This document shows, piece after piece, positions 1-64,000 of a stretch of DNA of 64,000 nucleotides. Origin of the DNA: Mytilus trossulus (taxonomy: Eukaryota). Each line of letters begins with the position of its first letter. Position 1 is the first letter of the stretch. The notes below the pieces were generated by a model. That model was not told where the DNA came from, did not search any database, and was given only the letters and a program-made list of their open reading frames with translations. The DNA lies in NCBI RefSeq assembly GCF_036588685.1, contig NC_086382.1:50197378-50261377 (forward strand), given 5' to 3'. The position numbers and the translations under genes were made by a program.

Positions 1-51
1 TGTTTGTTCAAGAGAATGAAAGAATAAATGAATGTACTTGTTCTGTTTCAG

Positions 52-151
52 TGCCATTGCTAACAAACATGTGCTGAAGGCTATGTCCAGACTTGGAGCA
101 GGTTCTTTTGAATATTTTGATTCTCAATCAAAGTCAAAGTGGGAAAACAAG
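52..151 (+). CDS. Exon of VIT/vWA-family gene (vWA-domain-like segment AIANKHVLKAMSRLGAGSFEYFDSQSKSKWENK). Gene 5' end lies upstream of the window
   Basis: Acceptor ttctgtttcag at 45-51, donor aag|gtagat at 151/152. Open frame in the 32..238 ORF. Residue pattern typical of the end of a vWA domain. Confidence 0.45.
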
Positions 152-984
152 GTAGATATAGATCTATTAAGGATTTTTAATGGTCATGTTTTGGAATTTT
201 TATCAGATTTTCGAAATCCTCTGGTTTTATCCATTTGAATGCCTTAAAAAATTTTGCCCATGAACCCCCATTTTTCTTTTTATAAATCTTTTACATATAT
301 AATTATAAGCCATTTATAAAAGTTTTATAAAATCTTATTCATTTTTTGGAAAATGACGCAGTCATTGTTCCATAACTGCCGACCTGAACTTCATTTCATT
401 TCTCTGCCTACCGCGCTTGGTTTCGTATTTACTATTTTCCATACAAACTGGAATCTGCTTGTGTTATCATTATGCATCATTGTGTAGTATTAAATCAGCC
501 AGGACCCAGTTTACACTGGTTTCTACTTGAATTCCACTACACTCGAACAAAGTGTTGTAGTTTGACGGAAACCAGTTTTATAATTTGTAAACTACAAAAC
601 GTAATCGGTTATTGTTCATTCCGTTTTGGTGTTTCATACCGACTCATATGGTTTGAATAAGCTTAAGACCCTTCAAACATTAATGTGAAAGGTATATTAA
701 AGACTGTTTTACAAAAGGATTGAACTGTTTTACTTTCAAAGTCGTACTATAGGGATATCTGTCATATACGGATTTTCACTCTCACCAGTTAATTTCTTCT
801 ATTACACATGCTTTGGAAACTTCCTGCTTAAACATCGCAAGTTTTAAAATTGTTTTTGAGTGAATTAAACTTATTTTAACAATCATGAAGCGTTCCAGAA
901 TCATTTTAAAGCAGTTTCTTCTTCTCTTTGATGATGGAAAATAGATTTTCTCAAGAAAATACCGCAAACGATCGCAGAGGAATT

Positions 985-3792
985 GAAACTTACAAGTCAA
1001 GTCGGCACCTGGTTAAATTGGCATCTAGTCAAATCGGCACCTATTCGACGTCAATTCGGCATCCAATAATATTTGTTATAATATTTTCTATTCAATTAAT
1101 TAATTACTGTTACCAAGTACATAGTGAATATGTTGTTGTGTATTTTGGTAAACAACGAAACGAAAGTGAATATAATAATGTTGTGTATAAATGTAAACAA
1201 CGAAGCCCTTACCAAAGCTGTTGTTTTTACAATTAGACAATTTGTGTAATTGTAAAAACAAGTCAATTATTAAAATAAAATGGAAAACTATGAGTCCCTT
1301 TCAATAAATCAAACTTTCATGCAAAATAATTAGCAAATTTAAGGTGTTTTTTTTTCAGTAAAGTTTATACAGCATTAAACCAACAATCCTGTAAAATGCT
1401 CAACTGGTTAAAATATTGCAGAAAAATACCCAATATCTCATGTATTAGTCAAAATAATTATGACGTCTGGCAAGGCTATTTTATTATTTTTCTGGGACGC
1501 CTTCCTACGACGTTCGTAGGAAGGCGTCCCAGAAAAAAAATTAATATAGCCTTGCGGTCATAGGAAAGTGTTCCAGAATAAAATTAAAAAAGCCTTGCCA
1601 GACGTAATAATTATTTGGACTACTCATATATATATATCATTAAAACTACACCAAAAAAGTCATTTAGTTGAGAAAAATAAATATATACAAAATGTACATG
1701 AACACCCAAAAATGTGAAAGTTAGTATTTAACTCTTTTTGCTTAAATACTGAAAAAAATTCTGGCAAGCCCTTTCTTATTTTTACCCTATTGCTTAAAAT
1801 ACTGTTAAAAATATATATTTACAGTGACTTGTCTGAAGGTGTTACTGTAAAAGTTTACCTATAGCTCAATCAGTTTTTAAAATTGACAACACAATAGGGA
1901 CATTTAAATTAATTGACCAGTTGGTATTGTTAGATTTAAATTTACCTTGATGCTACCTGTAAGATTTTTATTCACCTAACCCAAAGTTTCAGCATGCTTT
2001 TTTCCAGAACTTTTTCTTACCTAGGATTATTCTATTAAAAATTGATAGGGAAGAAAATAGTTTTTGGTTCTTATTGTTTTAAATCCCTGATATTTATGAT
2101 TTATCAAATTATTACCTAAAATTCTAAATCAGTAAAAGATTAAATTAAATATGTATTACTATGTTTGAAAATTTAAACTTTATTTACACACTAAATGCTT
2201 CTTTAAAATTCGAACCCTTAAACATAGTTTTGTCCAGCTGCCAGTGAAACAAGAAATAGCTGTTCAGGTGTTTACAGTTTAAATTTTCAGAGGGATATGT
2301 TGTTCATTTCTTCACATGACCCTTCAAGATTCTCATTTTGGATTATTATTTGCAATGTTTGAAATCTTTTGGTGTCATTGTGCATACAATATTGGATTTA
2401 TTTCATTTGAATTCACTTCTTAGATTTTTTATGGCAATTTTGCTTCTTAAAATGTGATGTGTTTTTTTTCAAGATGTTATTGTCATGAAGGACATCAAGG
2501 AGGAAAAAATTCATTCAAACTGTTCTGTGGGGCTAACATATGATGTTGTACATGTAAAATTCGAAAATAATTTTGGAGTATACCTTGCTGTGTTTTTTCT
2601 TTGAAATCTATTATAATATCAGTGGGACTTTTGTGTATAAAATGCTGTGTTCAATCAAGGAAATTCAAATTTTCATAGATGGGTTTTTGTTATGTTAAAG
2701 ATTAAACAAATTCAAAACTGGAATTCAAGTAAGAGATATAGTGCGAGTTCATCCAACATGTTTCTGTGGCTTTAAACGTGATTTTAAAAACATTCATTAT
2801 TAGTTTTGGGATCTATTACAAACTTAAGATGATTTATCATTTAAATGGGGTCTTGGAAACGAAATAAAATGTTGAATTAATGCAGTGGATATAGTCTAAT
2901 CTAGTGATAAAGTGAAAAATGAAAGTAAAATATAATATTCCTAACGTGAGGAAATGTTTTAAGTGATTCATGTGAAATTGGAAATAGTAATTATAAAATT
3001 CTGGATCAAATATTGTTTGAGTTGGAAATTTATCATAGGAAAAGAAATAAAATGTTTACTGTGGATATAGTAAAATCAAGTGATATATAGTAAAAATATA
3101 AATACAATATTACAAAATATTTGTAAAGTGAGGACATCTATTTGGAATATAGTAATGGAATTGATAACAAAATAACAAGATTCTGCACCTGTTAAATTAG
3201 GTTGTATATCATGGGAAGTTAATCAGAATTTAAACTATGGATTTAGAAAAAAATCTAGTGAAGTAGTGAAAAATGAATGAAATTTGGAATTATTTAAAAT
3301 ATTTGGAATTCTGGATGAGATGTCAAATATTAGTGTTAAAAATAAATAAAATTGTTTATTCAAATATGATTTTGATGTTTCATAAAGTGAGTGAAATATT
3401 ACGACTGGATTATTTAGGGTATAAACACGGCTAGTAGTGGCTATACAAACATTAAGATGAAATGTAGTGCATTTAAGTCTATGCAATTTTAAACAAACTG
3501 CAAGAAAATATCATATATGATATAGTCATTCTTGTTTGGCTTGATCACTCCTAATATTTTGAATGACAGTAAAATAAAAATCTCTCAATAGAATAATCCT
3601 AGGTAAGAAAAAGTTCAGGAAAAAAAGGACAATTTAAAAAAAAGGTTGAGCTATAGGTAAACTTTTACAGTAATACCTTTAGGCAAGTCACTGTAACATG
3701 GGTGACGAATTGACTATATCAGGTGTCGATTTTAACCAGGTGATGATTTGTCCAGGTGCCAATTTAACTAGGTGCCGGTTTGACTAGAATTC
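985..3792. mobile_element. Large inverted-repeat (foldback-like) element. Outer IR 985-1062 / 3705-3792 ('tcggcacct' sub-repeats), inner IR 1818-2035 / 3585-3700
   Basis: By-eye reverse-complement matches of both arm pairs. Confidence 0.4.
1452..1620. repeat. Nested hairpin/MITE-like palindrome (aataattatgacgtctggcaaggct … ctgggacgccttcctacgacgttcgtaggaaggcgtcccag … agccttgccagacgtaataatta)
   Basis: Perfect 19-bp inner stem and matching outer arms. Confidence 0.7.
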
Positions 3793-3892
3793 TTTGACAA
3801 ATGTTTGAAATTATCTGAGTTTCATTAGACCTTTGATAGCAGTAACAAAAAGATTATTTACTTAATATTTTGTGGGAGAAGGGGGTTCAGAC

Positions 3893-4612
3893 TGTGTGGT
3901 ATCAGGTCTGTTTGTGCCCAATACATTTTCGCACCCTACACGTTCGCACATTCACACTACTCATTCGTGCCCAATTTTAATTCAAATTCAAGTTGAATAA
4001 TTGGAAAATCATGGTTGTTGTTTTAAATTGCTTTGGTGTAAATACTGAATGTATTTATAGCTTGGTATGAGTAAAACATTGAAGATTTTAAAGGAAAAAA
4101 CACAAAAGATAATTGTTTTTAACAGCTTGGTCCCATTGATCTGAAACAACGAAACAATAAAACATAGACACCAAAATATAGCAATCAACTAATATAACCA
4201 AAACATGATAAAATTTATTCAACACACAGAAACAAACATAGTCAGAATCTCATTTCATTTTGAAACAAGTCAATGAAACAAGTTATAGCAATACACTAAC
4301 CAAAACATGATTAAGAGTTATTCAACACAAAATAAAACGTTAACAAAATACCACTTTATTTAGAAAGAATTATTATTATTTTTAGCAATACCCTATCCAA
4401 AACATGATTAAGATTTATTCAACACAAAAAAAAAAATTGCTGTCTTACTTTATTTTGAGACAATGACAACAATTATACTTATAAGAAAACACTTGCTTAC
4501 AGAGTTATTAAACACAAAACCAATTAAGATTGGGTGCGAACATGTAGGGTGTGAAAGTGAAAGGGGGTGAAAATGAGTGGGCGCAAACGTGAATGGAAGC
4601 GAACGGACCCGT
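3893..4612. mobile_element. MITE-like element with imperfect TIRs (…cgcaccctacacgttcgcaca… / …cacaccctacatgttcgcaccc…) and an internal ~55-bp tandem array (4130-4480)
   Basis: Seen in sequence. Confidence 0.4.
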
Positions 4613-5385
4613 ATTCAGACTATGTACCAGTGAGAAATATACAAGCCTTTCTATGGTATTTATTTGTACAATTCAGCTAGTCTTGACCTATTCATTTGTC
4701 TTAAAAAAACAGCCAGTTGTCACCTTCACTTCACACACACACACATATACGAATATCAATTATATGCTCACGATACATGTTGCATTGTTAAACTAATTAC
4801 GGTACGTGAAAATCAAGACTTGCATAAAAACTATCCCAATATTAGAGACAGTGGCGTCATTTTTCTTCAGAGCTTTCAGCTCTTTGATTATTAGTGTTTG
4901 AGAACTTTAAGTGGTCAATGATAAAGCTATGAAAAATCAAGAGAGAACATTTTCCCGCCACAATGTCAATGGCTAATATCTCGAAAACAAGCACATTGAC
5001 CCCTATAATTTTTTGGCTTTTTTAATTCCTCAATTAATCCCCTATCAATATACACGAGTTTTATGGTAAGTTATTTATTTTGAAACTGAGCAGCAAACAT
5101 CCTTAAAGAAGCTTTTTTATGTAACTATTTTTATGTTTGAAGAAGAGTTTTATGTTTTTTTTAAATGGTATTTATTTAAAGTTTTATTTGATGAAAAAGA
5201 GGATACAATAAGCTGTAGAAAGAAAAAAGATCAGTAAAATAGTATTTTTCATTAGAACTCTTTTAAAGTCTTTTACAATAAGAAAGCTGAAAACACAGTG
5301 AAAAAATAAAAATAATGACATTTTATGTCATCTAAAAACATCATGACTTGTGTGATCTATAATTCATAATATATGAATATTGCAG

Positions 5386-5550
5386 GTAAAATCCCAAATT
5401 CAGAAGACCTCTCAGCCAGTGTTGACCTCTGTATCAGTTGCTTGGCAACAGTTTGATACTCCGCCTCCAGTTCAAGCTCCACAACAAATCACAGCTCTGT
5501 TTAATGGCTCCAGACTTGTGGTATATGGATTTGTCAGCAATTGTAAAATG
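5386..5550 (+). CDS. Exon of VIT/vWA-family gene (VKSQIQKTSQPVLTSVSVAWQQFDTPPPVQAPQQITALFNGSRLVVYGFVSNCKM)
   Basis: Acceptor ttgcag|gta at 5385/5386, donor atg|gtaatt at 5550/5551. Phase 0 to 0, so in frame with neighbouring exons. Confidence 0.5.
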
Positions 5551-5570
5551 GTAATTATAATATAAAAAAG

Positions 5571-5708
5571 AAGATGTGGTATTATTGCCAATGAGACAAC
5601 TATCCACAAAAGACCAAAATGACACAAACATTAACAACTAAAGCTATATAGGTACCCGTACGGCCTCCAATAATGAGCAAAGCCCATACCGCATAGTCAG
5701 CTATAAAA
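5571..5708 (-). mobile_element. SINE/MITE-like dispersed repeat copy (aagatgtggtattattgccaatgagacaactatccac…caataatgagcaaagcccataccgcatagtcagc)
   Basis: Reverse complement of the 14531-14648 copy. Confidence 0.7.
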
Positions 5709-6781
5709 GTACATTTTACAATTTTGTTTTGTTATACATTGACAATTAACAAACTTACAGACAAATCAGACAATTATTTCATAAGTCAGACTGTTTTCTT
5801 GTTAGATTAACCTTTTTTTTGTTCTAAAGAATAAAGTATCCTTTTTTTCACCCTTTTTATATCTATGTTGGGAGCCAATATAATGTAACTTTTTGTGCTA
5901 AGAATCATCAGTTTGAATTCACAAAAGTTACATTATGGAAAGTTGAAACACTGGGTCGATGCCACTGCTGGTGGACGTTTCGTCCCCGAGGGTATCACCA
6001 GCCTTGTAGTCAGTACTTCGGTGTTGGCATGAATATCAATTATATGGTCATTTTTATAAATTTTCTGTTTACAAAACTTAGAATTTTTCGAAAAACTAAG
6101 GATTCTCTTACCCCAGGAGTAGATTACCTTAGCCGTATTTGGCACATCTTTTTGGAATTTTGGGTCCTCAATGCTCTTACTTTGTATTTATTTGGCTTTT
6201 TAACTATTTTGATCTGAGCGTCACTGATGAGTCTTATGTAGACGAAACGCGCGTCTGGCGTATAACATTGTAATCCTGGTACTTTTGATAACTATTTAAG
6301 AATCATTACTTTTAAAGATCTCACATAAACAACATTACATATATTAAACTTTTAACAGGGATTTCCAATGTTTGTGCAGACATATTACCAAATTTGACAT
6401 GTAAATTGATCACCCTGATATAATACATGAATATGTAATGTATTCTTTATGGACATATTTCTTGTTTAGGTGAATTATTATTTTGTTTTTCACAAATCAT
6501 AATATATTGTTCCAAAATGATAACTTTAAATAGCTTTCCATTAACTTCAGTATTCTATTGCAAATTTTAGTATATTGACTGCCAATATATTAGAGTTATG
6601 CCCCTTGAAATGATTTTTTTTTAAAGCCTCTAATAGTATATAGTTATATATACCATGAACTTATACAATGATGTGAAAGATCAAAGATAGGTTATGTTCT
6701 CTATCATTTATATAACTGGTTTGCCTTCAAATGAATATAATATGTACACATATAAACCATGTTTTACTGTTTTTTATAAAG

Positions 6782-6862
6782 GCTACTTTAAAGGCAGAGA
6801 TTGGTGGCCAAGAAATATCTACTGTTGTCTCTACGTCGGAGCTCAGTACTACTCAAGGACAG
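6782..6862 (+). CDS. Small Ser/Thr-rich exon (ATLKAEIGGQEISTVVSTSELSTTQGQ). Alternative acceptor at 6793/6794
   Basis: Polypyrimidine tract plus ataaag| acceptor, donor cag|gtaagg at 6862/6863. 81 nt, phase 0-0. Its 3' end and donor are the founding unit of the downstream 60-bp tandem array. Confidence 0.3.
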
Positions 6863-7576
6863 GTAAGGATAACAAGAAATATCTACTTTTGTCTCTACAT
6901 CTGAACTCAGTACTACTCAAGGACAGGTAAGGATAACAAGGAATATCTACTGTTGTCTCTACATCTGAACTCAGTACTACTCAAGGACAGGTAAGGATAA
7001 CAATAAATATCTACTGTTGTCTCTACATCTGAACTCAGTACTACTCAAGGACAGGTAAGGATAACAAGGAATATCTACTGTTGTCTCTACATCTGAACTC
7101 AGTACTACTCAAGGACAGGTAAGGATAACAAGAAATATCTACTGTTGTCTCTACATCTGAACTCAGTACTACTCAAGGACAGGTAAGGATAACAATGAAT
7201 ATCTACTGTTGTCTCTACATCTGAACTCAGTACTACTCAAGGACAGGTAAGGATAACAAGGAATATCTACTGTTGTCTCTACATCTGAACTCAGTACTAC
7301 TCAAGGACAGGTAAGGATAACAAGAAATATCTACTGTTGTCTCTACATCTGAACTCAGTACTACTCAAGGACAGGTAAGGATAACAAGAAATATCTACTG
7401 TTGTCTCTACATCTGAACTCAGTACTACTCAAGGACAGGTAAGGATAACAATAAATATCTACTGTTGTCTCTACATCTGAACTCAGTACTACTCAAGGAC
7501 AGGTAAGGATAACAAGAAATATCTACTTTTGTCTCTACATCGGAGCTCAGTACTACTCAAGGACAGGTAAGGATAA
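6812..7576 (+). repeat. 60-bp minisatellite, about 12.7 copies (unit aaatatctactgttgtctctacatctgaactcagtactactcaaggacaggtaaggataacaag)
   Basis: Direct tandem copies seen in the sequence. Each copy carries the exon 3' end plus the caggtaagg donor. Copies differ by single bases (aagaaat / aaggaat / aataaat / aatgaat). Confidence 0.9.
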
Positions 7577-7910
7577 TTTTACATCTGTTTTGGTTTTTGG
7601 AAACTTTGAACACAAATACAATGTTCTCACTTTCAGATCTGACATTAGTAATATCATGTGTATAAACTTGATATTGTTATGATCTATCTTGATAAAAAAA
7701 ACAATGGAGAAAATATAATTGTTACTGTGTTAAAATGGTCACAACTGTTCCTTTAGGGGGGAAGTCAGAGCTTTATACTAAACTGTTTTGAAGACAACAT
7801 GTTGACCACTAAATGTCTTCTTTCTTTGTTTGTTGCCCTGCTGTCATGTACTGAGAATCACCTTGTATTCATGAGATGGATATGATAATGTTGTTGTTTT
7901 TTTCTTGCAG

Positions 7911-7991
7911 AATCTTCACAGACTGACTGCTAAAGCAATAATCAGAGACTGGGAAGATGGAGTACTCTCCCCTGATAGTATTGACCATCAG
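7911..7991 (+). CDS. Exon of VIT/vWA-family gene (NLHRLTAKAIIRDWEDGVLSPDSIDHQ)
   Basis: Acceptor tttttttcttgcag at 7910, donor cag|gtaaaa at 7991/7992. 81 nt, phase 0-0. Confidence 0.5.
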
Positions 7992-8574
7992 GTAAAATTA
8001 AATGAATAACGTAGAATCTGAACTTTAGTTTGGATGTGAATCTTAACAGTCAGTTACTAATTTCACAAAATTTCTTACAATAAAAAATGCTTGTAAGTCA
8101 CATTCACATTTAAGTACAACACTAAATTTCATTTACGTTTTATTAATTGTTTTTTGAAAAGAGGAGAAAATTTTCAGTATGTTAACTGACAAGACTTAGT
8201 GTTAATTGAGACCCCTGCTACCAAAGATGATATTTGCTGCTGCTCATGATTTATCAGCCAATCATACAGCATTCAGGATTTAGAGCATTTGGCTTTGAGT
8301 CAATAAATGTGTGTGAGCAGGGTAAGATGTTGTCCTGCACAGACAACTAGTGATCTTTATCTTGTTAAAAGTCATGCCCAAGATGTCATTCTATTACAAA
8401 ACAGTGTTCATATTTGTATAGCAGTTTAACCTTTACATCCTTATTTGCTGAAAATGAAAGTTCATGTTATAACTAAAACACCAGCTGCAAAATTGCATCT
8501 AGTATCCAAGCTCTTTATTTTGAGACATTGAAATTACTGAGTCAGTTGCTGAATTACTCTAGGAGGTATTATAT

Positions 8575-8765
8575 ACTGTAAATCAGAAATTGATGCGTGC
8601 ATTTATTATTGTGATTTTGTCATTTTAGAATAAAATGCAATTTAATTTTTGAGATATTTAGAAAATTCCTGTTTGATTCATATAATAAATTTCAAAATGC
8701 GAGTTTTAATTATCGTGATGATAAATCTGTCGCATTTTCTCAATAAAAACATCCCAATGATTTTT
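8575..8765 (+). mobile_element. MITE-like repeat (aatcagaaattgatgcgtgcatttattattgtgattttgtcatttt…aaaatgcgagttttaattatcgtg…). Second copy at 19015-19245
   Basis: Two copies with internal palindrome (…ttattgcgagg…cctcgcatttt…). Confidence 0.5.
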
Positions 8766-8823
8766 AAATTTAAGGTAATTATTATGGATAAAGAAGTAGA
8801 TTTATTTATGATTTTTTTTGCAG

Positions 8824-8925
8824 TTGAAGAAGATGGACATGAAAGACTATATAATAGAACTGAGTAAGAAATACTCTATAGTCACTCAGCTGACAAGTTT
8901 TATAGCCGTGGAGAAAAGAGAAAAG
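8824..8925 (+). CDS. Exon of VIT/vWA-family gene with ITIH/VWA5A-like motif (LKKMDMKDYIIELSKKYSIVTQLTSFIAVEKREK)
   Basis: Acceptor ttttttttgcag at 8823, donor aag|gtaata at 8925/8926. The 'YS.VT.LTSF.AVE' pattern recalls the conserved C-terminal heavy-chain motif of inter-alpha-trypsin-inhibitor / VWA5 / PARP4 proteins (from memory). Confidence 0.55.
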
Positions 8926-9465
8926 GTAATATTTACCTATGTTAATAGATCAGAATATTTAACGACAACTCTTTGTCCGTTAGGGTCCATCTGTTGTATC
9001 TTTTGTTACATATAACACAGATTATGTATGCAGTATTTTGATGGTTAGTCTTTCCTACAAATTTTGAATGACCAAACATAGATGTGGAGGGTCTTTCTAA
9101 TATATTGAATATGCTTTTAAAACTTTTAAAAGGCCTAAAAAAATGGTCCAAATTAAATGGACAGACATACTGATAATGTTGCTCTAGGTTATGAAACTTT
9201 TAACACTAATGGACTTGTAGGCTTGTTAATTTATTCTGTAACTATTTCATGGACAAATAATACAGAATAGAATAACACTTAAAAGTTTTAAACTAAATTC
9301 AAAGTGACTTGATAACTGTACAACCCAGAACTGTTTGAATACTAGTAAATCTATTTTCCCATGTTTTATATAATCAAAAAGTTCAGAATAAATACACACT
9401 AGAAACGGTAACTTTATATTAAAATAAAGAGATGTGGTATGATTGCCAAGGAGACAAATATTGAG

Positions 9466-10966
9466 GGGGATAGGATCTTTATCAGGACTCCAGGACAGAC
9501 TTGGGGTCAATTACATTGGAATGTAATTAATTAAATTACACATTACATTGCAAAAATGGTCAATTACATCAATTACACATTACACTGTTTTTGAAATGTA
9601 ATTAATTAAGTTACAATTACTTTACTAAAGTAATTAATTAAATTACACATTACATTTCGTCATGGTATTTTTTAACAATATTATACATGTATAAATAATG
9701 CATGTGTAAAATATTCATGTAAGCATAGTTTAAGCGTTGCATTATTGATAATCATTAGCTATTTTAATGTTTTGTCATTTAGTCTGCATCTCTTTGACAG
9801 CAATTCTAAATAGCTTTTCGGTAGCTAATGTGGCAGATATTGCTTGATCAGAACATGGAAGTTCTATGATCAGAAGATCATCATATTGATAGGAGAGGGA
9901 ATTGGTTCCTATTAACTTGCCAATACATCAAGGGGTATTTTGACATCTCAGAAATGGAAGTCATTTGAATTAAACAGAGTTTAAACAAAGATATTATACA
10001 TAAATCATAAATAAATTTGTTTACATTAAAAATATCAAAAAGTGTGCTTGTCATAATATTGAAAATAATTTTTAGTACAAATAATGTATGCATAATGTTT
10101 AAATATTATCAATATTTTGCTAATTAGATAAAAATACATGTAACAGTGGCATAGCCCCTGGACATTTTAATCTCATTAATTGCTTTGTTTTTACAGCTAT
10201 TAATTTTTATTTCTATAATCCTTTTGTGTCTACTTATTTGACAAAATGATAGTGTACAGTGATTTTAAATTCTAAATGAACTGTCTAAGAAAGATTTTTA
10301 ACAGTGACACTTTGTTTTTTGTTTAACAAGGTGATTAATTACTTATCAATCGATTTAGTTAAAAGATCTTTCTTAAAAACTGAACACTAATATATGATTC
10401 TCACATTTTTTTAAATTATAATTAAGAATAATTATTAAAGAAAACATCTGTAGGTCAAATAAATATTAATATACATTGTAACTTCAGTATAAATTATAGA
10501 CTTCATATTTTGAAAAAAGTATGTGATATCAATATTTGAAAAACAAGTACTATTTTACAATTTTATTTATTAAACACAAATCCTCATCTTTAAGTTTAAC
10601 ACCATAAAAGTATATGTAATTGAAATGTAATTCAAAAGTAATTGAGCATTACATGCTTTTTTCAATGTAATTAATTAAATTACCATTACATGATATTAAA
10701 AAAATGCTCAATTACACATTACATTCAATTACATGGAAAATTGTAATGCATTACACTTAATTACCATTACATTTTCAATTACCCCATCCCTGCTCCAGGA
10801 TCGGGTGTTTTTAAGCTCAGGATTTCGGGATTGACCCTTTCAGAATCCATGAATTCTTCTTTGCGAATTTCGGGACCTCAGGATTTTGTGTTTTTAAGCA
10901 CTGGATTTCAGGATTACGTTTTTCCAAGCCCGGGATTTCGGGATCAGGACCCCTCCTATCCCCCCG
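9466..10966. mobile_element. TIR element (termini gggggataggatc… / …gatcaggacccctcctatcccccc) with subterminal 'gtaattaattaaattacacattacatt' and 'caggatttcgggat' repeats
   Basis: Terminal inverted repeats seen. Solo ends of the same family at 15150-15345 (+) and 47787-47966 (-). Confidence 0.6.
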
Positions 10967-11337
10967 GATATTCACCGGAGTTGAAATGAATACGGTGTAA
11001 GCAATTATAGTCAACCATACAGCCTTCAACAATTCGAAAAACCCATGTCGTATAATTGACTATTAAAGCTAATACTAAGTTATGTTGGTCAGATATTTTT
11101 AGAAATCTGTAAGAATAAATATGTCTAGCTATAAACTAATAATGAAATATATAGATTATTATGATGTAAAATCAGAATTAGATTTTTTGCATTTATTATT
11201 GTTAAGTTTTTATAGCAGATAAAAAATGATCATTTAAATTAATATAATTTTTGTGTAAATTGTAGAATAACTATTACTCTATATAAAAGTTTTCATCCTG
11301 TCAAATTTTCCACATAAGGGGTAAAAAATATATATCT

Positions 11338-11500
11338 GAAATGATCTGTATGCCTACCAATATGCATATGTGAAAGTTAAAAATATATCTGAATGATCTG
11401 TATGCCAACCAATATGCATATGTGAAAGTTAGAAATATATCTGAATGATCTGTATGCCAACCAATATGCATATGTGAAAGTTAAAAATATTTCTTTCATA
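11338..11500 (+). repeat. 3 x ~55-bp tandem repeat (aaaaatatatctgaatgatctgtatgccaaccaatatgcatatgtgaaagtta) immediately upstream of the acidic exon
   Basis: Seen in sequence. Confidence 0.8.
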
Positions 11501-11528
11501 TGTTATGTTAAAATTTGACTTGATTAAG

Positions 11529-11805
11529 GATGAAGTGCTTCATGCTGATGGACCATCAATACTGGAATTGGTTTCTGATGAAGATGTGGATACTTTGCAG
11601 TATTTAGGATGGGAAGGGGAAGTGGAACATTCTTATTATGAAATTGGCGACATGGAAGTGGAAGAGACTTATGATGAAGTTGTCGACATGGATATGGAAG
11701 ATACTGATGAAGAAGTTGTCTACATGGATAGGAAAGATTCTTACAACAAACGTTATGGCGCAGATATGGAAGAAGCCGCTCCAATGCATGATCTTTATTT
11801 ATGTG
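11529..11805 (+). CDS. Acidic exon (…SDEDVDTLQYLGWEGEVEHSYYEIGDMEVEETYDEVVDMDMEDTDEEVVYMD…). Either a host-gene exon or the ATG-initiated first exon (ATG at 11505) of the nested 14-3-3-like gene
   Basis: Open frame from 11478. Possible acceptor aag| at 11528 or start codon at 11505. Strong donor tgtg|gtaagt at 11805/11806. Ends in phase 1, compatible with both 13667 and 20982 acceptors. Confidence 0.35.
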
Positions 11806-12595
11806 GTAAGTTGATTTAGGAACAGAATTTTAATGCGATAGGTACCCAATTCAAAATCACTTACTGTTTTATGTCCATATTTTCGTGTCTTATCTCAAAA
11901 CTGCTACATGTAGTAGTGCTACAAGGTATTTTTATAGAGAGAAATCACATATTTGATGTCAGAGCCCATTTCTTTAAAAAAACAAATCCCTTGATTTAAC
12001 CCTCTATGATATTTGAAGATTGACTGTCATATGCAAGTAAATTTCTATCATTTATTTATAAAAAGACATATTTGTTTTAAAGATTTTAAGAATGATTCTG
12101 GCCTCACGATCATAAAACTTTCTAGCATGATTTTTGTACTTTGACTCGACAATCAACCAATCAAATTTCTGGATTTCATGTTTAAAGCATGATTTTTGTG
12201 CTCAGAGCACTGAGCAATATTTTGTGCCTTCAAGGCCTGGTTATATGTATAAAAAAAATGAACTTTGGTTGTGATATTATAATTGTATCTTATAAAATAT
12301 ATTTTAAAAATTGGAATTTATATAGAATTCTTGAAAATGCTCTGATATAATTTGAACGTTTGCAGCCTACATGTTTTGTCTGATGAGTTGAGAATACTGT
12401 GATGTGCAATAAATCTATATATATTAAGGATGAGTAATTTGAAGATCTGATTGATGTACACAACTTTAGACACATATAAGTAGAGTCTTTAGTAAACAGC
12501 CAATTTATATAAAAAAAAATGGGGGGAGGGGGGGGGGGGGGTAGCAAAAATCATTGTCATTGTCAATCCCTTCTAAAAATTAATAAAACAAGAAT

Positions 12596-13205
12596 GTGTC
12601 CATAGTACACGGATGCCCCACTTGCACTATCATTTAAAATGTTCAGTGGACCCTGAAATTGGGGTCAACTTTAAATTGGTATTAAAATTAGAAAGATCAT
12701 ATCATGGGGAACATGTGCACTAAGTTTCAAGTTGATTGGACTTCAACTTCATCAAAAACTACCTTGACCAAAAACTTTAACCTGAGCTTCACACTATCTT
12801 TTTCTTTGTTCAGTGGACCATGAAATTGGGGTCAGTACTTTAATTTGACAGTAAAATTAGAAAGATCATATCATAGGGAACATGTGTACTAAGTTTCAAG
12901 TTGATTGGATTTCAACTTCATCAAAAACTACCTTGACCAAAAACTTTAACCTGAGCTTCACACTATCTTTTTCTTTGTTCAGTGGACCATGGAATTGGGG
13001 TTAGTACTTTAATTTTACAGTAAAATTAGAAAGATCATATCATAGGGAACATGTGTACTAAGTTTCAAGTTGATTGGAATTTAACTTCATCAAAAACTAC
13101 CTTGACCAAAAACTTTAACCTGAAGTTGGACGAACGGATGAACAGACGAACGGAGGCACAGACCAGAAAACATAATGCCCCTCTACTATCGTAGGTGGGG
13201 CATAA
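12596..13205 (-). mobile_element. Interspersed repeat family 'tatgcccca..tac.atagta.aggggcattatg … ggttaaagtttttggtcaaggtag … gacacattcttgtt', inverted copy with internal ~155-bp triplication
   Basis: Other copies at 27055-27320, 31820-32470 (triplicated), 44126-44410 and 45930-46180. Confidence 0.6.
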
Positions 13206-13666
13206 TAATAAAAGTTTCTTGTTTGTTTAAAAAAAAAAAATTTTCATATAGGTAAACTTGTGTTTGATTCTATAATCTTACACTTCATCGACAAAATAAC
13301 TTTATTCCATTTCAGTTAAAAGCATGTATCCTAATATTCTCAACCTTATACTAAAGTTAAAATTAACTATATTTTTGACACCCCAATATATACTACTGGC
13401 CCGAGACCACAATTATCCCCATTTGATTTTTATTGTCTTCCTCTTTTGACAGTACTTTTATTCATATAAATCTTGTAAGTGTAGTTTATTCTCTTTTCTT
13501 GTCAATAATAGCTTGTATTTCCAGCAGTCTTAAGGGAGTCTATTTTCAGAGCCCTTTTTTTTAACAGTTATTGATCTGGAATACTAAAATAAGAAAAAAA
13601 CTGTGTATTTTGACCACATGTCTTTCCTTTGAGAAACATAAGCATTAGGTGATATTATTGTTTCAG

Positions 13667-13815
13667 AAATTATGGAACAAATAATTAAGGTTGAGTCAAC
13701 ACATGTGGATTTAACAGCCAAAGAGAGAAACTTGTTGTCAAATGTATTAAAAAGAGAAATCTTATCTAAAAGAACTTTTTTGAAAAATAATGGCAGTAAT
13801 GAACACAAAGGAAAG
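13667..13815 (+). CDS. 14-3-3-like protein, exon encoding helix-2/3 region (E)IMEQIIKVESTHVDLTAKERNLLSNVLKREILSKRTFLKNNGSNEHKGK
   Basis: Acceptor tttcag at 13666, donor aag|gtatag at 13815/13816. 'ERNLLS' and the following basic patch align with 14-3-3 '[26 protein letters not shown]'. Confidence 0.55.
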
Positions 13816-14192
13816 GTATAGGAATAGAGCTCTATTTTGTTTCAAGTTGTTTAAAGGTAAAAATTAGGTCATGAGACTTTAAATATAGGTCCATGCTGTT
13901 TTCATAATTTTACAATTACATTCCAGGAGTTTTAATATTCTATTTTTTTTTTATTTTATCTTTTTGTTATTCAAAACTGATAATTAAAAAAATAGTCAGG
14001 GATTTTATTAGTTTTTAAAAAAAGTCAGGGATTTTTTTTTTTTTTATAAAAGAATCAAGGATTTTATTAGTTTTTAAAAATGATATTATATTTTTAAATA
14101 TTTTTTTAAAGACATTTTTGTGGTTTCATCTCTTTAACTATATAATATAATATTCAGTTTAATTATGTTAACCGAAGGTTTTCATTTTGTAG

Positions 14193-14293
14193 ATGAATTT
14201 GAAGAATATTTGCCATAGTACTTTAGACATTTTAGATAGAAAACTAATTCCTTATGCAGAAAGTGAAAAATCCAAAGTTTTCTACTATAAAAT
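14193..14293 (+). CDS. 14-3-3-like protein exon (MNLKNICHSTLDILDRKLIPYAESEKSKVFYYK-)
   Basis: Acceptor ttttgtag at 14192, donor aaat|gtaagt at 14293/14294. Aligns with 14-3-3 'ELQDICNDVLELLDKYLIPNA..ESKVFYLKM'. Confidence 0.6.
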
Positions 14294-14530
14294 GTAAGTT
14301 TTACAAAATTTCCTTCTATTTAAATACACCAAAAGTTAAATTCTTGTAATGTAAAATTGGATTTTTTTGTCCTCTTAGATTTTTTATTTTATAAATTAAA
14401 GTTTAACTAAAAGCTTTATAAATTACTGTTCTGTAGGTGCTTTGAAGTAAAAATCATTAATTGATCCAAAAGTGTTTTGAGATTGGCATAAAGATCAACT
14501 TTGTTTTTATAGCTGACTATATGTGGAATG

Positions 14531-14648
14531 GGCTTTGCTCATTGTTGAAGGTCATACAGTGACCTATAGTTGTTAACTTCTGTGTCATTTGGTCTCTTGT
14601 GGAGAGTTGTCTCATTGGCAATCATACCACATTTTCTTTTTTATATTT
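14531..14648 (+). mobile_element. SINE/MITE-like dispersed repeat (B orientation: gctttgctcattgttgaag…ctcattggcaatcataccacat)
   Basis: Same ~140-bp family recurs at 26921-27050 and 31701-31815, and in reverse at 5571-5708, 9428-9465, 15378-15430, 18591-18705, 19438-19475, 20051-20185, 40601-40660 and 47279-47345. Confidence 0.7.
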
Positions 14649-14667
14649 TGACCTTCCAAAATTCCAG

Positions 14668-15026
14668 GAAAGGAGAGTATTACCAATACTTAGCCGACTA
14701 TTACCAATACTTAAACAAAGCTGTCACAGGAAATGCTAAAAATGAAGCGACAGAAAAAAGTTTAGCAGCATATAACATTGCAAGTGATACAGCATCTACA
14801 GGTCTACCACCTACTCATCCTGTACATTTAGATTTAGCACTTAGTTTGTCTGCGTTTTATCACGATGTTCTCAACTCCCCAGATAAAGCATGTAGTATAG
14901 CAAAAACAGCATTTGATCAGGCAATATCAGAGCTTGATTGTTTAAGTGAAGAGAGCTATAAAGATTCAACGTTAAAAATGCAGTTGTTAAGAGATAATTT
15001 AACACTGTGGTCTGCTGAAGGTGAAG
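14668..15026 (+). CDS. 14-3-3-like protein, main exon ([21 protein letters not shown]…[76 protein letters not shown])
   Basis: Acceptor attccag at 14667, donor gaag|gtatgt at 15026/15027. Near-collinear with 14-3-3 helices 5-9 (…[60 protein letters not shown]…). Confidence 0.65.
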
Positions 15027-16954
15027 GTATGTTTAGAGTAGTTCGGTTAAGTTATCATAATTACTGTCTTGTCTGCATCAAAATTGCAGAAGTGCAAGAA
15101 AGTACCAAAATCATAACTTAGGCATGCTTAGACATTGATGGGGGGTGCATGACCTTTTTCGGGACGTTGGGATGGGTGGTTTTTTAACTTGGGATTTCAG
15201 GATTGATCCTTTCGGGATCCTGGAATTTTGTTTTCGAATTTGGGAATGTCAGGATTTAAATTTCTTTTCAAGATTTCATGTTTTTAAGCTTGGGATTTCA
15301 GGATCAGGACCCCTCTTACCCCCACCCCCTCTCATTAATAGCACCAACAACAATTGCTCATAAAGTATAAAGGAATTAGATGTGATATGATTACCAATGA
15401 GGCATCTATCCATATAAACCAAATGTAAAGATGTAAGCAATCTTTGGCAATGAGTAAAATCTGATCCATAAGGCAGTTTATATGAATGGCCTCAGTACAA
15501 ACAAAATGCTCAACCATTTAAATAAAGTAAAGCAATGGCCTGATTTACACTTGCAAGGTCTGAGAGTATATGATCATCTCAGCTAGGATTCGCCTTAATT
15601 TGACTTTATTTTTGTCTCACCTTGACAGAGTCAAAAAGCGACACATAGGTATGCTGTTTTCGGCATCAACAATGTATTAGTTTGTGATAAGGTCTAGTTT
15701 ATGGTGAACCACAAGTGGTAGGTCAATCATATTTGGTATGCATTTGTATAAGCATTGGCACATCTCATTTCCATAGAGATTTTTTGGCCCTGCCCCCTCA
15801 GTCATGGTCTATTGACTTCAACAACTTTTTCTTATTTTACATGTATTAGTTTGTGATTAAGTCAGTTTATGGGGAACCACAAGTGGTAGGCCAATGATAT
15901 TTGGTATGCAGTTGTATAACTAATGGCATATCTGATTTCATGGAAATAATTTGGATCCGCTCCCTAAGTCATGGTCTATTGACTTTGAAATTTTTTCTAA
16001 GTTATCATGTATTGTTTTGTGATTAGGTCAGTTGAATGGGAACCATTAGTGGTAGGCCAACGCTAATTAGTATTGGCACATCTCATTTCCATGTAAAATA
16101 TTTGGCCTCCCCCCTCAGTCACAGTTTAATATCTTTGAAACTTTTCTTAGTTTACATGTACATGTATTAGTTTGTGATTAGATCAGTTTAAGATGAACTT
16201 CTATTGGTAAGTCAATGATATTTGGTATGCATTTGCAAGTATCGTTTCCATGGAAATTGTATAGCCCCACCCCCCTCTTCATGGTTCATTGACTTTGAAA
16301 CGTTTACATAGTTTACAAGTTAATGTGTGTATTTAGGTTTGGGAACGACTTATACTAAGTCAATGGTATTTGGTATGCAGTTGTATTAGCATTGGCACAT
16401 CTCATTTACATGGAGATTGTTTAGCCATGTAACTCAGTCATGTTTCATTGACTTTGAATATTTGCATAACTTGTGTAAGATGTTAAAGTATTGCTATTTT
16501 GATTTCAACATTTGCATAATCAAAATTACAAAAAAGCGAGACATATCTCTGTGATAACAGTTCATCTTAGTTCATTAATTAATATTAATTTTTCATTTTT
16601 TTGGTGGCTCAGATACTCAGAAATAGGTGAACCCTATTTAATTATTTGTTCCCCTGACTTGTTTCCTCCGACATTGACCTTAATTTGTGGTACATTTTTT
16701 GTGGTTAGTTTCTTTTATAAAAAAGACTATATCATTGAGTATTGAATAATAACCATTTGTACGGGTTCATCTTGCCATGACATAATTTTCATGGTTCATT
16801 GGTCAACATTGAGTTTTAATGGTTAAGACTGTTTCTCAGACATTATAAGAAATTAATCAGAGGAAGATTGTGAGATGTACATTTGTGTCTTGCATAGTTC
16901 AACTGAAATTGAATTTATTTGTCACTGATCTTTGATAAACATGTAAACCATCAG

Positions 16955-17543
16955 ATAGTCGACGTCACGTAAAATTGGCACCAAGATTTTGGTAAAAGTT
17001 TTCTTAAATATCAACCGCGTTTACTCCAGATCATGTTTTTTGATTGGCGGAATAAAAATCCAATCCAAATATATACTACTGTCCTACCTTTTATTGTGTT
17101 TGCACAGTGTAACCCTGACCTTCACAAAATCCAAGATTATTTTGTATGGTGGAATCCGACATTGTTATTACCGGAAGTGTCGCCGTGGAGTCCACATGCT
17201 CTCAATTTTCTTGTGTCTCTCGAAGCTGTTCGTCGTCTTTATGTGAAAAAGCGCGGGAAATCGTATCATCAATGACAATGATATTACCAGAGAGTAACGA
17301 ATGTTATGTAGTAAGGGATCCTCATAGAAACCAAGATGGCGGTTTTACAATGAAAACAATCTTGAAAAATATGAAGGTCAGGTTAATACAGTGCAAACAC
17401 AATAAAAGGTAGGACAGTAGTATATATTTGGATTGGATTTTTATTCTGCTAATTGAAAAACATGATCGCGAGTAAACACGGTCGATATTTAAGAAAATTT
17501 TAACAAAAATCATGATGCCAATTTTATGTGACGGCGACTATAA
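16955..17543. mobile_element. Foldback / inverted-repeat element (arms 16955-17112 and 17384-17543, about 155 bp, 270-bp spacer)
   Basis: Arms are near-perfect reverse complements (atagtcgacgtcacgtaaaattggca…ttttattgtgtttgcac). Confidence 0.75.
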
Positions 17544-17544
17544 G

Positions 17545-17770
17545 ACTGTCAATACTGAGGTTGTGAGTTTGAATCCTGCAAGGAGCAGGTGCACTTGACT
17601 GCAATCTTAATTGACTTGGGTTTTCAGTTTTTACCAAAATGTAGTTCTCTCAAGGCAGTCTGGCTTCCACCACCAGTTAAAACTGCAACACAATATCATA
17701 ATAGTGTGTTAAACACCAATCAATCAATCTTTGAAACTATTAAGTTTATGCAATACCTGTTTGCATATAA
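17545..17770 (+). mobile_element. SINE-like repeat with tRNA-T-arm-like box (tactgaggttgtgagtttgaatcc), copy 1
   Basis: Second copy in the same orientation at 18300-18500. The two copies bracket the actin-like segment. Confidence 0.5.
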
Positions 17771-17846
17771 TACTTTCATCATAATATTCAATTATTATCA
17801 CTTTAAGCTTTGGTATTACAGCATTCTTGTTAATATTTTATTTTAG

Positions 17847-18227
17847 ATGATGGCACTGATAGGCTAACATTTGGGACAGTAGAAAAGCAAAGTGCCACCA
17901 GGTTGGATGATTCAGACGAAGATTCTAATGAATTATTAGACTATGGTTCTTCATATTCATCAAGTGAGGATTTTGAGGAAGATGGAATTATTGCAGAAGC
18001 CACGAGTATGATTTCTGAGGAAGGCCAATATAATTCAAGCTCTGATGAAGAAATGCAGACTTTAGTATTAGATGCTGGATCATTCATGATGAAGGCAGGA
18101 TTTGCCGGAGATGATCATCCTAGAGCTAACTTCCCCACAGCTGTAGGTAGACCTAGACATCAAGGGGTGATGGTTGGAATGGGACAGAAGGATGCATATG
18201 TTGGATTTGAAGCCTGTGGAAAATCAG
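17847..18227 (+). CDS. Actin-like N-terminal segment preceded by an acidic/Ser-rich extension (…[62 protein letters not shown]). Gene fragment, cassette exon or pseudogene
   Basis: About 70% identity over some 55 residues to actin '[57 protein letters not shown]'. Possible acceptor ttttag at 17846, donor cag|gtataa at 18227/18228. Similarity ends at the donor. Confidence 0.5.
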
Positions 18228-18299
18228 GTATAAAACTTTCTGTTTAATCATAACGGTTTGATGCTGGGTTTATAATAAGGAAATGGAGCTACTTTATCA

Positions 18300-18500
18300 C
18301 TTATTAGTCGATACTGAGGTTGTGAGTTTGAATCCCACATTGGGCAGGTGTACTGGACTTCAACCTAATTGACTCAACATTCACAGTTTTCATATTGAAT
18401 GTCTTGGTTATATCTGTGCACTCAGGCTTCCTCCAGCAACAAAAACTGACCACCACAAAAAAGCATACTAAGCATAAAAGTTGGGTTAAACACAGAGGAA
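18300..18500 (+). mobile_element. SINE-like repeat, copy 2 (tcgatactgaggttgtgagtttgaatcccacattgggcaggtg…)
   Basis: About 75% identical to 17545-17770. Confidence 0.5.
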
Positions 18501-20050
18501 GATAATAAGGAAATAATATTTTGAAACAAAATTGTTTTCTTATCATCTCTCCTGTGATGAAATCACTGTATGCAATACATATAAAAATAAGGAGATGTGA
18601 TATGATTGTCAATCAGACAACTGTTATCAATCAAAAGTTTAAATGAAGAAAATGTAGGCATTAAAGTCAACCATACAGCCTTCAACAATGAGAAAAAACA
18701 CAAAATTTAACATCATTTACATGGTTTACTGTTTGGTATTGATCCTACGATTTACCTGGATCATTGATAATGTAAAATTCCTGTGATACATGTAGTTAAA
18801 CCTTTATCTTAAAAAAACTTCAATTATAAAATCAATCATGATCAATTAAGCAGGATAAACCCTTTTGTGCATTATTTATTGAAACGTTTGCCAAACGTCT
18901 TCAATGATTCAGTTTGAATTTTAGCTTTTCTATTTATAGAATAATTGTTTTGTCTTTCAGCTCAAGGAAAAGAGGTTGAAAAGAAAAAGAGAGAAGAAAA
19001 GCAGATAGATGGTCAGTATACTGTAAATTCTGAAATTATTGTGTGCATTTATTATTGCGATTTTGTCATTTTACACTTGAATGCGATTTTTATTTTTACG
19101 ATTTTGAGAAAAGTCATGCTTAATTCAGTTAAAATATAACAAAATGCGAGGTTTTATTATTGTGTTTATAACTCAGTCGCATTATTCGCAATAATAAAAA
19201 CCTCGCAATAATTTCTGAATTTACAGTATTTCTGATTTTAAAAAAAACAACTGCACCCTTCAATTTTACTTTATCTTTTAGCTGCTAATGTAGAAGTAAA
19301 ATAGTTGAGGCAATTTTTTGTGCCACCTTATTCTGTTCGGTTCTATTTCTAAATTTGTTTTCCTCTTGTTGAAATGGTATGAGGAGGATGTTGAAAAATT
19401 TCCCTAAATAATGGTATACAAGGGAACATATATATATATATAAAGATGTGGTATGATTGCCAATTCAATATTACAATGATCTACCTACCAGAGACAAAAT
19501 AATGTGGATGTAAGCAACTTATGCTGTTTTAATTACAGTAATGAGTTAATGACATTTATATCTTCTTTGCTGCAAGTCCAAGATTGCTCTAATATCTGAT
19601 GACTATTGTTAGAACTGACTGGAACATAGTATTGCGATCATGTTTCTTTGAAAGGACACTTATGTCAGTCCTGGCAAAGCCCTATTCTTTCCAAGTCTAT
19701 ATAACAGTTTGAATTTTTCTGCAGTTTGATATGTTGTAGCATTAAGCGACTAACACTTTTCATCTGAACCAAATGTCCATTTAAAGTATTACCAATACAT
19801 GTACTTAAATAGGCAAATAATTACTAAAAACAATATGAAAACTTTAAATGTCTCAGATTATCTCCTTATTGTCTTCTTATCTCCCTTATTTCACAAACAT
19901 ATTATGAATGGTTCTTTTGCCTTGTAAAATTAATACTAGTGCCATGAAGATCATTCACTCGCAATTGAATAGTGATGTGCATGGTTAGTTCCAAAGAAAA
20001 ACCATCTAAACACAAATAAATATATCAGAAATTCCATACCTGTTAAAAAA

Positions 20051-20185
20051 GACAATGTGGTATGTTTGCCAATGAGACAAATCTCCACAACAGACTAATT
20101 GATACAGAAATGAACAGCTATATGTGACTGTTCGGTCTTCAACAGTGAGCAAAGCCTATACCACATTGTCAGCTATGGAAGGCTC
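20051..20185 (-). mobile_element. SINE/MITE-like dispersed repeat copy
   Basis: caatgtggtatgtttgccaatgagacaaatctccac…caacagtgagcaaagcctataccacattgtcagc. Confidence 0.65.
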
Positions 20186-20981
20186 TAATACTGCAAATGA
20201 AAAGATTCAAATGAGAAAACTAACCTTCTGATATATGTTCAAAAAATATTACAGAAAAAAAGTATTTAACACAGCAACAAATGGCAACCACTGAATTATA
20301 GGATCCTTACTAGGGACAGGCACATACATACAGAAAGTTGCGGGGCTAAATATTTTAGCTGGCTGTCTGATTTATGGAAAATTTCATCTTAAGGAATGTT
20401 GACGTTCCATTTAAAATCCTCCATTACATTATATAAATATCTAAAATAGCCATTCAAAGGAGTTGGAAATATATTTAAGCACTTAACACTCATTCAAAAC
20501 CTTAATAAAAGGGTCTGACCTGAAAGATATAAAAAATTCAAATGAGAAAACTAACGAATTTAATTAAAAACAAAACAATTTATATAAAGACATTAATACA
20601 GATATGAACTAATACCCACTGAACGAGTACATTGGAAGAGGCACATAAAGAATGTGATAGGGTCAACATGTGTGTTAGTGTTCAACCCTCCCACATTGGT
20701 GAAAAAGCACAACATAATACCAAACTGTAAAAATTAGTTGCAATTGGCTTAGGTTAAGAGATAAGTATGAGTTATGAAAACAACTAATGTAAAAACAACG
20801 GACAAAAAAACAGAAATTAGAGTACTTGCAGTTAATATGTTTTGTGTTATTGTCATCATTTTGTCAAACATTTTCATATTTGCCTGGCAAGTCATAAATG
20901 TTGGCATAAATGATGAACAGCAGTTCACAATTAGACTTGACAAAACAAATGTGAACTCTATATATATACTCTATTTTGTAG

Positions 20982-22939
20982 ACATCTTGATGAAATATAG
21001 CAGGTCTCCAACCTCATCTTATGATGTAGATACAATAGAATCTTCCAATGAAGAAACAGTACCTGATGTACATCGAAAAGTAAGAGGAATGATTACAGGT
21101 GAACCACAATCCTCACCATATCCATCAAACATGTTATTTTTAGGTTCACCAAGAAAAATACCACCAACACAATCAGTTGCACCACCACCAATGGGATCCC
21201 AAAGGTTTTCTGATTGTTTATCAAAAGTAATACAACCAGTTACATCAACACTTCTGTCAGAAGAAGTGGAAGTTAAAGCATCAACATTTCATTCAAAAAG
21301 GATATCTTATGATCCACTAGGAGGAATGCCACCTTCACAACCACCAAGAGGAATGCCATCTTCACAACCACCAAGAGGAATGCCACCTCCACAACCACTT
21401 GGAGGAATGCCACCTCCACCACCACCAAGAGGAAAACATGTTGATGTGTCTTCATCAGTAATACCACCTGATCCATCAATACAATTTTACATTCCAATGT
21501 CTCCTGCACAAGCAATTCCAGAAGATACAGTTTATGATGCTTTTCCACCTCCTCCACCCCCTCTACAATCAACAGGAGGAATGCCACCTCCAGGGCCCCT
21601 ACAATCAAGAGGAATGCCACCTCCAGGGTCCCTACTATTAACAGAAATGCCACCTCCAGCACACCTACAACCAAGAGGAATACTACCTTCATTTCAATCA
21701 AAAGGAATGCCACCTTCAGCACATCTACAATCAAAAGGAATGCCACCTCCAGTGCCACTGCAATCAAAAGGGGTGCCACCTCCAGCGCCCCTACAATCAA
21801 GAGGAATGCCACCTCCAGCGCACCAACAATCAAGAGGAATGCCACCTCCAGCACACCTACAACCAAGAGGAATACTACCTTCATTTCAATCAAGAGGAAT
21901 GCCACCTCCAGCGCCCCTACAATCAAGAGGAATGCCACCTCCAGCGCACCAACAATCAAGAGGAATGCCACCTCCAGCACCTCTACAATCAAGAGAAATG
22001 CCACCGCATCTTTTCTCAACAAAAGGAATGCCACCACTTCCACCGCCTTTGTCATCACTAGGAATGCCAGTTATGAGCTCAGCATCAGAAATGCCACCAC
22101 TGCATCAAAAGGGAAAACCACAACCACTGTTACAGTCATCCAAACAAATGGACTCTTCAATGATTGGTGCACCACCACCTCCACTACTAGAAGAATTAAA
22201 CGATATGCTACCGGAACGAAGATATGGTCCTCCAGGGGGAATACCACCACCGCCACCACCACCAACAGGATTACCAATTCCAAAAACACCATTTGGTGTG
22301 GGGGGACTGTATGTTCCACCACAGGGACCACGAGAACCACCTCCATCATCAATACAAATGCAACCTTCCCCACAACAAATGTCAAAGAGTAGGTCTTTTC
22401 AACCAAAACAAAATCAACCCATTTCATCATCATCACCAAGAGCACAATTACTTTCAGACATTTCAGCTGCAACTTCAGCTAAAAAAATGAGTGGTTTAAC
22501 TGCTCCTGGAGGATCAGCTCGTGTTTTCGGGAGTATAACAAAATCACTATCAATAATTGAGAAGGATATACCTAGCCTGTTAGATTCTGCTATACCAGAA
22601 AGAAAATACCATAGGCTAGGGATGAATTCTGTAATAAAACAACATGCAATAGCAAGTGAATACAAAAGGGAAATGCCTCTCACTAAAGACAACCAAGATA
22701 CGTTTGTCTACAAGGAGAAGCAGAGGGCAACTTCATCACATTTTGGTTCATTTAATTTGGAAGAGAAATCCACAGATCTAGAACAGCCGATATATTTTGG
22801 TTCCTTTGGTTTGCAAGAGAAATCCACAGAACAGCCAGCATATGAATGTAGTGTAAAATCTACCAAAATTCTTGACCAGTACACTGACATGACTAGACCT
22901 GATAGCATTCAAAAACAAAGTAATACTGAAGAATTAATG
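20982..22939 (+). CDS. Giant proline-rich exon: FH1-like poly-Pro tracts, 13 x 39-bp in-frame repeats (GMPPPAPLQSR), a WH2-like motif (PRAQLLSDISAATSAKKM) and a Ser-rich tail
   Basis: Acceptor ctctattttgtag at 20981, donor aatg|gtaagt at 22939/22940. 1958-nt open frame. The ORF's hydrophobic N-terminus (20774-20981) is most likely intron. Confidence 0.6.
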
Positions 22940-23151
22940 GTAAGTAAAAAGATACCTGTACTTATAATATGAATGTCAAATGTATTATTAATTTGAACCA
23001 ATCTTAGATAATGGCAAATGAAAAAAATAGTTTAATTTGAACCAATTTTAGATAATATCAAAGGAATAGTTTGTTTAATCTGAACCAATTTTGAAAACTT
23101 AATTTAAAAGTGTTGTTTTTATAATTTGCAAAATCTCATTTCCACCATCAG

Positions 23152-23182
<31 letters not shown>

Positions 23183-23735
23183 ATTATGATTCCTTGGGTT
23201 GTGAGTGTTTTCTATTTTAAAAGGAAATCTAAACTTCTTGTTCTTTTTCACATGGATTTATGTAATAGCATTTTAGAACAACTACTATCCTATATATGTC
23301 AGCATTTATATACTTTGGCAAATGACTGAAGAAAACTTTGAATCCCTGCCATTGTGGTGATATGTTGAATAGATTTGAACTGGTAGATGTGAAGCAGTCA
23401 GTGAACAATAAAATCTCTTTTTAAAACTGATTTCAGTCACATTGCTTAACATGGAGCAAAAGCTCTCACCTCACTGCAAGTTTAAGACCTCAATAGCACT
23501 GGTTTATTGGAAATTCTTTGCAAACTAAATTAATGATTATGCCACAACTGTAAAAGAACAAAGCCATTCAGTAGTATCAATAAAATAAATCACAGGCACA
23601 TCAAGATATATGTTATATAACTTGGCAGGCAATACTATATGTATAGGGCAAAAATTTAGATACACTTTGTTAGATGAAAAACCTCAAACTAAGGACCTTG
23701 TGAGAATTTTTAAAATGATTTCTTAATTTTTTTAG

Positions 23736-23809
23736 GTTGATTCCCATTTTGCTTCAGTATTTGATGATCTAAGGCTTAATCTAAGGTCTAGAAAGTCTAA
23801 AAAGAGGAT
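23736..23809 (+). CDS. Small basic exon (VDSHFASVFDDLRLNLRSRKSKKR-)
   Basis: Acceptor tttttttag at 23735, donor gat|gtaagt at 23809/23810. In frame with 22939. Confidence 0.35.
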
Positions 23810-24384
23810 GTAAGTATAAGGAAATACTGTGGATTCATTATTACATTTGTATTATGTGTTGGATACCACTTTTCATGGGTTTTGTGGGTAAAGGTGAAAC
23901 TCAAATTTAAATATTCAAACAATGAGAAAGTTTATATGTATAGGATTGTATACAGACATTGACAAAACCATGAAACCAAATATCCACTGAAATGCAAGTT
24001 TTCTCAATCCACAAAAAGTAGTACCCATAAAAAATTAATGTCATTTTATTTTGGTTTATAATTAAGAAAGATAACAAGCATTTTTCTAGTTTCCAGACAT
24101 TAACTTGTGTTCAAGTGTAAGGATTTCTCATAAATTGTACCGCAAGGTACCATTCCTCAACAGGAAAGCTGGCATTGAGTTTTGGGATAATTGATAAAAG
24201 GGGGACGAATAAAATTTGGGGAGGGATTTTTTTTCATAATTTTTTTCTTTTTTTTTTCTTGAAACTTTCCATTTTTGCATTGATTATTTCTGATTTATAG
24301 ATAAAAGCAAAATAATACTGACATGGCAGGAGATACACCAAACATGATGTGTAAACTATTATATGAAGTATTGTTCAGTAGCAT

Positions 24385-24700
24385 CATACTGCGCAATAGC
24401 AAGAAATCTTCAATTGCTCAGTATTGCACAATAGCAAGAAATCTTCAATTGCACAGTATTGCGCAAAAGCAAGAAATATTCAATTGCACAGTTTTGCGAC
24501 AGAAATCTTCAAATTCATAGTATATCACAAAAGTGAGAAATCTTCAATTGAAAATTAATACAAATGTTTCAAGATCTTTCCCCACATTTATTTTGTGTCT
24601 TAGTATCAAGCTTGAATATTGTGTCCAAACTTGCACCAACTGTTCAGGGTTCAATTTCTGCTGTCGTATCAGACTGAGCTCAGTAAAGCAGTTTATCCCA
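24385..24700 (+). repeat. Solo fragment related to the composite-element tail (33-bp 'cagtattgcgcaatagcaagaaatcttcaattgcaca' repeats plus a 'gcttgaatattgtgtccaaacttgcaccaactgttcagggttcaa' variant). A further tail copy at 41655-41740
   Basis: By-eye alignment to 30880-31232 and 36520-37222. Confidence 0.5.
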
Positions 24701-25376
24701 TCTGTTTGCAAAATTAAGGCTTTAAATCTTTTTAAGGGGTTAAAACAGAGTTCAAATCAATGAATTTCAGCATATTATAGTTTTGAGGGACTTATCCTGA
24801 GGTTTGATTGCTGTTTTGAAATGTATAATTGCAGTTCACATAATTTAAGAAAAACATTGACAATGTTTTCATAAAAAATGTCAGACCAGGTGAAATAAAA
24901 TTTGGGATCCCTTTAGGATGACAATTAATTATCAGTTTTCAAAACGAAAAACAGTTAATTGGCATTTCTGGATTTAAGATAGGTGTGGAATAATTGTAAT
25001 TGAGACAAATATAAAAAAAAAAGTTTACTTTAAATGTTGATTATGTTTCATTAAAAATGCTAAAATAAGTCAGGCCTATAAAAGTAAGATACATTTTCAC
25101 CAAAACATGCCCCTTAAATACATGTATCCCTTTCATTATTTGAAAAGAGGACTTCTACAACTGCCGCTTTGAAAACAACGGTGTTATTTAATATAGAAGT
25201 CAACATTGTGGATGTTCTAGTCAGAATGGCAGGATCAAAGCACTACCTTGATTAGCTCATATTTTAGATATTAAAACTTTATCAAAAGCCTTATTAAAAT
25301 TAGATAATATACATTCTAATTGTGTAACAGTTTTATTACAAAATAATAAATAAATCTTGATATCATATATTTGTAG

Positions 25377-25449
25377 GGGTAAGGCATTGCAAGTTGATGA
25401 AGATGATGATGATGGTGATGGTGATGATAACAGAGGAATGATGACAAAG
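25377..25449 (+). CDS. Acidic exon (GKALQVDEDDDDGDGDDNRGMMTK)
   Basis: Acceptor tttgtag at 25376, donor aag|gtaaaa at 25449/25450. Restores phase 0. Confidence 0.4.
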
Positions 25450-26920
25450 GTAAAAAAAAATACAGGCTTAAAAAAAAGGCTAGAACTCAGATAATCAAAG
25501 GAACAAGTTCATTGAGCGATTGAATTATTCTTATTTTCTTTCTGACATGCAGTGTCTCTGTGTACTGTTTTAATATGAACAAAAAATAATAGAGTGCATT
25601 ATGAGGGATGGGGCACTACAGGATGGAGTTAAAGTCTTCCTTACTTTGAAAATATGAAATCATGAAATTATGTAAAAAGTAAAGCAAACAAAATACTGAA
25701 CTCAAAGGAAAATTCAAAACAGAAAGTTCCTTAACTATTGTCAAAATCAAAAGCTCAAACAAATCAAACGAATTGAAAACAACTGTCATATTTATAAAAG
25801 TAAGGAATAAAGTTTTTTGGCCCTTAACATCGGAAAAAAAATTCAGTGAAATAAATGAAGTTAAAATTTGATGATAACATTTGTTAAAATGTCAAATTGT
25901 TTCAGTTATACCAGATTTTCACAATAAAGTAATCAATGAAAATATCTTTTTATAAATCTCAATATACTAGTCAAATTTCAACAGTAAAATGACTTATTGC
26001 GACATATATTGACAATTTTTTCTTAAAACATCATGTGAAACCTGATCGCTTATTTGTTATTACCTGTTTTATTCGAGACTGCATTAGTGTAGAAAACACT
26101 TTTAGATACGTTTAAAACAAAGAGCAAAATCAAAAGTATGCAAATAAGATAAAATTTGCATATTTAACTGTTGTAGTTTACACAATTCTAGTATGATTTT
26201 TTTTTCTTCAATTTCTGTACAGTATAGTGCCACCCTAAGCTTACTAGTAATAAACAATAATTTTTCCACTGGTGTGCTACATTTACAAAACACCTTAAAA
26301 TCTTGAGACTGATAAGTATGTACATATGCCATTTTAAAATCGCTGTATAACAGATAGTAACCCAAGGGGTCTTGCCACTGAGACAATGACGGTACAGACC
26401 TCTGCCGGTCATTAGAACATACTAATTAATCATTGCTATTCCTTTTCATTTTAGTTCTATGTTTTAAGCAATAGGGCTATTAAATTGGGCATATGGAATG
26501 ACTGAAAGGTGTACATGTCTGTCTGGAAGGGTTCATATGACCTTGAACTAATTTTCATGGTTCCTTAGTCAATGTTAAGATTTTGTGGTTTGATCTGTTT
26601 CTCAGGTACTGAGTGATACAACCACCATGTCATGATTTTAAGGTGTACATGTATATCTGTCAAAATTCATTTGACCCTAGCATCATTTTCATAGAACATT
26701 GATAATGTTAACTTCATGTGATACTTGAAGCAAAATCATTATCTTACAGACTTTCAAGTCCTTTGAATATTGTTTCTATTGGCATAAATATTGATTTATT
26801 TTGTTTAATTAAAATCAAGTAATATACATATGCACACTCATGGCTCATTGTTTTGTGCATAAATCAAGCTATTAGGTTTTGTTGTGTGAATTGTTATACC
26901 TTAGCTATTTCTAGGCCTTT

Positions 26921-27050
26921 TATAGCTGACTATGCAGTATTGGTTTTGATTATTGTTGAATGGGATACAGCGACCCACAGTTGTTAACTTCTATGTCATT
27001 TGGTCTCTAATGGACAATCATCTCATTTGCAATCATAATACATCTTCATA
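26921..27050 (+). mobile_element. SINE/MITE-like dispersed repeat copy, directly followed by a 'tatgcccca…gggcattatg' family element
   Basis: Family alignment by eye. Confidence 0.6.
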
Positions 27051-27794
27051 TTTTTATGCCCCATTTATGGGCATTATGTTTCCTTGTCTGTCCGTCCATC
27101 CACCCATTTGAATTGCCCTGCTTCAGGTTAAAGTTTTTGGTCAAGGTAGTTTTTGATGAAGTTGAAGTCCATTCAACTTGAAACTTAGTAAACATGTTCC
27201 CTATGATATGATTTTTCTAATTTTAATGCCAAATTAGAAATTGTGTCCCATTTTTACGGTCCACTGAACATAGAAAATGATAGTGCGGATGGGGCATCCA
27301 TGTACTTGGGACACATTCTTGTTATATATATACATAAATACCAATGAGACATTTCAACATGTGTGCTCTTGTATTTAATTATGCACTCAAATTCAACCAG
27401 GTTTAGCTTATGTATCTCTTTATGTTAGTCATTGAATAGGAAAGGAAAATATTCAGTAAAGAAGATAGATATTAGACTAAATTATTAATGAGTTTTATAA
27501 TATATAATCAGTCTGTGTTGATGAGAACTGATGTATGTAAAGACAAGCTTTCAAGAGAACCAGCACAGCCAAGAGGATTTCTTTGCTGTAAAATATTCCT
27601 TATCTAGCAAAATAAAATTGATTAGTAAAATTAGTTGGTAAAATTAGCGTTTTAAAATTTGTAATATAACAGTTGATTTCGCTGAAAATAACCAGATGTA
27701 AAATCTATACATATATAACAACTTGTGAAGTATTTATTTTATTTTGTAATTTATTGTATGACACAGTCCTAATTAGTGTCACATCTCTTAACAG

Positions 27795-27893
27795 ACTAGT
27801 ACAATGGGGAGAAAAATGACAATGAGGACAACATCAGAACCAGATGCTCCAGCACCGCCCCCTCCCAGGGGTAAGGGGAGACAACCCCCAAAG
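27795..27893 (+). CDS. Pro/Arg exon (TSTMGRKMTMRTTSEPDAPAPPPPRGKGRQPPK)
   Basis: Acceptor ttaacag at 27794, donor aag|gtaagt at 27893/27894. 99 nt, phase 0-0. Confidence 0.4.
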
Positions 27894-28419
27894 GTAAGTC
27901 TCCAGAAAAAAACATCACTGATGATCACAATAAAATTGAGAATGGAAATGAGGAATGTGTCAAAGAGACAACAACCTCACCATAAAACAGACAACAACCT
28001 CACCATAGAACAGACAACAGCCCAAGGCCACCAACAGGTCCTCAATGCAGCGAGAAATTTCCACACCCGGAGGCGTCCTTCAACAAATTTTCTTCTGAAA
28101 TGTGACACAGAAGACATGATACATGTTGTGATGAAATTCACAGATGAAATATAGACCTATGTTAGATCATAGCAAATTGATTTTAAGTTCTTTTGAGTAG
28201 TATTCACTTATTTTCCGTATTTGAGGTTTGTATTAAAAGCAATTCTAAATGATCTTAGCAACAACTTATTGTCACTTTGCCAAAGTGAAAATATGAAAGA
28301 CTTACTGGTACATCTTCAATGATAACAAGTTCCTAAATTCTGAATTTACAATATGCAACACATCATCCCACAGGAAGATAAAAATTCTACAAATTTTAGA
28401 TATTTTATTTATTTGTCAG

Positions 28420-28500
28420 GCTGTAAAGAAGGTAGAGGAAACCCCAGCTCCTGTACCTCCTCCTCCTAGAGGGGGCAGAAGACCTCCTCCAGAACCCACG
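28420..28500 (+). CDS. Pro/Arg exon, paralogous to 27795 (AVKKVEETPAPVPPPPRGGRRPPPEPT)
   Basis: Acceptor tttgtcag at 28419, donor acg|gtaaaa at 28500/28501. 81 nt. Confidence 0.4.
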
Positions 28501-29147
28501 GTAAAATACAATAGAAGTTTGATATAGTAACAATAGGATAGGGATGTAGTCTCAGGGTTGCACGATTACTTGCTAGTTTGGTTTTCGACAGATTTTTAAT
28601 TTTTTGGTATTCTAGGTGATTTGGTATTAGGCATGTTTATATGATAGATTTTGTTAAAATGCACTAAACACTAAATGTAAAACAAAACAGTCATTTTTTT
28701 CTGATTTTTTTTTTTTTCATTAATTGCAAGAAATAAAATGAAAACTTTTGTGGAAAACATTTTTTTATCATTGTTTTAAATATATATTTAGTTCGAAAAT
28801 AGAGTTTGTAAGAGTCATGTTTTAAGCAAATATTTTAAATATATAAAGAAGTTCAACTTTAAGAGAATCTGTCCACTTATACCTTTTTGTACCGTGACCT
28901 TTTTTGTTTAATAGCTCTGAATAGTAATTTTTTAAAGTTTTGTGCAAAAGTTCAAAATAATGTTTGACAAAATCGTGGAGGTATCTATGATATATAAACT
29001 TTGTATTGGGGAAATAGAATGCAATGAAATTATCTTGCAATTATTTATTGGTGCATGCTATTGTATTATATACTAAATACTTTATATCACTTGCACTATG
29101 CATTTAAATGAACCAAAAACTGTGTATTTATTTATTTTCATTGGTCT

Positions 29148-31232
29148 CATTTTTATACGACCGCAAATTTTGAAAAAATTTTCGTCGTATACTGCTATCA
29201 CGTTTGCGTCGTCGTCGTCGTCGTCCGAATACTTTTAGTTTTCGCACTCTAACTTAAGTAAAAGTGAATAGAAATCTATGAAATTTTAACACAAGGTTTA
29301 TGACAATAAAAGGAAGGCTGGTATTGATTTTGGGAGTTTTGGTCCCAACATTTTAGGAATTAGGGGCCAAAAAGGGCCCAAATAAGCATTTTCTTGGTTT
29401 TCGCACTATAACTTTAGTTTAAGTTAATAGAAATCTATGAAATTTTGACACAAGGTTTATGACCACAAAAGAAAGGTTGGGATTGATTTTGGGAGTTTTG
29501 GTTTCAACAGTTTAGGAATTAGGGGCCACAAAAGGGCCCAAATAAGCATTATTTTTGGTTTTCGCACAATAACTTTAGTTAAAGTAAATAGAAATCAATG
29601 AAATTTAAACACAATGTTTATGACCACAAAAGGAAGGTTGGTATTGATTTTGGGAGTTTCGGTCCCAACAGTTTAGGAATTAGGGGCCAAAAAGGGACCC
29701 AAATAAGCATTTTTCTTGGTTTTCGCACCATAGCGTTAGTATAAGTAAATAGAAATCTATGAAATTTAAACACAAGGTTTATGACTATAAAAGGAAGGTT
29801 GGTATTGATTTTGGGAGTTTTGGTCCCAACATTTTAGGAATTAGGGGCCAAAAAGGGCCCAAATAAGCATTTTCTTGGTTTTCGCACTATAACTTTAGTT
29901 TAAGTTAATAGAAATCTATGAAATTTTGACACAAGGTTTATGACCACAAAAGAAAGGTTGGGATTGATTTTGGGAGTTTTGGTTTCAACAGTTTAGGAAT
30001 TAGGGGCCACAAAAGGGCCCAAATAAGCATTATTTTTGGTTTTCGCACAATAACTTTAGTTAAAGTAAATAGAAATCAATGAAATTTAAACACAATGTTT
30101 ATGACCACAAAAGGAAGGTTGGTATTGATTTTGGGAGTTTCGGTCCCAACAGTTTAGGAATTAGGGGCCAAAAAGGGACCCAAATAAGCATTTTTCTTGG
30201 TTTTCGCACCATAGCGTTAGTATAAGTAAATAGAAATCTATGAAATTTAAACACAAGGTTTATGACTATAAAAGGAAGGTTGGTATTGATTTTGGGAGTT
30301 TTGGTCCCAACAGTTAAGGAAAAAGGGGCCCAAAGGGTCCAAAATTAAACTTTGTTTGATTTCATCAAAATTGAATAATTGGGGTTCTTTAATATGCCGA
30401 ATCTAACTGTGTATGTAGATTCTTAATTTTTGGTCCCTTTTTCAAATTGGTCTACATTAAGGTCCAAAGGGTCCAAAATTAAACTTAGTTTGATTTTAAC
30501 AAAAATTGAAACCTGGGGGTTCTTTGATATGCTGAATCTAAAAATGTACTTAGATTTTTGATTATTGACCCAGTTTTCAAGTTGGCCCAAATCGAGGTCC
30601 AAAATTAAACATTGTTTGATTTCATCAAAAATTGAATAATTGGGGTTCTTTGATATGCCAAATCTAACTGTGTATGTAGATTCTTAATTTTTGGTCCAGT
30701 TTTAAAATTGGTCTAAATTAAAGTGCAAAGGGTCCAAAATTAAACTAAGTTTGATTTTAACAAAAATTAAATTCTTGGGCCTCTTTGATATGCTGAATCT
30801 AAACATGTACTTAGATTTTTGATTATGGGCCCAGTTTTCAAGTTGGTCCTAATCCGGATCTAAAATTATTATATTAAGTATTGTGCAATAGCAAGTCTTT
30901 TCAATTGCACAGTATTGTGCAATGGCAAGAAATATCTAATTTCACAATATTGTGAAATAGCAAATTTTTTTTTAATTAAGAGTTATCTTTCTTTGTCCAG
31001 TATAGTAAGCAAGAAATATCTGCAAGAATTTTTTTTAATTGGAGTTATCTTTCTTTGTCCATAATCAACTTAAATCTTTGTTATATACAATATACAATGT
31101 TTATTAACTTTTTACTACCAACTGATAAATTTAAAGAATCCAGCTTGAATGTTGTGTCCATACTTGCCCCAACCGTTCAGGGTTCAACCTCTGCGGGGTA
31201 TAAAGCTACGCCCTGCGGAGCATCTGGTTAGA
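29148..31232 (+). mobile_element. Composite element, copy 1: head 'tttttatacgaccgcaaattttg…(gtc)6', ~160-bp satellite in a 3-variant higher-order array, ~130-bp 'ggtccaaaattaaac' satellite, 33-bp 'attgcacagtattgcgcaat' repeats, and tail '…gcttgaatgttgtgtccatacttgccccaaccgttcagggttcaacctctgcgg…'
   Basis: Near-identical architecture at 35296-37222, and 5' portion at 44597-45660. Internal 480-bp period visible (29260~29740~30220). Confidence 0.7.
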
Positions 31233-31819
31233 ATTTTAATAACTTTCTTTAAACTATCCTGGGTTTGTACCAAACTTGGACAGAAGCTTATTTATGATCA
31301 TAAGATAGTATCCAGAAGTAAATTTTGTAAAAAATTAAATCAATTTTTTTTGTATTTTACTTTTAAATGGACTTAGATTTTCTTCCAGTTAACATTACAT
31401 ACAGTCTGCAGTTAAAGTTATCAAACATTTATTAGATTCATTAACCATCCTAGATTTTTACCAATCTTGGACAGAAGCCTCTTACAATCAATAGATAGTA
31501 TCAAGAGGAATATTTTTATTGATTTTTTTCCTCACTTTTGTTGAGCCTGCGATTTACAGCAAAAGTAGGCGAGACACTGGGTTCCGTGGAACCCTTACAA
31601 ATTTTTAGTTCTGTAGATACATTAGGCAAATGTTGTTGTTTTTATTTGTTTGATTGTTTTGAGTTTTGTTATTTCTGGGGGTTTTTTCCACCCTAATGTA
31701 CATTATGGATTTTGCTCATTGTTGAAGGCTGTAAAGTCACTACAGTGATATTTAGTTTCTTTCATGTCATTTGGTCTCTAGTGGTTAGTTGTCTCACTAG
31801 AAATCATGCAACATCCCAT

Positions 31820-32470
31820 TTTTTATGCCCCACCTACAATAGTAAAGGGGTATTATATTTTCTGGTCTGTGGCTTTGTTTCGTTCATCCATCTGTTTGTT
31901 CGTCCGTCTGTTCGTTCGTTCGCAGGTTAAAGTTTTTGGTCAAGGTAGTTTTTTATGAAGCTGAAGTACAATCAACTTGAAACTTAGTACACTTGTTGCT
32001 TATGATATGATCTTTCTAATTCTAAAGCCAAATTAGACCTTTGAGTCTTTGACCCACATTTCATGGTCAACTGAACATAGAAAATGAAAGTGAGAGTTTC
32101 AGGTTAAAGTTTTTGGTCAAGGTAGTTTTTGATGAAGCTGAAGTACAATCAACTTGAAACTTAGTACACTTGTTGCTTATGATATGATTTTTCTAATCTT
32201 AAAGCCAAATTAGACTTTTGACTCCAATTTCACGGTCCACTGAACATAGAAAATGAAAGTGGGAGTTTCAGGTTAAAGTTTTTGGTCAAGGTAGTTTTTG
32301 ATGAAGCTGAAGTCCAATCGACTCGAAATTTAGTACACTTGATGCTTATGATATGACCTTTTTAATTTTAAAGCCAAATTAGACTTTTGATCCAATTTCA
32401 CGGTTCATGGAACATGGAAAATGATAGTGCCAGTGGGGCATCCCTATACTTTGGACACATTCTTGTTATT
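31820..32470 (+). mobile_element. Same 'tatgcccca…gggcattat' repeat family, copy with 3 internal tandem units
   Basis: Seen in sequence. Confidence 0.6.
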
Positions 32471-33956
32471 ACTCATTCCTGCCATAGAGGGTTCACATGG
32501 CTTTAACCTCATTTTATTACCTCAATTGCAATGTTAAGATTTCAATGTAAAGTCAATATCTTAGATACAATGAGCAATGAATCAACTACATTTGATGCAG
32601 GTAATGATTGTATGGTGTACATATGTTTTGCCAAGTTCATCCCTCCTTGATATCATCATCATGTTCATGGTTCATCAGTCAAAGTTTTTATGGTTATACT
32701 ATTAATAGAAGGTCAACTATATTTGGTCTATGGACTGATTGTAAGATGTACTGATAGTCTAACAGTGGTTTAACCTAGAGCTAATTTTTTAGACCATTGT
32801 CAACATTAAGTTTTCCCTGCTAGGTAAGTTTCTCAAATTTTATAAGTAAAAGATTTACTCTATTTGGTGTATGGAATGATTGTAAGGTGTGCATGTCTGC
32901 CCATTGGGTTCATCTGGCCTGTACCATATTCAATCATGATATGTATAGCAGGCAAGACTTTTCAGTATGTGCATTCTTGCATGTAATCTTAAATTTATCT
33001 GTCATGTACGTATTACCCAAGCAAAACTGCAAGATTATAACTTCCTTTTTAGAACATAAATGAAAATTAAAACAATCCCACCTGCGCTTTCTCAAAGAAA
33101 CTTTTACAGTGGGCTGTACTACTTTTGGGACAAATTATATCAAAATTATAGAAAACTTCATCGGCTCTAACTAAAAAAATGGACAATTTTATGTTTAGGG
33201 CGTCTTGAAATCTTTTGACAGCTTCTGAAGTGCTATTTTTCAACCTTTTAACCTGGACCAAATTACTACTTTCCTTTAAAATTCTGGACCCAAATTTTTT
33301 TAGTGTAATTTCACCCCCCTACTTGCAATTTGAGGCATTGAACATGGAGAAATAAATTTGGAAGGGGTATAAAAATTAATGGCAAGTACCCCACTGTCAA
33401 CACTAAGGACTATAATGTATTTGTGAAAAACGAAAATCAAGGGACAACAATTGTGGTCTCGTACCTATTGTATGGACTTGAGTGTAGAAGTCTGAAAACC
33501 ACAAATGCCTTTTTGTTCATGCAATGGAATTCGTTTTATCTTTTTGAAAAGAAAAAAAAAAAACATTTTTTAACTCCATGAATAATTTAATCATCAGATA
33601 AATACTGTAGGCATAACTCTATGAAAGCATTGTGAAACATAAGTTTCAATATTTAAAAAAAAAAGAGAATTAAAAGTATAAAGAAATTGTTTAAGAGGAG
33701 AAAATTTTCCTGAGTTTCAGTTAATTTACAAATGATGCAAACTGGTGGTATAGCCTACTACCTATTATGAATAAAATTTGTCACTTTTAAAACTTTAAAA
33801 AAAAAAATGAGATTTAATAATAATATTAAATTTTTGTAATACTGCTAATATTTTAAACACATATACAATCTACAGAAAATTTGTAATGAAAGGAACTTCA
33901 GACTGAAGTCAGCAAACATTATTTTCTGTATAAAAGTAAAGGTAATATGGAATGTT

Positions 33957-35290
33957 TTAACATCCTGATATGGTCACTTGATATATCTTGGCCTCCTTGG
34001 TTGTTCTGCCTAATGGTCTGCCACATCCTATGTAGAGTTGTCCTCTTGGAGAGAATGCAAGAGAAAGTGGTAACATTATGTTATTGTCACTTGTTTTATA
34101 ACTTGTCATCAGCAGGCCAGCATTAGTCAGGATATAAAGTGCATGAGAACCTGGATCAGCTACTATAACATTGTCTCTAGGTGTTATCACTATGACTGTT
34201 GGATAGAATGATCTCTCTTTGTTGATCTCTGTATCTCCTGTATAGATATTGATGATATCCCCACCCTGTCCTAACACTACTACTCTACCCCTGACATCAC
34301 TTACTTTATCCACCACATGAATATTTCCATTACTGGTACTGGTTATTCTCCCTGGAAAGATGAATAAAGGTTGTTTATGTTGATCATGTTCATACACTCT
34401 CTCATGGTCTCCTTTCTGATTCATGCATATTACCACTCTTCTTCCACGTTCAGGGTAGTCACTATTAACACCTGCTACTATAACTTTATTGTCACTGGTG
34501 ATATGGACTGCTGTAGCAAGGAATGATGACATATTATATGCCGAGTCTGTTAATGTACCTGTATACTATTACTGATTTGTTTCAGTCTTGATTCCACTGT
34601 AGTTATAAGTAAAATATTTGATTGAGTAACAGCCATATCATGAACCTTCATATTAAAGTTGGAAAGTATGTTCAGTTTATTTTCTCCTGGCTTTACTTTC
34701 TGTATTACATTATCCATCCCACTCCCTATCCACAATGTTGTATCAGGATCAGTACACATATATCCTACAGCTGAGAGGTTTGTTTGATGTGTTTCATTTA
34801 TTACTATGGCTACACCCAATTCAGCAGTGGGTTTCTGATCACTTAGTAAACCTCCAACATTGGACTGAGTGATCACCCCTGGATTAAATATTGGAATAGA
34901 TTGGTATTCTTCTTTTGTAATTGGAGTTTGCGCTTCAATGGATTTTTCAATCCTTTTCATTTCTTGAAAGTACTTTGTAGTGTCGGTAGTATTTATGAAA
35001 TCTTCCATTTCACCATTTTTGTAGTCTAATTCATTTATGGAGCTGTTGATGGTATCGAGATCCTGTTCAATGGATTGTAGAATATCCTTCTTAGACTGAT
35101 CCAAGTCAGTTACAAGCTTGTCAATGTGCTGGTCAACTGCTTTGTGTAAAACTTTCCCATGGGTAAGAATATCTTGCTTCACTTTTGAATGCTTTAAAGT
35201 TTTATCAACTATAAGTTTATCTAAAATATCTTTTTTCATAACAACATTTTTTTTATCCTTTTGTATTTCACTTTGACCTTCCTTCAGTTT
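33957..35290 (-). pseudogene. TRIM-NHL family gene fragment (coiled-coil plus NHL repeats). N-terminus replaced by a satellite-bearing element; internal frameshift near 34533-34549
   Basis: ORFs 34550-35347(-) and 33957-34532(-). NHL-type repeats (…VIVAGVNSDYPERGRRVVICM…, …YILTNAGLL…, …QLYIGCG…). No RING/B-box. Homology to the TRIM-NHL satellite boundary stops abruptly at 35290. Confidence 0.55.
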
Positions 35291-35295
35291 GTCCA

Positions 35296-37222
35296 TTTTT
35301 ATATGACCGCAAATTTTGAAAAAAATTTCGTCGTATATTGCTATCACGTTGGCGTCGTCGTCGTCGTCGTCCGAATACTTTTAGTTTTCGCATTCTAACT
35401 TTAGTAAAAGTGGATATAAATCTATAAAATTTTATCACAAGGTTTATGACCACAAAAGGAAGGTTGGTATAGATTTTGGGAGTTTTGGTCCCAACATTTT
35501 AGGAATTAGGGGCCAAAAGGGCCCAAATAAGCATTTTCTTGGTTTTCGCACTTTAACTTTAGTTTAAGTTAATAGAAATCTATGAAATTTTGACACAAGG
35601 TTTATGACCACAAAAGAAAGGTTGGGATTGATTTTGGGAGTTTGTAGGAATTAGGGGCCAAAAAAGGGCCCAAATAAGCATTATTCTTGGTTTTCGCACA
35701 ATAACTTTAGTTTAAGTAAATAGAAAATAATGAAATTTAAACACAATGTTTATGACCACAAAAGGAAGGTTGGGATTGATTTTGGGAGTTTAGGTCCCAA
35801 CAGTTTAGGAATTAGGGGCCAAAAAGGGACCCAAATAAGCATTTTTCTTGGTTTTCGCACCATAACTTTAGTATAAGTAAATAGAAATCTATGAAATTTA
35901 AACACAAGGTTTATGACCATAAAAGGAAGGTTGGTAATGATTTTGGGAGTTTTGGTCCAAACAGTTTAGGAATAAGGGGCCCAAAGGGTCCAAAATTAAA
36001 CTTTGTTTGATTTCATCAAAATTGAATAATTGGGGTTCTTTGATATGCCGAATCTAACTGTGTATGTAGATTTTTAACTTTTGGTCCCGTTTTCAAATTG
36101 GTCTACATTAAGGTCCAAAGGGTCCAAAATTAAACTTCGTTTGATTTTGACAAAAAATTAATCGGTTGGGTTCTTTGATATGCTGAATCTAAAAATGTAC
36201 TTAGATTCTTGATTATCGGCCCAGTTTTCAAGTTGGTCCAATTAAACTTTGTTTGATTTCATCAAAAATTGAATAAATGGGGTTCTTTGATATGCCAAAT
36301 CTAACTGTGTATGTAGATTCCTCATTTTTGGTCTTGTTTTCAAATTGGTCTACATTAAAGTCCAAAGGGTCCAAAATTAAACTTAGTTTGATTTTAACAA
36401 AAATTGAAATCTTGGGGTTCTTTGATATGCTGAATCCAAACATGTACTTAGATTTTTGATTATGGGCCCAGTTTTCAAGTTTGTCCAAATCAGGATATAA
36501 AATTATTATATTAAGTTTTGTGCAATAGCAAGTCTTTTCAATTGCACAGTATTGCGCAATGGCAAGAAATATCTTATTGCAAAATATTGTGAAATAGCAA
36601 TTTTGTTTTTAATTAGAGTTATCTTTCTTTGTCCAGAATAGTAAGCAAGAAATATCTAATTGTAAGAATTTTTTTTATTTGGAGTTATCTTTCTTTGTCC
36701 AGAATCAACTTAAATCTTTGTTATATATACAATATACAATGTATATTCACTTTTTACTACCAACTGATAAATTAAAATAATCTTTACCATTCAGTGATAA
36801 CAAGCAGTTTTTTTACATCTTAATATTTTATGATGTATTTAAATGAGTAGTAATTGTTGCAAACTCCATTAGAAATTTTAATTGAGATTAGTTTTGGAAT
36901 TAGGGAAAGGGGGATGTGATTAAAAAAATTGGGTTCAATTTTCTCATTTGAAATTTCATAAATAAAAAGAAAATTTCTTCAAACATTTTTTTGAGAGGAA
37001 TAATATTCAACAGCATAGTGAATTGCTCTAAGAGAAAACAAAAATTTTAATTTCATTAGAACACATTCATTCTGTGTCAGAAACCTATGCTGTGTCAACT
37101 ATTTAATCACAATCCAAATTTAGAGCTGAATCCAGCTTGAATGTTGTGTCCATACTTGCCCCAACCGTTCAGGGTTCAACCTCTGCGGTCGTATAAAGCT
37201 ATGCCCTGCGGAGCATCTAGTT
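35296..37222 (+). mobile_element. Composite satellite-bearing element, copy 2. Abuts and truncates the TRIM-NHL fragment
   Basis: Same head, satellite blocks and tail as copy 1. Confidence 0.7.
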
Positions 37223-37552
37223 AATATATTGAAAAATAAATGGAGTAAAAAAGATGATAATAAATTGCATGAAATTAAACCTAATTTAGGCAAACCTTTT
37301 AATAATATTATGTGCAGAAAAGATCAGTGTGTTATTACTAGATATATTTCGTATTGGTCATACTAGAATAACACACGAGTATCTTTTGAAAAATGAAGAT
37401 GAACCACAATGTGTACCTTGCAACTGCAAGTATACTATTAAACATGTTTTAATTAATTGTATTGACTTTGCTGATATTCGTAAGAAGCATTTCAATGTCA
37501 ATAATATGTATGATTTATTTAATAATGTTCCATTTACAAATATTGTTGCTTT

Positions 37553-38345
37553 TTAGCTCACCTGGCCCAAAGGGCCAAGTGAGCTTTTCTCATCACTTGG
37601 CGTCCGTCGTCCGTCGTCGTCCTGCGTCCGGCGTTAACTTTTACAAAAATCTTCTCCTCTGAAACTACTGGGCCAAATTTAACCAAACTTGGCCACAATC
37701 ATCTTTGGGGTATCTAGTTTAAAAATTGTGTCCGGTGACCCGGCCAACCAACCAAGATGGCCGCCATGGCTAAAAATAGAACATAGGGGTAAAATGCAGT
37801 TTTTGGCTTATAACTCAAAAACCAAAGCATTTAAAGCAAATCTGGCATGGGGTTAAATTGTTAATCAGGTTAAGATCTATCTGTCCTGAAATTTTCAGAT
37901 GAATTGGATCATCAGTTGTTAGGTTGCTGCCCCTGAATTGGAAATTTTGAGGAAATTTTGCTGTTTTTTTGTTATTATCTTGAATATTGTTAAAGATAGA
38001 GATAAACTGTAAACAGCATTAATATACAGCAAAGTAAGAACTAAAAATTAGTCAACATGACCAAAATAGTCGATGACCCCCTAAGGAGTTATTGCCCTTC
38101 ATAGTTAATTTTTAACTATTTTCACAAAATTTGTAGATTTTCTCTAGCATTTTCCACAGAAACTACTGTTATAGAAAGAGATAATTGTAAGCAGCAAAAA
38201 TGTTTAGTAAAGTAAGATCTGAGTACAAACACATCACCATCACCAAAACACAATTTTGTCATGAATCCATCTGTGTACAATGTTTAATATTAACATAAAA
38301 CCAAGGTGAGCGACACAGGCTCTTTAGAGCCTCTAGTTTTACAAT
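37553..38345 (+). mobile_element. Tandem-array element, family 'SL', 1 unit (head agctcacctggcccaaagggccaagtgagc…, tail …ccaaggtgagcgacacaggctctttagagcctctag)
   Basis: Family members at 38975-40237 and 42000-43845. Conserved core '…ggccaaccaaccaagatggccgccatggctaaaaatagaacatag…'. Confidence 0.65.
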
Positions 38346-38467
38346 ATTCTTTTTCTTAGAAAAAATAACTCTTTCTTAACATTGATTTAACACAGGTTCT
38401 GGGTGTACTTTACTCTGAAGTAACTAAGTTACTAATAGCATGTTTGTCTTTACTATGTTTATTTTAG

Positions 38468-38542
38468 TTGGAGTATGAGGTACCAGAGGAAATATTGAAA
38501 GGAGAAATGCCACAGGATGACTATATGACAATGCAAGCTTCA
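38468..38542 (+). CDS. Candidate exon (LEYEVPEEILKGEMPQDDYMTMQAS)
   Basis: Acceptor ttattttag at 38467, donor tca|gtaggt at 38542/38543. 75 nt. Lies between two tandem-array elements. Confidence 0.3.
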
Positions 38543-38974
38543 GTAGGTCTATTTTAAATAACATACTGGTTCTGTCAGTTAGATCCATTAAAATTCATCC
38601 TTCAACTGATGTTCATTGTAATCAAATCAACCTTCGTAGTTCATCAACCTGTCAACACATATATATATATATACCTTTAAAACTGCTTTACAGTTTATAT
38701 ATATTACTTATGGTCCTGCATCAAGCTTAGCCTTATATTTTGGCATTGCAAAAGTCACTCTTGTTTATTAATATCCAGTTATAAACACTTATGGTCCTGC
38801 ACCCTGCTGACACATATATTTTGGCATTGCAATAGTCACGCTTGTTTATTAATATCCAGTTATAAACACTTATGGTCCTGCTCCCTGCTGACACTTATAT
38901 GTTTGCATTGCAAAAGTGTTCATTAATATCCAGTTATAAACACTTCTGGTCCTAACCCCTACCCTTTCCTTTTT

Positions 38975-40237
38975 CCCATCACTTTACCTCTGGCGGTGTC
39001 CGCGTCATCATTCGTCGTTAACTTTTACAAAAATCTTCTCCTCTGAAACTACTCGTCCAAATTTAACCAAACTTGGCCACAATCATGATTGGGGTATCTA
39101 GTTTAACAAATGTGTCCAAAGACCTGATCAACCAACCAAGATGGCTGCCACGGCTAAAAATAGAACATAGGGATAAAATGCAGTTTTTGGCTAATAACTC
39201 AAAAACCAAAGCGTTTAGAGCAAATCTGACATGGGGGTAAAATTGTTCATCAGGTCAATATCTATCTGCCCTGAAATTTTCAGATGAATCGGACAATCCG
39301 TTGTTGGGTTGCTGCCCCTGAATTGGTAATTTTAAGGAAATTTTGCTGTTTTTGGTTATTATCTTGAATATTATTATAGATAGAGATAAACTGTAAACAG
39401 CAATAATGTTCAGCAAAGTAAGATTTACAAATAAGTCAACATGACCGAAATGGTCATTTGACCCCTTAAGGAGTTATTGGCCTTTATAGTCAATTTTTAG
39501 CCATTTTTCGTAAATCTTAGTAATCTTTTACAAAAATCTTCTCCTCTGAAACTACTGGGCCAAATTAAACCAAATTTGGCCACAACTATCATTTGGGTAT
39601 TTAGTTTAAAAAATGTGTGGCATGACCTGGCCAACCAACCAAGATGGCTGCCACAGCTAAAAATAGAACATAGGGGTAAAATGCAGTATTTGGCTTATAA
39701 ATCAAACTAAAGCATTTAAAGCAAATCTGACTGAAGTAAAATTGTTTATCAGGTCAAAATCTATCTGCCCTGAAATTTTCAGAAATATCGGACAACCTGT
39801 TGTTGGGTTGCTGGCCCTGAACTGGTAATTTTAAGGAAATTTTGCTGTTTTTGGTTATTATCTTGAATAGATAGAGATAAACTGTAAAAAAACAATAAAT
39901 CTTGGCAGAGTAAGATCTACAATAAGTCAACATGACGGAAATTGTCAGTTGACCCCTTTAGGAGTTATTGCCCTTTATAGTCATGTTTTAACCATTTTTT
40001 CTTAAATCTTAGTAATCTTTTACAAAAATCTTCTCCTCTGAAACTACTGGGCCAAGTTTATTATAGATAGAGATAATTGTAAGCAGCTAGAATGTTCAGT
40101 AAATTAAGATGTACAAACACATCACCATCACCAAAACACAATTTTGTCATGAATCCATCTGGGTCCTTTGTTTAATATTTATATAGACCAAGGTGAGCGA
40201 CACAGGCTCTTTAGAGCCTCTAGTTTAAAAGAAATTG
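38975..40237 (+). mobile_element. 'SL' family, 5'-truncated, about 2.5 tandem units of ~500 bp
   Basis: Units start at 39025, 39535 and 40020 with 'ttttacaaaaatcttctcctctgaaactactgggccaaat'. Same tail as 38305-38345. Confidence 0.65.
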
Positions 40238-41999
40238 GAATTTATTATAGAATATAAGAATGTTATTATATTTAAATCGATTTTAATTTTTATCACGTTA
40301 TTTTACTGTTGATTTTTATTTGTATATAATCAATCAATTTGCTTTAGTCAAGAATTTTAGTATATTGAAGGACCTTTTGTCTTATTTTTAAAATATGCTT
40401 TAAATTATAAAAATTATTCGTATTAGCTCTCGCCGCGATATAGCCTTTTTGTGCTAATGCGGCGTAAAGCAAACAACAATCAATCAATCAACCATTCCCT
40501 TACTTAAGTTTGCCTCAACTAAATGTTATGAAACAAATACACAATGCTTAAGTTCCAATTTTGGTGGCATCACTTATGCTTTTCTATAGTTATCGATATA
40601 AGAAGATGTGGTATGAGTGCCAATGAGACAACTCTCCATCCAAGTCACATTTTGTAAAAGGAAACTATTTTATACCCCTTTACAAATGGAAAAGTTGCTG
40701 ATTTTTTATGGTTCGTTCTCTTACTTACCTTAACTTTGTCTCAACTAAATGTTATAAAACATGCACACAATGTTTATTACCACAAAACTCAGATCAAGTA
40801 CAAAGGAGTACGTCCGGTCTGGTAAGGGCCGATTTTGGCCTAAAATTTCAAGTTCATCTAACGAAAGATTTTAGACACTTTTTAAACACTTAAATGTCTA
40901 TTACAATTGATTCAATTAGTTTATGTAAATGATTTTAACTGATTAAGTCATTAAAAACGTTCCGATTCAAGCTTGAATATGAAAAATCTATCAAATATGC
41001 AAAAAAACGTCACTTTTTAGATGATTTTTTGTCAAAAATGAAAGTGGCCGCATCCGTGTTCATCCTCAACCTTTATATATATTATGTATCATCATCAAAT
41101 ACAACTTACATTTCAATATTATGAATGAACAACAAAGTGGCCACTTTCATTTAAGACGGAAACCGTCTAAAATTAAACAAAAATGCTAAAATTGTGAAGA
41201 TTTCAGTAATTTAGCATGACTTAATGATGCTGGTACTCAATATATGTGCATTGTATGGTAAAAAACAGCCCATATTTATGTAGCAGAAGTATTCTACTTT
41301 CCAATAGATAGCTTAAAGATTACATTTTCACAATTTTATAAAACTGCTATATTTTGGGGCCAAAAAGGGGTCTTACTGAACCTACTCCTTTGGGTAGCGT
41401 CACTGTTACAGTTCATGAGTTATGCCCCTTTACAATGTTGTACGCAAGCAGGGCATTGTCTGAGTCATCTGTGGTCCCATAAACACTTTCCCCATTTTCT
41501 TCAATTTCTAACCATGTATATAGATTTTGGATATTGGATCATAATAGATAAATTGTTCAATTTAAATTTTCCCAATACTTTAAGCACATTATTTTTGTGT
41601 CACAAACCTATGATGTGTCAAATATTCAATCACAATTCAAATTCAGAGCTCTTTTAAGCTTGGATGTAGTTAGTGTCCATACTTGCCCCAACTGTTCAGG
41701 GTTCTACCTCTGCGGTTGTATCAAGCTGCGTCCAGCACAGTAGTATAATTGGTACTTATGTTGTACTGTTACAACACTGTCCCTGCCAATTAGTGCCTGG
41801 GTTAGATAAAAGCAAACTAGTTTAACATTACCATATTTTGTATGTGTCTATCCCAAACCAGGAGCCTGTAATTCAGTTGTTGTGGTTTGTTTCTGTATAT
41901 CATATTTGTTTTTATGGCCCCATAACAAAGTTGTTGGGGACATATTGTTTAACCCTTATGGATTATTTTCTGAAAGTCTTCAGATATTGGGCTCATTTT

Positions 42000-43845
42000 T
42001 AGCTCACCTGGCCTAAAAGGCCAAGTGAGCTTTTCTCATCACTTGGCGTCCGTCGTCTTTCGTCCGTCGTCTGTCGTCCGTCAGCTGTCGTTGTCCGTCA
42101 TTGTTAACTTTTACAAAAATCTTCTCCTCTGAAACTACTAGGCCAAATTAAACCAAACTTGGCCACAATCATCATTGATGTATCTAGTTTAAAATTTAAA
42201 ATGTTTTTTGACCCGGCCAACCAACCAAGATGGCCGCCATTGCTAAAAATAGAACATAGCGGTAAAATGCAGTTTTTGGCTTATAACTCAAAAACCAAAG
42301 CATTTAGAGCAAATCTGACAAGGGGTAAAATTGTTTATCAGGTCAAGATCTATCTGCCCTGAAATTTTCAGATGAATCAAACATTCCATTGTTGGGTTGC
42401 TGCCCCTATATTGGTAATTTTAAGGAAATTTTACTGTTTTTGGTTATTATCTTGAATATTATTATAGATGGAGATAAACTGTAAACAGCAATAATGTTCA
42501 GCAAAGTAAGATTTACAAATAAGTCAACATGACCAAAATGGTCAGTAGACCCCTTTAGGAGTTATTGCCCTTTATAGTCAATTTTTAACCATTTTTCGTA
42601 AATCTCCATGATCTTTTACAAAAATCTTCTTCTCTGAAACTACCGGGCCAAATTAATCCAAACTTGGCCACAATCATCATTGATGTATCTAGTTTAAAAA
42701 TTGTGTTTTTTTGACCTGGCCAACCAACCAAGATGGCTGCCACGGCTAAAAATAGAACATGGAGGTTAAATGCAGTTTTTGGTTATTACTCAAAAACCAA
42801 AGCATTTAGAGCAAATCTGACAAGGGGTAAAATTGTTAATCTGGTCAAGATCTATCTGCCCTGAAATTTTAAGATGAATGGGACAACCCGTTGTTGGGTT
42901 GCTGCCCATGAATTGGTAATTTTAAGGAAATTTTGCTGTTTTTGGATATTATCTTGAATATTATTATGGTTAGAGACACCTTTTCTGTAAACAGCAAAAA
43001 TGTTCAGCAAAGTAAGATTTACAAATAAGTCAACAGGACCAAAATGGTCAGTTGACCCCTTTAGGAGTTATTGCCCTTTATAGTAAATTTTTAACCATTT
43101 TTCATTAATCTTAGTTAACTTTTACAAAAATCTTCTCCTCTGAAACTACTGGGCCAAATTTTACCAAACATAGCCAGAATCATTATTAGGCTATCTAGTT
43201 TAAAAATTGTGTTTTGTGACCGTGCAAACCAACCAAGATAGCCGCTACGGCTAAAAATAGAACATAGGGGTCAATTGCAGTTTTTGGCTTACATGTATAA
43301 CTCAAAAACCAAAGCATTTAGAGCAAAACTGACACGGGGTAAAATTGTTTATCTGGTCAAGATCTACCTGCCCTGAAATTTTTAGATGAATCGGACAAAG
43401 CATTGTTAGGTTGCTGCCCCTAAATTGGTAATTTTAAGGAAATTTTGCTGTTTTGGGTTATTATCTTGAATATTATTATAGACAGAGATAAACTTTAAAT
43501 AGCAATAAATTCCAATAATGTACAGCAATTTAAGACTCAAAAATAAGTCAAAATGACCCAAATGGTCAATTGACCCCCTAAGAAGTTATTGTCCTTTATT
43601 ATCAATTTTTAACAATATTCATAAAATTTGTAAATTTTTACTAACATTTTCCACTGAAACTACACGGACAAGTTCATTATAGATAGAGTTAATTGTAAGC
43701 ATCAAGAATGTTCAGTAAAGTAAGATGTACAAACACATCACAATCACCTAAACACAATTTTGTCATGAACTGTCTGCTTCCTTTGTTTAATTCACATATA
43801 CCAAGGTGAGCGACACAGGCTCTTTAGAGCCTCTAGTTTGTGAGG
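42000..43845 (+). mobile_element. 'SL' family, complete copy with 3 tandem units
   Basis: Head at 42000-42060, units at 42105, 42605 and 43125, tail 43800-43845. Confidence 0.65.
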
Positions 43846-44596
43846 TAACCATGATGAGTTACAGATCAACTTTAAGTTTCATTCTGCTCCCCTAATTTTT
43901 GTGGAAATTGTGGGCTTTGGACTTTGATAAATTGTTGAAAATCACAGTTATACAGACTTTTTTTCTGAATGGCTTTAGATATTGGGCTTATTTTTGGTAT
44001 GTCATTTTACCATGATGAGTAACAGATTAAGTTTAAGTATAGTTCCGCTCTCTGCTGATTTTTGCCAAAATTAAGGGTTCAAGACTTTGAAAATTGTTGA
44101 AAATCAGCTAAATGGACTTTTTTATGCCCCACCTACAATAGTAGAGGGGCATTATGTTTTCTGGTCTGTTCGTCCGTCTGTCTGTTCGTTTGTCCGTCTG
44201 TTACACTTCAGGTTAAAGTTTTTGGTCAAGGTAGTTTTTGATGAAGTTGAAGTCCAATCAACTTGAAACTTCGTATACATGTTCCCTTTGATAAGATCAT
44301 TCTAATTTTAATGCCAAATTAGAGAATTTATTCCAATTTCACGGTCCAGTAAACATAGAAAATGATAGTGCAAGTGGGGCATCTGTGTACTGTGGACACA
44401 TTCTTGTTCTATACAACTTCAGATTTTGAGCTGATTTTTGACATGCTAGACTACCATCATGTTTGTGTCCACATATGTTATTGAAATAGCAGATTTTTCA
44501 ATTTTTTGAGACAGGGCCATTTTGTTGTTCCGACAAATCTAGTTTGTTCATTGTTTTGTACATAAATCATGCAATTGAATTGTTTTACATTTGTCA

Positions 44597-45660
44597 TTTT
44601 TATACGACATGACGTTGGTGTCGATGTTGTTGTCGTTGTCCGAAGACACATTGGTTTTTTCGCACTATAACTTTAGTTTAAGTAAATAGAAATCTATGAA
44701 ATTTAAACACAAGGTTTATGACCACAAAAGGAAGGTTGGGATTGATTTTGGGAGTTTTGGTCCAAATATTTTAGGAATTAGGGGCCAAAAAACGGCCCAA
44801 ATAAGCATTTTTTTGGTTTTCGCACAATAACTTTAGTATATGCAAATAGAAATCTATGAAATTTAAACACAACGTTTATGAACACAAAAGGAAGGTTGGG
44901 ATTGATTTTGGGTGTTTTGGTCCCAACATTTTATGTTGATTGTTGGTTGCTTTACACCGCATTAGTACAAAAAGGCTATATCATGGCGAGTTTTAGGAAC
45001 AGTTTAGGAATTAGGGGCCAAAAAGGGGCCCAAATAAGCATTTTTCCCAGGTTTTCGCACAATAACTTTAGTATAAGTAAATAGAAATCTATGAATTTTA
45101 AACACAAGGTTTATGACCATAAAAGGAAGGTTGGGATTGATTTTGGGAGTTTGGTCCCAACAGTTTAGGAATTAGGTGCCCAAAGGGTCCAAAATTACAC
45201 TTTGTTTAATTTCATAAAAAAATTGAATAATTGGGGTTCTTTGAAATGCTAAATCTAACTCAGTGTATGTAGATTCTTAATTTTTGGTCCCGTTTTCAAA
45301 TTGGTCTACATTAAGGTCCAAAGGGTCCAAAATTAAGCTTAGTTTGATTTTAACAAAAATGGAATTCTTGGGGTTCTTTGATATGCTGAATCTAAACATG
45401 TACTTAGATTTTTGATTATGGGCCCAGTTTTCAAGTTGGTCCAAATCGGGTCCAAAATTAAACTTTGTTTGATTTCAACAAAAATTGAATTCTTGGGGTT
45501 CTTTGATATGCTGAATCTAAACATGTACTTAGATTTTTGATTATGGGCCCAGTTTTCAAGTTGGTCTAAATCGGGGTCCAAAATTAAACTTTGTTTGATT
45601 TTCACAAAAATGGAATTCTTTGGGTTCTTTAATAAGCTGAATCTAAACATGTATTAAGAT
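44597..45660 (+). mobile_element. Composite satellite-bearing element, copy 3 (head plus 160-bp and 130-bp satellites, no tail). Small foreign insert at 44930-44995
   Basis: Head variant 'tttttatacgacatgacgttggtgtcgatgttgttgtcgttgtcc'. 44933-44995 is the reverse complement of 40421-40490. Confidence 0.65.
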
Positions 45661-46691
45661 TTTTATACGACCCCAAATTTTTTTTTGTGTCAAATATAAG
45701 ATTAGATTGGAAACTTTTACATTAAATATTAATGCCTTGAACAATGGTAATTTCGAGAAACAATAAAATTATGTTAGAAATATATGAATTGATGGGTATT
45801 TTAAAACCTTCTCACTTAGGAACAGACTATCTTTCTGCGCTTGATAAGATACACATAGAAACATGGCAATCAAAATTTGCATCTTGTAAGGGAAGAACAC
45901 TGAAATTTTTGTTCTAAACATGTAATTTTTATGCCCCATTTATGGGCATTATGTTATCTGGTATTTACGTACTTTTGTTCGTCTGTCTGCCCCTCATCTG
46001 GTTAAAATTTTGGGTCAAGGTAGATTTTGATGAAGTTGAAGATCAATCAACTTTAAACTTATTACACATGTTTCTTATGCTATGATCTTTCTATTTTCAA
46101 TGCCATATTAGATTTTTACCACTGAATTTGGAAAAAGATATTATTGTGAGTGGAACATCCCATTCTTGTGTATAAATAGATGATAAATATCATTTGAACA
46201 CTATTCAATATTTTCCAGGCACTTATTTATTGAAATGCATGAAACAAAAATCTAATCAGTGTCAGAATCTGAGCAAGTTCACATGCAGACAGGGAAAATG
46301 TCCAAAAGATATCATTTTTTGCATAAAATGGTCCAAATATAATTTGACCTTGAACTTAAACGGTAAAGGCAAACAATTTGATATTTTTCTTGGAAAAAGC
46401 ACTTGCTTGTGTTCTATAATTTTCAAAATATCATGAATTATGGCAATGGTTCTCATTGTTAATGAAATTTTAGATGTGGAGATAATATTGCTTTAATTTT
46501 ATTTTCTCAGATGAACCCTTTATTATACATTTTAAATTGAAAAAGTTCAAATGTTCTACAAAGTTTTACTCACTATGGTTATTTTTCACCCTGTATTGTG
46601 CTATAAATTGTATAGTTACTCATAGAATGATTTATTGAAAACCCAAAGGCATTGCACTACTTTGACGTAATCCTTTTTTATTTTAATGTAG

Positions 46692-46725
46692 GTGTCATCT
46701 GGATCAGAAACAGTTGGGCAACAAG
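46692..46725 (+). CDS. Candidate micro-exon (VSSGSETVGQQ)
   Basis: Acceptor ttttaatgtag at 46691, donor aag|gtatag at 46725/46726. Confidence 0.2.
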
Positions 46726-47492
46726 GTATAGATAATATGTTCAAGATTTGTCTACAATTTACATATGTCTTATATGTTTACACTGTTTATAATATAGTTA
46801 TATTATAGTAACTGTATTTCCCAAATTTATGTCAAATACTGTAGATTGATTATTGATTATAACCCCCTGAGTTGTTTCTACTGGTATACAATTTCATGAT
46901 TTGTCTTTTCTTTCCTCGGTCATTGTTAACAATGTCTTCATTTTACTTTCACATTTGGCCATAACAAGATTGTTAAGTGTTTCATGGGAGATCATATTTT
47001 TGTCCTAATACAGCTGTATCTTATTTAGATATGATTATTATCATTTCTGAATATACACCTCCTGTTAGGGCACCATTTGCATCCCAGATAGAACAATGCT
47101 AAATTATCTTGGGAGGGGTGCCATTTTTTATGTCCTGAAATATCAGAAATAATTCAAAACCAACAATTTCTTTTAGCTGAGAAAAGTAAAAATTTCTGAT
47201 AGAATTGAAATTCAATTAGGCTAGATAAAAATAAGTCCTTTCGGATTTCAACCTGTTTAAGTCATTTATAAATAAGAATGATGTGGTATGATTGCCAATG
47301 AGACAACTCTCCACTAGAGACCAAATCACATAAAAAATCATTTTATACAAAACTTGTACAGAAAAGCAAAAATACAAATCAGTATTGTTAGCCTCAACAA
47401 ACATGATACTACAGCCAATGAGATTATTACGAAGTAACGAAAGAAAAGATGGATCTCCTAGTTAAATATTGTTACATATTTGTTAATTATAG

Positions 47493-47605
47493 GTCCTTCA
47501 ACGGATTTGGCTGATTATGGAATCGGCTCAACTATAAAACCAGTGAAGACAGGAGGAAGAGTCAATATTCATAGTATAAATAAAATATTTGCTATTCAAG
47601 AAGAG
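47493..47605 (+). CDS. Exon (GPSTDLADYGIGSTIKPVKTGGRVNIHSINKIFAIQEE)
   Basis: Acceptor ttaattatag at 47492, donor gag|gtaggt at 47605/47606. Phase-compatible with 46725 and 48204. Confidence 0.4.
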
Positions 47606-47786
47606 GTAGGTCTTATTTTACAGAGACCAATTTTAATCATAGGTCCAGATGGGAAATAATGTTATATTTGGTTTTCCGTTAAAATATTTAAAAGGCTGAA
47701 GACTAATTTGGCCACTTCAATTTAAGACAAAACCTTCATAAAATTAGCATAAATGCTAAAATTGTGAAGATTTCAGTAATATTTAA

Positions 47787-47966
47787 GGGGGAGGGTAGGA
47801 TAGATCCTGATCCTGAAATCCTGGGCTTTAAAACACAAAACCCCGGACTTAAAAACACAAAATCCCGAAGTCCTGAAATTCCTGGACCACGAAAGGGTCA
47901 ATCCTGAAATCACGAGCTTAAAAACACCTGATCCCGGAGTCCCCATAAAGGTCCTATCCCCCCTCA
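47787..47966 (-). mobile_element. Solo terminal fragment of the 9466-10966 TIR family, inserted about 240 bp upstream of exon 48204
   Basis: gggggagggtaggatagatcctgatcctgaaatcctgg… is the reverse complement of 15170-15345. Confidence 0.55.
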
Positions 47967-48203
47967 TTAAACGAATTTATGATATTATCGCCTGATGCAT
48001 GTGCATTGTATTGTCAAAAAAATAGAACATATTTATGGAACAAAAGTATTCTTCTTTACAATCAATAGCAAAAAGTGCACATTCTAACCAATTTGTTATA
48101 ATGCTATAATTTGGGGCCAAAAAGAGGTTTTACATAGCCTACTCATTTTGAAACCAATAAAATAATATAACCACAAAATGTTGATTCTTGCCTTTATTTC
48201 CAG

Positions 48204-48303
48204 GATGGTAGTTGGAAGTTTTCTCAAGAGTTATGTACCTTACTTGGCATAGAATATGATGCTTGCATGACAATACTCAAAGAGGCCGGGATAAAATCAT
48301 TAG
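48204..48303 (+). CDS. C-terminal-domain exon (DGSWKFSQELCTLLGIEYDACMTILKEAGIKSL)
   Basis: Acceptor ctttatttccag at 48203, donor tag|gtaaca at 48303/48304. Resembles 'DGSWEL..ELG.ILNL…LKQKGIQSLG' of the vault-PARP/VWA5 C-terminal region (from memory). Confidence 0.55.
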
Positions 48304-48850
48304 GTAACATTGAACATTCATTTATGCATGCTCATGTTTTATTTAAACTAAAAAAGAGTGAACTATCTACTCACAAAATTTTATTGTCTGGCAAAAGTTG
48401 TGCATATGAGACATAACAGTAAAAGCTGAAAAAATGATGTAGAAATAATAGTTATTTGTGCATATTGTTAAAATTTAGTAGGTTTTTCGATATCGATTTT
48501 GAATAAATAAGCATATTCACCTGCGGAAAAAAGGATATTCACCGGGCAAAATGTTGCATGGCTTTACGTGTGTTATTTTGGTAAAAAAACGTTTGATCTA
48601 CAATTGGTTTTGGTTAATATTCTTCATTGCATACATTTCTCTCGGAATATGGAATAAAACCATTACCGTCTTTGTTTCAGTAAGTATGTGGTTTAATTGA
48701 CTTTTGTAAAACTGACATTCATTTCGGCCATTTGGTCAGTTTTTTCAAAAGTCAATAAAACCACACATTTACCTCATCAAAAGACAGTAATTGTATATTA
48801 TTTCACTCAGTGAATAATGTGATATTGAATTACTATAATTTTATTTTTAG

Positions 48851-49167
48851 CTTTGAAAATACAAGAAGAAATTATGATATTACTTGCCACATCTTTAACA
48901 CTTCTGGTGATTATCCAGCTGATAACTCCTGACTTTGTATCTGACCACATACTGGAACAGTCGTGGCAGCAACAGCTAACACAATGGTTGTCCAATAGTA
49001 CTAAAAGACCAATCACAAGGCAGATATGTTTTAAGACCCCAACTGATTTGTTAAAAATGGTTGACTTCTATCAGCAAAAAGAGGCTGAATACAAATGGAC
49101 CTCAGACATGTTAGAATTGGGCCACTGTTGGGGCCAGGTTGCTGCTAAAATGTTAAATGTAGTTTAG
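48851..49167 (+). CDS. Terminal exon with stop (ALKIQEEIMILLATSLTLLVIIQL…LELGHCWGQVAAKMLNVV*)
   Basis: Acceptor ttatttttag at 48850, stop TAG at 49165-49167. '…LELGHCWGQ…' recalls the PARP4 C-terminal 'LELGNDWDSATKQLLG'. Confidence 0.55.
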
Positions 49168-49367
49168 GGCTAATTGTTGAAAAATGAGCCACTATCAAAT
49201 ATTGTTTTTATATACATGGGCCTTAAGATTTTTTATGATAATGGAGTAAAATATAGCAAATACATTCATAAAACTCGTGATTTTTGTTTCATCAAATATT
49301 AACCAAATTTTAGCAAGTTGATTGCAATTTATTTGTTATTGATTGAGTGATTTTGATGATGTTTTTT

Positions 49368-49373
49368 AATAAA
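49368..49373 (+). promoter_or_regulatory. Candidate poly(A) signal AATAAA about 200 nt after the stop. A second AATAAA at 49447-49452
   Basis: Hexamer seen in sequence, in an AT-rich 3' region. Confidence 0.25.
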
Positions 49374-50658
49374 GAAAAACCAAATGTAAATAATAATTTA
49401 ACATACTTGTTTTGCCTTTATCTCAAGGTAAAATCTGGTTTATGCTAATAAATATGACTTGAATTTGTTTTTTTCTCTTCTGCTTCTAAAAGATTTAAAT
49501 AAACAATATGACTAGCTATTAAAAATGTAGCATTTACATTGTCTATGATAATAGTTATTCATTGCAAATATACTGGTTACCATGGAAATAGAAATCTATG
49601 TTCTTTAAATGTTGTTTACAAAATATTCATGTATTTAATTTTTTTCTGTATTTATGATTTTTTTGCATCTCATTAAATCCAAATAAAGGAATAAATAAAA
49701 GTTAACATTTCATGAAATGTACATTATGTTGAAATTAAAGGTTTTTTTCTTCATTAGATTTTAATTAATCTGAGAGAAAAAAATTAGTTCCTCCAAGATT
49801 TAATTTATACAAATTTCAAAATGCCATAATTATACATTTTTAAAAGGCTTTGAGATTATGACTATTGTTTTATTTATTATTTAGTGTTTTTTTAAAGTAT
49901 ATAGTCTAGATCTGTAATATCATTTTTAAAAAGTATATTATTTAATTTTATTTTTATGTATGTTGTTTGATTAATGATTCAACTTTTTTTCTACTGTTTT
50001 TTTAGTTTAAAATTTTATTGTTTATAGATGTATGTATTGTGCTATCAACACCTTAACTTATTTAATGTGTCATATTTTGGACATTAAGAAGTTATACATC
50101 TTCAGAAATTCATTAAGTGTTTATACTGATTGTCAATTGTATAATATTATTTTGAATATATTGAATTTGAAAGTCAAATAAAAGTTGACCATTTGTGATA
50201 TGTACATTATATTGAACAAAACATTTTTTTTTATTGATTTTTTTTACACACACACTACTGCAGCTAGAAAGTACAACATATTCACTTTTACCTCTGTTTT
50301 GAGTGCTAATTATCTGCTTATATGATTATAATTGTTATGTTTTAATTTATCTAAATTTGTTTTGGTATTGAACCTATTATAACCATTTCTCTAACTCTAT
50401 GGAAATTTATCCCTTTCCGAACCCATTGTATAAAAAAATTTAATCAACGTGTGGTTGCTGGTGATCTCAAAAGATCATTGGATGATTTTGAGGGTCATGA
50501 CCTTTTTAGCTAACTGAATGAATCAAAATACGATAACAGGTGTTAATGAAATAGACAACTTCGTGCAATGTGAAAGGCACTTGAAGGGGATTTTCGGTTA
50601 ACAAAAAAAGAAAATATCTTTTTAATCATTAGAGAAACAGATTCTTACATAGTTACTC

Positions 50659-50781
50659 GTGGATTATCGGATTTATCCAATCTCGATAGTTAAATTATAA
50701 ATTTTAAAGTCCTTGCCGAGGCGGCTCTGACTTTAAAATTGATAATTTAACTATCTCGATTGGATAAATCCGATAATCCAC
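50659..50781. repeat. Near-perfect 123-bp palindrome (~60-bp arms, centre gccgaggcggc)
   Basis: gtggattatcggatttatccaatctcgatagttaaatt… mirrored by …aatttaactatctcgattggataaatccgataatccac. Confidence 0.8.
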
Positions 50782-52610
50782 TGGTATCAATGTAAGATTA
50801 TCTATTAACTGATGGTAATGATGCAATTATATTAAAATTTTGTTTATCAGTTTCAGTTACAAAATTCCCCTACTATCATGGATCTCTGTTTAATCTAATC
50901 TAAAGTCACCCAAAACAAACAATTTCACCTGATACATAAAGATTTCACTACCAAATAGGTATTTGAAGGGCTAAAGATGATATTAAATTCACTTAATATC
51001 ATATGTTTTTATAGTCATATTTTTAGAAGTAAGTTTATTAAGTTTTTTCCTGTGATGAAAATTTTTTTGTTATATCTATTTATACTTTGTGATAAAAAAA
51101 AAAGGTTTTGGTTTTGTGATAATGATTTGTATTATATTTAATAAAAAAAGGATAGGATAAAATTTGTTATTCTAATTCTGCAATTAACTTGAAAATGAAA
51201 ATAGCACTTTAAAGATTTGTGAATGTATAAAGCACAGGTTCAGCTCGGTCAGAATCATGAATAGTTTTTGTTGTACTTTTTACCATCAAGTAAATAAATG
51301 TGTTTATTGGACTTGGATCATTTACCAAATCTACAATCCTGGTTCAATGTTTCTCAGGTCATAACGTATTAAGGGTTATTCAAAGAAAATGCAGAAACAC
51401 TATAAAAGAGGGGCAAAAGATACCTGAGGAACAGTCAAACTCATAGATCCAAAATAAACTGAAAATACAATGGCTAATAACAAAAAAGACAAACAGACAA
51501 ATAATAGTACACAAGACATAACATAGAAAACATAAGACTAAGCAACAAGAACCCCACCAAAAACGGTGGATGATCTCAGGTGTTCCAGAAAGATAAATAG
51601 ATATTGCTCCACATGTGGCACCAGTCATGTTTCTCACGTTATTAAAAATCTGGTAAATAGTCTTATTTGGTAGATCACATTACGAAAGAATGATTTCAAC
51701 TTCACCATTTGGAACTCTTTGTTTAAAAGCTTCCTTGTGAACAACAACCCTCTATCAAGGAAATCATGATAGGAAATACAAGCATATCATATCAATTGAC
51801 AGGTATATACTCTGAACTCAGGCACTGCCGAAATGTTGCTACATAGAAATTGAAAGTTTACAATTGGGAAGCTGAAATCATCTCTTTTGTCAAAAAGTTT
51901 TGTTTTCAACCAACCCTCATTGTCAATTTCTAGATGTTAGTCAAGATATGAGGCAGACTTTGCTGTATCCGTTGTATATCGGTTATCTCTAGTTCGATAG
52001 GATAGATGCATTCAGCATTTTCATCAAATTTGACACAATTTTCCACTGAACCCGAAACTGATGGCTGATTATAGGATGTGAAATGTCAAATTAAAAGAAA
52101 CTATTTGCATACCTGCCAACTTCTCAAAAAATCCAAGGGAAGATGGTTCCCTAAACAGGACCAAATGCATCTCTTATTTCTTCTTCCGTTAACACCCATA
52201 TACCACAACCACTGATAATAATCATACTAATAAATAACAACAAATAGTAAAGTGCAATACCACACGACAGAGCCGAGGGCTGGTTTAATAACAACCATTA
52301 AATGATATTAATTGTATACAAATTTCGAATCAGTACGAAAAGTCATCATTTATATAGATATATATACAACTCGTCTAAACATCAACCAAATTAGATCTGT
52401 AAATTTGCTTCCGCAAATTCTTGTTCTTCCCTCGCCGGGATACGAACCTATGCTACTGAGATATCGTGACACCAAATCGCCTGCACTCTAGCCTTCCCGC
52501 TAGATAGATATATATATATATATGTATTAGTATTTCAATACACACAAACATTTGTAAACAATCGATCTCTTAATGCATGATACAAACTAATATCAAATAG
52601 CATGGATGTA

Positions 52611-52889
52611 AAAATTAACGTGACCTATCGAGTAGACCCTGTCGTGCCGAATGATTTAACCGCCAAATCACACAAACCACTTAACCTAAACGCCACCTAT
52701 ATGGGCAGACAATTCAGAAGAAAATAATTTCATTCTAATTCATAAAATCAACCGACTGAAATTATATTTCTTCTTCCGTTAACACCCATATACCACAACC
52801 ACTGATAATAATCATACTAATAAATAACAACAAATAGTAAAGTGCAATACCACACGACAGAGCCGAGGGCCGAAAACACAAAGAACGGG

Positions 52890-52930
<41 letters not shown>

Positions 52931-55900
52931 TGATCTATATCATGTAATAAAGATCTGAAAATAATGCTAGAAATTATCCAAAGAATCCTTCACGATAATA
53001 TCGTTTACCGTTTCGGAACACCATCTACCGTGTCTCTATAAACTTAAAACCTAAATTAGCACAAGCACTAGCACCTTCAGACCTAAAACTGTGAAACCCA
53101 TAACACTTACTATGAAGAACATACGACAGAACACTTCAATAAAGGGCTCGCGCATCCTATAGTATGACACTGGCGTATTCTTTTACGTAAAACATCAACA
53201 TCTAAACATTTGGAAAAAATCCAAACAAAAAGTAGAATAAAATAAATAAATAAGTAACCCCATCAAAATAGCTAGAAAAATCTGCCCAATGCAGAAATAA
53301 ATCAAATGTTTCACTGACACTTATACGAATGACACTGAATCGCCTTCTCTCAATCTGTATACGCTTGTTTTGAAACGTTAAATGACAATAGAAATAAAAT
53401 GATCTAAAATAACTTAAAATAATCACTTCGTCGAATAGATAGCAACTCAACTCGCAAAAGCACTGAAACACGTACAAATATCAAATACGCTGATTATACA
53501 AGTCACCAAAAGAAAACATAACAACCCACATTACATGCAGTAATTCTAACGAAACAGGCTCCTTTATATTCGTAGGAGTAGGCAAGCTACGCCTCACATC
53601 TTCTAGTAGGTTAATTACTAAAGACGAATTCGTCGGTAAACATGATGATCCAATAAGAGAACGTATCCACTGTAAAGAGTAAAACGGTTGTTCAACTGGA
53701 CTAACAGTATTTCTCGAATGTGTCAATACAGCTAAATATAAAACAACGTAAAAAGCTTTTGCTGGTACAGTATAACCATTTTCAATTCTGTTTGATGCAG
53801 CCCAATTATTCCAGCGTAAAATACTCAGATAATATCCTTTATAGTCGAAACTGCTAAGATTCCTACATAAGTTCTGAGAGAAAATTCACTTTGCTAACTA
53901 GTGAAGCAGGTTAATTCTGCAATTCTTCCGGTGAGTGCCTGCAAAAATATATTTGTAATTAAAAAATAAAACATAACTAATAAAAGCAATCTAAAATTAT
54001 AACTATCAGCTAAGTACTATGCATCTAATTATCCACAAAATTCATATGAAATCTCAAATCAAAAACTGAGATTCAAATCTAGTAAAGCTAGTAATATATA
54101 CCAGATCAAGAGAGATCTATCATATACATGCAAGAGATCAAGAGAGATCTATCATATTCATGCTCACATCAAAGTGATCTATAATACATACTCACATCAA
54201 AGTGATCTATAATACATGCTCACATCAAAGTGATATATGACTGGATGAAAAATCCATCATTAATGCTATAAAATATGCAAATGTTAAATCAACATTGCCA
54301 AATATGGTCTTTTTACTCTACCAGCTATATAAGCATGTCTGTAAGTAGAAAGATCCATAAAATTTGTCACTTCAGAAAAGAAACCATCACCATATAGAAA
54401 AACCATCACCATATAGAAAAAGCTTTAGCCAAAAAAAAACAGCAGAGAGCCAGTATAGAGTAAAAGTTTAATTTTCACTGTCGAAAATACATTAATTCTT
54501 GTGGGAACAAAGAAACAGGTGAAACGAACAACCCGTTAATCCCTCGTCAATCAACCGTGAAAGCGTCAATACCTGACGAATTCACATTCCAAAATCTGGA
54601 ATAAAAAACTATCAATTTAAAAATTGTCACCTGAGGTAAACTAGTCAACCTCATGAGGTCCCCTAAGGGATTCAACTATCTGAAATACAAATTCAGAATT
54701 AGCCTGTAGCCAATCATCAACTATCTGAAATACAAATTCAGAATTAGCCTGTAGTCAATCATGTTAATCAACAATCCGACTAAGATAATCTGCTCTCTTA
54801 TCCTCAGTACGTAGACTCACTACCATGTCAATATAAACATTGTGCAATATATATGTGCTAAAATGTCTAAAATCAACTTTTGCAATACTGATGTCGTGCT
54901 CCTTTTACTAACAACATTTTTAAATGTGGTTACTAGTAATCTTATATTGTTGCAAGCTAAAAAGTTTATCAACGACAAAAATACATTTTTCACTACTGTG
55001 AACTCCTTCCATTTGGAACTTGTAGAAACCTCACATTCTATAAACCACATATCGTGAACAATATTACATGGGTTTTCACTGTACGCTATAGTCTGCCAAG
55101 AACTTCAGATTTATAAGGTTTAATATTGGCTTCATGTGCATTTAAAACCTTAAATCTTTTTATTAATAAGACCAATACTGTCTACAGATAAATGTATATT
55201 ACTGCTCCAGTATGAATGAACACTATTTATATCATAAGACAAATGTTTTGTCAATAAATATACAATATTGCCTATAACTTGAGAAATAGATATATTAAGC
55301 TGTCCTGGCTACCAAAGAAGCTATATCTCCCTAACAAATACTTTCCGTTTTAGCTAAACACAAATCAATGTATGATTGTCAGGAATAGTAAAAACTCCTT
55401 TATCTTAGGCCCTGAAATTATAAGGTTTTAATAGTAGTCCACAGACGTCTCAGCCTTGGGTATAAAACCGCTACTTGTTGTATTACATAATTCCTCATCG
55501 TCTGAGTACATAATAATCTGCTTATTTTCTTCTCTCCATTTTAATGAGATATTCTAGTAAAACTATAACAAGCAGAAACACCGTTAAAGTCCCATACAAA
55601 TCATAGATATTTAGCATGAGGTGGAAACATATATAGACTAATGTATAACATACTTAAACGTATATGAATTGGTATAAATGTAATGTTTTGCAATACGCAT
55701 ATCTTCAAAGTTTACACTTGTCTTCCGCAAATACCTGTCATATTCTGTCTCAAATCTGATTTTTAACGTGTTGTTTAACTGAACAGAAACAGTTAACGGA
55801 TTCACAACAAAGTGAATATTTGACATCTCTACAATTAAATCAAAGCTAATAAATTAGTAATCGCTGATTTAACAAAAGAGGTATCTTAAAAATAATAAAT

Positions 55901-56612
55901 TATTTGACAAACAATAATCGATATTGTATGAATAGAAAGGTAATATACAACCATCTCTTATAGTATCTATAATAAATATAGGCGTATCAATATCCATTTA
56001 AAATTGAATGTTTCTGCTAAGTCTATCCTTAATAATAATATCAGGCTGACCTACTTGATCTTCAATAAAATCATTGGTCAAATTATAACCAATACAATTA
56101 TCTATTATAGCTAAAATTTATAGATAATTTAAATACTCATCTTTCAAAATTTCACTGAGGCCAGGTTTGGTGGGTGATTTACTTCTGTTCACATACGGAC
56201 TGCTGGACATGTAGTGTGTTTAGGACACACAAGAGTAGTATATTCCCATTTTCTTTTCTCTTCACCTGGTACTCCATCAACTGATTAGCACACTGTAACT
56301 TATCCAAGTCCTCCAAATTTCTCTCTACCACCAATAATTGCCGACTCAGTACCTCTACTTTGTTGATTTAAAGCAGTTAAAACAGTTCTCAATGAAATAT
56401 CGGGTTCACCTTCATAATCCAAGACTAAATTCGAACGTACTAATCGACTAACACAGCTAGAAAAATTAACGTGACCTATCGAGTAGACCCTGTCGTGCCG
56501 AATGATTTAACCGCCAAATCACACAAACCACTTAACCTAAACGCCACCTATATGGGCAGACAATTCAGAAGAAAATAATTTCATTCTAATTCATAAAATC
56601 AACCGACTGAAA
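52611..56612 (+). mobile_element. Region bounded by ~155-bp direct repeats (52611-52770 and 56461-56612). A second repeat pair at 52176-52285 / 52762-52870 and an A38 tract at 52890-52927. Possible degenerate retroelement
   Basis: Direct repeats 'aattaacgtgacctatcgagtagaccctgtcgtgccgaatgatttaaccgcc…' identical at both ends. No recognisable gag/pol ORF inside. Confidence 0.3.
54100..54245 (+). repeat. Short tandem repeats (~30 bp 'ctcacatcaaagtgatctataatacat' x3, preceded by 'caagagatcaagagagatctatcata' x2). Another 46-bp x2 repeat at 54660-54760
   Basis: Seen in sequence. Confidence 0.6.
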
Positions 56613-57904
56613 TTATATATATATATGAGATTATATATAAGCAATTATTTTAAACAGAATCATATCTAGCATCCTTTGGGTTTGAAAAATTGTATTTTGG
56701 CTAAAATTTCCTGGAGTCTTCTTAAATTGCCTGTTTTGATATACGGTACTATCAGTTTCAATGATGAGTTCACTTGAAATTACAGGGTACTATATAATCG
56801 ATCATTGTAGAGACTAAAACAGGAATTGTTTTTTTAGTTCTATCTGACGTTAAAACAAGATTAATTATAAACTAAGTGAGGTAACAATTTTTCGCTGAAC
56901 CCCAGAGGCACTTTTCTCAGAATATTTTTTCCCCTATATATCTTTATATAAAGGTATATAAGATTTTTTTCTTCGGAGACGAGTGCCTGAGCTAAACCCA
57001 TTTGGAAGTTTAAGTTTTGATGGTAGTCAAAATATTGTTCTTTACAAAAAGTGTATTGTGATTCATCTCCAAATTCACGAATTTCTTTATAATTGCATAA
57101 CAAATATTTTAACATAAAAAAATTATTTTGAATGGTAAAATGTAAATACATTTTGTATTTGTAGAAGGTACAAATGAAATTGGTTTTGTCAGTTACGTTT
57201 GTACAACCTTTTACAACTTTGGGTTCTCAAAACATTTCAATTTTGTACTTGTAGCTGTTGTTGGAGACAAATTCAGACTAGACCACCTTGTTTCATGTTT
57301 TTTTCGGTAGTTCTTTGATAGGCCCATCACGATCTTTTTTCGTCCGTTTTGTATCCGTCATGGTCTGATCACAATCAGATTGGTTTCATCATAACGCTGA
57401 CTTTAATTGGTTGAATAACCCACCATTTCGTTTTATCAATTTCACTGGCCATGTGAGCTGTCAAATTGACGAAGCAATTGATTTTCATCTTGAGGTCGTC
57501 GAACTTACTAGTCAGGTTCCTCACTCGCTTCCTTAATAAAATCCAAACTTGTCTACCATGCTTTTTTTTTTACGAATGTCTATGTTTTCGATAAAGATAA
57601 AGCTCCTATCTAAGTTTTACTCTGCCACGAATTTCGTTCCCTTCCTCTTTGTTTTAATGCACTATTATATTATTTATTTAAATAATTATCTGTAATGAGT
57701 GTTCCAGTGTTTGTTTGTACTGTATTTCTGTCACGTAGTGTTGTCATTCAAGCGGATTTTTTTTCAAGTAACATTGACATATAAGCTGGAGGTTTGGCTA
57801 ACCATAAGACCAGGTTCAACTCACCTTTTTTTCTTAAAAATGTCCTGTATTGAGGAATATGGCAGTTGTTATTGTAGTCTGTTTCTATGTGTGTTGACGT
57901 TTGC

Positions 57905-58140
57905 TTTTGTTGCAGTTCAGTGCTTTTGTTGTTTCTTTCCTCCTTTATTTCACCAGGACTGTCATAGCTGAAGAAGTGGGTTTTTTTAACACGCTTGGTG
58001 CATTTGACGAAATTAGAATTTGAAATGTTGGTGTTCAGTGTATTTTGTTGTTTCTTTCCTCCAATATTTCACCAAGAACTATCGAAGCTAGAATGAGTTT
58101 TTTTAATACGCTAGATACATTTGTTTAAGTTTGCTACCCG
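57905..58140 (+). repeat. ~120-bp tandem duplication (…ttgttgtttctttcctcc..tatttcacca.gaact.tc..agct…tttttttaa.acgct…)
   Basis: Two adjacent similar copies. A further ~95-bp direct repeat pair at 58756-58845 / 58998-59100. Confidence 0.5.
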
Positions 58141-59974
58141 GATTTGTTTTTGCTTAATTGAACTATGAATATTGAATAGCAGTATACTCCTTTGCCTTTA
58201 TTTGTTTCTAGTTTGGACGTCAACGCTCTTGTAGATGCATGTGCTCCGTAATATTGCTGAACACCGAATAGTTATTTGAAAAAGTTTTCTAAGAGTCGGT
58301 CTTTGTCTTGGCGTGAAGACTTGTGTGCATGTTGATACACATTTTGAGCTATGAAAAAAGTAAAAACACAAAAATACCGAACTCCGAGGAAAATTCAAAA
58401 AGGAAAATCAAAAATCAAAAGGCAAAATCAAAAGTCCAAACACATCAAACGAATGGGTAACAACTGTCATATTCCTGACTTGGTACAGGCATTTTCTAAT
58501 GTAGAAAATGGTGGATTGAACCTGGTTTTATAGCTAGCTAAACCTCTCACTTATATGACAGTCGCATCAAATTCCATTAAATTGTCAACGATGCATGAAC
58601 AAAACAAACATACTCAAAGAGTAAAAATGTCAAAAATAGGGGTACAACAGTCAATATTGTGTTATCATCTTAATATCTCTACATAAACAACAAATGTAAC
58701 AAAGAAGCACAAAAAGGCATACATTAATTTAACATTCTCATTTTGCTTTTCTTATACGGCTGAATTTATCTATGTAAAGTCTACCCATAATGATAGAAGG
58801 TTTCATTACTGGTTTAAAAATGCGCGTTTGAGGTAGACATAAAAATAATTTTGTCGTATGACGGCATACATAAATGAAGACTTACGTAAAGTTGATATAA
58901 CAAAAACAGACTTAACAGTAAAAGTAATAATAATAAATAAAATAATGGTGTGGTTCAAAGTATGACGGGATACATAAGAACAGTTTCACGTCAAATACGG
59001 CTGAATTTATCTATGTAAAGTCTACCCATAAATGATAGAAGGTTTTCATTACTGGTGTAAAATAGCGCGTTTGAAATTCGCACAGGTAGACATAAAAATG
59101 ACTCCTCGAATCCGATCACTGATGTGGGTGATTTTGGTCAATTTCCATTGCTAAGCACGGTTTCAAATTGTGGTAATGAAGTATTCACTTTTTGCAGTTA
59201 TTCAGTTCGTGCACCTTGTTGATATCTTTGTTCTCATTCTCCTTTATTCCTATTATCATGCTCCAACATACAATCGTCACGTTTGATGAGGAATTCTTGG
59301 GGTAATCGATGTCGCATTGAACCATGTACCCCTTCTCGTGATCATTTTAGGGGGCGTTCATTTTTGTTATTCTTGGGGAGGGGGCAGGAGGACTTTGAAA
59401 ATAAATAACTCAGCCTTGATAATCACAAAAATAAATGGTTTAATCTGTGGTAGTTAAATAAATTACCTGACTTGCAATGAATTGAAAATAAATAACTCAG
59501 CAGGTCTAATCGAAAGTATGAGATGGCACTAGATTCTTCATAAATTCATATTTTTCCACAAAAAACATCGTGAAACACTTCCCAAATCTTTAAATGATAA
59601 AAGTATAAATATTATTTAAATATACTTGAAATGTTATTTAACTTGAGGTATATTTTCTCAGGAACACTTACCTCGCTTTTATTAATCCTGGTAATTTTGA
59701 TAACTATTATTACAAGGCCGTTACTTAACCTTGAGGCAAATGCCTCATGTAGGAAATTTCAAAACCGAACGCTTGCCTCCATATCAAATTATGTTTACGG
59801 TGAGTGCCTTGCAAAAAACAAGTTCTGTTCTCTCTCAAAACGTAGCCACTGATTTTTCGGGATCAATGTTTCTTATTTATTTGTCGTTTGTTCATTGATT
59901 ACCCTTTTTTTATTCTGTTAGACTAAGTGTTGCATTCCTTTTGTACTTTAACAGTTTTGCTATTAAATTTATCA

Positions 59975-61140
59975 TCAGGTTATGGCAAGCCGTTCTCGTC
60001 AAAACTATGTTTAAACCATTTTTCGAAAAATTTACACACTGAGAATTACAACAAAGCACACTGAGATTTAAAAACTTCAAAACGCACACTGAGAATTGAA
60101 AATTACACACTTAGAATTGAAAATTACACACTGAGAATTAAAAATTACACACTAAGATTTCATAAAGACGCACTGAGATTACAAAAATGAAAAACGCACA
60201 CTGAGAATTGAAAATTACACACTGAGATTTCAAAAAAACACACTGAGAACAAATAAACTGAAAACACACACTGAGAATTTGAAATTACACACTGAGATTT
60301 GTGCGCACTTTTTATGCGCACATATCTAATTAGCATACTTGATCTGAATCTATTACAAGCTTAAAACAACAAGGGGACAGAACTCGTTAGTCCTTCGATT
60401 TGGTTCCAAATTATTAATAAAAAAACTTTAGAAATACAACAACAAGAAAAATACCCACTAATACTCTTATTACAAAATATAACCAAATGGTGAAAAACTT
60501 TATTAAAATTATAAGAAAACATTGGAACAATCTGCATAAGAATGCAGTGAAATTTTTACCCAAGTGTCTATTATAGCATATCAACGTAACAAAAATATAA
60601 AAGATTAACTAGCGAAACCAGGGAAACAGTTGGAAGACTTTTGAAAAGGGACCCACGGTTTTAAGTTAAAAAAAAATCATCCCGATACACTGGTAGTAAT
60701 GATCTGAATTATAGGCAACAAACTTATGAATATGAGCGTTGTTAAGTCTTGAAATTTATTACGAATGTTGGTTGAAGGAATCGCATTTCATTATAATGAC
60801 AAGAGTTCTTGAGATCAAGATATTAATCGGTTGAATCATTCATCTCATGAATATTCATTAGTAATTTGCATATTAATCTCAGTGTGTATTTTTGAAATCT
60901 CAGTGTGTAATTAACAATTCTCAGTGTGTGTTTTTCAATTTATTTCATCTCAGTGTGTCTTTTTAAAATCTCAGTGTGTAATTTTGAATTCTCAGTGTGT
61001 GTTTTTTATTTTTTTAAATCTCAGTGTGTAATTTCGATTTCTCAGTGTGTTATTTTAGGTTTTTAAATCTCAGTGTGTATTTTTTTCGAAAAAAGGGTTT
61101 AAACATAGTTTTGACGAGAACGGCTTGCCATATCAGGTCT
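59975..61140. mobile_element. Foldback-type element: ~45-bp terminal IRs plus inverted arrays of ~40-bp subterminal tandem repeats (cacactgagaattgaaaattaca… / …tctcagtgtgtaatt…)
   Basis: Left array 60040-60300, right array 60850-61090 in reverse complement. Termini atcaggttatggcaagccgttctcgtcaaaactatgtttaaacc / reverse complement at 61095-61140. Confidence 0.75.
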
Positions 61141-61989
61141 TTTGATGTTGTCCCTACAAACTTAAGTCTTACACTGAATCTATACATTTTGCTGTGAGAC
61201 CAAAATATTGTCAAAAAAATATTAAAATAGAACTTGCATTTTCAGATTAAGAAAGGGTCTGGGGAACACCGAGATAGCATGATTTTGCATAATTTGTTCT
61301 ATAGCTTCTTGGGCCTTCAGTGGCTACAAAATTCTTCAAAATAAATGAAACATGTCTTCCAATACTTTTAAAGACTAGCTACAACCAAACTTTGATACTG
61401 TGTATGTATGCAATACATGTAAATGTAGTTGGTAATATAGAAGATTCTTTTCTGCAAAGGATGATGATAAATTCTGATTAAATGGTACATAATGTCTTGA
61501 CTATACATTTATTATTTATAACAAACAAATAAAAATTGTATGTTTTCGAATATCATAAATATAGTTGTGAAAATATATAAGTAATCAGTCCCTTGCTTTA
61601 ATGAAAATAAAAAAAAATGCTTCAATACTGCAGAAAATAGATTACCTGTCCGCTTAGTTAACAAAAGTAAATAACCGATTAAAAGCAAATCCTTCTGCCC
61701 CCCCCTCCACGAATATTAAATGGTCGTCCCCTTATTAGTTAAGAATTTCTTCGATATCCGCAGGTTCCGTCTGCTCACAATATCCTGTAGGTAGGGGTTG
61801 TGTCATTATCCATCTCTACAGGTAGGTTTGATAATAATTATTGTTCGGTTGTGTTTTGTCGAAGTAGGTTATGTACGGTCTGTTATCCTTGTCCTGTCGA
61901 TAAAATACCATGGCCACGACTTATCTGGGGGTTTTTCTACCTCAGGAATAGATTACCTTAGCTGTATTTGGCAAATCTTTTAGGAATGT

Positions 61990-64000
61990 TTGGTCCTCAA
62001 AGTCATTGAGAAATACGAAGAGATTATCAAAATAATAGATAAATATCCAGGATCAAAAATTACTGTACTCGAAACACCTATTTACTCTATTAGAAACTGG
62101 AATAAAAACAGGGTCACAAAAATCCAGACACATTTGAAGAGCAGGATAAAGAACTAGAGCGTCAACTATTCACATTAAACGGAAGAATACGTGAAATAAA
62201 CAAACATATAGGTAGCCACTCACCTGAATTTTCCTCAGATATAAGCAACACCAGTAAATATCACTGTGGAAAAGACAGAAAACTCAAAACAACGAGAAAC
62301 TACGAGTTCGGACTGTATCAAAACGGGATACACCCAGGCGAGCTACTAGCAAAAAACTGGCTTAAAAAATCTCAGAACAGGCCAAGAGAGATTGCTGGGA
62401 AACTGTACACAAACCACCATTAAAATAAGTTCATTGCAGGCAGATTTAGTCAGCGTGGGTTTTTCCACACTACACTAAATCACTATGTTTGCAATGACAC
62501 TTATTTTACTATTTGTACTACTCAGCATACCAACACAACATAGTAAACCATGGACCCATCAATAACTATTCCAACAACTACTTAATGCTAAACTACACCC
62601 AGCCGGTAGAAGACCAATCTGCCTACCTATCTGCAACACCAAAACCAAATATTTGCTCCTACTATTGATAACGCTAAGTGGAGACATCGAAACAAACCCA
62701 GGACCGCCAAAAAAAGAAACTGTATATCCCTGTGGTCTTTGCGAGCATCCAGTCACATGGAACTGTCGAGGGGTATGTTGTGACGGGTGCAACATCTGGC
62801 ACCACAACTCTTGCATAGAACTATGTTCAAAAAATTATGAACTCTTAGAAAAATCTAATGTACAGTGGATATGCTGCAAATTTGAAAGCATGAACATAAG
62901 CTCATTAACCTTTAGAAGCTATGAATTAGAAACATCAAATATATACGAACAAATAACCGGATTGGACTACACCATGGACTCAATATCATCAGTCTTCAGC
63001 CCACTGAAGTCAAGCAGCCCAAAGAGTGGAAACATGTCATCTCACAGCAAGACAAGGTCATCCATAAACCAAAGGAAATCACATCTCAGTAGCAATCCTT
63101 ACGAGATACCAGAAAAAAACAACCTCCGCATCATGACAATCAACTGCAGGAGCATAAAAGATAAAAAAAAAAAAAAAAAATTTGAGGCAGCACTCCACTA
63201 CTTGAAACCAGACATAGTATGCGCCACAGAATCATGGTTAAAAGGAATAAAACCAGGATCAAATCCAACAAAAGACGCCATAATGTCAAGCGAAATATTC
63301 CCCACCAACTATAATGTATACAGAAATGACAGAGGGACCCTTGGAGGGGGTGTATTTGTGCTTGTAGAGAAATCCATTACATCAGTCGAACAAACATCCT
63401 TAATTACTGATGGAGAAATTGAATGGGTAAAGATCAAAATAAAAAACAACAAAGACTTGCTAGTTGGATCTTTTTACATGCCACACAGAGATCAAAAACA
63501 CCTAAATGAACTACAAAATTCACTTGAGAAAGCCAGGACTAATGGAAACACCAATATCATTCTAACAGGAGATTTCAACTGCCCCGATATCATATGGGAC
63601 ACAGCAACAGCCTTGGACCAGACAGGGAAATCCAACAAGGACTAGTTGATATATCTGAAACATATAATCTGACACAAATACACACTTTACCAACTCGTGA
63701 AGGAAACCTCCTAGATCTTGTATTTGTTACGAACCCAACTCTAGTTAAATCCTCAAATAACGTACCAGGTATATCAGACCATGACATTATAATCGCCGAC
63801 CTGGAAACAAAAGTATACCATCAAAAAAGCTTACATCTACAAGAAGGCGAAATGGGACCAAATCACAACAGACCTTAAACACACCCTAGAAGAGGTCAAA
63901 GAAAAACATCATCAAGGAGCTGAGGTACATCAACTTTGGGACACCTTCAAAAGTCAGCTTCAAAAAACCATGATCACAAATATCCCGAACAAAGAAATAA
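61990..64000 (+). mobile_element. Non-LTR retrotransposon (LINE), 5' region. ORF with 2A-like peptide, PHD-like finger and APE-type endonuclease; continues beyond the window. Frameshifts near 63640 and 63850
   Basis: See CDS 62566-63645. Reading frame continues (ISDHDII… then …KAKWDQITTDLKHTLEEVKEK…) in shifted frames. Confidence 0.65.
62566..63645 (+). CDS. LINE ORF2 N-terminal part: 2A motif LLLLLITLSGDIETNPGP (62683-62706 = DIETNPGP), Cys/His PHD-like finger (CGLC…CCDGCNIWHHNSC), apurinic-endonuclease-like domain (LRIMTINCRS…PDIVCATESWL…GGGVFVLV…LTGDFNCPDIIWD)
   Basis: Open frame from the stop at 62563-62565. D(V/I)ExNPGP preceded by a Leu-rich tract is the canonical 2A 'ribosome-skipping' signature. 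The EEP-endonuclease motifs are typical of LINE ORF2. Confidence 0.65.
   Translation, partial: LFQQLLNAKLHPAGRRPICLPICNTKTKYLLLLLITLSGDIETNPGPPKKETVYPCGLCEHPVTWNCRGVCCDGCNIWHHNSCIELCSKNYELLEKSNVQWICCKFESMNISSLTFRSYELETSNIYEQITGLDYTMDSISSVFSPLKSSSPKSGNMSSHSKTRSSINQRKSHLSSNPYEIPEKNNLRIMTINCRSIKDKKKKKKFEAALHYLKPDIVCATESWLKGIKPGSNPTKDAIMSSEIFPTNYNVYRNDRGTLGGGVFVLVEKSITSVEQTSLITDGEIEWVKIKIKNNKDLLVGSFYMPHRDQKHLNELQNSLEKARTNGNTNIILTGDFNCPDIIWDTATALDQTGKSNKD

Follow-up and report, generated by a model that had tools for sequence, protein, structure and literature searches.

It has long been asked how the spliceosome chooses among identical 5′ splice sites, and the published answers conflict. In cells, the minisatellite of the human F7 gene is spliced from its upstream-most site, whereas in vitro, when two consensus donors are offered, splicing goes to the intron-proximal one. 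The window, which is the whole stretch of 64,000 nucleotides of Mytilus trossulus DNA analysed here, contains an exon whose 3′ end and donor are repeated in tandem, forming a natural twelve-way contest of strong donors in a lophotrochozoan, for which the single-copy alleles of relatives serve as controls. Which of these donors would be used, and what would the array do to the gene that carries it?

Arrays of this kind are already known from human genes, and the mussel locus adds a further case. In F7, CBS, IFI6, LMNB2 and PDGFA, the first monomer of a minisatellite lies across an exon-intron boundary (PMC1557585). The upstream-most donor alone is used in F7 (a 37-bp VNTR in intron 7), LMNB2 and PDGFA; in CBS and IFI6, the authentic donor is constitutively joined by two pseudo-sites (PMC1557585). 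A mutational series in F7 favours a 5′-to-3′ preference for the first functional site (Borensztajn et al. 2006, PMC1557585), and the F7 pseudo-sites competed only once they had been made perfect consensus (PMC1557585). No molluscan example of such a minisatellite was found in the literature on Mytilus intronic minisatellites.

The gene and its exon C

An exhaustive HMMER search with the concatenated exons of the window as the query returned 993 homologues. The top homologue, CAG2205451.1 (P0012, "PARP2_3_4 [Mytilus edulis]"), is 98% identical over 208 residues in one stretch, covering exons A-F. This protein, which is a gene model, has 1730 amino acids with BRCT, PARP, VIT and VWA domains. Other relatives, from Saccostrea, carry the source name "protein mono-ADP-ribosyltransferase PARP4-like". 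The neighbours of exon C, exons A, B, D, E and F, were mapped from open frames and splice sites. The parts of the gene are as follows, a slash marking a splice junction here and below.

52 to 151, + strand: exon A of the PARP4-like gene (…AIANKHVLKAMSRLGAGSFEYFDSQSKSKWENK), from tblastn with residues 968-1008 of P0012 and from its splice sites as read
5386 to 5550, + strand: exon B (VKSQIQKTSQPVLTSVSVAWQQFDTPPPVQAPQQITALFNGSRLVVYGFVSNCKM), donor ATG/GTAATT, with 1 synonymous difference from M. edulis
6782 to 6862, + strand: exon C, 81 nt, ATLKAEIGGQEISTVVSTSELSTTQGQ, acceptor ttttttataAAG/, from tblastn and homologue conservation
7577 to 7910, + strand: remainder of intron C-D, unique sequence, from comparison with M. 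edulis and a second Mytilus-like genome (L001)
7911 to 7991, + strand: exon D, 81 nt, NLHRLTAKAIIRDWEDGVLSPDSIDHQ, acceptor ttcttgcag/, donor CAG/GTAAAA, from tblastn and splice sites
8824 to 8925, + strand: exon E, LKKMDMKDYIIELSKKYSIVTQLTSFIAVEKREK, from tblastn and splice sites
From 11529, + strand: exon F, from an open frame and a splice site

Since the exons of the window cover only the part of the gene that follows the VWA domain, the characteristic features of PARP4 (BRCT, PARP catalytic, VIT and VWA domains and a conserved region after VWA) are found by orthology, the four domains being seen in the 98%-identical M. edulis protein. A Pfam search with concatenated exons A-F gave no domain above threshold because the stretch lies after the VWA domain, and the family was named from the homologues. 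These relationships identify the window gene as a Mytilus orthologue of PARP4 (vault PARP).

Exon C is in phase 0/0, is preceded by ttttttataaag/ and terminates in CAG/GTAAGG. Its translation is 100% identical to residues 1063-1089 of P0012 (tblastn), where the sequence runs ...SNCKM/ATLKAEIGGQEISTVVSTSELSTTQGQ/NLHRLTAKAIIRDWEDG..., the same join of exons C and D that the first donor would give. The 27-residue segment is free of insertions and deletions in all 11 of the further homologues inspected, which include oyster proteins and others of vertebrate appearance, with identities ranging from 67% to 33%. In a contig from a more distant mollusc (L005), exons C and D form a single uninterrupted exon, in frame, and in a spliced contig (L002) the C/D, D/E and next junctions are intron-free. 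Between the window and M. edulis, the codons of exons A-E show 14 synonymous and 2 nonsynonymous differences, and those of exon C show 4 and 0. The other exons of the PARP4 gene within the window are intact. On this comparative evidence, exon C is a genuine and conserved coding exon. The sequence-only reading presupposed that the exon at 6782-6862 is expressed; an unexpressed exon is very unlikely because of the conservation in homologues, the C/D junctions, the synonymous bias and the intact remaining exons. A word-indexed protein search with the 54-residue peptide of exons C and D returned one short open reading frame on a Logan contig and missed CAG2205451.1, even though the exact 54-residue query lies within it; negatives from that search are uninformative.

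The acceptor of exon C has an A at position -3 (window 6779; ttttttataAAG/G), where M. edulis and L001 have a C (tttttatacAG/G). This C-to-A change is on the same haplotype as the donor array, and it might weaken exon definition.

Several features of the gene beyond exon E were also recorded. A 52-bp array of 3.2 copies (11326-11494) ends 35 bp before the exon F acceptor at 11529. Within exon F there is an in-frame 36-bp array of 3.5 copies (11618-11743) with EVEETYDEVVDM-like units, because of which the exon differs in length from that of M. edulis. An open frame at 14570-15118 (+), in the span of the PARP4-like gene, matches the C-terminal half of the Pfam 14-3-3 profile (E 1.5e-39, positions 106-223 of 223). 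At least one PARP4 homologue, P0015, also ends, behind its exon F region, in a tail that resembles 14-3-3, and the frame may be an alternative terminal exon and not a separate gene or pseudogene. At 17834-18244 (+), an exon with an acidic stretch continues into an N-terminal fragment of actin (Pfam Actin, E 2.7e-12, profile positions 2-54). The fragment is also present in the M. edulis PARP4 gene model and in homologues P0016 and P0021, which points to a conserved insertion of an actin fragment in the C-terminal region of PARP4 in invertebrates. A 733-codon open frame at 20771-22969 (+), with proline repeats of the PPRGMPPP(Q/A) type, contains in-frame 27- and 33-bp tandem repeats (21314-21434, 21551-22005); it has no Pfam match, aligns with the C-terminal end of the M. 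edulis PARP4 model at only 46% and appears to be a fast-evolving repetitive tail.

Structure of the array and its reading frames

The array is located at the 3′ end of exon C and extends into the following intron. Its features are as follows.

6809 to 7576, + strand: 12-copy head-to-tail minisatellite with a 64-bp unit, from Tandem Repeats Finder, the layout of units in register and a 27-mer scan
6863 to 6868, + strand: authentic, upstream-most 5′ splice site CAG/GTAAGG, from the QGQ/NLH junction in P0012, spliced L002 and L005
6902 to 6904, + strand: TGA, the first in-frame stop if a downstream donor is used, from the layout in register; the open reading frame ends at 6901
6927 to 7572, + strand: 11 reiterated pseudo-donors, identical from -22 to +10, from the layout in register and the 27-mer scan

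Tandem Repeats Finder gives a period of 64, 12.0 copies, 97% matches, no indels and a score of 1438. The sequence-only reading had the unit as 60 bp, which is corrected here to 64 bp, and it had the array begin at 6782, which is the start of the exon; the array proper begins at 6809. Its recognition of the exon 3′ end with its donor as the repeated element holds, since unit 1 consists of the terminal 54 nt of exon C (6782-6862) and 10 nt of intron. Its count of about 12 donor copies is made precise as a total of 12, the authentic donor and 11 reiterations.

Aligned in register, each unit has the form CAAGAAATATCTACTGTTGTCTCTACATCTGAACTCAGTACTACTCAAGGACAG/GTAAGGATAA. CAG/GTAAGGATAA is found 12 times at a spacing of exactly 64 bp, and CAGGTAAGGATAA has 12 occurrences, at 6860+64k, and none elsewhere in the window. 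A junction-spanning 27-mer has 12 matches at three or fewer mismatches in the whole window, where 0.00 are expected from shuffles. The GT dinucleotides of the pseudo-donors start at 6927, 6991, 7055, 7119, 7183, 7247, 7311, 7375, 7439, 7503 and 7567, and the donors of the array fit MAG/GURAGU at eight of nine positions. The locus therefore has three structural features of boundary-spanning minisatellites: a head-to-tail array of units of tens of base pairs (12.0 copies of period 64), a genuine exon 3′ end with its authentic donor in the first monomer (exon C), and an identical donor in the downstream monomers (12 x CAGGTAAGGATAA).

Differences among the 12 units are restricted to unit positions 4, 5, 16, 27, 30 and 33, and the 3′ 31 nt of the unit (CTCAGTACTACTCAAGGACAGGTAAGGATAA) are invariant in all of them. 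Edge copies 1 and 12 have TCGGAG and inner copies 2-11 have TCTGAA, while a T at position 16 is common to copies 2 and 12. Positions 4-5 read, in the order of the copies, GA, GA, GG, TA, GG, GA, TG, GG, GA, GA, TA and GA, a pattern that is non-periodic. The mosaic of edge and inner variants is what would be expected from unequal exchange or conversion with homogenisation of the inner copies, and the internal identity of 97% indicates a young array. A reconstruction of the order of duplications from the TCGGAG/TCTGAA difference and the T at position 16 was abandoned, as each scenario needs at least three events or conversion.

Read past donor 1 in the frame of the exon, the sequence is GTA AGG ATA ACA AGA AAT ATC TAC TTT TGT CTC TAC ATC TGA, which adds VRITRNIYFCLYI before the stop. 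The claim that use of a downstream donor would bring in an in-frame stop is thus correct, the stop being the TGA at 6902-6904. Donor 1 gives an exon of 81 nt, and donors 2-12 would give exons of 145-785 nt. Since 64 = 3x21+1, the frame shifts between successive units, and the array has stops in all three frames. A transcript spliced from any of donors 2-12 would meet a premature stop far ahead of the exon junctions that follow; the conserved protein, with its in-frame join of exons C and D, would be obtained from donor 1 only. A coding role for the inner units was rejected in view of the stops in all frames and the CAATAA and CAATGA variants. Inner copies have CAATAA, CAATGA or CAAGGA where exon C has the codon pair CAAGAA, and because of these replacements they are taken to be free of coding constraint. 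Folding of the RNA of exon C with 2.5 units gave a z-score of -0.09, and no structural signal that would mask or expose particular donors was seen in this segment.

Copy number in related mussels

The reference locus of M. edulis (L006; GCA_905397895.1, CAJPWZ010001022.1) is collinear with the window in both flanks. It contains just the one unit, at 42514-42577, with unique intron sequence immediately after it, and no tandem repeat was reported there. A single unit is likewise found in L001, a Logan contig that comes from another Mytilus-like genome and is 95% identical to M. edulis. The 12 copies of the window thus compare with one copy each in the M. edulis reference and L001, genomes that are 3-13% diverged. 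Copy number varies between genomes, and the locus may also be length-polymorphic within a population, as the sequence-only reading expected. Because M. edulis and L001 each have a single unit, the array is a derived expansion in the lineage or haplotype of the window. The remainder of intron C-D (7577-7910) lacks about 70 bp that are found in both M. edulis and L001.

M. edulis has a second PARP4-like gene model, CAG2205447.1 (L007; CAJPWZ010001022.1, 3468991-3492072), which has 775 amino acids, looks degraded, is fused to EF-hand sequence, lies about 40 kb from the main one and is 88% identical to the window exons. No array at exon C or D was found in either M. edulis copy (L006, L007).

The idea that the unit is a fragment of a dispersed satellite or transposon was rejected: within the window it occurs only here, and M. 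edulis has it once, as exon and intron sequence. In JGI metagenome contigs, exact-pattern scans gave 0 matches for the array-specific unit junction and 0 for a degenerate exon C pattern, and Rfam gave no family match over the whole window. Tandem arrays with a period of at least 20 bp and at least 2.5 copies number 20 in the window and cover 10.2% of it, so that the mutational supply of such arrays in the mussel genome is large. Some of the other arrays in the window are large and satellite-like, with periods of 125-169 bp, and are found on both strands (12640-13123, 29238-30868, 31923-32429, 35499-36488, 45315-45664); they look like the families of dispersed tandem-repeat elements that are typical of bivalve genomes.

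A comparable array is present at exon D in a related mussel. In contig L004 (ENA ERZ27229325 k141_180878), which starts inside the array, a 94-bp unit is repeated at least 4.7 times at 1-453; the unit joins the 3′ end of exon D (IRDWEDGVLSPDSVDHQ) to the donor CAG/GTATGT and about 40 nt of intron. Like the exon C array, it lies in a PARP4-like gene, at the adjacent exon, and combines an exon 3′ end, a donor and intron. Unlike the window array, it has a unit of 94 bp in at least 4.7 copies that are more diverged (90% identical), and in one of them the donor is mutated to CAG/ATATGT. A contig from another sample (L008, ERZ27229330), 98.6% identical to L004 over 1.7 kb, has a single copy at 292-374. 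Because the array is present in L004 and absent from L008, it is interpreted as a presence/absence polymorphism, and these sequences indicate repeated origins, and polymorphism, of boundary-spanning arrays in the PARP4-like genes of mytilids. Contig L002, from a third sample and from a species other than that of the window, is 100% identical to L004 in exon E and is the spliced form with one unit. It was rejected as proof of first-donor use on an array allele, as its sample differs from that of L004 and L008 has the single-copy allele.

Choice among the twelve donors

The array is probably a near-neutral or mildly deleterious VNTR in which donor 1 is chosen mainly or exclusively and the others are silent or leaky pseudo-donors, with no evolved regulator. 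A 64-bp segment over the boundary of exon C and its intron, with 54 nt from the exon and 10 nt from the intron, would have been duplicated. Slippage or unequal exchange would then have raised the number to 12 copies and homogenised the inner ones. Unit 1 would go on providing the functional exon end and its donor, with units 2-12 left in the intron as exact pseudo-donors. Productive mRNA would require the upstream-most donor, 81 nt from the acceptor, and any other donor would give a transcript with a premature stop. The preference for the upstream-most donor is suggested by analogy with F7, LMNB2 and PDGFA, and the effect on fitness would be neutral to mildly deleterious. Low-level leakage to isoforms with premature stops is possible, and some leakage is plausible because the array donors match the consensus at eight of nine positions. 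Taken by itself, the array most likely represents a nearly neutral structural variant that is transient, in a genome rich in repeats.

The splicing precedents used for this comparison, all of them mammalian, resemble the mussel locus to different degrees. In F7, as in the mussel, the first monomer lies over the exon-intron boundary, identical pseudo-donors come after the authentic donor, copy number varies (5-9 in F7, between genomes in the mussel) and most pseudo-sites would give a premature stop. The F7 monomer, however, takes in just 4 nt of exon, and its donor, UGG/GUGGGU, is weak, compared with 54 nt and the near-consensus CAG/GUAAGG in the mussel unit. The mussel array also differs in its 12 copies and its bivalve host, and in that donor use is known by experiment in F7 and is here a prediction by analogy. 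In CBS intron 13 (15-20 monomers) and IFI6 (6-16) intron 2 (26 monomers), donors are likewise reiterated by a boundary-spanning minisatellite, but in the mussel the use of a pseudo-site would meet a stop 40 nt downstream. LMNB2 (100-bp x 10-15) and PDGF (81-bp x 16-18) are similar in unit size and copy number, with the array after the authentic donor; the authentic donor is the only one reported to be used in them, and in the mussel its use is predicted.

A rather improbable alternative is substantial competition among the donors. Many transcripts would be spliced from a donor further downstream, perhaps from the intron-proximal last one, and would take in the TGA at 6902-6904; they would either be broken down or yield a truncated protein. 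In that case the array would amount to a hypomorphic allele, or would throttle PARP4 expression according to its copy number, in line with what the sequence-only reading had proposed. Twelve identical near-consensus donors, the weaker A at -3 of the exon C acceptor, the two additional pseudo-sites used in CBS and IFI6, the shift of splicing to perfect-consensus pseudo-sites in F7 constructs and the intron-proximal choice between two consensus donors in vitro all speak for it. On the other side, F7, LMNB2 and PDGFA are spliced from the upstream-most donor, and donor 1 gives an exon of 81 nt as against 145-785 nt for the others. In a conserved regulator of unproductive splicing (poison site/NMD), the site that introduces the premature stop is conserved in relatives; here it is absent from both L006 and L001. 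A role of the array in generating NMD isoforms, or in regulation by donor competition, is therefore the less likely option, because an array that close relatives lack is no conserved regulatory device, and because the reiterated donors are silent in F7, LMNB2 and PDGFA, and use in CBS and IFI6 extends to just the two that come next.

Mis-assembly of a locus that truly has one or few units is very improbable. Tandem repeats are error-prone in assemblies and relatives carry one unit, but the variant pattern is non-periodic, the edge copies are distinct, there are no indels, both flanks are collinear with M. edulis, the 768-bp array fits inside a single long read, and a comparable array was assembled independently at the next exon in another mussel. 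It is extremely improbable that the array is excised unit by unit, each ...GGACAG/GTAAGG junction serving as both a 3′ and a 5′ splice site and leaving no trace in the mRNA. Recursive splice sites (ratchet points) are juxtaposed 3′ and 5′ splice motifs, AG/GTRAGT after a pyrimidine tract and a branch point, typically in very long introns. The juxtaposed motif, AG/GTAAGG, is present at every unit boundary of the mussel array and resembles theirs, but the 20 nt before each AG (ctcagtactactcaaggacag) are purine-rich and mixed and not pyrimidine-rich, reading of the sequence gave no clear match to a branch point, the 64-nt step is very short, and the intron has only about 1 kb, whereas recursive sites are typical of very long introns. 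The motif would follow simply from duplication of the exon end.

In a further reading, the 12 near-consensus donors would act as a copy-number-dependent throttle: downstream donors would take a sizeable part of the splicing, array length would set the amount of productive vault-PARP mRNA per allele, and boundary arrays would be recurrent in mytilid PARP4, at exon C in the window and at exon D in L004. This reading is quite unlikely. If it were true, the boundary arrays of mytilids would be a natural test of the upstream-scanning and intron-proximal rules of 5′ splice-site choice outside mammals. For genome annotation, the array is a place where gene predictors could pick the wrong donor.

Follow-up and report, generated by a model that had tools for sequence, protein, structure and literature searches.

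The window analyzed here, a 64-kb stretch of Mytilus trossulus DNA, contains a PARP4-like/vWA gene, and one intron of this host gene holds a module of three exons that encodes most of a 14-3-3 protein. All exons described below lie on the + strand, and all positions are window positions. The module exons (13667-13815, 149 nt; 14193-14293, 101 nt; 14668-15026, 359 nt) have AG and GT at every boundary and sum to 609 nt (3 x 203), which read without a stop from EIMEQ to TLWSAEGE; the first 2 nt complete a codon split by the upstream intron, and 1 nt is left over at the end. The module matches the Pfam profile PF00244 with 178.7 bits (curated cut-off 33.2; E = 1.7e-52) over profile positions 13-223 of 223; as positions 1-12 are absent, the missing part is the first helix only. 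The best-matching solved structures in the PDB are 14-3-3 epsilon (5e-58), aligned from residue 22 onward, and animal epsilon proteins are 54-57% identical to the module. A preliminary description of this DNA had proposed a collinear but divergent 14-3-3 core reaching from helix 2 to helix 9, on the host strand within a host intron and in compatible phase, and had judged it not to be a standard 14-3-3 gene. The open frame, the profile match and the missing helix A agree with that description.

The first module exon (13667-13815) corresponds to epsilon exon 2 and encodes helices B and C and the start of D. Its acceptor is phase 1 and its donor phase 0, and compared with exon 2 of the Sinanodonta epsilon gene it lacks 60 nt, in frame. 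The second (14193-14293), corresponding to exon 3, enters in phase 0 and leaves in phase 2, covers the end of helix D and the start of E, and ends in a ...YYKM split identical to that of mollusc epsilon genes. The third (14668-15026), corresponding to exon 4, enters in phase 2, encodes helices E-I and leaves in phase 1 through a donor (AAG/gtatgt) at the ancestral ...GE G/ position. Helix E of this exon carries the internal duplication noted earlier, a 21-nt in-frame tandem copy (14678-14698 and 14699-14719; YYQYLAD and YYQYLNK). When the 15026 donor is left unused, the reading gains 31 unrelated residues before the expected TAG at 15119-15121. The GC content of module exons 2-3 is 0.25-0.28, a level like that of introns and background, and GC3 is 0.25.

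The N-terminal dimerisation helix, previously reported as missing upstream, is missing across the whole window. A tblastn search found no helix-A match, no such peptide is detectable in any frame on either strand, and the best score of a BLOSUM scan (26, null maximum 19-32) was not above chance and falls within a 36-nt tandem repeat of an acidic exon. The acidic-tail exon (epsilon exon 5) is also absent from the module.

That acidic exon (11529-11805; phase-0 acceptor, phase-1 donor GTG/gtaagt) had been taken for an ATG-initiated first exon of the module, and we rejected this assignment. It is an ordinary host exon and not part of the 14-3-3 copy: it is collinear with residues 370-399 of a Lingula PARP4-like protein (P0121; 47% identity, E 2e-4 to 8e-6), it directly follows the ...SFIAVEKREK exon as in Lingula (KDEDMSSEGPRIEAILAEEDVDILPYIGWK vs KDEVLHADGPSILELVSDEDVDTLQYLGWE), and its phase-0 acceptor is at the same position. 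The repeat of 36 nt x3.5 spans 11618-11743. The proposed start, ATG 11505, lies upstream of the acceptor, within the intron, so a nested gene whose acidic extension replaces helix 1 finds no support in that form. The observation that the donor at 11805 leaves 1 nt was correct.

Downstream of the module are two further exons with phase-1 acceptors. The large Pro-rich host exon at 20982-22972 is open to its stop at 22970-22972, and Lingula has a comparable large Pro-rich ORF ~1.7 kb downstream of its equivalent of the acidic exon. A second phase 1-1 exon (17847-18227, 381 nt) encodes an acidic/Ser-rich stretch and, after it, an N-terminal piece of actin (residues 2-65; tblastn 72% identity, E 1e-23; Pfam Actin 3.8e-12); it could be joined to the donor at 11805 or to that at 15026. 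Its end at 18227 corrects an earlier note.

The module is already in RefSeq as a nested gene for a 208-aa '14-3-3 protein epsilon-like' (XP_063402143.1). The annotated start ATG (13672-13674), in a strong initiation context (A at -3, G at +4), stands at canonical V24, and canonical M23 is changed to I. From 15026 the model splices to a 7-codon terminal exon at 16027-16049 (G/GT CAG ... CAT TAG, reading GQLNGNH and stop), which falls within a tandem repeat array of ~168-nt units (15672-16470), and there is no AATAAA or ATTAAA poly(A) signal in the ~950 nt after 16049. Because its seven codons sit in satellite repeat with no poly(A) signal nearby, this last exon looks more like a gene-finder completion than a real 3' end.

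Origin from 14-3-3 epsilon

To judge the ancestry of the module we used the epsilon genes of three molluscs (Sinanodonta, Solemya and Littorina) as the structural reference. In each, introns of phases 1, 0, 2 and 1 separate five coding exons, of which exon 1 covers M1 to D21 plus the G of the next codon; the introns lie at D21/E22 (phase 1), in helix D (phase 0), at YYKM/K (phase 2) and before the acidic tail (phase 1). All four boundaries of module exons 2-4 coincide with those of the three genes, and the window shares with all three, unchanged, the YYKM/KGDY split as well as the ...GE G/ donor. Processed pseudogenes and retrocopies lack introns and often carry a trace of poly(A); the module keeps two introns at ancestral positions, which rules out this route. 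The orthologous interval of Lingula contains no 14-3-3 sequence. On the strength of these sequence comparisons, the module is very probably a DNA-level partial duplicate of 14-3-3 epsilon, comprising exons 2, 3 and 4 of five coding exons and lying in sense orientation in a phase-1 intron of the PARP4-like/vWA gene. In all likelihood the duplication left out exon 1 (the 21 residues of helix A) and exon 5 (which encodes the acidic tail), or these two exons have been lost since.

This ancestry also accounts for the 'perfect class 1-1 cassette' that the preliminary description had singled out as a special property of the module. Epsilon introns 1 and 4 are both phase 1 in the three molluscs, so any copy of exons 2-4 is symmetric, and its agreement with a phase-1 host intron would arise by chance in one case of three. 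Compared with mollusc and other animal 14-3-3 epsilon (YWHAE), the module shares the Pfam family, the fold (helices B-I) and the positions and phases of the exon 2-4 introns. It differs in lacking exon 1 and the acidic-tail exon, in a C-D hairpin shorter by ~15-20 residues, in the 7-residue duplication in helix E, in a pocket altered by R127Q, N173S and V176A, and in its place inside another gene's intron.

Constraint and expected protein properties

A decayed non-processed pseudogene would show stops, frameshifts or broken splice sites, the first two of which had been named in advance as signs of a dead fragment. The module has none of these: its frame is open over all 203 codons, and the splice dinucleotides are intact at 6 of 6 sites. 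It departs from the mollusc epsilon consensus at 79 of 195 aligned residues, and 61 of these changes are at sites that do not vary among six molluscs. In a neutral simulation at this divergence, which presumes a canonical epsilon gene as the parent, 0.25% of 2000 runs stayed free of stops. The three indels (-60, +21 and -6 nt) are all in frame, and 69% of the universally conserved columns retain their residue versus 43% of the others (Fisher p = 0.004). Taken together, the open frame, the in-frame indels, the intact splice sites and the skew in conservation argue against a neutrally decaying relic. At the same time, 36 changes (R127Q and 35 others) fall at positions invariant in 59 canonical 14-3-3 proteins.

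AlphaFold predicts eight helices for the module protein (pLDDT 83.7, pTM 0.82), with lower confidence around the duplication and the shortened C-D hairpin, and the model has TM-scores of 0.82-0.85 against 14-3-3 structures. The nine-helix monomer that includes helix A is thus not reproduced in either the profile match or the model. Helix A and the helix C-D hairpin form the two halves of the 14-3-3 dimer contact, in which helix A packs against helices C/D of the partner. As helix A and ~15-20 residues of the hairpin tip are both lost, the protein should be monomeric, and canonical dimerisation appears unlikely.

The phosphate-coordinating pocket is formed by K49, R56, K120 and R127 (PMC6193947). 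Three of these four basic residues (K49, R56 and K120) are kept in the module, as is Y128; the phosphate-binding arginine (R127 in zeta, R130 in epsilon) has been replaced by Q in each of the two duplicated segments, so the full set is broken. With the additional groove changes N173S and V176A, these substitutions lead us to expect that phosphopeptide binding would be non-canonical, either weakened or re-specified.

Fate of the module

The most likely product, which we place at a probability of roughly 0.4, would be a stand-alone, eight-helix 14-3-3-like protein without helix A (208 aa, starting at Met 13672), probably a lineage-specific protein of monomer type. The module would have been kept over the long term as a spliced coding unit. 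The separate gene model in RefSeq and the strong initiation context of Met 13672 favor this reading. Since the acceptor at 13666 and the donor at 15027 are well preserved, splicing to both sides is implied, which suits inclusion in the host no less than a gene of its own. The intron-like GC of module exons 2-3, the 36 changed invariant positions, the doubtful terminal exon of the RefSeq model and the singleton status given below also count against a stand-alone gene.

Alternatively, the module may be a relic without expression, a partial duplicate that either never came into use or has fallen out of it, in which case the RefSeq protein would be the product of a homology-driven gene finder and the open frame a leftover. 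Such a relic would have neither exon 1 nor exon 5 nor a promoter of its own, as is the case here, and the modelled 3' exon in satellite repeat, the background-like GC and GC3, and R127Q with the other 35 changes at universally invariant positions all fit it. So does the isolation of the sequence: among ~15 billion proteins, the module protein (P0001) remains a singleton down to 50% identity, neither M. edulis nor any other mussel contributed an orthologue, no RNA-derived protein appeared, and two metagenome scans for codon-degenerate patterns returned nothing. The relic is nevertheless rather unlikely in view of the rarity of a stop-free frame in the simulations, the indels that are all multiples of three, the intact splice sites, the skew toward universally conserved columns and the confidently predicted fold. 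A relic may also have died recently after long use.

The third possibility is exon shuffling in progress, in which alternative splicing would bring the three module exons into the PARP4-like mRNA, between the donor at 11805 and the acceptors at 17847 or 20982. The result would be a monomeric 14-3-3-like domain within a vWA-acidic-...-Pro-rich protein, obtained without a new promoter or start codon. By Patthy's rule, exon shuffling proceeds through the intronic insertion of symmetric class 1-1 modules, and the classical 1-1 modules are extracellular domains. The present case resembles this process in having a multi-exon module of 609 nt flanked by phase-1 introns, in sense orientation within a phase-1 intron, with all junctions in frame; it differs in not being an extracellular domain, in owing its symmetry simply to the parent gene, and in being a putative case of inclusion in the host mRNA. 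The acceptors at 13667, 17847 and 20982 all need the 1 nt left by the phase-1 donors, so every combination is in frame (including the junction to 20982 that the preliminary description had foreseen), and the acidic exon joined to the module followed by 17847 and 20982, by 20982 alone or by 16027 is open in each case. Other evidence for inclusion is that the module has the orientation of the host and still has the strong acceptor (ttattgtttcag/A) and donor that came with it, despite heavy coding divergence; expression from the host promoter would explain selection on a promoter-less fragment. The same interval contains, 2.8 kb further downstream, a second phase 1-1 exon with a foreign fragment, the actin exon. 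Against inclusion, RefSeq has a separate gene and not a host isoform with 14-3-3, and the phase compatibility is inherited, with a prior of one in three. No protein joining the vWA/acidic host to 14-3-3 was found in the protein collections, a weak objection since the host protein itself is absent there. We regard host inclusion, too, as rather unlikely. It is doubtful that both housekeeping-gene copies (14-3-3 epsilon exons 2-4 and the actin N-terminal fragment fused to the acidic stretch) are spliced into the host as cassettes; if they are, the outcome would be a vWA-acidic-14-3-3(monomeric)-actinN-polyproline protein, and selection on the chimera would keep the 14-3-3 copy open.

Capture by a mobile element (Helitron/Helentron-like or similar) could have brought both the 14-3-3 and the actin pieces and is compatible with any of these fates. 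Two unrelated gene fragments in one orientation lie within 4.5 kb, tandem arrays of ~168/169-nt units flank the module (12640-13123 and 15672-16470), units of the first array type recur elsewhere in the window, and 60-nt direct repeats stand on both sides of the actin exon. However, no element termini were identified, the sole pair of repeats on either side of the module (10785-10963 and 15157-15323) has a genuine host exon between its members as well, and these repeats are common in the window, so that their adjacency may be chance. We consider capture improbable. Lastly, it is extremely improbable that the module belongs to an ordinary 14-3-3 gene with a helix-A exon and a promoter beyond the examined stretch. 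Intron 1 is indeed long in bivalve epsilon genes (8-9 kb in Sinanodonta and Solemya), but the 13.6 kb upstream of the module are filled by six collinear host exons and, like the rest of the window on both strands, hold no helix-A-like peptide above chance, while the acidic-tail exon is also absent and the C-D hairpin shortened.

Several known systems come close to this locus. Nested intronic genes and chimeric genes built from partial duplicates are familiar, for example Drosophila jingwei; as in jingwei-type cases, a partial copy of a housekeeping gene lies in or beside another gene and potentially yields a new transcript, here known from genomic sequence. An annotated epsilon isoform X2 of Bufo gargarizans (P0077) starts with MVESMKK and provides a precedent for a stand-alone form without helix A. 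A human epsilon splice variant without helix A is attributed to Han et al. 2010 (pmid 20417184), as cited in PMC5794190, and by the title of that paper one activity does not need dimerisation. An epsilon protein without helix A is thus already known in vertebrates as an isoform. The vertebrate isoform starting at Met23, like the module product, begins in exon 2 and has no N-terminal helix, but it is an alternative transcript of a normal, otherwise unchanged gene, whereas in M. trossulus a separate copy in the genome is itself truncated, has diverged strongly, and is altered in the dimer-contact hairpin and the pocket as well. The mussel product would then be a genomically hard-wired counterpart of the vertebrate Met23 isoform.

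Identity of the 14-3-3 module and its origin from an epsilon gene

The three forward-strand exons of the 14-3-3 module (13667-13815, 14193-14293 and 14668-15026; 609 nt in total, with canonical AG/GT borders) splice into a product 100% identical to the RefSeq protein XP_063402143.1 (P0001), a 208-aa "14-3-3 protein epsilon-like" entry located on the 78-Mb chromosome record. The module frame is stop-free from EIMEQ to TLWSAEGE, and reading on past the last exon reaches a stop at 15119-15121. The Pfam 14-3-3 match (E 1.7e-52) covers profile positions 13-223 of 223, and the best solved structures for the product are those of 14-3-3 epsilon, with an alignment beginning at residue 22. With 59 canonical homologues as input, AlphaFold gives a model of eight helices, B to I (pLDDT 83.7, pTM 0.82), which agrees with 14-3-3 crystal structures at a TM-score of 0.82-0.85; its confidence is lower at residues 41-50, the shortened C-D hairpin, and at residues 91-100, where a 21-nt tandem duplication (14678-14719, forward strand) encodes the repeated peptide. 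The 14-3-3 core noticed in the preliminary description is thereby confirmed in its exons, open frame, duplication and read-through stop, and the profile alignment and model agree with it on the helices present.

The same description had reported helix 1 (helix A) as missing, and this was borne out in the window. A tblastn search with bivalve epsilon returned the three module exons only, and a sliding scan of the 64 kb in six frames, BLOSUM-scored and run with three helix-A probes, found nothing above shuffled controls. We rejected the best match of that scan, EEVVYMDRKDSYNKRYG at 11709, as a helix-A remnant: it scores 26, against null maxima of 19-32, and belongs to a 36-nt tandem repeat of the host's acidic exon, where it forms the third unit, and is therefore a compositional coincidence.

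Helix A and the tip of the C-D hairpin are the two sides of the 14-3-3 dimer contact. The module is without the former and has a deletion of ~15-20 residues at the latter, and the loss of both sides suggests that its product would be a monomeric scaffold. The basic residues that coordinate phosphate in 14-3-3 proteins are K49, R56, K120 and R127 (PMC6193947); three are kept in the module and R127 is replaced by Gln in both duplicated copies, while the groove is further altered by N173S and V176A. The locus already carries an annotation, and there are precedents for an epsilon isoform without helix A: a human splice variant (Han et al. 2010, cited in PMC5794190) is one, and annotated vertebrate isoforms starting MVESMKK (e.g., Bufo X2) are another.

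The origin of the module can be read from its exon boundaries. In the canonical epsilon genes of Sinanodonta, Solemya and Littorina the coding sequence is divided among five exons: helix A (M1-D21 plus one nucleotide) is on exon 1, the acidic tail is on exon 5, and the introns around exons 2, 3 and 4 have phases 1, 0, 2 and 1. All four boundaries are common to these genes and the module, among them the splits within Glu22 (G|AA) and at YYK(AT|G) and the donor ...GE G|gt; thus the module matches exons 2-4 of an epsilon gene, as a DNA copy with its introns. A retrocopy is rejected, as the introns were copied along with the exons. With a probability of about 0.9, we read the module as a partial epsilon duplicate sitting in an intron of the host gene. 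The phase symmetry that had been singled out as a "perfect class 1-1 cassette" loses its special meaning, being simply inherited from the epsilon gene, and the prior for such a module matching the host's phase-1 intron is one in three.

The host gene and the surroundings of the module

The host is a PARP4-like gene whose exons at 32-175, 5383-5544, 6776-6874, 7914-8003, 8830-8925 and 11529-11805 are collinear with a Lingula PARP4-like protein with vWA domains (P0121); every one is open, with GT-AG borders. The phase-0 acceptor that follows ...EKREK is also present in the Lingula gene, whose next exon starts DEDMSSEGPRIEAILAEEDVDILPYIGWK, matching DEVLHADGPSILELVSDEDVDTLQYLGWE in the window. 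The acidic exon 11529-11805 is collinear with P0121 and thus belongs to the host; it is not the module's own ATG-initiated first exon, as had been proposed, and the ATG at 11505 is intronic, upstream of the acidic-exon acceptor. Within this exon a 36-nt x3.5 tandem repeat (11618-11743, forward strand) encodes the E/D-rich units EIGDMEVEETYD, EVVDMDMEDTD and EEVVYMDRKDSY, which make the exon much longer than its Lingula counterpart. Another tandem repeat, 64 nt x12 with 97% matches (6809-7576, forward strand), has a unit that runs from the 3' part of a host exon (...EISTVVSTSELSTTQGQ) across the GT donor into the start of the intron, so that twelve extra donor copies immediately follow the real one; as 64 is not divisible by 3, splicing from a wrong donor would cause a frameshift.

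The Lingula gene is followed ~1.7 kb further on by a large Pro-rich ORF, and neither 14-3-3 nor actin sequence lies between this ORF and the equivalent of the acidic exon. On this comparison, the mussel host plausibly runs on into the Pro-rich exon 20982-22972, and the 14-3-3 block would have been inserted later, on the mussel branch. Protein searches with the host, the acidic exon, the 17847 exon and the 20982 exon found no Mytilus host protein in the collection; the matches were the Lingula PARP4-like protein and one ENA fragment, for the vWA-proximal part only. Exon 20982-22972 (forward strand; the parts of note are 21314-22005 and 22439-22504) carries 27/33-nt repeats that encode GMPPP...PLQSR units, a formin-FH1-like polyproline. 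Its string RAQLLSDISAATSAKKM bears what we take to be a resemblance to WH2; Pfam gives no match, and we keep it as a remark only.

Between the module and the Pro-rich exon lies a 381-nt, phase 1-1 exon (17847-18227, forward strand) in which an acidic/Ser-rich stretch leads in frame into an N-terminal piece of actin (residues 2-65 at 72% identity; Pfam Actin 3.8e-12). The window has no further actin exon. Together with the 14-3-3 copy, this host interval thus contains fragments of two housekeeping genes. The actin exon is flanked by 60-nt direct repeats (17548-17607 and 18307-18366, forward strand, 83% identical) that contain the tRNA-T-arm-like string GGTTGTGAGTTTGAATCC and gave no ARAGORN tRNA call. 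A MITE-like inverted repeat (16955-17541; 189-nt arms, 87% complementary, 209-nt spacer) separates the module from the actin exon.

Tandem arrays of ~168/169 nt lie on each side of the module (12640-13123 and 15672-16470, forward strand), presumably resembling the satellite-carrying mobile elements of bivalves; further units like those of the first array lie near 27.0, 44.1 and 46.0 kb. Dispersed repeat copies at 10785-10963 and 15157-15323 (forward strand, direct, 81% identical) bracket the acidic host exon and the module, and a third copy lies at ~47.7-48.0 kb. Capture by a mobile element as the route of arrival, which would be compatible with any fate of the module, seems to us distinctly doubtful; a composite transposon formed by the direct pair and carrying the module alone is rejected, as the pair encloses a genuine host exon too. 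Elsewhere in the window, a retrotransposon ORF (62566-63875, forward strand) encodes an endonuclease domain of apurinic type (Exo_endo_phos 8.6e-10, Endonuclease-reverse transcriptase 1.7e-6) and reaches the window end. Two neighboring long ORFs on the reverse strand (33960-35380) have weak similarity to TRIM coiled-coil (5.7e-4) and NHL repeats (7e-3), both under Pfam cut-offs, and together probably represent a gene of TRIM-NHL type.

Selection, expression and fate

Of the 195 module residues that align with a consensus of epsilon proteins from six molluscs, 79 differ from it, 61 of them at sites invariant in all six proteins. These proteins serve as a proxy for the Mytilus parent, in place of dN/dS against the true parent, with no Mytilus entry for canonical epsilon among the 120 matches listed. 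The decay considered in the preliminary description is not seen: there are no stop codons or frameshifts, each of the three length changes (exon 2, -60 nt; exon 4, +21 nt and -6 nt) preserves the frame, and the splice dinucleotides are intact (6/6). When a minimal ancestral coding sequence was mutated neutrally, with transition and AT bias, to the observed protein divergence, 0.25% of 2000 runs ended stop-free, a figure that presupposes a canonical epsilon parent. Residues are retained at 69% of the columns universal in 59 canonical proteins versus 43% of less conserved columns (Fisher p = 0.004). The open frame, in-frame indels, intact splice sites and conservation skew argue that, for most of its history, selection acted on the module as a spliced coding sequence. 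This argument is weakened by the use of a proxy for the true Mytilus parent, by the simulation's presupposed canonical one, by the intron-like GC of module exons 2-3 and by 36 changed universally invariant positions.

How the module would be expressed is less clear-cut. Both its acceptor and its donor are preserved, which implies that it has partners for splicing upstream and downstream. A stand-alone helix-A-less protein is the leading but tentative reading, at somewhat less than even odds. The RefSeq model takes Met 13672 as its start, with A at -3 and G at +4, and splices 15026 to a 7-codon terminal piece (16027-16049), which lies inside the second of the two ~168/169-nt tandem arrays, is followed by no AATAAA or ATTAAA within the next ~950 nt, and may be a gene-finder completion. 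Inclusion as a cassette in the host mRNA, the other earlier proposal, is the less likely alternative; the frame is open in every chain considered (from the acidic exon through the module to 17847 and 20982, to 20982 directly, or to 16027). We give an unexpressed relic the same chance as the cassette. That the module belongs to an ordinary 14-3-3 gene with a distant exon 1 is highly improbable.

A phmmer search of 1.84 billion representatives returned nothing closer to the module than ordinary 14-3-3 proteins, XP_063402143.1 is a singleton at both 90% and 50% identity, metagenome scans with codon-degenerate module-specific patterns gave zero matches, and a literature search for Mytilus 14-3-3 variants yielded nothing relevant. 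The negatives from protein collections are weak because the host protein is absent from them too.

If expressed, the module would be a naturally fixed helix-A-less 14-3-3 with the other half of the dimer contact trimmed and the phosphate pocket altered, and thus a natural experiment on the capabilities of a monomeric 14-3-3 scaffold, as well as a case of a promoter-less partial duplicate surviving. If spliced into the PARP4-like host, it would represent rare intracellular, multi-exon class 1-1 exon shuffling at an early stage, beside a second candidate in the actin fragment. If neither holds, it would be another lineage-specific gene fragment in the mussel genome and a caution on homology-driven gene models.
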